From Paragordius varius (lineage: Eukaryota; Animalia; Nematomorpha), in the NCBI GenBank assembly GCA_964247055.1, contig OZ176054.1:3410001-3474000 (forward strand): a DNA stretch of 64,000 bases. Reading direction: 5' to 3'. The notes under the pieces are model-generated. The model saw only the letters and a list, made by a program, of their open reading frames with translations. It was not told the DNA's origin and ran no database searches. Below are positions 1 to 64,000 of the stretch, in pieces (within the stretch, counting starts at the first letter, position 1; each line of letters starts with the position of its first letter). The position numbers and the translations under genes are program-made.

Positions 1-261
1 GTCAGAATTTTTGCCGCGGTTCTGCCACCAAAATAATTTAGATTTCTGTATTTGGAGACCCGTTTTATTCCTTTTATTACTGTGCTGCTTATCGATTGCC
101 ATCCCTTCATATGCTACTGAAAAATATTTGGAATTTTTTTTCGTAAAATTAGGTTCATTTATTTTTTCCATCGTTTCGGATATAGCTAGGTCGCCAATAT
201 TACTATTATTATCTAATAAATGCGTTCTTTGACCGTTATTCTGGGTTATGTGGTGTGCTGC
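1..261 (-). CDS. Putative internal coding exon of an unknown protein, running off the left edge of the window
   Basis: Acceptor ctttccatgtgaatAG at 263-262, then 87 stop-free codons to position 1 (AAHHITQNNGQRTHLLDNNSNIG...KLFWWQNRGKNSD). Phase 0, compatible with the phase-0 donor of the 6801-6403 exon. No recognisable domain. Confidence 0.5.
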
Positions 262-1435
262 CTATTCACATGGAAAGATAAATTTAAATCGATTATAATA
301 ATGTCTGTTAAAAAATCGATCGATTACAAATCACTATTTATACTATTGATAAAACGTTAATTAGTTAATCATCGAGTGAAAGCGGGAAGGGAGAAAAGCA
401 TAAAAATCCATAATGCATTTTGTACTAATTTTTATTTTTATACCTTTTTCTTTCTTATATATCATTAAAATTTAATGATGCATACTAAAACAAAGAGATA
501 ACCCACACCACCCATGTTTTACTCAAATCAAACCAAATCAATCACTAAAATTTTTGGTTGATTTCAAATTAAGTTATATTTTGTTAAATAATTTGTAATA
601 TATATATATATATATATATATACTAAATATTTAAAAAGCTAAAAAAAGTTAACGCACCTACCTTGGCACCATTCAGTCAAGCGTTAATGACATAATCCCC
701 TTTATTGAATCGACAACTTGTTATGTAAAAATTTTTAGAATTAACAAAATTTAGGAGACTTTATATTTGGAGGAAAGTTATTTTAAACAAAAATTTTTTA
801 TTTTTTTATAAAAAATGATTTTAAAATAAATTAATTAAATTATCATTAGCTAGATATAATCGGATTATAGTATACCTGCTTGCACATCTTCCTTTTAACA
901 AAACAAACAAAACAAAAATAGAAAAAAAGTATGCGTACGAAATAGGTTTAATTCTAAAGAGCAATATTTTTTGCACAAATTTTGCTTTTGCGTTAGGAAA
1001 TAAAGGTATTACTTAGCAGAATTGTCAAAAAACGTATTATAATAAAATATATGTTTGCTATAAATTTTATATAGATTTTAAAGTATCCCGCCTCTTTCCC
1101 ATCAATTTCAAATATATATAATGGAAACGAAACTAAAATTTTAAACTAATTATTATCAATCAATCATATTTTTTTATTATATAGCTAGCTATAAAATAAA
1201 TTGTTGAAAAATTTTTTACATCATATTTTCTAAATATTATTTTTCAGAAAACTATCTTGATCAATAGATAATAGTTTCCTAGATGCTAACTACAGGATAA
1301 TTTGAAAAGATAAGGCGTAGTAATATATGTTCAATAAAAGCCAGTTAAGTTTTTTATAAAAGGCCGCAACATAAAAAGTAAAATACTGTCATTTTTATAG
1401 ACCTTGATTCAAAATACTTATTATACACCCTATAT

Positions 1436-1619
1436 CAGCGGTATTCACCAAAATTTTTTAAAGGATAAATATTTTCATTGTTAAGGGCCACACCGATAAA
1501 AATTTAAATATGTTTGACACATTTTAGAAGATTTTTGTAATCTAAATAAGATCGTCCAAAAATATTAAAAATTTAGGGGCATAAAAAGCACTTTTAGGGC
1601 CGCGGTTTAAGTATCACTG
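1436..1619. mobile_element. Small degenerate hAT-type MITE
   Basis: Imperfect TIRs (CAGCGGTATTCA versus reverse complement CAGTGATACTTA) flanked by a near-identical 8-bp duplication CCCTATAT / CCCTATGT. A related end occurs near 56250-56310. Confidence 0.5.
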
Positions 1620-4600
1620 CCCTATGTGAATAAATGGGCTGAATATGGGGTTATATATAAAATTTCGAGCATAAGGTAGTTTTTAAGTTGGCCATCGAAC
1701 ATGTAGGCCAAAACCTTGGTTTAAATTTATCAATATTATAGAAAAATACGTAAGCTGCACACTGATATAAAGCTTCAAATGATTGCTTATATATTCTGTG
1801 TTTGCAATATATAAATATAATTTTCCATAAAAAATACGGTTTGATATTGCAATCCAAAATTTATATATGTGTTTGTAAAACAAAATTATTGTACAATGTG
1901 GCCATAAAGAATGTAAAAATACAACCTTATTTTGATTTTATCAATAATTATTTTTTTTGGAATGAAAAATGAATAATCTATGTTATCTACAATGACAATG
2001 ACAATAACACGGGGTGCACCCCTTTTTACAATTGGTGAACCAATTGTCAGAGTACCGTGAGCTATATAAGTATTTGGAAAAAACCTTTTAAAACTTTTTC
2101 TAATAAAATTTTTATGATTGCAAATGTTTATATATATCTATATATATATATATATATATGTATATATTAAAATACTATTATGAAAATTTTTTACTGTAGG
2201 TTAGTGTTATTAAATTATTATATTAGAAATAAAAAGGAATTAAAAAAAAATACCGTACATAACCTGCGCTTTGGAAAGGACATTATTGTTTGATTTTTGG
2301 AACAGAGGTTTGATATTAATAGAGTTGTTGATAAGTGACAATAGTTTTAATTAAATGAAACGTTAACGACAAAAAATAATTATGATTTAACCGAGCAGAC
2401 GATAACCCATATAAAATTTATAAGAATATATGATTAAAAGATTATTAAAAATATAATTTAGTAGAAAAGGGTACTTATCTTTGATTTTCCTGTGGCATAG
2501 GTACTGTTCCCCTAAACAACTGAAGTTTTACCAGTGACTCAACTTTTATTATAAAAGAATTCATTTCCGAGTATCGAAAAACTTCATCAGGGTAATAAGC
2601 CTCTTTGGATTGCACTCTTTACAAATAAGGAATCATCCATATCCCTAAAGTATAAATATATAATATGTATTTGATGGTTCTGGTGTGTTCTTCTAATATC
2701 CAAAAGGCAGACGATTTCGACCGAATCGCGAAAAGTCAATCTATGTTATCTAGGTGGCGATTTATACATTTACCGAGGCAAATTAATAAGTCAAAGGGTT
2801 AAACATATGTTGATTTGAAGGGTATAGAATGCATATTTTTTTAATTGTGCAAATATCATAAATACTTTAAAAATTATTTGTTTTAAAATCGTGCTGGATG
2901 AATATAAACAATTATTATAAGTATAATTTTGCGCATTTATTTGAATCTAAATTGTATATTTTTTTGATACAATTTAAAATTATAATGTAAATATACAAAA
3001 TATTGTTGCATTTTCGAATTATTATGCTCACTAATTTATATTTTCATTATGTTTCATTGTTAAGACGTTACTTAAAAATTATATAATTTTAAATAGTATA
3101 CTATGGTACTTATTTTGATTAATAATTTATAAAAAGTGGTTGGCAACAGATTATTTGAACTGTACAATCATGGCCAAATATCCTTTAGTGTTACAAATTC
3201 CAAATTATATAAATCAAATATAGACAATTTTAAATAACAAAAATTAGTTTAAAGTTTAGATCTAAGCCTTTTTGAAGAAGATATACCAGCGATCTTTACA
3301 CTGTTGATGTTTTTAATTGCAAATTTTGGGAATTGTAATAAAAAATCATATAATATTCAAAAGGTTAAAATAAGTATGCCATGATAACTCATGCTGAAAT
3401 ATTATGATTAATATTGACGGGGGGAATATAATTGTTTCTTATAAAAAATTTTAAATCCCTTCTCATAAAAAAATAATTTTTTTTATATTTGTAAATACAA
3501 TATATTTCGTATATAAATTCTATTATATAATTTAATTAAATCTATAATTCTGTTATGTATATCTCAATTTCGACCTAAATATATCAGATTTTAGGGAATC
3601 TTAGATGTAATTATGCACGCAAATATTGAATTTTTCAAAAAATTAATTAGTTTTGAATTCTTTTCCTACAAATAATTAAAATTTATAATCCTAATGTTAC
3701 AAATATGTAATAAGCAAAACATAAATAATTAAAATAACGTATATGTGTTAAATTGATCTCTGCTCTGAGAACTTGACATATAGCTATTAAAATAAAATAA
3801 ATTATGTAAATCATTAAAAAATATTTAAGTCAAATAATTGAATATTTTTTTTAATTAGATGTAAATTTTTATATGATGCGGTTATCATGTGGTGTTACTA
3901 ATATAAATAATGGTATAAATTTAATTCAAAACATTCAGGTCAGTCATTCATTTCAAATTGGGTCGTTTGTAAGCCCAAGGTTTAAAATAAAAATTAGAAA
4001 AAATATTTAATTTTTATGTAACATTGATAAGCCGAAATATCGAAAAGATTTATAATTGGTGTTACTTAGCAACATGAGATATGTACACATTAACTAAATA
4101 CAAAAATAATGCAAAAAAAACCACTTTGCTGTTGTTATTTATCATTTGATATAAAAAAACACGATGCACAAATGTTGTAAAAATGGCGTCGAAGTAGTTT
4201 GATGTGGAAATGCTTTATTTCTTTAAATTTTATTTGGATATTTTGGCATAAATTTTTATTGGAGATGAGCATAAATTTAAATTGGATTTGTAATAATTGA
4301 AATATGATCTGGGGTGGGTAGTTATCCCAATTTGAATCGAAAAAAACGAATATAATTTGAAAATCTTAGGTATTTTTTAATTTTTTCATTAGTATGTCAT
4401 TGAGATTGTCATTAAGGCTATCGGAGGCATAATTAGTTTTTATTCGTTTTTTATTGATAGTTTTAAAACATTTATTTCGATGCGGTTTTACCCAGCCAAA
4501 TCTGTTTAATTTTGAGTAGTCGAATTAATCTAGTTTGCGATTAATAACTTTTTAAAGATAAGCACTGGGTTTGCATGTATGGTCGTCTCTCTTCTTGATA

Positions 4601-6402
4601 CCGACTTAAACTAAATAATTGGTGGCTAAAATGTAATTATTGAAAATTAAATAGGTCCAAAAAAGAAACTTATTTTACAAATTTTTATTTTTTATATTTT
4701 CTTGCCACAAATTTGATTTAGTAAGAAAATTACAGGTTGTTTTAATCATATCAATTTTTTTTGGAAAAAACTCTAAATTTAATTTTTTACCATACACAAT
4801 AATATTAATGAGAAGCTTACACGTTACCGAGTTGTGTTTTACACAAACAACCAATTTGCTGGTCATTAATGAATTTTAGTCAATTTTTTCAATAATTTTT
4901 TAAAGCTATTTAAATTTGTTAGCAATGCACATTCTAATAGTTAAAAATCTGAAATAGTATAAAGTATTTTTCAAAAAAAGAAAAAATGAATGTACAAGTA
5001 AAACGTGGGCATTTTTATGCAAGAGGCTGATATAAGGCTGTTTTGGCATTTTTCAGTCTTTTATATATTTTTTGAGTGGATAATTTTTAACACTTGGATT
5101 CGTATTGGAACTTTAACCGAGTGGTCTGAATCCAAATTCATGCATCTATCTTAAAAAAATAATTATAAACTAAAATAGCAATAATTGGATAGAAAAAATA
5201 GAGAAAAACCGTAATGTTTTAGTTTAAGCTCAAATACCCTTCAGTTTAATGCATCAAATAAAATTTCGAATGGTTTTTTTAGATTTTTCAAACATTTGAA
5301 ATAAAACCAATAAGTTTCATATTGCGTAAATAACAGGCCTGGGCTGGTCACCCATTATTATTTGTGCAATGAGTTTTTAAAAACATGGCGAACTTATATT
5401 TTAACATTTTTTTTTAATTTTCATTCCAATAAAACCATAGTATTAGATAATATTTTCATACTAAATGCTTCAAATATTTGATAAAAATACATATGTTGGA
5501 ATTACATATCACTGATAATTAAAATTAATTATTATAATCGTGTTTTGAAATCGAAACTTGCAATTAACATATATAATAATTATAAGGTATGCGCATATAT
5601 TACAAGCTTTTCAATATTTTCCTAAAAATTTATTCCTACCTCCGTCTCTGAGTTATGAGATAATTATCATTATATTATAAAGACAAAAAAAGTAAAAATA
5701 AGGATTATACATAAAAATATGTATAAAAGATGTCAAAGTACTTAAATACTAATAAAATTATGGGGAAATATTCAGGAATATTTTGTATGTTTATTTGAGA
5801 ACTAAAACAAGATCACAATAATATTATAATAATTAAAAAAGATCTTTCTATGAATAATTTGATAATAATTTTGATTTTGAAATATGTGGATTGATATAAG
5901 GGAAAGTAAGGCGCTATTAACCTACTAACATTCACTCAAAACTTAAATAAAATATTAAAATTTAAACTTTATCGATGATTAAATTGTTTTAAAAATATTA
6001 AATTGGTTATTGTGCAAATTTATTCTTAAGGTCAATATAACTCTAAAATATAATGAGCGTGAACGCTAAAATAATAAAATTTTGAATCCCAATGAGTTTA
6101 ATTATTGGGAAGAGGGGTCTACATTATTTATTTTATAACCTATAACTCGACATTTGGAAAAATGTTTTTTAACTATAGTTAATTAATTTAAGTATAAAAT
6201 CTAAGCATCATGTTTAAAGGATTATCCATTCAACTTTATTATTTTTCAAAACATTGGATTTAGACACATGTGCTCCATGTAAAAATTTGTATATTTTATA
6301 AGTTAGAATTGAGGCTAAATATAAGTAAAGTATCCAAGATTTAAAAAATCTAATTGATTAAAATGGCCTTGAATAAAGTAATAATGTATTTATAATTTCT
6401 AC

Positions 6403-6801
6403 CTGCCCATTGATAAGGCGATCATCCTTTGAATTTAGTACTTTAAAACTGATAATTGGATTTTCATTATCAAAATTCTTCGATGAATTTGGATTAATGG
6501 TTTCTACTGCACTGTTAAACATTAAATCTGAGATAGACTGAGCTTTGTTTCGAGCATGTAAATTTGATTTCCCTTGATTATTTTTAATTATTTTCTTCTC
6601 CATGAAAACGTTTTCGCTATTATCAATAGTAGTACTTTGAGGCTTGGAGGATTGGAAATCCAAAATGGAGTTAATGGGTGAAGAGGTACTATTTAATGAT
6701 ATCAAAGTTCTAGTTGGATCAAAAAGGGGATCATCGAGAAAACTGCAATTTGAATTAACTGTAGATGGCGTCTGTAATATCAATGATTCGGAATTTCCCA
6801 T
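6403..6801 (-). CDS. Putative first coding exon of an orphan protein starting MGNSES (N-myristoylation-like start)
   Basis: Stop-free ORF 6801-6358 with S/N-rich composition like other exons in this window. Strong donor CAG|GTAGAA after 6403 (133 codons, phase 0); in-frame stop 5 codons upstream of the ATG. Confidence 0.5.
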
Positions 6802-7945
6802 TTTTACTCTAATTTAATTTGTGTAAAACTGTCCCGATATGTGGTTTTCTAATGTGATGAATTTTAATGTTTTCTATATAAAATAGAGATAATACTAAGG
6901 AAGAAGTATTTTTCAAAAGGTTAAGAGGCCATTTGCTGCATTAGTGATATTAGCTAAGATTAGATTGTATTGTGCTGTGGTTTTGATATCTTCAAAAGTT
7001 GTTTTAACAAAAAATTGTAATATTTCTTATCAAGTTTTTATATGGATAGATACCATTGAAAATATACCGTAAGATATATAATCATGACAATATTGCTTGG
7101 AAAACAATAGAATTAAAAAAAAGAATGGAATGTAATAAATGCAAAATCATAAAATTGTTGTAAGATTTTAAAAATTTAATTTTCATAATTTAAAATAATT
7201 TAAGTATAGGAAGTATTACTTTATCATTAGATTCTTGTATATAATTTCTTAAAATAACATTATATATATATATATATAAATGCTGTAAGTAAAATATAAA
7301 TAATTTTAAATTTAAATTTCAATCATAATTACAATTGTCAAAAAAAGGCACGGTAATTCTTAATGTGATATTGTAAAAACAATAATATATACGAAATAGG
7401 AAAAAAATGGTAAATATAAAATGTTGAAAATTAAAATAAAAATACAGGTAAAAAATACAGGTAGGTTTTAAAGTTGTTGTTTTATTCAAATGTGTGGAAC
7501 AATTCAATAATGCATGAATCATTTTGAATGTATGATATATATAATACAGTACGTATGACATTTAAAAAAGTTTGTTCACTGTTAAATATATAAATTTATA
7601 GTAAACATAGAAAAAAAGTGTTTTATTTGGATCAATTGTTATTTTTACCTATACGCTACTGAACAAATAGATTTGAAAAAAGAATATAGTGTAATTTGAA
7701 AAGACAGAGCATAGAGATAGAAAGACGACATATGTTACATACTTACTCGTATTTCAAATTCCTTTTCTGTTCTTTCTTTCTTTGTCTTTATGATATTATT
7801 TGATTGTATCAAATACATTAATTAAATGTAAAACTTTTATTTTTGGAATATGGTAAATTTTTTGTTAAGAATGATTATATAAATATTTAATTTTCAACTT
7901 TAAAACGGGGGAATAGGGTTTTTTAGGCTATTAATTTTATAAATT

Positions 7946-8020
7946 CCATTTGCACTGGAAGAGTGTGCTTAAATACTTCAAAATGGTCCTTGAACACTTC
8001 AAGTTGGTCCTTATACTTTT
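7946..8020. mobile_element. Fragment of TA-targeting MITE family with 21-bp subterminal repeats
   Basis: CCATTTGCACTGGAAGAGTGTG followed by two TTGAACACTTCAAGTTGGTCC-like units; matches the termini of the 60666-61261 element. Confidence 0.55.
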
Positions 8021-9292
8021 AAATTTTTATTTAACCATAACTTTTGCAATGATATTATTTGATTGACTTATTAAATACGTAACTAAAAATTTAAAATGAG
8101 AATTGTTTTGTTAAGAATAATTATTTAATTAATTAATTTTCTTAATTAAATTTTATTAGTTGAGTTGGTTTTTAGGTTTCTTACTAACCTTTAATCCTGG
8201 ATATAAGAAAAGATATAACCGCTATTGATTTTTAAAACTGATGCGAGTGAACAAAATTTATTAAATACGTTTTATAAAAAAATATTTACGCCTAATTTTC
8301 TTCACATATTTGTCTCTAGTTTAAGTAAAACTGTTATACTGGTTTTATATTTTTTATCTGGTCACAAATTTCAGATATTGAACCGAATTAAAAAATTATC
8401 GAAAATTGAAGAGAATATTTAAAGTCTATTATTTTTTTTAAATTACTGATTGATCTAAAGGATTTAGAAACTGTAATTGTTGTTTAAATATTAAGTTGGT
8501 ATCTCATAATATTTTATAACTGTTCCATAAATATCTTAAAAAAAGTAAGCCAAAAAGCGTTTAGATTTATAAAAACTAAAATTTTTGATCATTTTTATCG
8601 GCTCTTCTTTCACTCTTAATTTAAAAATGACAAGTCATTGATTTTAAAAGCTTTTCAAATTGCAATTCTCCCTATGCATATATTAGTTTAGCCTATATCG
8701 TACGCGACGAATACTAATTTTTTAACACACCTTTATCGCTAAAATATTTATTCAAAGATATTTATTCATAATCGGAATACTATATAACGAATCATCATTT
8801 TTGTGGATTACTTCACTTATGGTTAGTTAATTTATTTCTTTGAACAAGAACCCGCTAAAGACAGATCCTTTCTAAGATGTGTGAGGCGACATTTATATCA
8901 TATTATCAAACACTCGGGCTTATTATTCTGATTTTTTTAGACATGAGTATTCGATCAATAGGTTGTTTTACACCTTTAAATTCATCCACTTGCTTGCTAA
9001 AGCTTTTAAATATTTATTATTAATTTTAACTATCAAATATTGAAGTCAATCCTTTGTTTGGAGGAAGTTTAAGATGATTTGGTTTAAATATTTACAGAAA
9101 TTTGAGAAACAATTAGTACAATCAAATTAACTATGTCAAAAACGCATCTTTGTCGCTAAATAGTTGAAAACTAGGAGAAATTGTATAAAATTGCAAGGTG
9201 CCTCATCTTTTTATAATCAAATTATATATGTTAGCCGTTTTTTATTTTTTACTTAAGGAAATGACCATAAACTCCTTGTCATTCTGGTATAT

Positions 9293-12200
9293 TCAAGAAT
9301 TAATATAGGAGAAATTATCCTACAATAAAGTGTAATTAACTTAGTATATATTATTTAATTATTGCTTGCTTTTCAGGTAAAAAATCGATCGACAATATTT
9401 AATCGTTTTAAATTACTTTTATTACTTTTTTTTCAAGAATATATAATTTGAAAAGATACATAATAATGTGTGCAAAAGGCAACGCAGCATAGACATTTGA
9501 CCTAATGAGCTTAGTATTTTAGCATATATGCATGAATAAGTTCATGCATAACTTTCTCTCGCCATTTACCTGCATTCCAAGGTAGTATGCATACTTTGCA
9601 AAAATTACTAAGAAAATATTTTTTAATATAAATTATAAATTAGTTGGTACACGAATAATTTATTAGCCATTAAAAAATCTATTCAATGCTAATTTACATA
9701 ATAGTAAATTAAATCTGACTCTAAAATTCCGATTCAGACCAACCCCACCACTTTCTGAGTCCTGAATAGATAACCATTTTTAGGATTCGGATTTGTTTCT
9801 CTTACCTATTGCACAACAAAAAAATGGAAAAAATTTTAATATATCTAAAAATGCATATATATATATATATATATCGAACTCAAAATAATTGAATTTACTC
9901 GAAAACAATATAGGATTATTATGTTAAATATATCATATTATATAAAAACATTCAAATAGCGTTTTAAAAATAGCCGAATTTAATGATTAATGTTTCATAA
10001 AATATCAGGTCCTTATGTCATCTAAAAATAACAGTTTTTTCATGGACTATGGTTTACTATTAAATAAATCCTTTACTTTTAATTTATACATTAGCGTATG
10101 AAAGTAGAAAGTATAAAAAGTATTGAAGCTAATATAATGTTTATTCTTATAGTCGCTTTATCAAACTTTAAATACGTAATATAATTAGCTGGTGCATTTT
10201 TGTTTTTTTGCATTTATATCGCTTGAATGTCCTTCAAAGCTTCGATGCCCTTTTATTTTTCAACGGGAAAAGGAGAACATATTTATTTTAAATTTTATTA
10301 TCACACTTCTATGATCCTTATAAGTCCCAGTAGCTTAGCATTAGATAGTGTCTAATTGTAAAAGTTGTTCCAAAATGTAAAATATGGATATTACTCGAAC
10401 ACAAACACGGTTTGTTTGTCCATCTGGAATGGTAACCCAACTAAGATTATTGAAATTCCTTCCTCCCTGACTTACGGATTGTGATGTTATATTGACACCG
10501 TCGGCTAATGCATTGATTTGAACCGTACTGGTTAGGACACCCAAATTGTTGTATACACCCACATCTGTCATCATTAATCCAAATTTAAACCAATTTAAAT
10601 AATTTATATAACAATAAATTTATTTCTCGGCTATCAAATTTTTAGCAAGACATTCAATTAACGGGATAATAATTGGTATTTTAAACAGTTATGGTAATAA
10701 TTGCATGAACCATATAAAATTCTAACGGATAAACGCTTAAAAAACTCTTTGTATCTGGTTTTAATAGGTGTCACTCCGGCCAAATTTTATTTAATTCTTG
10801 ATTTTAAAACAAAATTACACCATATTTATCTAATTCTATCCGTGTAAATGTGGCTCCCTAATTTATGGCAGAGTGTTTCCATGTTTTGAGATAAATAAAT
10901 ATGAATTTACTTGTGTCTAATCTGTCATCTACGAGAACGTTGCCAAAACATTCTGCAACAGTTGCGTTCCTATGTATGCATGTGGCTACAGTATAAACAC
11001 CAGGTTCTATAGAAAATATGTTATACGGAATTTATAACATACTAGCGTAAATCTCGTGCTGCTACGTAGCCCGAGGAAGGGTTATTTTGAAACATTATTT
11101 AATAGCTATGATCTCATAGGATTTTCAAAACGGTGCATTCCGTAAAGGCCCTAAATTGACGGCTAACGGAAAAAACCGCTTTACTATAATTTTTACTTTT
11201 TTTTGGTAATATTTTATTAAACTCGTATGGCTTCTTAAGTTTTTTGAAAATTAGCGCCAAAACCACGCCATTTTTGTATGGCGTCTCAGTTTTAAACCGG
11301 TAGACCCCTACCCATAGGCCTATATGGAAAAAGCGCTAAGTTAGATTTTTTGCCTTTATATGAAAAATATTTGGATTCATCTTTAAGACCATCGTCTCAT
11401 GGGTTATTCGAAAAATTACCTCAACACTGAATAATCGTTAGATGATGGCGAGGGCATAAAGGCCCCAAATTAACGGCTAATAAAAAAAGGCCTGACCTTA
11501 ATTTTTACCTAGTTACGGGTGATATTTCGAACTTTAAATGAGCTCATATGGCATAAGTTTTTTTTAAATTAGTTCCAAAACAACGTAATATCTATATAGT
11601 GGCACAGTTTTTGGCGGATACTTACCCAGAGGCAGGTATAAAAAGGCGTCGGGAAAATTTTTTGTCTTTATATGGGGAATATCTGGAAATGTAATGTCCA
11701 TATGTTCCTATTCTTGGAAATATTACTTCAAAACCAAAATATTGTTCTATGGCGGCGAATTATTCAGGGCGTAAAACTTTTCTTAGCGACCCATTGAAAT
11801 AACCCCCTATACTGAAATATTTTTGCAAGGGGTAATAATTATTTTAGGCCCTTATTGAACTCACATAGTCTCATAAGTTTTCTGGAATTTGGCTCCAAAG
11901 CATGCTGTATCGATATAGAGACGCATTTTTGCGCGGGTAGTTCCCTACCCAGAGCCTATTTAACCGCTTATTTAAAAAATCCGCTCGACAATTTTTGCCT
12001 TTTTACAGGTAATATTTCAGGCCCTAATAAAACTTATATGGCCTGATTTCTGAAAATAAATTCTAAACAACGCAATTTTGTATGATGGCCAAGTTTTAGG
12101 CGGGTAGCTCCCTACCCAGAGGCCAATATAAAAAAGACGTTCGATAATATTTTTTGCCTATCTATGGAAATACCTGAAATCATAATTCATTCCATATGCT

Positions 12201-14352
12201 TTTAATAGTTTATGGAAGAATAACTTCAAAACTAAATAATAGTTCAATGATAGCGCATTTTTTAGGGTGTAAAGGGCTATTTAACCGCTAATTTAAAAAA
12301 ACCACAGACTTAAATTTTTGCCTTTTTACGGGTAAAATTTCAGGCCCTTATAAAACTTATATTGCCTGATAAGTTTTCTGATAATTAACTCCTAAACAAC
12401 GCAATTTTGATATGGTGCGCAAACAGGTAGCTTCCTACATAGAGGCTGATACAAAGAAAGCGCTTGATTAAAAATTTTACCTTTTTACGGAAAATACCTG
12501 GAATCATGATTGATTCCATATGCTCTCTAGTTTTCGGAAAAATTGCACCAAAATTAAAAAATTATTCTATGGTGGAGCATTTTCCAGGGCGTGAAGGGCC
12601 CAATTAAAGGCTAATTTAAAAAACCGCACGATCTAAATTTTTGACCTTTTACGGGTAATATTATAAGCACGGATTGAACTCGGCCTCAGAGGTTTGCTGA
12701 AATTTAGCCCCAAAAACACGCTTTTCAATATGACTGCTCAGTTTTTAGCGGGTATCTCCTTCCCCAGCAGCTATCATCAAAGAAACTCTTGACTAAAATT
12801 TTTACCTTTTAACAGGGAATACCTGGAATCCTTATTGAATTTTTACAGTCTCATACTTTGGGCGAAAAATAGTTTCAAAAAATTATTTTTGTGGACTTAA
12901 TTTTTTTGAAAAAAATGGCATTTTACGTGGGGAACGGGTAAAAAGAGGGCCTAAATTAAAAAAGCGAGCCGATTATGTTCGGCGCAATCGAAAATAAGTA
13001 AAAGAAAATCATATTTGAAATTGAATGTTCCAACACGTTTTCAGGAATGTCTTAAAAACACGATTTTTGTGGATTTGTTTTCAAAAAAACCCGTTTTTTA
13101 CACGGGGTGGGCCCTAACTGGGGACCTAAATAAAAAGGGCGTATTGTCGGGGCATTAATTAATGATTATATTTTTCGATTAAACGGGTCTACCGGTTTTC
13201 CGGGAACAGATCACAAAGCCACCCCTTTCCATTTTTATAAATATATAGTTTAATATAGGTATATATTATGCAAATAAAAGATTGGGAAAGTAATTGCCTA
13301 AATTTAATAATAATAAAACTAAACTCAGATGCTACTACCAAGAGCCTAACCGTTCATTTTTGTTATAATATTATTTCAACCGCAAGAATAGGTTTTATCG
13401 AATGCAAGTTTATGTTTAATTGCCTGTTTTGAAAAAAAAAGTTAAGATCTTAAAATTATCTTTGCACAGTTCAGATGTTCAAATTTATGGTTTTTAGTAG
13501 AGTTAGGTTTAAAACCGATGAAACATTTAAACATCTAAGCTTATGAGGCGATCACCAGTCAATAAAGATAATCTAAATGTTTTAATAATGAAAAAAAACC
13601 AAACATGTAAAAAAAATAAATAATAAAGACCAATCAAGTTTGAACATATTAAAATATAATATATCATTTCTATCCATATGGAATATTTATCATGCAAATT
13701 TTTCAGGGATTATATAATTTTAATTTTCAGACTATCTTTTTACCTTGTTTAATATATTTTTAATGTTTGGCCATGATTTCAATTTTATCATTCAATGTTG
13801 AATCCTATATTATCTCACATATCATTAGCACTTCATGACCTTTTCGGGTAGTTATGTAGGCCAGAGTGATTATATTATGGTTGAATGTAACTAATTAACT
13901 TTAATAAGCTTTCACAATTACCAGTTAAATCATAATTATTTGTTTTAAAATCAGCTGTTTAGCTATACAATATAAATTTTAGGATAAAAATGTTTGATAT
14001 TTAAATTTTGTCTATAATAATAACAAATTTATTTTCAAGATTGATCTGTGGGATATAAAACTACCCCAAGTCATTGCGGACAAAAATAAAAAGTCATAAA
14101 GTGTTAGTATTATGCGCTATGGCATTGGAATGGACGCTCTTCTAATTTTTCCAACATTTTATGAGAAACAGCTATAATATACTTTCATCCTTAAATTAAT
14201 TTTGATAAAAATAATAATCATAAATTTTAGTTTTAAAACCATTTTTTCAAATTAAAATATACCCATGGGAGAAGCTTTGACCTCGCTTCTGAGATCTACA
14301 AGACGGCAGTTTACTGTGTTTGTGGGAATGCACATACCACAAGCTGCAGAAT
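9293..14352 (-). CDS. Putative multi-exon orphan gene for a small Cys-containing protein (first exon not found)
   Basis: Phase-compatible GT-AG exons 14352-14263 (phase 1/1), 11006-10911 (1/1), 10564-10395 (1/0), and more tentatively 9593-9570 (0/0) and 9319-9293 (stop). Joined: DSAACGMCIPTNTVNCRLVDLRSEVKASPMEPGVYTVATCIHRNATVAECFGNVLVDDRLDTNVGVYNNLGVLTSTVQINALADGVNITSQSVSQGGRNFNNLSWVTIPDGQTNRVCVRYAYYLGMQDNFSYINS. No family recognised. Confidence 0.55.
11042..13249 (-). mobile_element. Non-autonomous Helitron, long copy with internal tandem array
   Basis: On the - strand the 5' end is A|ACTATATATTTATAAAAATGGAAA (one change from TC...) and the 3' end is palindrome GCTACGTAGC ... CTAG|T. Both ends match the 58732-59319 copy. 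No TIR or TSD. Confidence 0.75.
11150..12850. repeat. Degenerate tandem array (about 320-bp period, 5-6 units) inside the Helitron
   Basis: The motif (c)cctacccagagg recurs at about 11307, 11621, 11943, 12111, 12432 and 12760; ggcccaattaacggctaat...aaaaaccgc-like motifs recur at about 11147, 11461, 11950, 12274 and 12596. Confidence 0.7.
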
Positions 14353-16454
14353 CTTTAAGATTAAATACAGTAAAAATTGAAATTATGCAGACAAAACTTA
14401 AAAACTAAAAGACTTTTTTTAAAAAAAAGACAATTATACCGATTTTTTAAATTTTTTGAAAAATAGGGAATAGAGATTTTAAATGGTAATACACTCAATT
14501 ATTTAATCTAAAATTGTAATAATATAGTTTATTTTAATTAAAAATTTGTCTGAATTTCAATATTTAATGTATATACAAAAAATAATTCTTTTCAAAATCC
14601 ATTACCTTTTGGGGTAGTTTCCCGGAGCGATTTCAAATTTGAGTAATAAATTAAGCTGCAACAACCTTTTTGGCGCATTACACATTTTTTTAAAAAATAT
14701 TGGACAAAATTCAACTAAACTTTTTTACAGCTATTTTTTTGAATCGCTAAAGCTACAGTCAAACTAATGTATATTATGGTAAATGATTAACTTTAAAATG
14801 CTTTTAGACATTTTACCAGCAAAAACTTGATATATATTGATTTTAATATCAGTTAGCAATCGTCTTTTGGAGCTTAGAAGTCACAAGACTGTAAAATATA
14901 AGCTTTATTTATCTAAAGACAATTTTGATTTTAAACTAAAATAACTTTCAAAACTCTATTTTATTTACAAAATTGAGCACTGAAATCTAAAAAAACTACT
15001 CCAAAAGTTTAACTAGGACAAAAATGTGAAATGTTTAAATATAATATAATTATATAGGATGTATGATAAAATATAAATAAAACTATGTTTTTACCAATCC
15101 TAATGGGCTCCTTGCAAAATATGATCAATAATAATCCCAAAATAGATAAAATGTTATGATTTGATGACATTTTTATTTAATATTTAATATAATTGAATAA
15201 AATATGTAAAATAAAAATTGGATATATTATTATATATATCATCAATAACATGAAAATTTGGTAATTTAATATTTTAACTTTTACCCATAACTGAATATAT
15301 TATAGTTTCATATAATATCGAATAACTCTACAGTCATTAATTATTATAGGTATCCAATTTGGTTTTTTTATAGGTTATGCAATATTTAAAAATACATATA
15401 TAATTTTATAAAATTAGCTAAAATATTTGAATACAAAGTGGTAAAATTATTTTTATCCTGATACCACTCTTTATTAGAAAAGAGCAAAACTTCAGCAAAT
15501 GTTGTATATAAATTTTTTTTTAGATGTTAAATGGTTCATTCCAAAAATATCACTAAATTTTTAATAATCCACATACATACATATAAAATGCCACACATTA
15601 TTTTGGAAATTTAGGATCTAGGCTCCGAAAGTCCCGATTTTTCGGACCAGTTCAAAATGGGCTAGTTCTCATAAAAACAAAAGGGCCGAGATTGCGCGAT
15701 AATTATAAATATATGCTAAATTATGACATTAAAAAATGTTTTTTTTTCAAAAAATGGATGTTTTGCTTAAAAATTTTGATGAAACGAATTCGGTATTTTG
15801 AAACATGGTGAAAACGATATAAATAAACTTAAAGCTATTTTTCTATATAATTATATTCTAATCATTTATATCACTTCATGATTTAAATTTATAGAAACTT
15901 CAAGTTTGGATGAATTTATGTAAAAAATAATTTATATTTAATATAAATTTGAAGACAAAAGATATAAATCAAAATTGGAATATAGAAATGGTCATTGAAT
16001 TATATATAAAAAAATGTTATAATGTCGTAAAGCGTTTTCATGCCGTTTCGATCATAACGAAAAATATAGATTGAAGAATGCATAAACTAAATTTTACTAA
16101 AAAATTAAAATTCTTTAACATTTATTAAATTTTTTTGCGAATTCCCGGCATTTTTGCGTTTTATTATGTAAATTGGCCGATTTAAAGGGGGAAATATTTG
16201 GATTCAAATTCACATCTAAAATCAAGCTTATTGTTTTTGATTTTTTATAGTATATTATATATATATTTATAATATTTTTTGCAATAGAGCATTTAGCTTT
16301 CACCATTATTAAATATGTATAGTGTGCGCCGATTTGCGATTTTACGATATCTAGCGATAACCACAAAAGCGTAAATAACTTTCTCATTGATATTAAGCCC
16401 TAAAACCAATAGGCACCATCCTGATACATTTTTCTATCAGAATATATATATAAA

Positions 16455-16752
16455 GACCATTCACAATTCAGATTCGCCATCAAACAATTCAAAACTCTTG
16501 AACAATCATATTCAGCCTAAAAATAAATTATGTGTTTTCGAACTAATATAACTCATTATTAATACGAAATATATCTTTATGGCATAGTTTAGTATTTTTA
16601 GTATTGTTTTTATTTGAAACACTTTAGTTTTTCAAAAATATATTATAATATAGGTAATTTTTAATCCTAAAAGACATATATATTATTTGAGGGAGAATTG
16701 GAATTGTTCGAGGGTGATTTGAATTGTTTAAGGGTGTATTTGAATTTTGAAT

Positions 16753-16756
<4 letters not shown>
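16455..16756. mobile_element. TA-targeting MITE with 21-bp subterminal repeats (degenerate copy)
   Basis: Right arm has GAGGGTGATTTGAATTGTTT-type units ending AATGGTA|TA; left arm is degenerate. Homologous to 23324-23575. Confidence 0.6.

Positions 16757-16800
<44 letters not shown>
16755..16800. repeat. (TA)n microsatellite
   Basis: About 23 TA units directly abutting the MITE end. Other (TA)n tracts occur at about 599-622, 19464-19503, 22927-22954, 43442-43471 and 55375-55402. Confidence 0.95.
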
Positions 16801-16804
<4 letters not shown>

Positions 16805-17319
16805 CATCAAACAATTTTTTAGCCCTCATGTGTGAATAGTATAATATCTAGGTTTGCCAAAAAACTAATCACTTGTGTCATATATATTATTTACAATAAA
16901 AGACAATTGGGATAGACAAATACACTATAATCTGACAACACCAATTTAGCCTTGAATTCCGACAAAAAGCTCATAGACAATATTATTAAAATAGACGGTT
17001 TAAATAACAAAAAGATCCTGGATCCGATATTAGGGGTTTTAATTCAGCTAACTAATTCCAGTGGTAATACAAGTTTTTTTTAAATAGGGATTTGCAATAC
17101 TTTTTAAAATTACCTTTTGTATCACATATGTTTACATGAATTGATAAAAGTATTATAAACCGTTTAAAAATAAGTTCTCCTCATTTTCATAAATTGATAT
17201 TTAAAAAAACTCTATTTTATTTAGGTATTTCTTGCATTTAGCTGCAGATGTATGGTTAAATAAATTTTTTTAACATGTCACAGTTTTAATTTTGTCCATT
17301 TATAATCGGGCTGTTAGTA

Positions 17320-17700
17320 AAGTATTTTATAAATGTTAGTTACAATAAAGCTAAATAAATATAGTAAAAATTTTCCACATTTATTCCGGATTTTAACAAG
17401 ACACTATTTCAAAACGATGAGCAACATTAAACAATTAAAACGCATTTAGTCATTCGTAAACTTTAAAATACCAGTTTTTGTTTGATTTTAAACCCTATCC
17501 ATATTTGCGTCAGAGAGTCAAAAATAAATATAAAATCATAGCGAATGAAAAAGTAAACATACACTAGTTGTGTGTTACCGTACAAATCTAGTTTAAACTA
17601 AAAATATCTAACATTTTTGGTTATCATCATTTAAATGGAAAACAAATATTAACCTTTAAACTAAAGCCAAAACAAATATTTGTCGTTCACCCCTAAAAAT
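17320..17700 (+). repeat. About 380-bp segment duplicated (inverted) at about 30025-30400
   Basis: Long near-identical blocks, e.g. ATCCATATTTGCGTCAGAGAGTCAAAAATAAATATAAAATCATAG and CACTAGTTGTGTGTTACCG, are the reverse complement of 30025-30400. Confidence 0.85.
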
Positions 17701-17756
17701 GTATAAAATGATAAAGTCATATTAGATAAATTACATTTTTCTTTTCATACACAATA

Positions 17757-19445
17757 ATGTATCTCCTAAATCAAAGTGCCATTTACGTTTTATCTGTAAT
17801 AATCACTATTGGACTCACAATCGGAAAGATTGATAGTCAAAATGTGCCCACGAAAAAGCCCAAAGCGCCAGAATCTGCTAAAGTTAACGTTTTTTTGCAA
17901 AACCAATTTGAATTTGCAAACGCTATATCCTCTTACGATAGTTTGAGTAAAACCCATGGAAAAAATTATGTCTTTTCGCCAGCATTGGTGCAATTGTCCC
18001 TTGCTTTCCTCCAATACGGGACAACGTGTAAAAATGAATTACATGGTTTAATTCACCGGAAGGAGGCTAAAAAATTATGGAATTATCTCAAGGCCCCGAG
18101 CGATTTAACAACTGACACATCGATACAAATCGTTAATCAGTATGTCATTATGAACGCGGCAAACATACGACCCAGAATAAAAAATTGGTCAGATCTATCC
18201 TTTGGAGTTGATGTGCAAAAACTGGATTTCGATAATCAAACAGCACGAAATGTCATAAATCAAAGGATTAAAGAGTTAACTCATGGCCTTGTACCTGCCT
18301 TCATTGATCCCAGTGCTCATTCCGATACAATGCAATTGATGGCTGTTAATAGCTTGTTCTATAAAAATTTGTGGGAAAAAATCTTTAATTAGTAATACTT
18401 TTTCCTCTTTTTTCATATTGAATGAGGCTATTAATTTTGCCGATATAATTACATAAATGAAAGCAAATCTAGCCGAAACTGATTGTGTTTTTAAGTAACC
18501 ATATTAAAACATTGCATTAAACCCTTAAAACGTTTATAATTCTTGTAAAATTTACTACCAGCTTAGGGTGTTTCAATAAATATTTTTGCACATAAGTAAT
18601 ATAATATATTATTGTTATATAGTGAAATAAGGGAACGCTTTTTCGGAACCGAAAAAGAATCAAACATAAACTTCCTCGTGCAACCGGATCACAGCTATGA
18701 AATGCATCATGTCACCAAAAACAACGTGAATTCAGACGTGTTTGTTTTGCCCTACAAAAATAAATATAAATTGATTATGGTCATGCCCAAGGATAATGAT
18801 TTGACTAAACTTGAAAGCAATTTAGCCAGCTATCCACTATTTCTCCATGATTTAGTAAGCGGTCAAAAGGTAGCGACTATTCGACAAGGTCTCATGATGC
18901 CATATATAAATGTCACTACTGAAGTTGATTTATTAAGCTTGCTGAGTGACAAATTCCAATGCCATAAACCGTAAGTTTTAGATTATTTCAATTATATTCA
19001 TTAAACATTGAATTATTGAAGAAAATTATAAAAATAAATGGGCAAAAAATTCAACATACAGTTTTATTTTTAGTAAAACATTTCCATTTGCGAATCTAAA
19101 ATGGTAGTATAAATAAAATAACGTTTTTAATCTCAAATTAAAAATATTTTGAAAATTGCAATTTTTCAGTCACAATATGCTTTAAATTAATCCCATCTTA
19201 CTTATAGAAAAATGGATGAAATAGTTTGGAATGAAAACCCGCTAACATTTTCAACACTGAAGCACAAAATCCGATTTGGTGTAACGCGAAATGGAACCGA
19301 AGGCAGAAACTTGTTGAAGGGCAATCCGACTCACTTGCACACCAATTATGAATATAACAAAATCGATCACCCGTTCATATTTTATGTGCTCTATGATAAC
19401 CGAATGATTCTGTTTAAAGGACAATATGCCAATCCACAAAATTAA
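17757..19445 (+). CDS. Secreted serpin-family protein, about 406 aa, 3 exons
   Basis: Exons 17757-18391, 18623-18970 and 19208-19445 join in frame (phase 2/2). N-terminal hydrophobic signal-like stretch; serpin motifs NYVFSPALVQLSLAFLQYG, LMAVNSLFYKNLWEKIF, NGTE hinge and C-terminal IDHPFIFYV...ILFKGQYANP. Confidence 0.9.
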
Positions 19446-19460
19446 CATATATTTTAACTA

Positions 19461-19507
<47 letters not shown>

Positions 19508-20412
19508 AAAATCAAAAAAATGTATATAATCTATTGATATAGAATAAATTATTTAATTATTATTTTCTTGTGCTTTTAAATTGATATCATACTTCACATA
19601 TTCGATTCAAATATCAACTGTTTATCAAGCTTAATTGTAAAAAAATGCTAATTTACAGCGTTTTTGTTTCGGGACTCAGAAATTTATATTTCGTTTATGA
19701 GCCAAGCTCAAACTACCATTTCCACATCTGTGTACATATTTTGTTAATTTTTTTTATAAGAAGCTAACTTATCTTAAAAATCAAAAATATTTGGCTCATT
19801 GTTTCGGATTCGTTTTTCTAAAAAAATTATGGAATCTAAACTAACTATTAAGATGGGAGATTAATTAATTTACAACCAGTTTAGATAGTGCTTGGTTTAC
19901 CTAATTCAAACTTGGGTTAACGATAAATAATTTAAAATTGGTGGTAATCGATATTCAGGGCCATTGAATTAAGTAGAAAGAAATAGGTTAATATACAATT
20001 TTACACATCTTCCGTCACGAAATATATGCTTACAATGTTATGATTTAAAATGATATTTATTATATATTTTATCATATCTAATTAATTTTTCTAGTAAAAA
20101 TTAAATGCTTCATTTTAATGTTCTTGAGATGCTATAAATATTTTTAAAGCGAATCATTATTTATAATTTTATAATTTAAAATATGCGAAACTCGCAAATT
20201 TTAGAACCCCCCTCATAAAATGGACGAGTTATTTTAAAATAAAGGCAAAAATGAAGAGATTTCACGATAGGACTTTTAATATATCCTAGATTATGACAAC
20301 ACAAAAAGAAAGTTTTAAAATGTTGAAGCGTACTTGATGGTATTTTGAAGCATGGTGGAAACATCATATTATTTTATATAATAAAAACATCTTTTCTAAT
20401 ATATAAATCAAT

Positions 20413-20882
20413 ATGATGAACATTTTTGTCTACCTAATTACATTTGTGATCCTAATCCAATCTCTATACACATTTGGCCGTAGATGTAGGCAATCGAACG
20501 ATTTCGTAAAAATACTCAATTCCGACAACTTATGGAACAAAAAAAATTTCATAATTACAGTCCTGACATCAGGATATCCATTAATTTACCACCAAACACA
20601 AAATGTAACAAGAACGACTGCCCTACTAAAAAAAATATCTTGCGAAACGGATGAAACGCAAAATATTAGTGGTTTTAAATTTGTATACAGTAACTTATTT
20701 CTTTATCTGCATGATAACGGTTATCAGGAAATTATTTATCAGTCTCTGTTTTGGATGCGAATATGTTTGAAATTTTTATAATGACATATATGGAGCTTAG
20801 GCCTCAAGCCTCTGCCAACATTATGAAAATCATTTATTCCGACCAAAACAATGTTGGTGCAATAGGTGTGAGATGCGTTTAA
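20413..20882 (+). CDS. Putative small secreted orphan protein (122 aa unspliced, or about 143 aa via a 38-nt intron)
   Basis: ATG ORF with a signal-peptide-like start (MMNIFVYLITFVILIQSLYTFG). A GT-AG intron at 20690-20727 would join it to a second stop-free frame ending ...QNNVGAIGVRCV* at 20882. Confidence 0.5.
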
Positions 20883-21339
20883 ATATTATATACATATATA
20901 TGTATATATCAACTTCAGGGTTATATATATAGTTTTTAATTTGTATTTTACTAAACTTTTTATAGTCTAAAAAAATGGGGGTCACAATATGGGAAAAAGT
21001 CAAAACCCATTTTGAGAGGTCAGTTATTTTTGTGGAATTTTTGCTACAATAGTTAATAAATTTAAAATTTAATGTTTCAACAAGATTGAACAATCGTCCA
21101 AAATGCAAAAATCAGATTTTTTGAAATTTATAAAAATATATGTAAAGTATTTAACTAAAGTATCAATTTTCTCAAAAAAACTTACGCCTACCCATCTTCA
21201 ACCTTTTAAACTAAAAAACTTGAAAATGACCGGAATCTAAAAAAAATCGAAATATGCCTCCAAAAATATCTTACAAAGCTGATTATATAATATATTTTAA
21301 TTGTGTTTGAGATTTTAATTAAAAAAGCTTGTTTTATCT

Positions 21340-21586
21340 CATGTTAGGTACCGAACGGGGTCCGCGAAACATTTTAGATACAAAATTTTACGAAACCTAA
21401 TTAAAAGCATTTTCTTTTAAGACTTCCGAATTTCGGCCATAAACTAACAAAAGTAGTTTTTTTCTTATGTTTAAAATTTAATCAAACATTTGTTAATTCT
21501 TATATATTTTGAGAATGCGGCCCCTCGGTTTTTTTAATCCAAAAATGAGGCTCGCGAAGCCATTTTTTTGGAAACTTCTGTTTTAG
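21340..21586. mobile_element. Probable hAT-type MITE fragment
   Basis: GC-rich GGGGTCCGCGAA and GGCTCGCGAAGCC...GGAAACTTCTG motifs resemble hAT MITE subterminal sequence; left end and TSD not resolved. Confidence 0.3.
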
Positions 21587-22481
21587 AATTTAATATGTCA
21601 ATGTAATTCAAAAACAAACTTATATATTTACACTATCTATATTTTTACAAAGTCTTAGCTATTGCTTTATTAATGAAAATTTTATAAAGCTATTTTTAAA
21701 AACGGCTTACAGCCTAAAATCAGTTTTTGCTTTTATTTTCCTTAAAAAGTGTGATCAATTTAATTCAAATAACCGGTGAGTTTCTCCATTCAAAAAGATC
21801 AAAAATTAAAAAAAATAAATTTTGGATCTTAAATATGGCTTAAGATACATAAATATATTATATCATCACATATTTTAAATTAAATAATTTTGTTTTTTTT
21901 GTCGCCCTATGGCGGCTTTTTCGCGTTAATTTTAAGGACAAGCGGTGAAGTAGCCCTTATAAATAAACGAAATAAATATGCAATGTTGATTTTGGACGGG
22001 CTCCAAAAAAATTTATTAAGCATGTTAAGAAAATTTATTATTTTTAGATTTGGCCATATATACCATTGGTTGATAGTATAATATTTCTTATTAACGAGCA
22101 AAACAAATAACGCTATTAAACCTGTAATTTTCCATCAATAATATCAATAATTAAAACATATATAATTCAATTTTATATAAAATAATTTAAGTTGCGGATA
22201 AAATGTTAAAAAAAATTATTGTAAACACATTGCCATCTTCACAACAACCAGTCTGTCACAAAAAAATGATTATAGAAATTCTAACCAGATATCAGAAATA
22301 ATAAATCCATATATTTTTATTTTTAAAATTTATTAAGAATTTGTGTAATTTAAATTTTGATTCAAGCATATATATATATAAATGCATATGGCAGCATACA
22401 CACAAATCCAACCACAATTATTTATATGAATGAAATATTTTGTAATTATTGCTATAGTCATTTGTATGTATTATTGCATTT

Positions 22482-22923
22482 TCACATTTTTTCGACAGGT
22501 TTGATGCCCAAAAGATGGAAACACAATTCCATGACAATGGCTGTCGCTTCACAAATCAATAATCGTTCAATGTTAACTTTAATTATTTTTCCTGGTATAA
22601 ACAAAAGTATAAGGTATATATGATACTGAACTTAAAGGGTATTAAATTAAAATTGTATGAATAAAAATATTAAAAATCTCAAAATCATTGAATGGTATAC
22701 ACAAAAATAAAAAATGAGATAAGATTTGAGAGCTTAACTAGATTTAATATTTATAAAGGACTTACATTGAAAAATAAAATTGTTTGATGGATTTTATAGA
22801 TTATGGAAATATTCAATCATTTGATCGTTTTATATGTAAAAACATAAATTAAAAAATTATCTGTAAATAAGCTATTAAAAGTACTTATTTTTTGCACATA
22901 AATTAATAAAATTATAAAAGTTA

Positions 22924-22958
<35 letters not shown>

Positions 22959-25900
22959 TATATCACTTGATAAAATATTTTATCGGGTTATCAATTATTT
23001 TTGAAAAATAGGCGCAGTACTTTGTTAAAAAAATTGCAGGATTAAGATTTATGGTCGGTTTTTTAATTAAATATGCCCTATAATAAGATTTAAAAACAAA
23101 CTTTCACACAATGGCCAAATGGCTAAAATTAAACCCCAACAGGCAATATCTGGGTTTCTTTTTTTGAAACTAATTTAATCTGCCCAAAAAACTTCTTTTT
23201 GACTCACCATATATAAAAAACTCCGTTTTTTGGCATACAATCTATTAATTATTAACTATCCCTTAATAACTTTAAATAAATACTTATCAATCCTAATCAT
23301 TAGCAATCAATGGCTAAAAAATATACCATTTACAGTTCAAATTCACCCTTAAACAATTCAAATTCACCCTCGAACAATTCAAATACACCCTAAAAATAAA
23401 TTATGAAATTTCGGTCAAAATTTCTTTTTTTAAAAATATAAAAAAGTATAGGTAATATATATTTTAAAAATCACATAAATTATTTTAGGGTGAACTTGAA
23501 TTGTTCAAGGGTGAATTTGAATTGTTCAAGGGTGAATTTAAATTGTTTAAGGGTGAATTTGAACTGTAAATGGTATATAAATTTTTAACTTTGTACCCAC
23601 ACAACATTTTTTACGATTTTAAGGTTAATAAATAAATCTGTTATTACTACCTGAAGCTTTATCCTTTTCCACGCAATAACAATTATCATAGAATTCGGTA
23701 AAGGTACAAGCAATCTCATACAAATAATCACACAATGTATGGATGAGTAAAGTCTCAAAAATCTGAGCTAAGACTTCACCAATGCGACACAGGCATTTAA
23801 CCAATTTATATTCCTTTTCGTGGGCAAATGCAAAACCGTCAAAATTTGATGAGTTCTCTAATAATTTGGCAATATTTGGATCTTGAGTATTTATTTCAAA
23901 CGTATTAGCTAATAAATTATTTTCCATAGTATCAGTCGAATTTGGATAAAAAAACATTTTTTGATCTTTATTGTGTTGTCTTTTACAGTATTGTGACAGA
24001 ATATAGCGCAAAACATTACGATCGTACCCAGCTAAGCGTCCAATTGACCTTAAGTAACAACACGTTAATGAATAATTAAAAAATAGTTTTATGACTCGAA
24101 ATCCAAAAAATTTAGGCTAAGATCCAAAAATGATATATATAATATATAATTTATAAAATATAGTAGTAAATAATGGGTAAATTTTTTATAATCCAGTTTA
24201 TTATAAATAAACAATTTTTTCATAAAAGGTAAAATTTAGATTAATAAATGTCAAACAAAAACCTGATTCGAGTATAAGCGTACAAAAGGTATGCAGCCGT
24301 ATTCCCCTTATCATCCAACATTTTATCGAAAGAAAAAACGTAATCTTTCGTGCGATTGTTGGATAAATCGGCGTATTTTATACAACTTAAAGCTACCGTT
24401 TCTTTGGCACGATTAAATTCTTCTGGTGTCAGGACCTATATGAAATAAAAAAATTTATATTAAAATAATAATTTCGATTCTCGTAAAATTTATTAAATTA
24501 AACTATTAATTATATCTATTATTATTTTCTTTTGTTTCGGTTAATACATTGAAAAAGATACTCTCATGTTTCGAATATTTTGGATATAGTTTAATTTAAT
24601 AAATTTTATGAGAATTCAAATTATTATTTTAACATAAAATATTCATTCTCGTTGACAATATGAAATAAAAAAATTTATACTTAAAAAGTATATTTTAAAT
24701 AATAATAATCAAAATTTAAAAATTTTTTTATACGATAAAAAATAAAAATATTTTCTCCTTAATGAAAAAATTATATATATACTGTATCTCGGCCCTTTTC
24801 GCGTAATTTAGCCTCAGTTCTACGCATCCCCTCAGCAATGAGATCTTGTAATCTTATGGTGTCACCAGATCGTGTTTTAAACTTTTTCCTAGATATTGGT
24901 ATTTATAACACAGATGGTCATAAATCAAAAAATTCTAAATAATAATAATGGGAAATCAAGAGTAGCTTAATTACTTAAGTAGTTAATTATAAAAGGTTGA
25001 ATTGGAATGCAAATAGACATTTTTATTTTCAATTTTTCTTAAATTCGCTAATTCAAACATTTTAGTTAACATAAGTAGATGGTAAAATTTATTTCAATAT
25101 TATTATACTTACTGTTTGTTAAAAGCGAGTTATTTTATCAATTTAATTTTCAGGTTTAGAATAAATTATTTTTCTCAATAATTTCATTAATTTTAATTAA
25201 AGTTAGTTCTTCTTAAAAACGCAAAAAAACCTAAAAATTATAACAAAAAAAAACAATGTTTAGTAAATACTTACTTATCTTCGCCCAAAACTACGCCAAA
25301 AGCGGCATGTTCGAGTCTAATGTTAGGACCTCCCCAGCCCAGTTGTCTACATGCTTGAAATAATTGATTGAAATGCAATCCCTTTTTTCAGACAATAAAT
25401 AAATAAATTAGGTCATTAATTTAAATTTTCACAAATAACTTTAAATTAATAACTAACTGTATGTTTAAAATTTTCTAAAAAATCATATAACAAATAATAT
25501 ATTATTTCAATTATTTATCATTAATTATTTTAAAATGCAAAATATAAGGTAAAACAAAATCCTAAACTAAATTATAAATTTTAATAAATGAATTATCGTA
25601 AATTAAAAGAATACTTGACCAGAATCAACAACGTATATGAGTCTTTCGCCCTTTTCAACATTAATGCGGTGCCTACACAACAATAAAATTTTTGTAAATA
25701 TATCAAGATTAAATAAATATCCATATTAAAATATATTTAATAATTTATTTTTTATTCTTCAATATTTAAAGATAATTTTTTTAACGTTTGAATTTAATGT
25801 ATCTATCGATCATTCAAAGAACTTAAAAGTAGCAAATATTTTTTAAAAAATATTTAAACAGAATAAAGCTTGAAAAATAATTTGAATATTAAATGATATC

Positions 25901-28900
25901 TAAAAAAAAGACAAAACCTTATAGAAGCGATATCCGATGTATCATATGTAAATCCACCATCTGACTTTTGCATAATGAGTGGGACTTCATAACCCTCAAC
26001 AAACATAACTAATCTACCATCTTCATTGACTAGTCTACCTTTATATAAATATTTTGAGTTTAATTTAAATTATTTAAAATTTATTTTGAGTTGTTTAAAA
26101 ACGTGTTGTAAAACAAAATTAACAAAGTATAGTTCCGAAAAAAGAGTTAATGTACACCTACCTACAGTATGAGTAAAAATTCATTGGTAATTTTTTAATT
26201 GAATAATGTCAGAGGGCACATACAGAGCAAGGGCATTTAAGTTTTTTACTTTTTTTTCTGTTTTTCACCAATAATATTACTCTTGGCTGTGAATCAATAT
26301 TTTTATGTAAAAGTAGAAATAATCATCTATTAATACTAAAATTATATTTATAAAAAAATGTAAAAAAATTAGGCAAAAGACCCTGTTTTTGTAATTCTTG
26401 AATGACATCGACCATCATATCTTGATAGAAAGATTCACCTCGAGTCACCAAATCAACGTCCAACAAATCGTAAATGATTTGAAATTCTAAAATATAAAAA
26501 CTTGTAAAGAACTCAAAGCAAAAAAAATATTTTTTGATTAATTAATTGAACAATATTTTTTTGATGCTAGATTTATATATTTAACCGTGGTTTGCAAAAA
26601 AAATTATATTAAACGATTTTTATGGATAAGATAGTTGATTTATATAAATAATAATTTGTCCTTAAAAATATTAATTTATGTTTTGTTTCATCAGTTAAAA
26701 TTCCCTAAATTACTATTAATTTTGCTAAAAAATTCCAAAATTAAACCTTTGAAAGATTCCTGACATATAAGTTGCCAAGCTGCAATTATATTTGGGTCTT
26801 TACTCTGCAGTTTAACAACGTTTTCATAAGCACGTTTTTTAAACACAGGGTCTTCGTCAAATCTTACTTTGGATTCCTGTAAGAAAATGCAATGAATTTT
26901 ATTAGATGCAAACATTTTTTATATATGGGAAAAGAGATAATTAGGATTTTATCTCCAAACTAAAAATGGCAAAAAAAAATCATAGGGTAAATGATTAATT
27001 TGACTGATTACAATATCCAGTAATAATAATAATAATAATAACCAGTAAATCATATAAATTAAACATATAACAAATATAAACAAGGCATATTAACATATTA
27101 TTCATATCATTACACACAAATAGAAAAGTAATTAAATTAAACTCCAATTTCACAGTTTTTTCCACATTAAGTGTGTCTTACCTAATATGATGTTAATTTT
27201 TTAGGATTACAGTTAGTTATGATTGATTGCATTAATACATATCTGGTTAAAAGAGCATAAATAATTTACATTACACGATAAAACTTTTGCAAGTCACCAA
27301 TAGCTGCTGAGGCCGTAAGATAGTTTGGGAAAACATCTTGTAAATGTGCAATCAACATTCCAAACTGCGTTCCCCAATCCCCCACGTGATTTATTCGAAG
27401 GGTCGGATGACCCAAAAATTCAAACAGCCTGCAAATGGAATCGCCTATGATTGTGGATCTAAGCAAAGAAAATACTTCCCTGGATTATATACGTTAAATA
27501 AAAAGATAAATATTTTTTTTTTCGAAAAGACACAACCCTAGATATATCCCACATAAACTATTTGATATGATAAATAATAATAGAATGCATTAAAAATTAC
27601 ATCTATATCGCCTACGCAACCTAGAACAATAATTATATTTGAAAAATATGAATTTTAGAAAAATTATGTATGCCTGTAAGAGAAAAATATTTGTCTTTTC
27701 ATTTTTACGTTTTGTCCGTGTAATTCAAAATTTTTACTGTACATGGCAATTTTTCATTAATTATTGACAGATGCAAATACAGCAAAAAGAAATAATATTT
27801 ATTGGTTAAAATTTAATTTTTATCACTTTTTCTTATTATTAACCAATGCTTCAAATTCTATCTAGTAATGTATAGTTGGCCACACTGTATAATTACTGAT
27901 AAAATTATAAATCGCAAATAGTAAATAATTGAAACAAAATTGCTTGTCTTCGATTCCCAAATACAAGTCGCGTTTATTGACTAAGTTTTGATTTGTTTTT
28001 TTTTTCATAAATCCAAAAAATAATTTTTTAAAACTAATTAGTTTTATATTCAATTAATCAAAATTTTAATATATATATATATATCAGAACAAAATTAGTA
28101 TACTATTAGTATAAACGTTCAAGAGATTGTAAGGATTAGTTATAATTGTAAAGTAAACGCAACTTAAATAATTTTTTTTATCCCAAAACTAATACTTTTT
28201 AATCGAAGAAAAATTGAACAGATTAGTGCATATAAGCGATATTTTGAAAAAAAACCCATAATGATACAACAAATTTTACCTTACCTAAGGTGACCAACAT
28301 GCATTTCCTTGGCTATGTTTGGGGACGAAAGATCCACAATAACTTTGTATTTATAGCTGCCTGTATTGATTGGATTGACATGACCATGCAGAATAAATTG
28401 TGTTATAATTTGCGTTACAAGCGAACGCGACAAACTAATGTTTATAAAACCGGGTTTTGTCACCACCACCGGTTCGGCAATGATTGAATCAAACATCTTA
28501 CGAACGCCATTTTGATCAGCTGTTTTAAGGGTCTTGGGGTCTGATACGGCGGATCCAAAAGATAAATCAATTTGTGAAACGATGCATTTTGCAATACTTT
28601 CGGGACTATTCAACTTATTAATGTGGTCATTACCAGTATTGTTGAATGATGATGATGAATATTCTTTTATTTTCTGGATGATTTATAGTATAAAAATATA
28701 ATTTATTCTGCAAAATTGTACGTAATGTTTTAAACATATCTTTTGTAATTCATTTTTAAATTCATAAAAAATGGAACAATATATGATAGATTAAAAATAA
28801 CATATTTTACTCTCAAAAATAATATGGTTATAAATACCTTTTAATAAATAAATTAATTTTTAGGGAGTACTGTTAATCAATTTGCAAACAATGAAATATT

Positions 28901-29475
28901 TGAAAATCCTAAATTATACAAAACAGAGAATTAAAATTGATGTAAACTTCGAAAAATATAGTCAGGTTTTACAATTAAAATGAATATACATAAAATATCA
29001 TATTAAACTTACTTTAAAAAGGGTCATGGCCGCATTGCACTGATAATCGCTAAATGACGCCTGTTGAGCTCCACAAGCTTGAATATTTGCTGTCGTTGTT
29101 ATATCATATGGCAAAAAAGGGAATGCATCCTGAATAAGCTTCACAAATATTTCATCCAAAATAAATTTTATATTTGGCGTGTATTTGGTGGATAGCTGGT
29201 TAGAATCATCTAATGTCTACACAATATTAATTATAATTAAACTTTAGATAATTGATTCAATTGATATTTTAACTTAATAACAGACGCTTTTATATTTGAA
29301 AATTCTTCGGTTGCTTTTAACTGATTGGAAACATTTTCATCCAAACTTTTTAAGACTTGTATTTCTTTGGTGAATGAAATTAATTGTTTTTCCTACACAA
29401 TTTAAATATAAAAGATACAGCTTCATCGCACAACTTAGAATAACTTTCAATCGTGTTTAATCTTGAAGATTGCAT
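22482..29475 (-). CDS. RARS1: Cytoplasmic arginyl-tRNA synthetase, about 763 aa, 14 exons
   Basis: Exons 29475-29419, 29392-29243, 29216-29013, 28673-28285, 27458-27275, 26876-26747, 26486-26382, 26038-25918, 25672-25615, 25381-25275, 24888-24783, 24435-24263, 24048-23651 and 22591-22482 all join in phase. Motifs [32 protein letters not shown] (HIGH), [62 protein letters not shown] and [10 protein letters not shown]; metazoan N-terminal leucine-zipper extension. Confidence 0.96.
23324..23575. mobile_element. TA-targeting MITE with long TIRs built of 21-bp tandem repeats (in the last RARS intron)
   Basis: TA|TACCATTTACAGTTCAAATTCACCC ... GGGTGAATTTGAACTGTAAATGGTA|TA, with 3-4 copies of a TTGAACAATTCAAATTCACCC-type unit per arm. 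Confidence 0.85.
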
Positions 29476-30024
29476 GATTTAAAAGGTAGCCAATCCTAAA
29501 ATTGTGGTTAAAATATGTTATATTAAAAAACGCCTATTGTACATATTATTTAGGTTTCATTATGATTAAACTATTATAAAAAACAAAATATATAATCTAT
29601 AATTAAAGATCCAAAAGATATTTACTCTATTTCATCACTTTCTAGTCGTCGTGGATGGGTTATTTAGGAATATATCCCATTTTTATCCGTCGTTTGTAAA
29701 GTTCGGGTAGGAAATTTTGCATGTTTTTTGACTTAGATCAGAACAAGGACTGCCATCACGCTTCAGCCATCTATTTCAAACAAGATTGCTTTTTAGTGAG
29801 TTTCCAGATATATGATCAATCGTTAATAGGTTTCTTAATGATAGAGGTGATTTACAATGGTAAAATTATTGTAAATTTAATCATTACAAAGAAAAGAGTG
29901 TAGCAGACCCACGTCGCCACACTCCATTAAAAAGTCCCTTGCTTCCCTTTCATAGACCAGTTAATGATGTTCCAGTGATGGCCGCCTAGTTGCGTCTGGC
30001 GTCTTCCATGTTACATACAAAGTT

Positions 30025-30400
30025 ACTTTTTTAGGGGATAACGACAAATATTTGTATTGGCTTTAGTTTAAAGGTTATTATTTGTTTTCCATTTAAATGA
30101 TAATAACCAAAAAAGTTAGATATTTTTAGTTTAAACTAGATTCGTGCGGTAACACACAACTAGTGTATGTATACTTTGTCATCTATGATTTTATATTTAT
30201 TTTTGACTCTCTGACGCAAATATGGATAAGGTTTAAAATCAAATAAAAATTGGTATTTTAAAGTTTACGAATGGCTAAATGCGTTTTTAATTGCAAAATA
30301 TTACTCATCGTTTTGAGAAGTGTCTTGTTAAAATCCGGAACAAATATTGAATTTTATTAATAAAATTTTACTATATTTATTGTAACTTACTTTTATAAAA
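30025..30400 (-). repeat. About 380-bp segment, second copy of 17320-17700
   Basis: Reverse complement of the serpin upstream region; lies about 550 bp upstream of the RARS ATG. Confidence 0.85.
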
Positions 30401-31756
30401 TAATGCGGGGATGAAAAATTACTACATGTCTTAGGATTTGGAAAATCCCAACCTCACCGTATAGTGCTGTTTATGATGCCGTTATTTAACAATGTTATTA
30501 AATTACAGCGCTCTCTAGCACATTAACTTTATATCCATTTTGCCGCCAATTATTCATTATAAATAGCTAATAAACTTTTAAACAAAATATTTAACAAAAT
30601 ATTAAATTCGTTCGTTTAACATTTTATTGTTTCCCTTTTTTATTTTAGTTTAACTTTTAGGGAAGTTTTATATCCCAGTGCTCATTTTTATAAATAAACC
30701 ACTTTTTTGAAAGTATTTTAGATATAAATTAATTATCCAACATGGTTCTCATTTATATAATTTAATTTTTTACAGTTTTTTGACTTCTACATCTAAAAAG
30801 GGATCACCAAAAGACGATTTAAACCAGCTGTAAATTAAAATATATTATGTTTTTGCTTGAAAAATGTAGCCTGAACGTTTTAGAAAGTTAATGAATTCCG
30901 TTTTCTAACCATAATATACATATATTTGTATGTTGCATTAGCCATTTAAAAAAAATATACCAAAGGGCGGCAAAAAAAGTTAATAAGAAAATTTCCATAA
31001 AAGTGTATAATGCGCTTAAATGGCTAAAGAGAGCATTATTGTTGAATACGGCTAATTCCTTATTACACATTACGATATTCAAATTTTAAATGGCTCTGGG
31101 GTATAAAACTATCCCCATAAGTGAAAGGAGTGTTAAAAATGAGCTTATTTTCTAATAACGATAACAACTGTTTGATTCACATTTTCACAAACTATTGAAT
31201 TTTAAATGGTAAAATGCAATATGAATATAAGTTATTAAATAATAATGTAGGCTTTAAGCATATTTTTATACGCTTTTTAATCTTTAGACATATAAAAACC
31301 GAAATCATATTAAACAAGAGTTTTTAGTCTCAACACACTTTGCTGCATTGTAATCTCGAGTCAATATAAACATATCTGTTGAGACAAACAGCTGGAAATC
31401 AATAATTATTAAATTTATGCTGGCGAAAAATGAAAATAAACGCATTTTAAAATAAAATAATTTTTTTAACCCCAAATGTATTTAAATTTAATTTTTTAGC
31501 GATTTAACAAATAAACGAAGAGCGGCTAAATGCGGATATTTTTACAATTAAATTATATGAAAATATTTTGTATGTTGTATTTAAAAAGCCATAGAATGCA
31601 AATAAATTTGGCTCAATATACCATGTCGATTCACCTTAAACACTAAAAATTAACCTATCATTTCTATATATAATTGAACATTACAGTTTTACTTTTGAAT
31701 TTAATAAGATTTAAACTTGCTCTTAAAAGTTTCGAAATCCTTTTAAAGTAAAATAC

Positions 31757-32642
31757 CATGGCTTGGAACCAGTTCAAAAAAAGTGGAACCAGAACCGGGT
31801 CGGCCTGAACAAGTGGAACCAGAACCATGTTGGCTACCTAAAAATTTAGCGGTTCCGGAACCGGTTCTTTACATTTAGAACCGGTTCCATTTTCGGTTCC
31901 TGACTTTTGATTAAATGATTTACAAAATTATTATTATAGTAATACAACCAAAATATTAACAATTATCAATAATTTATAAATTGCCAAATGTATATGAAAG
32001 AATTATAGTGTAGTATAATAAATGAGAATATAATACGAAAATGTATAAGTACAGGTATAAAATGAGAGTAAATTAAGTATGGCATCTAAAATTATTTAAG
32101 CGATTCGCTGGCCAAACTGCTTCTCAAGACTTCAAATAGAAAATTAAGAGTGAAAAAACCCTTTCAACGGAGACCTATATATACGAACATATGTATATTA
32201 TAAATAAACTCGACTTATGACTATTAGTTTTTTTAGAACGGAATTCCCCAAAATTTAGAAAGTATCGCTAATATAATATTAGGTGCTTAGTTTTAGGTTT
32301 AAAGTTTGAAGTATGTAATATGTAGTGGTACAATCAAATTTAAATAATAAAGTAAATTTTTATAATAAAAATCATATGGGAACCAGAAATTAAGGGGGTT
32401 GAACCGGAATCGGATTGGTTCCTGAACGGTTGGAACCGGAACCGGGTTAGTTCCTAAAAATTTATGGATAGAACGGAGGTGGTTCCTAAAGTTTTGGAAT
32501 CGGTACCGGGGTGGTTCCCGGAGAAGTGTAACCGGAACCGCGTTGGTTCCATCCCAATGAAACCGGTTCTTGTTATAATCCCAGGAACCGAATTCCGGTT
32601 CCATGCGGTTCCGGTTCCATGCGGTTCCGGTTCCAAGCCCTG
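31757..32642. mobile_element. hAT-type MITE (886 bp) with GGAACC-rich subterminal repeats
   Basis: TIRs CATGGCTTGGAACC / GGTTCCAAGCCCTG; perfect 8-bp TSD TAAAATAC at 31749-31756 and 32643-32650; many GGAACC/GGTTCC units in both arms. Confidence 0.9.
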
Positions 32643-32753
32643 TAAAATACCCTTTTAAGCAATCTCATTATTTTATTATTAATTCTTTCGATATCTTCTT
32701 TTATATTTGATTAATCTAGTGTTTGGATTTATTAGAAAATATCATTGTTAAAC

Positions 32754-34982
32754 CAGTGGCGGAACTATAAATTGTGGGCCCCCCGCAACATTTAAATACT
32801 GCCCCCCCTTCCCTCCAAAAAAATCGTTTGCAGTTATTTTTCACCTGGCGCATCACTTAGATTCGTAAAGAATATTATGTTTAAAAATGATAATATTTAC
32901 ATGACTTGGCATCCTGAGTCAAAAAGTTTCGAGTTCCTGGTATTTTTATATATGATGGTTAGTACCCACCTACCCACCCTAACCACCGCCAATTCCTTAA
33001 TCTTAACGTTAATTTTTAAAGTTTAAAATGATTAATAACTTATTAAGAGCATCTATTAATCAGAAAATCCTGTTTTAAAATTTCATATTTTCGATTTTGC
33101 GTGAGAAAATTTTCTAATTATATCTTTTTTATCCATTTGTTCCGCCATCTCCGCTTCAATTGCTAGTAATGATATATTGCTCGTTTTTTTCAGCCATCGT
33201 GCATCTAATATAATTTTTAATTATTTTAAATTTGAGAGTGAACGTTCCGCTGTAGCAACCGTAACTGGTAAAGTCAAAAAAAATAATAATGCTGTTATTC
33301 ATCACAACTGGCTGAAACTGTTGGGTAATTAATAATTAATAGCTCTGCAATCTGGCATTGTTAATTTGTACAATCTCATCCTTATGCGATAAACCATGGC
33401 GTGCTCTCACTATTATGGGCATAATTATAAACCTATTTCACTATGAAGACTTAATTCCCAATGCATGAATGGACAGCTTGTTTGTGAAGCTTTCTCTATT
33501 TCGCTCGCCTGCATGCTCACATATTCGTTTTTCTTATAAACACATTGCCAACATATGCGCAGAATACGGGCCTACCTAGGAATAGCAGCGGGCAAACTTC
33601 CTAAATATAAACTAATTTCTAAAAGTTATATTTTCGGAATTCGCATAAATAAAAATTTGACAGCTGTTTTGTCAGAATAATAAAGTATTTTTTATGATGA
33701 TATGGCTTTTTGAAATTATAATAACAGAGCTTCGAACCGGTGCCAAAAAAATGGAACTAAATACGGGCTCTAATTTAAATATGGAACAGAGATCGGTTCC
33801 TGAAACAGGAATCAGGTTCCGGTTCAAAGGCCTGATAAATATGCATAAATGTAATTAAATGATGAATGTGCGGACCACTAAATTTTTAAATTTTAAGAAT
33901 GGCCCGCTGAAAAAAGTCGACCCCTGTTTTAGTGTGTGGTGAAAGTTTATTGAAAACTTAATGTTTTAGAACTAAAAATAAAATTGAAAATGTCATGCAT
34001 CAAAGGCTAAAATCATTAGAAAAATAATGCACATTAATGTGTACCAGCTAAGAAATGTTGACCAATTCACTTTACAGTAAATTGAAATAACAATCATTCT
34101 GTAAAATTTAATGAATTCATTCACGATGTATGCATTAATAAACATTTTTTACAAAATTATTGTTATTTCTCATACTTTGCTGTAATATAAATTGGCCAAC
34201 AATAATTTGGCCTGCATTAAATTGAATATTCGATAATCAAGATAAATAAATTGAGATTACTTGTTAGAGAATATTGTTATGATATATGTTTTTCTTTTTT
34301 CTTTCCTTTTTTTGTTCATATTAAAACTGCCAGAAATTAATAAAGGAACAAATAATATCATGGCTAAAATTTGATGGATAGTGAAAAAAAATTTCCTTTA
34401 ACTCAATAATAATAAATTTACATGGACCCATTTGCTCATATAAAATATGTAAATTGTCTCTTCACTACATTAAAAAAATATATTTTACGCTATATGAATA
34501 TATTATTGCAAACAGATTTTATTTGTAATTATTTTAATTTAACAGAGGGGAAAAAATTACATTTGTGAATTCTCATAAAACTATAATACTATAGTAAAAT
34601 AATTTAGGACTTGAAAATTTATAAGCTTTACTTAATTTTTGGTGTCAACTATCTATACTTATTTTTACTGAAGAGAATTTAAAGGTGTATATTAATTATC
34701 AACTTATAATAAAACCGCTTATTGAGACAATGAAAAAATGCATTTTTTCGCTTTTTTTCCTTTCATTCAATAATAATTCTCTTTATTCTTTGCCAGTCTA
34801 CTTCTATCAGGCAATCATTACTTATATATCTGTAAAAATAGGTAATAAATTTAGCCGACCCCCCCTCCACCCCGCAAAATTTAAAGGTGGCCCAAATTTA
34901 ATGTAAATAATAAAAAAGGGCCCCTGTTTTGCCTTGGGCCTCCCCACACTGCTCCCCCTAGCTCCCCGTAGTTTCGCCACTG
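32754..34982 (-). mobile_element. Degenerate hAT element with C-terminal dimerisation-domain remnant
   Basis: TIRs CAGTGGCGGAACTA / TAGTTTCGCCACTG (13/14 match). The - strand at about 33140-33300 translates LTLPVTVATAERSLSNLK, matching the hAT dimerisation motif LTLPVTxASAERSFSKLK. The candidate TSD is imperfect (TGTTAAAC / GTTTAAAC), so pairing of the two ends is less certain. Confidence 0.65.
33725..33834. mobile_element. Mini-MITE related to the 31757 element, nested in the hAT remnant
   Basis: CAGAGCTTCGAACCGG ... CCGGTTCAAAGGCCTG ends resemble CAGGGCTTGGAACCGG; no clean TSD. Confidence 0.45.
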
Positions 34983-37900
34983 GTTTAAACATGGGCTATT
35001 TTTTGGTACCATCAATAAAAATCTTGATTCAGGCATTTTTGAAGCCAAAAAAGTAATAAAACAAATAATCATGCCAATAAAAAAATTTATTGTTATATGA
35101 TTCCGTTTACCCAAAAATTCGAAATTTTAAAAAATATTTTAATTGTTCGAGTATGTTTAAGTGTTCAAAACAATATCTGTAAATAATATATCGTAAAATT
35201 CAAAGTTATTTATATTTTAAATTGCTTTGAGAAATAACTCCCTGAAAAAGGTATAAGAATAAAAAAGGCGTGATTGTAGGTTCATAGGATGCTAGCCACC
35301 AGTAGAACTCGACCGATCTCAATATATATTCATATAATTAGATAATTAAACCTATTAATTTTGAACTCAATTCCTAGATAAAGAAAAAATCACTCTCATA
35401 TACAAATTAATATATAATAGTTACCATTGTTTCGATGATTTATAATTGTAGAAACATGTATTTTTTCGGTTAACGTATTTTGACATGAATATGTTATAAA
35501 ATCAATACAATGACCATTCATTTTGTACTTGTTCGTTAATGTAAACAGAATTCGTGCCAATTTTCTGTCTCACGCATTTATTTATCTCTTAACTGTAACA
35601 ATAACTGGTTATAACTGGAACATATCTTAGGCCAGTAGTAACATTGACTTTGAAAAAGTATATTTACGTTTTTCTTTTGCGACAACCATACTGTTTAATA
35701 TTAATATCTTTTAAAATATGTTGGGGCGCATATAAATTATATTCCATAAAAAGTATGATATACAAACATTCATATATCCAAAAATTTAAATAATATTGAT
35801 TGAAATATTTTGCTAAAATAAATAATTATTCACTAACTTTAGGTGCTTAGATAGATATACAAATATTATTTTTGTTTTATTTTAATAATTAACTACCTTA
35901 ATTTCAATTTTATCGTATTAAATTGGGAATCACTTTAATAACATGCATAACCAAAAAATTTTTAGAAATTATATTTTTATTGATTTTAGCATGTTTATGT
36001 TATGTGTATATTTCCATACATCTTTTTAATTTTGTTATTGGTCAACTTAAGGCAAATCTACGCAACAACACGAATGAAAAAAACATACCTTAAATATTTT
36101 TTTTCAAAAATAGTGTATATTTGTTTTTTTGGGATAAAATTGCTACTCTTGCATTATTTAACTTAATGTGGTAACAGGTTCATCCTCTCACACATAATTA
36201 TTTTAACAGGAATCCTTGATTTATTATATTTGTATACGAAAAAAGTTATTTGATTCGATAATTTTTATTCCTGATTGGATGCCTACAAAGTGATATATTC
36301 TATTTTAATTAAATAACTATTTTAATCTAGTCATACCTAAGTTAAACAATATATATATATATATATATTTTAATATATATCCATATTTAACTATTTTTAT
36401 AAATTAATTTATAAATAACATAATATCTGATTAAATTTTTAGTTTTCTTAATAAATATCTTTAAAAAGGTTAGTTAATTAATGCTTTTTACTGAATCGTG
36501 TTTTCGCTAAATAGTTTCAATTATCTTCCTTAATTCCAAACTATCATATAATCATTTTCCTTATATGAATCTTTGTAATTTTAATTCATTACTTGTTGAT
36601 ATTTAGAAAATAATTGAAGATGATAAATAAACACATTATCATGTTTTTTGCGTAGCCTTACAACAAATTGGGTTCATTGTACTATTTTTTATTCGTATGA
36701 AAATGTTAGTTAATGTTATGAATATTTAATTAAGTTGCACTTGATCAGATGACAATGATTTGGTTTTATAAAAATCAAAAATGTGCTAAGTATTATTTAA
36801 GAAACTGTTGAAAAATATAAAATGATTTTATATTTTAAACTAAATGGATAATATTTAGGGTCTTTTATAATTATCCTGTATTTTATTATTTGTTCATTAA
36901 AACGCTCCTTATTTCAATTATTTTCTCTTTCAAATACAGTAGAGGATGGTGAAATACAAAGTTTTGTCCTAATTAATAAACATAATGGATCTTAAAATAT
37001 ATGAAAAAAATGTATTATTTCAACCAATTTTTGTTTTTTACCATACGCTACTGTAATAAACGATTACATTAGCTGTAAAACACAATAAATAATTTAAAAA
37101 AATTTAAAATCTAGGGGGTGAAATTGTAAATATAATCAAATTATTTTATGGAAAACAGTATAAAAATATTTTATGATAATGAATGTATTGTTGAAATGAC
37201 ACAACATTTTAGTACAATGCACTTTACATAAAAGATAGGAGCTCAACAAAACATATCATGAATAAAAATATTTTTGACAGGCTCAATTAATAATAAATAC
37301 CCAGTGCGTCGTTGTACCCCCAAGAACCCAATAACAAAAAATACACTAGCGTATGGCATTAAAAGTTTGTCCCTAATTAAATAAACAAAATTAAAACTTA
37401 AACATCAGAAAAAACTGTTTAATTACAACCAATTTTTGTTGTTTCGTACCATACGCTTCTGTATAATATATTGAACTATTGATATAGCCATATTAATTGG
37501 TATATGGCACTTTATGTACACTAGAGAGTAAAAAATGTTATTTTAATTTAATCAATCGAAATACATTTATTTATTTAGGAAAGGCTCTCTACTGAAAAAA
37601 TATATTTATAGAATTAAAAAAAATATTATTTATTTTAAATTTTGCTTCTATTTTTTCATTATCTATTTATTTTCTTTGCCACAGGTAAATTAATAATAAA
37701 ATAATACAATTTTTATTATACTGAAATGGCCAACTAACATTATAAAATTCATGCTCTATTTTATAAATGATAAGGTTAACAATTGTTTGATTATGGTTAT
37801 CGTCACTATAAAATGAATTAAATCGAAACACCGCCATATTTTTAAAAACCTAAAAATATCATATTTTTTAATAAAAATTATTTTATAGTATTAGAACGTC

Positions 37901-38415
37901 GTAGCTTTCCACATAATTCCCTTATACAGAGTGCTATTATTTAGCAATCTCAATATTTTTAATTGGCTAAAATAGGTTTAATTTACATGATGCTGGTATT
38001 CATCGAAATTTTCATTTTTAGTTACATTAAAATATGGCATACTGTATTGCTATGATATTTTATAGTGAACAGACACCAAAATAAGCCCATGCATATCAAT
38101 AAGTTTTAGTCTCATTAAAAAGTTGAGCATTAGTACCATAAATGAGGGAGAGGTCATTATTAAAGCGATGGGGAAATTAGTTTAATAGAAGCTTTGCAAA
38201 ATATATTTTTACACATTTTTTGCCGTTGAAGGCACGGCCTAATATCTCTTAACTAGCGATGCTAATTCAAAATGAAACATTACCGTATCAGACACATTAA
38301 CGGATTAATTTTTTTTGTTTTAAACTGGATTATTACCATTAAAATCAATATGATTCATTCTTTATGATTATAATACAGTATTATAATCATGTACTATTAT
38401 TGTTGCACGTATAGA

Positions 38416-41400
38416 ATGAGAGCTTCATTTCAACATCCTTACATAAGGATTTTGGAACAGCCTTTGGAACGCGGGTTTCGATTTCGATACAAAAGTGAAG
38501 CGGGAGCCCATGGCGGTCTGCCTGCCGAATCTAGTCAACGCAACAATAAACGGTATCCTACTATCAGGGTATAAACTTTATTTCAACACCAATTTTTATT
38601 TTAATTAACCATTAGATCAAATTTAATCTTGACCATTTCGACTTCACCCTTTTTCTTTATTCCTTTTATAATTTTAGGTACGTAAATATATTTTTTATTG
38701 TATTTTTAATATACCTCTGTCAGCAACTAAACTTATAATTTATAAAATTTTTCATTAAAACTATACACTGGTTTTCTGAAACATAAAAGTATGTTTGGTG
38801 CGCTAATAATCCCAAACATTACAAGAGAAACCCGAAAAGCCATTTTTTAACGGGTAAAATAACTGGAATTTTGTTTGAATTTTTATTAATGTTAAGATTC
38901 AACTTTTATTTAAAGTTAAATGCAATACATCCAATAATATTCAACACTTTATCAGTAACATCTTTCCAACCAAAAACATTTTAATTAATTGCTTTATTCC
39001 AAATATAAAATTAACATTTTAAACGAATAAGCTTGTCATAATTTTGAATTTAATTCTTTTTCTTATATTTTCATTTAATCAAAATATTAAACTTAGTTTG
39101 CTTTAGGTATCTAATTTAATTTAAAACCAATTTTGAAAGGAATCAATATATTTTTTTAATAAATTAAATGAGATAAATTACAAGATTCAATTATATAAAC
39201 GCTCATTTAATATTAAAAATCCTTGAAAATTATGGAATAAAAATATTAAATTAAATCAAAAGTAGAGAATGTTGAGTTTGATTGAAAAATGTTGATTGGA
39301 AAATGTTAAGTTTTTTAAGTGTTGAGTTTGAAAAAAGGGATTACTTATAGATATCTCATTCATATTTTAGGATTAATTACAATTTAATAAAATCTTTGGC
39401 TTTTCGATTGATTTTTAGGGGTAAAGACCTTATATATGATCAAAACAAATTGACGCAATTTGCCTTAATAGAATTTATTTTATAAGATAAAAATTTAAAA
39501 GGTAAGGAACTTTTCCCCCAAGACAAATATTAATCATTTATTCATTAATATTATTTATGAATATAAAATTACTCAATTAAAAAATATTTTGAAAATTTTT
39601 CTACACACCTAGGGTTTCTGACGCAAATCAAATTAAGATAATTATTCCCATAAGTCATTTTTTCGTATAATGCGATTACGCATTTTCTGTTGTTAATATA
39701 CACATGAAATGTCAAATTTGCGTTTAAATTTTTCAAATTCATAATAATTTAGGTTTTAAAGATATTTTTTGGTTACCCTATTTATGTTAAAGAATTTAAA
39801 GATTTTCTTAATTATGGTATCTGGAAAATGGCGTTTAACAAATATTTTCTTTGCCTTGCCACAATTAAAACCCAATATTAATTATTTCTGATTGTAATTA
39901 TAACGAGTTGGTGGGTAAGATTCAGGTAAAAAGTATAAAATATAATAACTGTTTATAATTGTTATATATCGATAAAAATTATTTTTTTAACATGCTCAAT
40001 ATAATTTAAAGGCCAAACTCCTTGTGTCATATCTAGGGTTGTGCATTTGACTGCTTTTTCAAAAAAGTCCGGTCAGACCCAGTCAGACCATGGTCATGAC
40101 CACTTTTTATATAAGTAAATATCATGCGATATTGTGATTTGATGTTTGAACGACACTTGCGTTTCACTAATGTCATGTTTTTTTAAAAAGTTTGTATTAT
40201 ACATTTTTTTATATTTATTATTTAAAAATATTTTCAATCAAATTATCAATAAATTGTTTAATAAATTTAACCATATGTTTGTGGCCTTCTGAATCAAATA
40301 CATAGCTATTACTGGATATTTCATATAAAATTTTACTAATTTTACACTTGCTTTTATCACTTAAATATCCAATATTAAAATGTTTTTTTTCATTTTATTG
40401 GTTCACATAAATTGAATAATTGCATATTTTGCAAAGTGGTGTATTGTTTTTCGAAATAACTGGATATGCTTAAATGCTAATGTTATGGATGCATGTTTAA
40501 CAATTTTATTTTGTTAAATAAGCATAAAATATTTAAAATATTTTTAAAAATATATATAAAAAAACCAATATCTTACTATCTCTCTTACAAAAAAATTTAC
40601 CATCAATTTTTCAAACAATAGCTGTTTTTTTAAATGACCATGGTCAAAAAATAATCAGCACAACCCTAGTCATATCCGAAACGGGACAAAACTGTTTTGA
40701 TATTATAAACCTCATTTATACATATATTGATAAGGATATTTTCTGTATTGCATACGTTATATTCGGTATTAGAATTATTTAAAAAAAATAAATATGTGGA
40801 TATTTTTTGATGTTGTGTAATTCTAGGACTATAAGAGTTCTTTAACTAGCCTGTTTGAATTTCGTTATTATAATGGATATGTAGATATTTAAACTCTAAT
40901 ATGTCATATTTAAAGAGAAAGATTTAAGGTTAAATGCATATAATAAAGTTTTATTTTTATTAACATTCTTCGCCTTCTCTATTACTTTTATCACTGTGAG
41001 CCAAATTCTTTGCTGATTGAATTTGCTTGTTGATCGGTCCTGATAAAGACTTTTTACTGAGATAGATATAAAAGACATTGTTAAACATTTTTAACGGATA
41101 TTTTATATTTACGTTCACATAGATTGAGAATTATATTGGGCCTGCTCGAGTGGAGGTTAGCCTTATGACAAATGAACCAGAACCCCGATTACACGTTCAC
41201 AAATTAGTCGGAAAAAATTGTGATGATGGTATATGCCATGCCACTGTCTTGCCTGAAAATGAGATGTCCATATGGTTTGTCCACAATAAGAATTTTTATA
41301 CAAAAAAATTTAAAGTAGCGTTTCAATTGACTCAATATTATTTAGGTTGTGACCATAAAAATTGGACTCTGCCTTATGATTTTGATATAAAAACACTTTA

Positions 41401-43440
41401 AATTATTCGATGATGCCGATCGTTCGCCTCAATATTCTAATTTGATGTTTGGTTTGCATTTTAAAATAATTTATATTTAACATTAGTTTGGAGACGAACG
41501 AATAAATTTGAGGTGATAGCAATGTTCAGCATTATCGACTTATTAAAAAACTGTTTTTATAACAAACCAGCCTTTAAATACCGTCATCATACCTCAAAAT
41601 GGTATAAATTGCACTTCAAAATTTTTTTTCTAATAATTAAATTTGAAAAAAAATATGCATTTTTCTAAAAATTATTTTTGACAGATATCAATATTTGGGA
41701 TATATTTCAACATTTTAACGTTTAATCACGGCATTTTTGCCTTTATATTAATAGAACTAGATTTCAAAATAGACTCGGGACTTTTGAAGCCCACTCTACG
41801 ATTCAAATTTTTTATGATTATTGTTTTGCCTGTTATATGTAATTTTTTTGGAATGAAGCAATTAGCTTTTACCAAAGAAAATTTATGCAAAATATGCGCA
41901 ATTTTTTTATTTTCTGATATGAAGCACTTACCACAAAAGTGTAAATATCTTTCTTAAATCACTCGTAAGGGTCAAAACCAAGAGCACCATGATTTCTGAT
42001 ACGTTTCCTATCAGAATATTTATACATAAGGATATTATTTCGATTTCAGACTCGATTTAAATAATGGTTCATATAGATTTTTATTAATTTTGGTTATTAG
42101 AATAATTAATTTAATCAGGTCACCGTTTTAAGCGGGTAATTTTAGCCACAATCATAAATAAATCAATACAATAAAATAGATTTTGACGTTATATAAAATA
42201 AATTTGATCGATCTATTAATTACATCATATATATACACTGTGTGCAAAAGTTTTAACAAAATTTTTATTATGAGATAGCTTATGACCAGCATTTTCATTT
42301 GCCGCAAAAAGTTTTATTTGTTTACATCCTAGTTTAATATTGAGAGATAATCAAAATCGGGCAAAAAGGGAACATTAAGGAGAATTCAAAAATAATGATA
42401 AAATTTGAAATAATAGGGTTTATCGTTTTAGAAGATTTCAATATAATAGCCTAAAATCATAGAGTTAGGGTTTCTATAAAATTTCAGCTCAAAAGATGGC
42501 GTTTTTCTTTTATCCCACTCAAAAGACAAAAAAAATTTAATTAACTATATTGAAATAATTTTTCCAATTATTTACTACCTAAACTCACTATTAAAATCTT
42601 AACATTCATATTTTATTAAGTAAAAAAAACTTCTATATCAAAATAAAACCAAACATATTGTTTTTTATTTTTGCATTTTTTTGTCATCTCGTTTATGAGT
42701 GTTTAAAAAATTTATACTCTTTTATTTTGGCTTACCTGAGTAGGAATTATTAAGTATATAATTTATGCAAAAAAAATTAAAAGTAGTGGAATATCAACCA
42801 ACAATCCTTACAAATTCCTGTAACAAGTCTGTTTTATGACAAACTAATATTTGTATTGGGATCGGATTGTTGGTTAATATTCCACTAATTTTAAATGCTA
42901 TTTTGCATGTATAATTTATAATTCGCACTCATGTAAGTAAAAATTTTTTATACACTCACAAACCAGATGACAAAAAAATGTAAAAATAAAAAACAATATT
43001 TTTTGGTTTTATTTTGATATATAAGTTTTTTTACTGAATAAAATGTGTATGTTAAGATTTAGTGAGTTTAGCTGGTAAATAATAAAAAAAATTATTTTAA
43101 TATAGTTTTATAAAATAAAATTTGTCTTGTGAGCGTGCTAAAAGAAAACGCTATCTTTTGAGCTGAAATTTTATGTAAACCCTAACTATATGATTTTAGA
43201 CTTTTAATATATTGAAATTATCTTCTAAAATGATAATAAACGATAATATTTCAGATTTTATCATTATTTTTTGAATTATTCTTAATTATCCTTATTTTTC
43301 ACTTTTTGCCCGATTTCGATTTTCTCTCAATATTTCAAAAACTAGGTTGTCAACAAATAAAAAATTTTGCGGCAAATGAATACGCTGGTCATAAGCTATC
43401 TCATGAAAAAAATTTTTTGTTAAAAATTTTTTTGCACAAA

Positions 43441-43476
<36 letters not shown>

Positions 43477-46400
43477 CAATTGGATATTTCTTGATAATTG
43501 TAATTATAAAATGGACTACTTTTATTTATTACAGTTTTCAAAACTTGGGAATACTGCACGTGCCCAAAAAGGAAGTCTTGCAAATATTGTCTGAAAGATT
43601 GGAAGAGGAATACAAAATACAGAAAATGATGAAGGGTGAGCCCGTTCATGGCGCTGATTTAACAGGTAAAACCTTTTTTTAAAAAAATGGAACTTAAACT
43701 TACCAGATTTTTCTTGTAAAATATAGAAAATTGGTATATATATATATATATATATAATAGCAGTGCTTTAGGTGTTATATTTTGTTATTTGCATCAAAGA
43801 TTTGGAGAAACAAATGATTCGCCAAAATGCCGAAGAAAACGCCAAAACCATGGAACTAAATGTTATCCGATTATGTTTTCAGGCCTTTATTCTGGATTCT
43901 TCTGGAAATGAAATACCAATCCCACCCGTGCTGTCTAACCCCGTTTACGATAGCAGTATTCTATTATTTTATATATTTTGGAAATCTTTAAGCCGAATTT
44001 AAACTAGTGAAAAATTATATTTTTTTAGAATCTCCAAACACAGCAGCACTTAAGATATGTCGTATAGATAAACAAGTTGGCTTTTGCACCGGAAATGAGG
44101 AAATATTTTTGCTATGCGAGCGTGTGCAAAAAGGTTTTATCTATATATTTGAAATTTATCAAAAATATGAAATCAAAAATTAAATTCCAAAATAATTAGA
44201 TGATATTTGTGTTCGTTTCTTCGAACTTGATGACCATGGGAAAGAAATATGGCATGATTATGGAAAATTTAGTATCCATGACGTGCATAAACAGGTAATT
44301 GCAACAGTTTCATGTATAAATATAACATTATTGATTTTATTCTTTAAAATGTAATGATCTCATTAGTATGCCATAGTTTTTCGAACACCACAATACAGAA
44401 TAGTGCCGTTGGCAAAACCTGCCCGGGTTTTCATTCAGCTTCAGAAAAAGAAAGATGGATTAACCAGTGAACCCAAGCCCTTTACCTTTAAACCACATCC
44501 GATTGGTTAGATTAAGTTTTATGACTATTTTTTGATAACATTTCAATATTTTTTTTTCTGCAGGAGAAGATCAAAATGCTGCACGGAAGCGGACTAAATA
44601 TATGTTATCAGTAGCAGACCTCGAAATATTAAATGACGCATTATGTATGATGGAAAACTACACAGGGGATCAAGTGGCCAAGCCTTTAAACAACCCAGTT
44701 GATACTTTGTTGGGAAGGGAAATTGATGAACAATTTTCATCAGTGAACGTGAAAAAGATGCAAGTATCAGAAGGTATGGAATATACCACATTACATTTTA
44801 TATATTTTCTAATATTGTAATAATATTAATAACTGTTTTATAGTATCTTCTAGCCATGAAAAAACTATGTCTCAAGAAAACAAATATGAAGGAGAAATGT
44901 TGACCACAATACAAAGTAACTTGAAACCGACTATACCCGTATATTCTTACGCAGGAACGAAAACCTACGAGAACATGACCCAAACACATCAATATATATT
45001 GCCTAAATCAATTATGAATCGAAGTGACATGAATAATACACCCATGAATGGTGGAACTAATTATATGCCTAGTAATACAAATATTTTTCATCCATTTAAT
45101 CACGAAATATACAACCAACAGTATTTTTGCAACACCACATCATACGTCGCTACTAACCCATTGAATTATCAAACAGGACCAAACATTAACACTTTCAGTC
45201 GCTCAAATAATAATACCTCAAACTTTCTGGGCCCATCCAATCCACCTTTTAATATGGGAACTGTAATCAACCCAAGCGCTCAGGATGGGAGGGAAAGTAT
45301 GTTTAATGGATCCATTGAATCAGAATGCGGATCTAATTATCAAGAGAGTGGAGGAAGTAGCAGTTATAGGGAATCATCCTTAATAAATTTTAACGAAAAC
45401 AAAATTACGGGTATTAGCAAAAATTTGATGTCAAACCCCCAAAACGCATCAACACTTCACCACGCTAATCAGTATGAAAATCACCGCATAAGTAATCTAT
45501 CAACTTTTGGAAAATATAATTCTTCTACCAATTGTAGTGATTCGCTATCATCGTCAAATAGTCCCTTATCACAAGGATCCAATTCGTCAGCCGGTGTTTC
45601 AAACTATCCATCACATCACAATGACAAAGGTGCAAATATTCAATTATCTGAATCCTATAATGACAATAAACAAAATGATACCAACCGAATTAATAGTAAT
45701 TGTTATGGATACAACTTCCGTTTAGAAGAAGAACGATCTCCAATAAAAAATTACCTTACAAATGTGGACATGCAATCAAAAGCACTCAATTTGCATGTCG
45801 ATAAAATGTCGGGAAAATCGTCTGCTTATATAACAGACCAAAAAATGTACAATATTAATTCTATCAAAACAACACAACCAGTTTACTTCTACCCGCCTAC
45901 GAATCATAATGAATTGAGCCATGAAAGTATAATTGTCATATAATAGTTTTAGAATTTTTAAACAGCTAATCAAAATGGAATTTTATTGAAATAACCAGTC
46001 TTCCAAACAATTTAATAAAATTTAGCCATCCAAAGTTAAAATTTAAAAAATATAGGGTAGGGTATAATAAAATAAATCAATAAAAAATGAAACTTATATA
46101 GGAAGACATATTGGGTACACCAACTTTAATATATTAGGAATCTTTAGCGTACAGAATTTTATATGTGTAAACAAGGGTGATTAATTCGATACATCTACAT
46201 GGACTTTATGTCTAAACAATTTTAATTAAATTATAGTAATAGATTGCTTCATATCATCGGGCATTTTCTAAAATGGTTCGTTTCTATACGATGATAACTT
46301 TTATTTCGGTTAGAGCTTTGTAACCTATTTTCCCATCAATATTACAATCTTATATGCTTTACACCGATGGGTAGGTATAGTCAGCAACAAACGTGTAGGT

Positions 46401-49287
46401 TGAATAACGAGAGTTGTGAATTTTATTATCATTATAATTAATATTTAATTATTAAATTGATTTAGATCCGTTGAATATGGCTAGCGTTCCACAACAAAAT
46501 CAAAACAACGGTCAATCTACAGGGAATCCTATTCTACGCGCAAGAAGTCACAGAGGTTTTAAAAATATCAATTTTATTTTCTGATAAAAGAGTTAAATAA
46601 ATTAACTATGAATGTATGAAATGGATTTTTTTTATTAGCTTTAAACAACTTTTGGTAAGCCCATATAATTAAATTATTTTTACTGAAATTAAACGACACC
46701 TAAACACGCTGTCCTTATAATCCTTTAAATATTTTATTTCAATTTTCCGTGTTTAGATGCACCATCAGTAAATCCTACACCAACCCATAATAATAATAGG
46801 ACTAATAATGATACCGCTAACATCGATGTCAACAATTTAACCGAACAAATTAATGACCTTGCTATCGTTAGAGAGAATTCTTTGATTCGAAACACAAATT
46901 CTTCAAGCAGATCAACTCAATTTTCTACATCACATGATTCGGCTCTTGAAGACTCCAGCAGTGCAGAAGATGTCAGTTTTCATGCCAGAAACAGTAACCA
47001 AAGAAACAATATGGTTATAAAAGCAAGCACCCTGTTTGAAACTTTGAAAGTTTATGTCCAAAATGTAAATCCAATCCCTTTGCTAGCGCTTTTTACCAAT
47101 TATATGATGATACCTGATGCAGATGGCAATATGTGAGTGTTTTAAACTTTCCTATAAATTTAAAGTTCCACTTATTACTTATTTTAATTCTTTTTTGTTT
47201 AAGGTTGTTACATCTCTCAATTTTGGCTGGAAACGAGGAAATATCAATGGCCATTTTACATTCCTTGCATAAAATGCATCGTGATAACATAAAAGCCATT
47301 TTGGAGCATTATAACAATGAACAAAGGGTAAAAATTTGTATTAAATTGTTAATTTCAGGGGTGTTAAATTAACGACCAACAATATCTATTTTATATGAAA
47401 ATCATCTTTTTAAAGTGTGTTAAAACGTCAATTAAGCTTTACTTGTAGTATTATTATATATCGTGTTAGTATATAAATAATGTTAAAAATCAATTATTGT
47501 TACATATATTTTCTACTTTTAGTATTTATAATTTAAAATAAGCCTACATCCCTATCGTATTCGCGATTTGATTCACAATTAATGGGAACATTATTTAGTT
47601 TCTAAACATATTTACCTTTAAATCATGCCTTTTATACAATTTTGTCAAATTACCTAAGAAATCTGGTGTTTTCCGTGCTTAAGAATAAAAATTTTATACA
47701 TCCAGCTAATTCCAAAATTAGACGTCTTTTTATAAATTTGACCCTAGGTTCAAATTTAATCACCGCTTATTTAAATGTGGCTTTTATTGTCATATCTGTC
47801 GTTAAATTTAATTTTTAATGCTAACTTTTTCATTTCGCACACTATACGCCGGAAACATTTCTTTGGGACCTAAAATTTTTTTATAAAGATTATAAAATAC
47901 TAAGATTAAAATAAGTATTGGTTAATTAATTGGTAGGTAACAGTTTGCTTATAATAACAAAATAATGAATTACAATATCAAACCATTTTTATTATACTTA
48001 CCAAGAAGCTGAATCAAAAAAAGATTTTCATGTAAATTTAATTCTTTTTACATTGTTTAATGAAACATTTTGCATTTAAATATATCCTCAAGAGAATTTT
48101 AGAACATTTTCCCGTAGCACAAACAAAAATTCTATATTTTCCGAATTATATACTTTAAAATATTAGACTCCTGTACATTTGGCTTGTATGAAGGATATGT
48201 GCCATTTGCTCAATACTATAACTAAACTTTACCATTTGGATTTCGGACTTTTGGATGAGAACGGAAATAGCATAATTCACATTTGTGCCGCATATAAAAG
48301 TTATACATGTTTTGAGCTTTTGCTGCAATACAACCAACAACTATGTGCTATCGACTTTATGAATGCTATTAATTTGGCAAATTATTCAGGTAAATATATG
48401 GATCCCGGCGGTTCGATTTTATCAATTCACAAATACAAAGTTTATAATAAATTGTAAATTAAAAGTTTATGATTCAAAACCCAATTTTTTTGAGTTTCTC
48501 TTATATGATTGCTTAATTGTTTTAAACAGGTAAAGCAGTCCTTCATTTAATAGCTGAGGACTGCGATTTCCCACTGTGTTTAGCCAAAAAACTTTTTATA
48601 TCCGCCTCCCTTTCACAAAATAATGGTAAAAATATAAATGTGGAAAAGAGTTGTATAGAAGAAAGCTTAGAACCACCTTCGACTCCTGGGAATAATACAG
48701 TCATTAATATTAATATTCCGGATGGAAAATCTGGTGCTGTGCCCTTATACGTGGCACTTCAAAACTGTAATTATGCAATGGTTGAATTACTACTTTCCCA
48801 GGTATATATTTGATATTTAGTGAATAATACATATTCCTTATTATTTTTATAATTTGTATTTATTTATGTGTGCATTTTGAAGTCTATTGTTTTAGCAAGA
48901 ATAATTATGATATATATATTATCAGAGCTATATTTTTGTTGTGAGACATTTTGTTGCAAAGACTTAGTTGTCGATTTTTTTCTTACCAGGCAAATGAATA
49001 TTCATTACTTTTTAATCAAAATATCCAAACTTTAGCCTGGAATAATACTTAATGCCCAAACATTTGATGGAAAAGGACCGCTCGATATAGCATTGGCAAA
49101 TAAGGCACCTCAAAACATTGTTACATTGCTTAAGGGAAATGGTGCTCTCTCGTTCACAACTAATAATCAATCACATATACACCCAAAAAATGAATGGACC
49201 CAAATCGAAACTTCTGGAGAATCAGATAGCGAAAGTGATGAAGACTCCTGTAAAAATTCGGATAATGATAATACAACGACTGAATAG
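38416..49287 (+). CDS. NFKB1: NF-kB p105/p100/Relish-type precursor (RHD, IPT, NLS, long linker, 6 ankyrin repeats), about 1186 aa
   Basis: Exons 38416-38568, 41123-41274, 43535-43665, 43800-43955, 44029-44133, 44200-44294, 44367-44505, 44564-44773, 44844-45926, 46466-46555, 46757-47132, 47204-47327, 48167-48389, 48530-48801 and 49036-49287 join in phase (3561 nt). Motifs [75 protein letters not shown], and ankyrin cores LLHLSI, TPVHLAC, IIHICA, VLHLIA, PLYVAL, PLDIAL. An extra upstream exon is possible because the ATG follows an AG acceptor. Confidence 0.93.
40034..40668. mobile_element. hAT-type MITE (635 bp) in the first NF-kB intron
   Basis: Perfect 11-bp TIR TAGGGTTGTGC / GCACAACCCTA and perfect 8-bp TSD GTCATATC at 40026-40033 and 40669-40676. 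Confidence 0.9.
42236..43441. mobile_element. About 1.2-kb foldback (palindromic) element, Tc1/mariner-like ends, in an NF-kB intron
   Basis: Arms at about 42236-42807 and 42864-43441 are reverse complements along their whole length (roughly 80% identical by eye), with a 56-bp spacer and TA flanks. Confidence 0.85.
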
Positions 49288-49629
49288 CTTTTTTGATAAA
49301 TTTACCATTCATTCTTTTGGAAAATATTTTTAAACCTTCTTATAGTATATTCAAATATTTTTTTTATAGATTTTGATTTACGTTTGTTTTAGATAGGAAC
49401 CATTTACCTCATTACTAATTATGTAGAAGAAAAAATTAAATTATTATGTCTTGTAAATTTTATATTTAGTGTCATATATATTAATATGTATTGTGGTATT
49501 TAAATGGTTTTATATACATACTTCATATTTATAGGATGTGTTTATAAAAATAGATATACGCATTACATTATAGATCACTTTTCAAATATCCCAAAATAAA
49601 TAATTCTTCAATAATATATCATTATTTTA

Positions 49630-50117
49630 TTTCGTGTCACGTAATTAACTTCTGATTAAAAGTTGTGATGACAACAGTGCCTGAAAAGATCCATGGGTTA
49701 CATGCAATAAGTTCGCCCTTGATTGTTTTCGCAGTTGTGGGATCTATCAGATCGCCCACATTCCCTATTAAACTCACAATTTTTTTTTGAAACGTGTTTC
49801 ACATCCTTTTATTGGTGATGCATGTTCTCACCATATGTGTATGCCACAAACGATAACTTTCAATAGCCCTTTTCTTCTATCCTTTCTCAGGCGCAAAGTT
49901 TGGCATGATTATACCGAATAATAAAATAAGATGATAGTTTTGGGGGCAACTTGTGCGTGTTTGTCGCAAATGTCAGATGAACAAAATGGGGCATCTATTA
50001 AATTAATCGTCCGGATACTTTTTGCTGAGTTAGTTAAAACCGGTATCTTATGACTTCACATTGCAAAACTCTAAACCTCAAACGCGGCATGGAGACGGCT
50101 ATTGAGTCGACACGATA
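49630..50117 (-). mobile_element. Internally deleted mariner (Mos1-like) remnant
   Basis: From ATG 49906 the - strand gives MPNFAPEK..KKRAIESYRL, then with frameshifts YGE..CETRFKK, resembling the Mos1-type N-terminus (MSSFVPNK..KKTAAESHRM..FGE..CERWFQRFK). Ends TA|TTTCGTGTC and TA|TATCGTGTC (reverse complement). Confidence 0.6.
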
Positions 50118-51303
50118 TACTTTAAACTAAAAATGTGCTGAATTTTGTTAGATAATATTGGTTTTTGAAAAACTTATTTTCTCGAAATTTAATTTTATAA
50201 TTTTTTTATCGCGCGATCGCAGTTTTTTCCTTTAAATAAGGATTTACATATTCCAGATTCCTGCCAATTAAAGCTCATATGATAGAATTTGACAAAGATT
50301 TAATTTGATTAATTTTACATATAATTAAGTAATTTCTCCCTTCCAAAAAATCATCTGTAAAATGAGCACCAAGGCAAAAATTTAATATATCAAACAAATT
50401 TTAAGCATGATAATACCAAAACACTATAAGAATTCTTAAATTAATTAGTCAAAGAATGCTTATATTGCCATATTTTGTTTTCCATTTCGTCACATAGTGT
50501 GATGGCTTGTATGCGCGTCTAAACACGTAAAAATTAAAAGAGTACGGTCCATATTTTTGCCATAACACGGTAAAGAAAATTAAACTCAATTCATATTTGT
50601 AAACTCTGAGAGTTTTTAAAACAAGTTTTTAAGCCGAAAGATAGCCTTAACTTAAACTGTTAAAGTCTAAAATTATATTAGTTAAAAATGTAATAAATTA
50701 AGGTAAAAATATATTTAGATATTGATGGAGATTACTGTATACATTTATATATGAAAAAATGATTACTTAAAAAGTATAATGCATTTTCCCCACATTGGAT
50801 GATGGCAAAAAATTATCATTAAAAAATATTTATTTTATAAAGTTAAGAATAAAAAATTTATAGACATTACAACACGCACAAGCATAAATGTGAGAAATGC
50901 GTTTTTTATAGACTAAAATAAAAACTTGTGGTATGAAATCTTTTTTATTACAATTAGATTTACGATTTTGTACGTCTTACATTTCTGTTGCACTCTCTCC
51001 ATGTATGTGTACTCTTGAAATGTATAAAAATATTTTTTAATTTATTTCAGGGATACTATGTAACATCTATCTATATCTGGTTTCCACAAAATTAAGAAGC
51101 TTCGATTAGTAATTAATTTTGTTTTTTATAGCATTCGAAAAATCCACATAATGTTTTTTCAATGCCTAAAGGCCATATCCAAAAAATACCACATACAATG
51201 TAGCAATCAATGATGATGATGATGTCTCTTCTAATTGATTTTTACTAACGGAATCTCCCTATATATATATAATTTAAAAATATCACAAATTGTTCGGTTT
51301 CCA

Positions 51304-54300
51304 ATGAAAATTAATTATAATACCTATGGAAAATGTTTATTTGTCTTTCCGTATCGTAGGGAAAAAAACTATCTTTTAATACCCTATTGTCTAGTTTTCA
51401 CATATCTGATCCTTACATGTATTTCATATACACAAGCATTTAAACATAGACATCATCACTTTTATCAAGACCCAAACGGAACAGAAAAAGATTCTATGCG
51501 GTCAAAACGCAAAATATTTGGCGACACTTTTGATTTAAATCTTGTCAATGCTCCGACTCAAAATTACAAGAGTTGTGAAAATATACGTATCCCCATATGT
51601 CAAAATCTACCCTATAACACAACCAAATTTCCAAATTATTTCCTTCAAGTTAGCCAACAAAATGCCAGACTCCTTATGGACAATTATAAATTCATCATAG
51701 ATGTGGGGTGTAGCAAAGATCTAGTATTTTTTCTCTGCTCTCTTTATGTGCCCATATGTAGAGATCATTTTATTATGCCACCGTTCAAGGCTCAAGACAT
51801 ATCTAATGAAAACACACGGAGACATAACAATGATGCAACTTTGGGTAAGCAGCTACTCTCATCTAATGGACAAAATATTCCTTTTTCCCCTGCTTCCTCG
51901 TTGTATGGCGATAATGTAAAAAATTTCTACCCAAATTACGCCATGAGTGATGACACAAACGCTCTAAATTCAGAATTTACGCCTTTATTAAAAAATGACA
52001 ACGGCAAAAAATATGAACATTCCTACCCATCAACCAACTATTTTAATTCCGTTTATGGAACCGATCAATTATCCTACACCCTGCCAAAATTTAATAATTT
52101 ATTGATTGGTTCCTCATTGTCAAATGATAGATATGGACAACATTCTTTGATTGATATCATACTGCCTTGTCGACACGTTTGTCAAAGTGTCCGTTTAGGT
52201 TGTGAAGCATTTATCAACAAGTTGGTTTTTACTTAACTTTTGTTCACAAAAAAATTTAATCTTAAGCGCTTTTAATCTGTTAAATACATTTTGTGCGTTT
52301 AATCTAAGTATTGATTATTTATATGCTTTCACAAAATGATTAATATTTTTTATATAAAATCTAACTGTGCACACAAATTTTAACCTTTGTAGTTATTTCT
52401 TTCTCCTTTACCACTTCCAAAGTTAAAAAAGATTATTTAAAATTATTAAAATTTCAACTTATGTGATCAACTGGGAAATGCGGACTTTATAATTTTTAGT
52501 GATGAAATTAGATATTTTGGGTAAAAATAATAAAATAAGAGATATACAGTAAGACCTCTTTTTATATAGGATAGGAAAATACTAATTTTAATTAGATATG
52601 AAAATACCACCATGAAAAATTTTTCTGCGAAAAAACGAATCCCCAAAAATTTCATAATTATTTTTAGTCCTAGTTAAAATACTAAAAAAATCAATATGGA
52701 TCTAGGTATTCCGAATATAAAAGCAAAAATTTTAGCCCTACTTATGAAAATACCGTGAGTGGCTTTTTTGAGTAACTAGATCTTGCACTATCAATTATGG
52801 TATATTTCGTGTAGCAATTTAGTCAAGCGTTTTTTTAAAGTTAACCCATGGTTAGGACTCTTTCCATGTAAAATAGGCCACCATACAAAACGTTGCTTTG
52901 AAGCCACTATTCGGAAAAATATGAGACCATATTGATTTAATAATGGTTTTAAAATATTTCCCTACACAAGCAACAAGCGCTTTTTAATGAGCCGCAGGAT
53001 AAGACTTAATCCTAACTTAAGCCATCATATAAAAATAACGCGGATTCAATATTGTCATATACCTATACCGTGCATTTTTTTAAATTGACACTTGGGTACC
53101 TCCGTTGTAAAATGCGAAGCAAGCGTATATTCAATCAATTTAAATAAGCCCGTGGTGCAACCCACCCAGTGTAAAAAATATTGCAAAAGATCAAACCCCT
53201 AAAAATGTTTTGCAATGCAAAAGAGACCATATCTATATTGGTAGGCACATGATAATTTGCCCCAGTACAAGTTCTTATCTATGTAAAAGCAGCAGCCCTT
53301 TAAAATCATAACTTTGAAACGATATTCCTGAGAACATCAGCGAGATGCGATTTTTTTAATATTTTTTAAATGGTAGTTAAGAAACTATTTTAAGAAGCTT
53401 ATTTACTCAGGTTTTTTTTCCTATTTACATGTTTAATTGTTAAATTGTTGTGGAGCTAATAAAAAGAAAAAATTTAACCAACGAAGATGTTAATTAATCC
53501 ACTTTTACCAAATTAAAAAACCGAAACGGTTAATGTACTAGGTGTGGTTACTGTTTATTTTACACCATTATAGAAGTTTTCAAACTAATTAATTACCGAC
53601 TTGTAAAAAACGATCATATATTTCTAAAGAATTAAAAATAATTGCAAGTTAATTATATAATTTGAAGGAAATTAAATTTGATATGCCTATAATAACTGTT
53701 ATTCACAGGTATTTTTGTGAATCCTTTTTATGTCATATGCGAAAAGAGCCCTTAATAAAAAATATGTATATATATATATGATGTTTTATATTGCAAATAT
53801 ACTACTTGAACCATAACATATACACACAACTTACGAATATTTAATTTGTTCTAAACAGTTTTTAAAACCTAAGCTAAACTACAAATTATATGTGTTGTGG
53901 TATCATTTTACAGACATAACATAAGTTGGCCTGCTGAATTGGAATGTGACAGGTTCCCCTTGTATGAACTCGATGTCTGTATTTCGCCCCAATCCATTGT
54001 CAATGATGTCAAACCACTAACATCTTCAGTACCCTTTTTTCAACACAATACAAATATCAATAATGGGGATAAAAATTTTAACAAGCAAAAAAACATTGGA
54101 GTAGTACAACAGTATTCACAACACTCACAAACTTATCAAAGTAAACGAAAAGAACAAAATATTTTTTTCGCTTTTGATTAATGACTATTACTTAACTTTT
54201 CTTGACACATGAAATGATGATGGTGGTATGCGTAAATTCAAATCTGTAATTTGTAACTTAAGTTTTTTGTTATATATAAATTTATATTAATAAAAATATT

Positions 54301-55373
54301 TTTTAATAGTAGGTTTCTTTCAAAGTTTATTATTTAATTAATTCGTTAATGTTAAAAAATTATAATTATAATATATATATGTGTGTTATATTTGGAGTAA
54401 TCAGGGGATTATGTCTTGGGAATTAGTGATAAATCTTTTTATTAGAATGATGATAATGATTTTCTATTTTATTAGATTGTGAGTGTCCAAAGGCAAATAA
54501 ATTACGGAAAAATGTTCTCAAAAAAATGCAATATAATTTTAGTAAGTAATTACATAGTATAATGAAAAGTTATTTTACATTAAAAATTAATTTATAAAGA
54601 CAAAAGGTAAACTAAAACACTAACATTTTTTATCAAGAAAACTATATGTTTTGCTTGATTTTTATTTTCACCAAAAAAATTAAAAATCATAAAAATATAG
54701 GATTGAGTATACAAATTACAGTATGAGTAAGTATACATTGCTGGAAAGTTATTATTTGCCAAATAGCACATAAAACAAAGGGGGCTTATAGTTATTTATT
54801 TCACTTTTACTATTATTAGTCAATAATAATTCTCTTTGCGGCATATGCTATTTGGCAATAATTATTAACTTTTTAGCAATTAATACTTACTCTTACTGTA
54901 TTTCTTTCGTATTTCGCAACCAATTTTTTGGTGATATCAAAAAATAACGAATAAAAAATTGTTATTAAATAATATAATTCTTTTACCTTTGTTTTGTCTA
55001 TAAAATTATCATTGTGTTGGGCCTAATTAATTGTTAATATTTTTTAGTAATTAAAGCCAGAGTCTTAGGGAAACTTAATTCAAACTCAAACACCACCAAC
55101 AGTATTCTAAAAATCACAGCCTTAGATATCCTTTACAGTCGTAAATCAAGGATCTTAAAGACAAATCCCACATATTTAATTGTTAAACATCATTGCATCT
55201 GTCCAAATAATATTCAACTACACCAAGATTATTTAATCGCCGGTTTTAGCAATAAAAATAAATCTATGGGAATAAAACTCCAAAATGTATGGACTCATCT
55301 ATACTCTAACACAGATAGTATTATTTTGCTATGGAACGATAAATTTTTGGACAAAATAAAAGTAATTTTCAAG

Positions 55374-55405
<32 letters not shown>

Positions 55406-55523
55406 TTTACAGCTAAAATTTACCCTTGAACATTTCTTAGTTACTCTATACCATTTTGTACAAATTAATTTAATATAGAAATGGTTAAAACGATTGCCTA
55501 CAAAGAACCAAAAACCCAAATAA
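51304..55523 (+). CDS. FRZB: Secreted frizzled-related protein, sFRP3/4 (Frzb)-like: CRD plus NTR domain, about 522 aa
   Basis: Exons 51304-52220, 53914-54140, 54476-54541, 55048-55361 and 55479-55523 join in phase (1569 nt). CRD: CENIRIPICQNLPYNTTKFPN..CSKDLVFFLCSLYVPIC..PCRHVCQSVRLGCE..SWPAELECDRFPLYELDVCISPQSIV (Frzb-type tail). NTR: CECP..YNFIIKARV..CICP..DYLIAG..W. The start codon is inferred. Confidence 0.88.
52850..53160 (+). mobile_element. Possible heavily degraded LINE (CR1/L2-like) RT C-terminal fragment
   Basis: GC-elevated intronic segment with RDHIDLIMVLK, resembling the RxRGDLIxVFK motif; many stops and frameshifts. Confidence 0.3.
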
Positions 55524-56989
55524 CTGATTTTTGCTTCCAAAACTGCACCACCCTAAAAAAATTATTTATGGATGATGTTGCCCACAAAGTTGGATGTAAT
55601 ATACTTATAAATTTAATCAGTATTTATATATGAAAAATAAAACCCTTTATTAATTATCCTAATAATTGCAATTTAAAAGGTTTGAAAAAGATATTTTTAT
55701 AATACTTTAAGATTTACACAATAAACAAATTATTTGAAAAATTCTGGGAATCTAGGATTTGTTAAAAAATAATAATTTGAGGATCAACAAAACATGCAAC
55801 GGTTTAACAAACAAACGTTAGATTGAATATGTTAGTAAAGTATATGACAGCTAATTAGCGGCTTTTTGTGAGTTAATTGAGTTAAAATCGTAATATTTTA
55901 GGTACATACAAACTATAGTGATGAAATAAATGAATAAAAATTTTATTAGGCGGATGAGACCTAAAAATATCTTATTTTATCGTTTGTTCGACTAACATAT
56001 ACAAAATTTTTTGGAACTGACTATGATGGAAATAAATGTGCTCAAAACGCGATTTTCCACGAGGTAGGATAAGGGGTTATTTAAAAACTAACATAATCAG
56101 TGAATTAATATGAAATTCTGATGTCATTAATGAATAAATTTGGATAATTTAAACGTTTACCATTGAATCGCATTATAATTTAAAAGAAAAACACCAAGCT
56201 ACATTGCCATACGGGGATAAGTAAAACCATGATTGAGTTCATATAGAATAGTGGTACTCAAACCGCTGGCCGCATGCGGCCTAAGAGTGCTTTAAAATTG
56301 CCCTATGACCATATTGATACTTAAATTATTTTTTTATTGATGATTTTTTAAAATACACATAAACGAATTTTCTCTTATTTAACACTTCGATTCAAATTGG
56401 GTCTAAATACCCCAAACTAAATTTGAGTTAGGATTTTTGAAAAACTACCGAAGGAAACGGTCGCAATTTATATTTATGCTTCTATCCTAATAAAAATTAT
56501 ATATATATATATGCCAAAATATCTAAATAAAATTTTGTTTTGATAGAAAATTTCCACGTCAAACTACTTCGACGCCATTTTTATTTCACAAAATTTTTGC
56601 AAAATATCGACTTTATTTGATTTTAAGGGTAAAATTAAAGCTAATTTTTTATTTAAATTACACCTAACATTGATAGAAATAGTTAAAGCGGTTTATTTTA
56701 TATTATTTTTCAATTTTCTTATTGCATACATGTCACGTCTATATTTTTACCTTTTCGTTTTAGCTTAAAATAAGTAATATCAAGTATTTTTCAATAAAAT
56801 TTTTTATATATTTCGGTTTATATAAGTAAGGTGACCAGATTTTTTGAAGGAAAAAGCGGGACAAATCTGAGAAAGGGGAGGGGGGGTTCCAAAAATTTTT
56901 ATACAAAAAATTTATTGTAGTATTTATTTATTTTTAACACAAATACATTATAAATATAAATAAATATTCAATTCCTTGGTATTTTTTAA

Positions 56990-58715
56990 TTGAGTGAATG
57001 CGTTTTAGCAGATTGTCATCATTTTATAAAATATTGTAGAAGTCTTCACAAGAATTTGTTAAATTATATTTGACAGATAAAATGGTAAAGTTTTAACATT
57101 TAAATTTGATTTTTCCGATGTCCACATCTGATTTACTGTGGAAAAAACGCACTCAGTAGCAGCGTTGGTTCCACGTAAAGATATGGCAAATTCTACAATT
57201 TTTTAAATATTGTAGGGAACATAGTTTGTTTCAAAATGATGAATTATTTCTAACCATTTATTTTCGACTATATTTTTTTCTGTTGTCCATAATTTAAGTT
57301 TTTCATTATTAATATATTTTATCTAATGATATTTTAGAAAAAAGATATTTTCTGAAAGGTTACTTTTTGAGAATTTGGGAGATGCAGAAATGATCTTTGA
57401 ACATCGCACCAATTAAATTGTTTCAATGTTATCCAATGAAAATGATCAATTTCATTAAATTGCACCGTCCAGTCTTTCAATAATCTTTACAGTTTGTATA
57501 AAACATTTTTAATGGTACAAGATATCTTGGCGATTTATTAAGCCTTGTTTTTTATAATATTGCGAATGGTTACTGGTATAAAATTATTTTATAACCTTTC
57601 TTGACATTGGAATTTTAGGTTACTAACTTCATTGGCTACTTCGATTGCCGAAGTTTTGTCACTTTCTATCAATTTAATAACATTTTGAAAGAGAGAAGCT
57701 TGATTATGTAGGAACTCTAACCATATTGAAGAATCACTTTCAAAAAACTTTTCCAAAGTTGTAGGACATTTGTCCTGTGATAAAAAAAAGGATTTTAAAG
57801 GATCATATTTTAAAATTCCTTCGATGAAGAGCAAACCAACGAGTTTTACAATATCCAAGCATTTTTTAATATTGAACTTCTGTTGACAGATTTTCTTAAG
57901 CGTTTCAACGCGTACCGTTTATATAAAAATAGGAATATACCTTAACAACTACATTTTCCACATCTAGGGGTAACAAATCAGCAGCTGTTTGAATAGCGTT
58001 GTGTGTTATATGCGCTACACACCCAACGTCAATAATGGATTAAGATTATCTGCTAATTACTGAAAATTATTTTTTGTTTTCCTCCTTGCTTTTCCACCGA
58101 AGTTTTTGTGATGTCACCGCACTTTTAAATTATTTTTTCCTAGAATATTCATTATTGAAGTAAAATTATGTCGGAATTCGCACCGAGTAGAGAAATAAAA
58201 TTTAAAATTTTAATTTTACTCCGGTTTCTGGACCAAAATATTTTATTAACGTGGGAAATATTTTTGTTTCCTGATTTGATACATCAGAGTATGGCGATAT
58301 GAAATTATTCAGGAAATCTTTTTGTATTCAGAAAATGCATGTGGCGAAAGGACAATGCATACAATGGCTTCAGCCTTTGTACGGGCACGAATAACATGTG
58401 AGGTACAATTCATAGATCTAAAGGAATGATTGTGATTAACGCGTGAAAAGATAAAACGCCTTGGGCTAGTGCCAAATTCTTTTCTTCCTCTCCAAAAGCG
58501 GTTTTACGATAAAAATCGCTCAATTTGTAAGATGATGCCACCATATCTAAACACTTTTTATGTTTCTGTGTTTCCATATGCTTTGTAATATCATGCTTAC
58601 CGCCATGTGGTAGGGTGACCCTCTAACATAAAGCATTTAACAGATTCATTCTTCTTTTTTGACAAAAGGAAATTCTTTCATTAAATCATCGTTAAATTTA
58701 CAACCTCTTTTTGTA
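56990..58715 (-). pseudogene. hAT transposase pseudogene
   Basis: Fragments KRGCKFNDDLMKEFPFVKK, HGGKHDITKHMETQKHK, NHNHSFRSMNCTS, ORF 57858-57589 (YDPLKSFFLSQDKCP..WLEFLHNQASLF) and dimerisation-like GTNAATECVFSTVNQMWTSEKSNL, separated by stops and frameshifts. Confidence 0.85.
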
Positions 58716-58731
58716 CTATATTTTAAACTAA

Positions 58732-59319
58732 TCTATATATTTATAAAAATGGAAAATGCTGGCTTTGTGATCTGGTACCGGAAAACCTGTAGATGCCTCT
58801 AAATCCAAACTTCGAAAAAATATAATCATTAATGAATGCCCCGACAATAGCTTCGCCCTTTTTTGAAATAGGCCCCCAGTTCGGGCCCACCCCATGTGAA
58901 AAAAGGGTTTTTTTGAAAACAGAAGTCCACAAAAATCGTGTCTTTGAGACAATTTCTGGAGAACCCTTGGACCATTCAATTTCAAATATGATTTTTGTTT
59001 ACTTATTTTCGATTGCGCCGAACATAGTCGTCTCGCTTTTTTGATTTAGGCCCTCTTTTTACCCGCTCCCTTCGTAAAATGCCATTTTTTTCAAAAAATA
59101 AAGTCCACAAAAATAATTTTTTAATTCTATTTTTCGCCCTATTAAACAATATATTAGTATGAATGCTCCGTTTTATTCCTATAAAATCATATCTATTAAA
59201 TAATGTTTCGAAATAATCCACATATGTGGATCATTTTATTGTCCCTTATTTCAAATAGCCCTCCCCCAGAAGTCCGAAGGACTTCCTCTGGCTGCGTAGC
59301 AGCACGAGATTTACGCTAG
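58732..59319 (+). mobile_element. Non-autonomous Helitron, short copy (588 bp)
   Basis: Canonical A|TCTATATATTTATAAAA 5' end; hairpin GCTGC-GTA-GCAGC ending 12 bp before the terminal CTAG|T; inserted between A and T with no TSD. Homologous to both ends of 11042-13249. Confidence 0.85.
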
Positions 59320-60199
59320 TATTAATATAAAAAATATTCTATTACCTTAATTTTCTGGAGTAAACGTATAAGCTACCGATTTGTGATATTTATTTGATAA
59401 TGTTGGCAGTAGGATTAGGAAGCAAAGTGTATAATCATATGATATAAATTTGAAAAAAATAAATATTTTTAATTTAAAAATAAAAAACTTTAATTTAAAA
59501 TTGATACAGATTTTAAAAACTAATGATAAAAAATTTAAACGGATAAAAAAAATAATTTTTTTTTAAAAATTTAAATGTATTAAAAAAATTTTTTTTTATA
59601 TAATCGTGAAAAAGCGGGACATTTCAAAAACGCAGCGGGACGCGGGGCAAAGTGTTAAAAAGCGGGACGTCTGGTCACCTTATATATAAGTGCTAAATTT
59701 TGCCATGGTTTCGATTCCTTGCATATTTTTTGAAGGATTTAATTTTAAACAGGCCTGGGATATTTAACTACCCCAATTTGAATCGAAGGACTAAAATGTA
59801 TGTTTTGTATCCAAGTGTTAAGTATTAATTTTCGATTTAAATGGTAATTTATATTTTTTACCCAATTAATAAATTTCCCTACATTAAGTTTCAAAATTTT
59901 GGCACACGTTGTTTCTGGTATTCTATTTTCTTTTCTATTTTTAAATTTTTATTGTATTACTTTTTTATTTGAGAAAGCCTTTCACCCAAACTTGCATATA
60001 CATATTCTTTCGATTGCTGTCCTATATCATTTTTTTATAACTTCCCATATAATATTTTTCAAATCAGCATATTAAATTTTGACCTGTTTTTTATAGAATA
60101 AATTAAATTATATTCCTAATTTTTTGAAAAATTTACATATTTAAACATAAATTTAAAGGAAGACATCTAATGCTATAAATTAATTATCTGTTTAAAATC

Positions 60200-61600
60200 G
60201 CTCCTTTAAAATGAATGGGAAGAATTCTTTGTCGTTTTAAATAAAAATGTTATATCATGTTAAATGTAAGGACAACATATTTCAAAAAATACAATATTGA
60301 AAGACATTTTATAATCTATCATTCTCATAAATTACCAGAATATTATGAGGAAAAAAACGAAAAATATAAAAAACCTAATTAATGAGGCATATTTGAAATT
60401 TTTACCAAAGAATAATACACGAAAGGAAATAATTTTCTCGAAATAATTAGCACTTTTTCGATAATAATGGTATATCTATGAGAAAAATGGTTTCGATCTG
60501 CACAGACGGATGTCTTTCTATGATTGAAATAAACAAATTTATTTCTCTTTTGAAAAACAAATATAATTTGCAAAATATTTCTTTCAATGCTTTATTAATC
60601 AGCAAAACTTGGTTGGTGTAAAAGATGAATCACTCAATTCAGTAATTAAAACGGTTGTGGATATATACCATTTGCACTTCAAGAGTGTCCTCAAACACTC
60701 AAGTTGGTCCTTGAACAATTCAAATTGGTCCTTGTACACTTCAAGTTGCTCCTTGAACATGTCAAGTTGGTCTTGATCACTTCGAGTCGGTCTTTGACTT
60801 TTTTGTTTTGTTTTTAATTTTCATCAATCGAATCGTATATCATTCATATATTTTATGGTTTTTAACCTATTTTCTATTATCTACAATAAATTTTAAATAT
60901 CAACTTTAATCATTCAGAAATCGTATATCTTTAATAATTTCTTAAAATAATTTTGGAAATTTATAAAAATTTAACGCATAATTATAAAATATATAAGTTT
61001 TCTGGGTTGTTATTTACAATTTTTCATTGAAAACATACAAAAGTAATAATTTTGTTAAATTGGAAAAAAAATTAATTTCAAATAAAAAAGTGGTTTTTGA
61101 ATAAAAATTTTATTTTTAAATGAATAAATATATAATAAATAAAGAAAATTAGGTAAAAAATAATAAAATATAAAAATAAATGCAAAATTATGGTTAAATT
61201 CGAACTTAAAAATTTTAAGGACCAATTTAAAGTGTTCAAGGACACTCTTGAGGTGCAAATGTAGTTAACCACATCTGTGGCAGAGAATTCAACCGCCGTA
61301 AATTCAAAAACATTCTGAAAGATATCCACAGTGAGTTAGACAATATTCTTTTGTATAACGCTGTGAGATGGCTAAGCCTTGGCAAAGTATCAAATGGATT
61401 TTTAGTTTTAAGACATGAAATTATATTATTTATAAATGATAACAGAAAGTTTGACGAGGAAATTAATAGTGACAAATGCTGGCTTTGAATTAATTTTTCA
61501 GCATTAGTTTTTTTATAAAAATGTCATAAAACACCACGGGCACCAAATACAGGGTTTAATAAAAAAGTGCATGAGCTATGTTCACCATCTTCTTAAGATA
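60200..61600 (+). pseudogene. Buster/Charlie-type hAT transposase remnant (GTF2IRD2/FAM200/ZBED5-like), split by a MITE
   Basis: Fragments TKGNNFLEII, FDNNGISMRKMVSICTDG (catalytic D), FQCFINQQNLVG..SVIKTVVDI, then after the MITE VNHICGREFNRRKFKNIL..LLYNAVRWLSLGKV..LRHEIILF, matching the family motif LLYHTEVRWLSRGKVL. Confidence 0.8.
60666..61261. mobile_element. TA-targeting MITE with 21-bp subterminal repeats, inserted in the Buster transposase
   Basis: Ends TACCATTTGCACTTCAAGAGTGTCC / GGACACTCTTGAGGTGCAAATG; about 5 TTGAACACTTCAAGTTGGTCC-like units on the left; removing it restores the codons GAT ATA GTT AAC (DIVN). Confidence 0.8.
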
Positions 61601-64000
61601 TTAATATACATGAGCCTAGGAGTTTTTTAGAGAATAAACTCAATGGCTTTTTATAAAAATGGCTCAAGATGCACGAGTAAAACAAAAATTTGCCATTTTT
61701 TTAAATATTACTACTCATAATAATATAATTAACTATTCGAAGGCTAGATCTGGTATACGCAATGAGTGGAAAAGGTATATTTTCAATGTTGCAGTTAGTC
61801 GAACTCGACCTAATCAACTAACAACAGAAACTAAAATGATATTTAATAAAAAGTTATTAAATAAAAATAAAGACGAAATAGATGGTATTGTAATTAAAAT
61901 GATGATTGTTATTGGGAAAGAAAAAACTGGTTTAACAGAGGATAATAGTAGAATATTTAAATAATACAATATTAAGTTCGGTCATATCCTGGCTACTTAA
62001 ATAGATTAAAATAAAAATTGCATTAAGATAAATAGTTAGTTTTACAACATAAATAACATAGCCTGTCCATAAAATTATATGTAACATTTATGGATAAATG
62101 AGATGCAGCATGGTTGAAATTAACAAACGTCTTTACGAGGCAGAAGCTTTTACAAATGCCTTAACAAATTGTTATGGAGCAATAGAAAAAGTGGAAATAT
62201 TATTCAGGAGCTAATCCCTAAAACAGTAATATAAATATATATTTATTGTATATAACAATAAAAAATTCATTTTTTTCTCAAACATATATTGGAAAAGCGC
62301 TTTGACGGCCCAAATCAATGTCGACGCACACGACAGCCTGGTTTCTAATCTTAATGCCTACATCCTGGGAAGGTTCATAGAAAAGAACTATAACTTGCCA
62401 TCAGTGATGGGTTTCCAAAACGAAAAATAATATGCTATAAATATAAAAAAGATAAGTAAATATATACAAAATTAAATAATTAATTCAGCAAGCCAAATTT
62501 AATCATCATATCAGACTCGTCATAACTTTTCATCACAAAATAATTTATATTACCTTCAAATTTTCCGAATAAGGCACATCTATTATAAAAAGAAATTAGT
62601 AAAATGAATTAAAAAAATATAGATCAGACAAATGCCTCAATTTCATCATAAATATATATGGGGTAGAATCTCATCACACAAGTATGTAAAAAATTACTTT
62701 AGAAAGGAGGAGGAAACTTACAATGAATGAAATGAAAATTATAATATCATATGATTAAAAAATATTTTTAAATATAAATAAATCTGTACCATCACAAATT
62801 ATTTAATTAGAATTAAATATTTAAATATATATATTGCATTATAATATATAATAAAAATAGTACAGCGCTAAGAATCGGAAGCTAGTATTGAATTTAGGTG
62901 CATGGATATTTTAATATTAGTTGATTACGATTATAAATTAATTTTACTGTAAATTTTTGAAAAATGTTTAATTCATTTTTAATTTTACAAACCTATGGGT
63001 AATTTTGGTCTTTTGAACTTGTAAAATTAATTAAACTGTGCACAAAATAGGGATATGAGATTTATTCCGATGAAATTATAAATTCTGATAGGTAAAGGTA
63101 TGAGGTCTTGCTTTTGACTCTTACGGGAGATAAAAAGTTGTTACACTTTTATTATAACTGCTTATACATGTGCAGAAAATAAATAACCTGATAAAATATA
63201 TATACTCTGATAGGAAAATGTATTAGGATTTTATCTCGCATTCGGTTTTGGCCCTTACAAGTGATTATAGGAAAGTATTTACAATTTTTTAGTAAGTGTT
63301 CCATATCTTAAAATGGCTGATTTTGAGCATATTTTTTAAATCAAATTTTTTTTGTAAAAGCTAGTGGCTTCATTCCAAAAATATCATCAAAACATATCAT
63401 GAACTACTTATAAGAAGATAATAATCAAAATTTTAATTTTTAGATGTGGGGTCCGAAAGTAATTTTTTTCGCTCCACAATAGTTCTCTTAAAATAAATAA
63501 AATGCCAGGACGTGATAAAATTTTAAATATATGCTAAATGTATATATCAACTAAATATTTTAAAAATTGCATACTTTTCAAAATTAGTAGTTAGTAAATT
63601 TCGTATTTCGTACTATTAGGCATGATAAAATGTTATCAAAACGTTTATAAAGCACTCTTTTAATATTAGATTATACTAAAAAGTTGCTGCAGAATTTTTT
63701 AACACTCCATTACCCTAAATGATAGTTTATACTCAGAGCGATTCGGAATTGAATATCTTAGAAAATGTTTAAGTTATCAGATTGAATTTTAATTTAGGCT
63801 TTTAGGCGCATTATACAAATTTTTTTTACAAAAATATTTGAAAAATCTTTATCTCAAACTTTTTGCCGCCATTTTTTTCTCGAAATTTTTTTGAATCACT
63901 AATGCAAGTGGCAAAGCTTTCAGGCATTTAGCAGCAATTTAATATATTTAGATTCTTATATCAGCTGATCGTTTTAATGGTTTGGAGCTCTCCCAATTTT

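Follow-up and report, generated by a model that had tools for sequence, protein, structure and literature searches.

Two putative 26-nt introns at ancestral positions in the cytoplasmic arginyl-tRNA synthetase gene of the hairworm Paragordius varius

In a survey of 51 animal genomes, introns shorter than 30 nt were found only in myxobolids and Dicyema, both of which have reduced genomes (PMC13644364, Mol Biol Evol 2026). In these parasites, which include Dicyema japonicum and the myxobolid myxozoans, the median intron is 22–27 nt. As evidence for animal introns of this size, the survey accepts positions that are conserved and flanked by conserved exons, donors reduced to GTa, and A residues ahead of the AG (PMC13644364). 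No nematomorph is named in its text, and the hairworm genome papers that we searched contain no discussion of introns.

Tiny introns are also known from ciliates, being ~25 nt in Paramecium and 15–16 nt in Stentor (PMC8997360, PMC9505925). Ciliates are unicellular; almost every intron of their compact somatic genomes is tiny, and they differ in genetic code and in the set of spliceosome proteins as well.

Here, we describe two 26-nt segments of the gene encoding cytoplasmic arginyl-tRNA synthetase (RARS) in Paragordius varius. With the introns of myxobolids and Dicyema they share GT-AG ends, a length of 20–30 nt, conserved positions, a donor close to GTa, the lack of a polypyrimidine tract and A residues a few bases before the AG. 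With ciliate introns they share a similar length, AT-richness, premature stops on retention and, as we propose, recognition by intron definition. Unlike in the parasites, which belong to other lineages, only the first 2 of the 13 RARS introns are tiny, and the surrounding DNA is gene-poor with 26% GC.

The RARS gene and its two short segments

The DNA analysed is a stretch of 64,000 nt (contig OZ176054.1, positions 3,410,001 to 3,474,000; hereafter, the window). Its GC content is ~23–34% in 2-kb steps and ~26–27% overall, against 26.93% in the hairworm Gordionus montsenyensis. Animal genes in it include a serpin, an NF-kB/Rel-like gene, a Frizzled-type cysteine-rich domain and, on the minus strand (29475..22485), an intact cytoplasmic RARS. 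Using tblastn with two full-length orthologues (Biomphalaria glabrata, P0153, and a 672-aa protein, P0161), all parts of RARS were found, in order, between 29392 and 22485. Matches on the locus covered residues 14–672 of P0161. Single exons matched Pfam families PF00750 (tRNA-synt_1d, catalytic) and PF05746 (DALR, anticodon-binding), and a PDB search aligned exon 3 with residues 84–136 of human RARS (chain 4r3z_B). The C-terminus reads GIKPVEKM. Hence, the gene has the parts of a metazoan-type cytoplasmic class I enzyme: a catalytic domain with HVGH, a DALR domain and an N-terminal helical extension with KLKYxLNxLK. Human and other vertebrate RARS1 have the same N-terminal helical region, with the zipper mainly in exon 2.

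Enumeration of frame-keeping junctions identified 13 introns in RARS. The first two are 26 nt each and fall far below every one of the other 11 (214–1059 nt). GC content is 0.14–0.23 in the introns, including the tiny pair (0.15–0.19), and 0.24–0.44 in the exons. Coordinates are listed in Table 1.

Table 1. Positions of RARS features and of neighbouring elements in the window
Feature	Position	Strand	Length	Description
RARS exon 1, coding part	29419..29475	-	19 codons	ATG plus 18 codons (19 aa), M to CDEA; A at -3 of the ATG
Intron 1 (putative)	29393..29418	-	26 nt	GTATCT...TTGTGTAG; phase 0; GC 0.19; TTGTGTAG at 29393-29400
RARS exon 2	29243..29392	-	50 codons	Coiled-coil/leucine-zipper part, EKQL...NQLSK; tblastn support with Biomphalaria and P0161
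Intron 2 (putative)	29217..29242	-	26 nt	GTTTAA...TTGTGTAG; phase 0; GC 0.15; TTGTGTAG at 29217-29224
RARS exon 3	29013..29216	-	68 codons	Begins TLDD; followed by GTAAGT
Intron 3	28674..29012	-	339 nt	GTAAGT...CCAG; phase 0
Rest of RARS	22485..28673	-		Exons 4–14; introns of 214–1059 nt; catalytic and DALR domains intact
Third TTGTGTAG acceptor	25673..25680	-		End of the 245-nt intron 8
Predicted RNA hairpin	29204..29253	-		10-bp helix around intron 2
Extra codons in RARS exon 13	~23880-24030	-	~50 codons	Between SIGRLA and DPNIAKLL
Last RARS intron, repeat region	23310-23610			21-nt tandem-repeat arrays at 23332-23395 and 23487-23567
AT-rich intronic stretch	24126-24163			Masked or skipped in the later sequence searches
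Repeat, copy 1	17400-17700	+	~300 bp	Just upstream of serpin ATG at 17757 (+)
Repeat, copy 2	30020-30320	-	~300 bp	Just upstream of RARS ATG at 29475 (-)
NF-kB/Rel-like gene	38389-49000	+		Ankyrin repeats; example of a short intron at 44296-44366

A preliminary description of this DNA had proposed that the RARS N-terminus can be read through only if two GT..AG segments are removed. The minus-strand letters and the translations agree with this: the frame from the ATG reaches the conserved core only without the two segments. As also stated there, both segments are exactly 26 nt long and in phase 0, and they have the last 9 nt in common (ATTGTGTAG). Retention soon meets a stop, after 12 codons in the case of intron 1 and as early as the second codon in intron 2. 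Exons 2 and 3 each have their frame shut directly upstream by the TAG of the acceptor. No Met occurs in exon 2; as described before, the next one in frame lies within DYQCNAAM.

Both segments have the attributes of U2-type introns, namely GT and AG ends, a frame that is colinear with orthologues once they are removed, and a position and phase shared with those orthologues. They also resemble the described ultra-short introns, being under 30 nt with reduced donors (GTATCT and GTTTAA) and an AG acceptor. Short introns are not the local majority, given the 11 long introns of the same gene and introns of ~70–90 nt in the NF-kB-like neighbour. On this evidence, drawn from sequence, we consider it very probable that both segments are genuine, constitutively removed U2-type GT-AG spliceosomal introns, the first two of an intact cytoplasmic RARS gene.

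Three other observations were made within RARS. Exon 13 contains ~50 extra in-frame, stop-free codons that are absent from orthologues. They may be an insertion specific to the lineage, within the anticodon-binding region, or else an overlooked in-frame intron (G^GTACGA ... CAAG^AT; here and below a caret marks the splice junction). In the last intron, a 21-nt unit is tandemly repeated in two arrays of opposite orientation. An AT-rich stretch lies in another part of the intronic sequence (Table 1).

Intron positions in RARS orthologues

The preliminary description had named the intron positions of RARS orthologues as a check. We collected orthologues by a representative search with exon 4 and used the gene DNA of five of these or related ones, in which exons were placed by exact peptide matches. 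Comparisons were made exon by exon, on single exons. Codon and phase coincided with the P. varius segments at site 1 in 4 orthologues and at site 2 in 5. In P. varius, site 1 reads CDEA^EKQL and site 2 is followed by TLDD, with 26 nt at each. The corresponding junctions are AMKA^EAMIG (30,512 nt) and KLKYQMNHLKR^SLQ (909 nt) in the annelid Owenia fusiformis, AEKA^EKEI (1,220 nt) and KLKFQIVHLRR^NIA (408 nt) in the brachiopod Lingula, TDDA^ENEV (5,693 nt) and KLKHRLAILKR^ALH (5,525 nt) in the insect Homalodisca, and VQQQ^EKHI (2,726 nt) and KLKYRLNILKR^SLQ (647 nt) in the gar Lepisosteus. In the fish Coryphaenoides, whose N-terminus is badly modelled, only site 2 was placed (173 nt). Hence, orthologous introns at the two sites span 173 to 30,512 nt. 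All those resolved are in phase 0, as in the window. The boundaries common to Owenia, Lingula, Homalodisca and gar are A^E and KLKYxLNxLK(R/K)^xL, both in phase 0. The position of intron 3 is also conserved, in Owenia, gar, Lingula and Coryphaenoides.

The public RARS model of Coryphaenoides rupestris (L002, 230-457) opens with 76 uninterrupted codons, the first part of which (MATEGGGVIEFDGVVV...) resembles intron read as coding sequence. Intron 1 was probably missed in that annotation.

Exon lengths and spacing agree with the junctions. Exon 1 has 19 codons in the window and 11–16 in the orthologues, where it ends just before the E. Exon 2 has 50 codons against 45–54 in the orthologues and aligns end to end, as does exon 3. 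From junction 2 to the motif (D/E)(I/V/L)F there are 24 residues in the window, Biomphalaria, Lingula and gar. The spliced N-terminus had been described as the metazoan zipper region, and the alignments support this, with the TL after junction 2 falling where orthologues read KLKYQLNHLKN^YL, KLKYQMNHLKR^SL and KLKYRLNILKR^SL.

With exon 2 alone, no RARS match was found in the PDB, because the coiled coil is too weak as a query. In protein collections searched with exon 4 (representative and word search) and with a profile of one full-length orthologue plus single exons, neither a RARS from a close relative nor an annotated protein of this genome was found.

The junctions bear on whether the 5′ gene model is correct. 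A first coding exon farther upstream could instead be spliced to the acceptor at 29393 across a long intron, or the in-frame introns could be longer than 26 nt (47 nt at site 2; 65–140 nt with loss of part of exon 2). There are indeed 13 and 9 frame-keeping GT/GC-AG combinations at sites 1 and 2, respectively. They include the 47-nt variant, with acceptor CTAACCAG, which is the only other in-frame choice from the intron 2 donor and costs 7 residues. However, only the 26-nt versions keep the conserved A^EK and ^TL junctions and the orthologous spacing. The start codon of exon 1 is in good context, the length of that exon is like that of orthologous first exons, and the frames of both following exons are shut exactly at the acceptors. 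We therefore regard a misplaced 5′ model as very unlikely.

The assembly itself might be at fault, with longer introns collapsed to 26 nt or the locus being a degenerating copy. Of the sampled words of the stretch, the two best sequencing runs contain fractions of 0.85 and 0.82, rather than all. But a collapse would have to leave a canonical GT and AG, an equal length and the correct phase, and to do so twice. Furthermore, the ~2 kb of remaining RARS coding sequence is open and conserved. An artefact of this kind is thus extremely improbable.

Codon and phase coincide twice, independently, and the frame of an otherwise intact gene has to be restored. This leaves little room for anything except real introns of the bilaterian ancestor that have shrunk to 26 nt. 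What the locus contributes is this conservation of intron position across three other phyla and vertebrates.

Proposed mode of removal and the idea of a retention switch

We favour the view that both segments are ancient bilaterian introns whose length would have fallen, in this lineage, to roughly the minimum that its spliceosome can handle. Introns farther along in RARS would have stayed at hundreds of bases. Each tiny intron would be recognised as a single unit, by intron definition, through a minimal GT(A/T) donor. Such minimal donors are also found in many of the long introns of RARS. The branch adenosine may lie ~10–11 nt before the AG, a guess from the motifs TTAAT in intron 2 and TTTAAA in intron 1. 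TTAAT fits yUnAy, with the A at -11; intron 1 has just TTTAAA at the same distance. Between branch and AG the tract is TTGTG, which is not pyrimidine-rich, and no polypyrimidine tract is present. The gap from donor to branch would then be only ~15 nt. For the human spliceosome the minimum distance is ~46 nt, and splicing fails below it (PMC11291888). If the putative branch sites are right, the splicing machinery of this lineage must differ in that respect. Proximity to the cap may, more speculatively, aid the recognition of introns so weak and small.

Other modes of removal were considered. The intron of mammalian XBP1 that is cleaved by IRE1 is likewise 26 nt and, as with XBP1/HAC1 generally, its retention shifts the frame. 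The P. varius segments have canonical GT..AG ends and ancestral positions instead. Their junctions (GCT^GTA..TAG^GAA and AAA^GTT..TAG^ACA) and predicted folds contain no CNG^CNG or CNGNNGN loops and no twin stem-loops, in line with the earlier statement that they are not of the IRE1/XBP1 type. There was also no bulge-helix-bulge motif, the feature of a tRNA-endonuclease-type intron.

A U12-type intron was also examined as a candidate and rejected. This type requires the donor RTATCCTT and the branch sequence TCCTTAAC 10–15 nt from the 3′ end. Intron 1 starts with GTATCTTTT, one mismatch away from the U12 donor GTATCCTTT, but the mismatch falls on the near-invariant C. Intron 1 has GTATCTTT and no TCCTTAAC; intron 2 has neither element and no other U12 feature. 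The orthologous introns begin GTATGT, GTTAGT, GTCAGC and GTAAAT, which are U2-type. Since GT..AG ends and conserved positions suit ordinary splicing, removal by any of these routes, or by DNA elimination, has in our judgement a next to negligible probability.

Since each intron has a length not divisible by 3 and introduces an early stop, an unspliced transcript would be non-productive. It would probably be degraded rather than give a zipper-less enzyme. With a frameshift, an early stop and no usable downstream start on retention, splicing would have to be efficient.

The preliminary description had raised two further ideas, neither of which found support. The first was a 3′ signal specific to the tiny introns. 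Their common ending TTGTGTAG also ends the 245-nt intron 8 of RARS, so the motif is not specific. There are 4 copies of TTGTGTAG in the window against 1.13 expected, and 3 of the 4 are RARS acceptors (minus strand). TGTGTAG was not found at the acceptors of the neighbouring genes examined. The threefold use in RARS could reflect a gene-specific UG-rich element or binding site, or chance.

The second idea was that retention acts as a switch for the zipper that joins RARS to the multisynthetase complex. In such a scheme the introns are real and their removal regulated, with retention lowering the amount of full-length RARS or stripping the zipper. Location is all that was found in its favour: both sites flank the zipper exon. 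The repeated TTGTGTAG acceptor could be a site for a UG-binding factor, but its third copy sits at an intron in the catalytic part. Intron 2 lies within a predicted hairpin formed by pairing of the final 10 nt of exon 2 with nt 4–13 of exon 3 (minimum free energy -13.3 kcal/mol, z -3.05). Of 200 shuffled sequences, 2 folded as well, equivalent to ~1 in 100, and the hairpin is confined to one intron: intron 1 with its flanks gave no comparable fold (z +0.69).

The frame argues against a switch. With either intron retained, a stop follows after 12 codons or 1 codon, and there is no in-frame Met ahead of DYQCNAAM. Hence, a zipper-less enzyme cannot result from retention. In mammals, the free, zipper-less form of RARS arises from a second in-frame start codon. 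The window gene, in contrast to mammalian RARS1, lacks an in-frame Met downstream of its start as far as DYQCNAAM, which seems to close that route as well. We conclude that regulated retention is very improbable and that constitutive removal of both introns accounts better for the sequence.

Size classes in the window and significance

We looked for further tiny introns in the window. A census of GT..AG segments of 18–60 nt, based on open reading frames only and covering the whole window, gave 167 candidates with a flat length distribution and was too noisy to reveal a class. In the neighbouring NF-kB/Rel-like gene, candidates of 26–37 nt were rejected, being better explained by introns of ~70–90 nt. 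That gene, which encodes ankyrin repeats, combines such introns with multi-kb ones, which suggests that a third, small size class exists, intermediate between the 26-nt introns and the long ones.

A repeat of ~300 bp occurs in two copies in the window. They are ~90% or more identical, with 88% mean column identity over a 386-column alignment. Each copy is found shortly before the start of a gene, the serpin in one case and RARS in the other, and has the same orientation as that gene (Table 1). The repeat may be a transposon-derived promoter region. An Rfam search of positions 24200-64000 gave no matches.

A class of tiny introns in this lineage would be new to the literature, and on the sequence comparisons the RARS locus is a well-supported candidate member. 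In a broader form, the proposal is that the spliceosome of the lineage removes introns of 21–31 nt with ~15 nt between donor and branch, preferentially near the cap, in otherwise long-intron genes of a repeat-rich genome. We put the chances of this at about even. If true, animal introns shorter than 30 nt would have arisen independently a third time, and for the first time without a tie to genome compaction. This would also mean that the place of an intron in its gene can influence how far it is minimised.

Two ancient introns that reach kilobases in other phyla thus appear as 26 nt here, next to introns of hundreds of bases in RARS itself. Should their splicing be confirmed by RNA, standard gene finders and RNA aligners, with a minimum intron of 30–60 nt, would leave many gene models of the genome truncated or broken. 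The locus would then offer a natural system for asking what sets minimal intron size, and extreme intron shrinkage would need no genome compaction.
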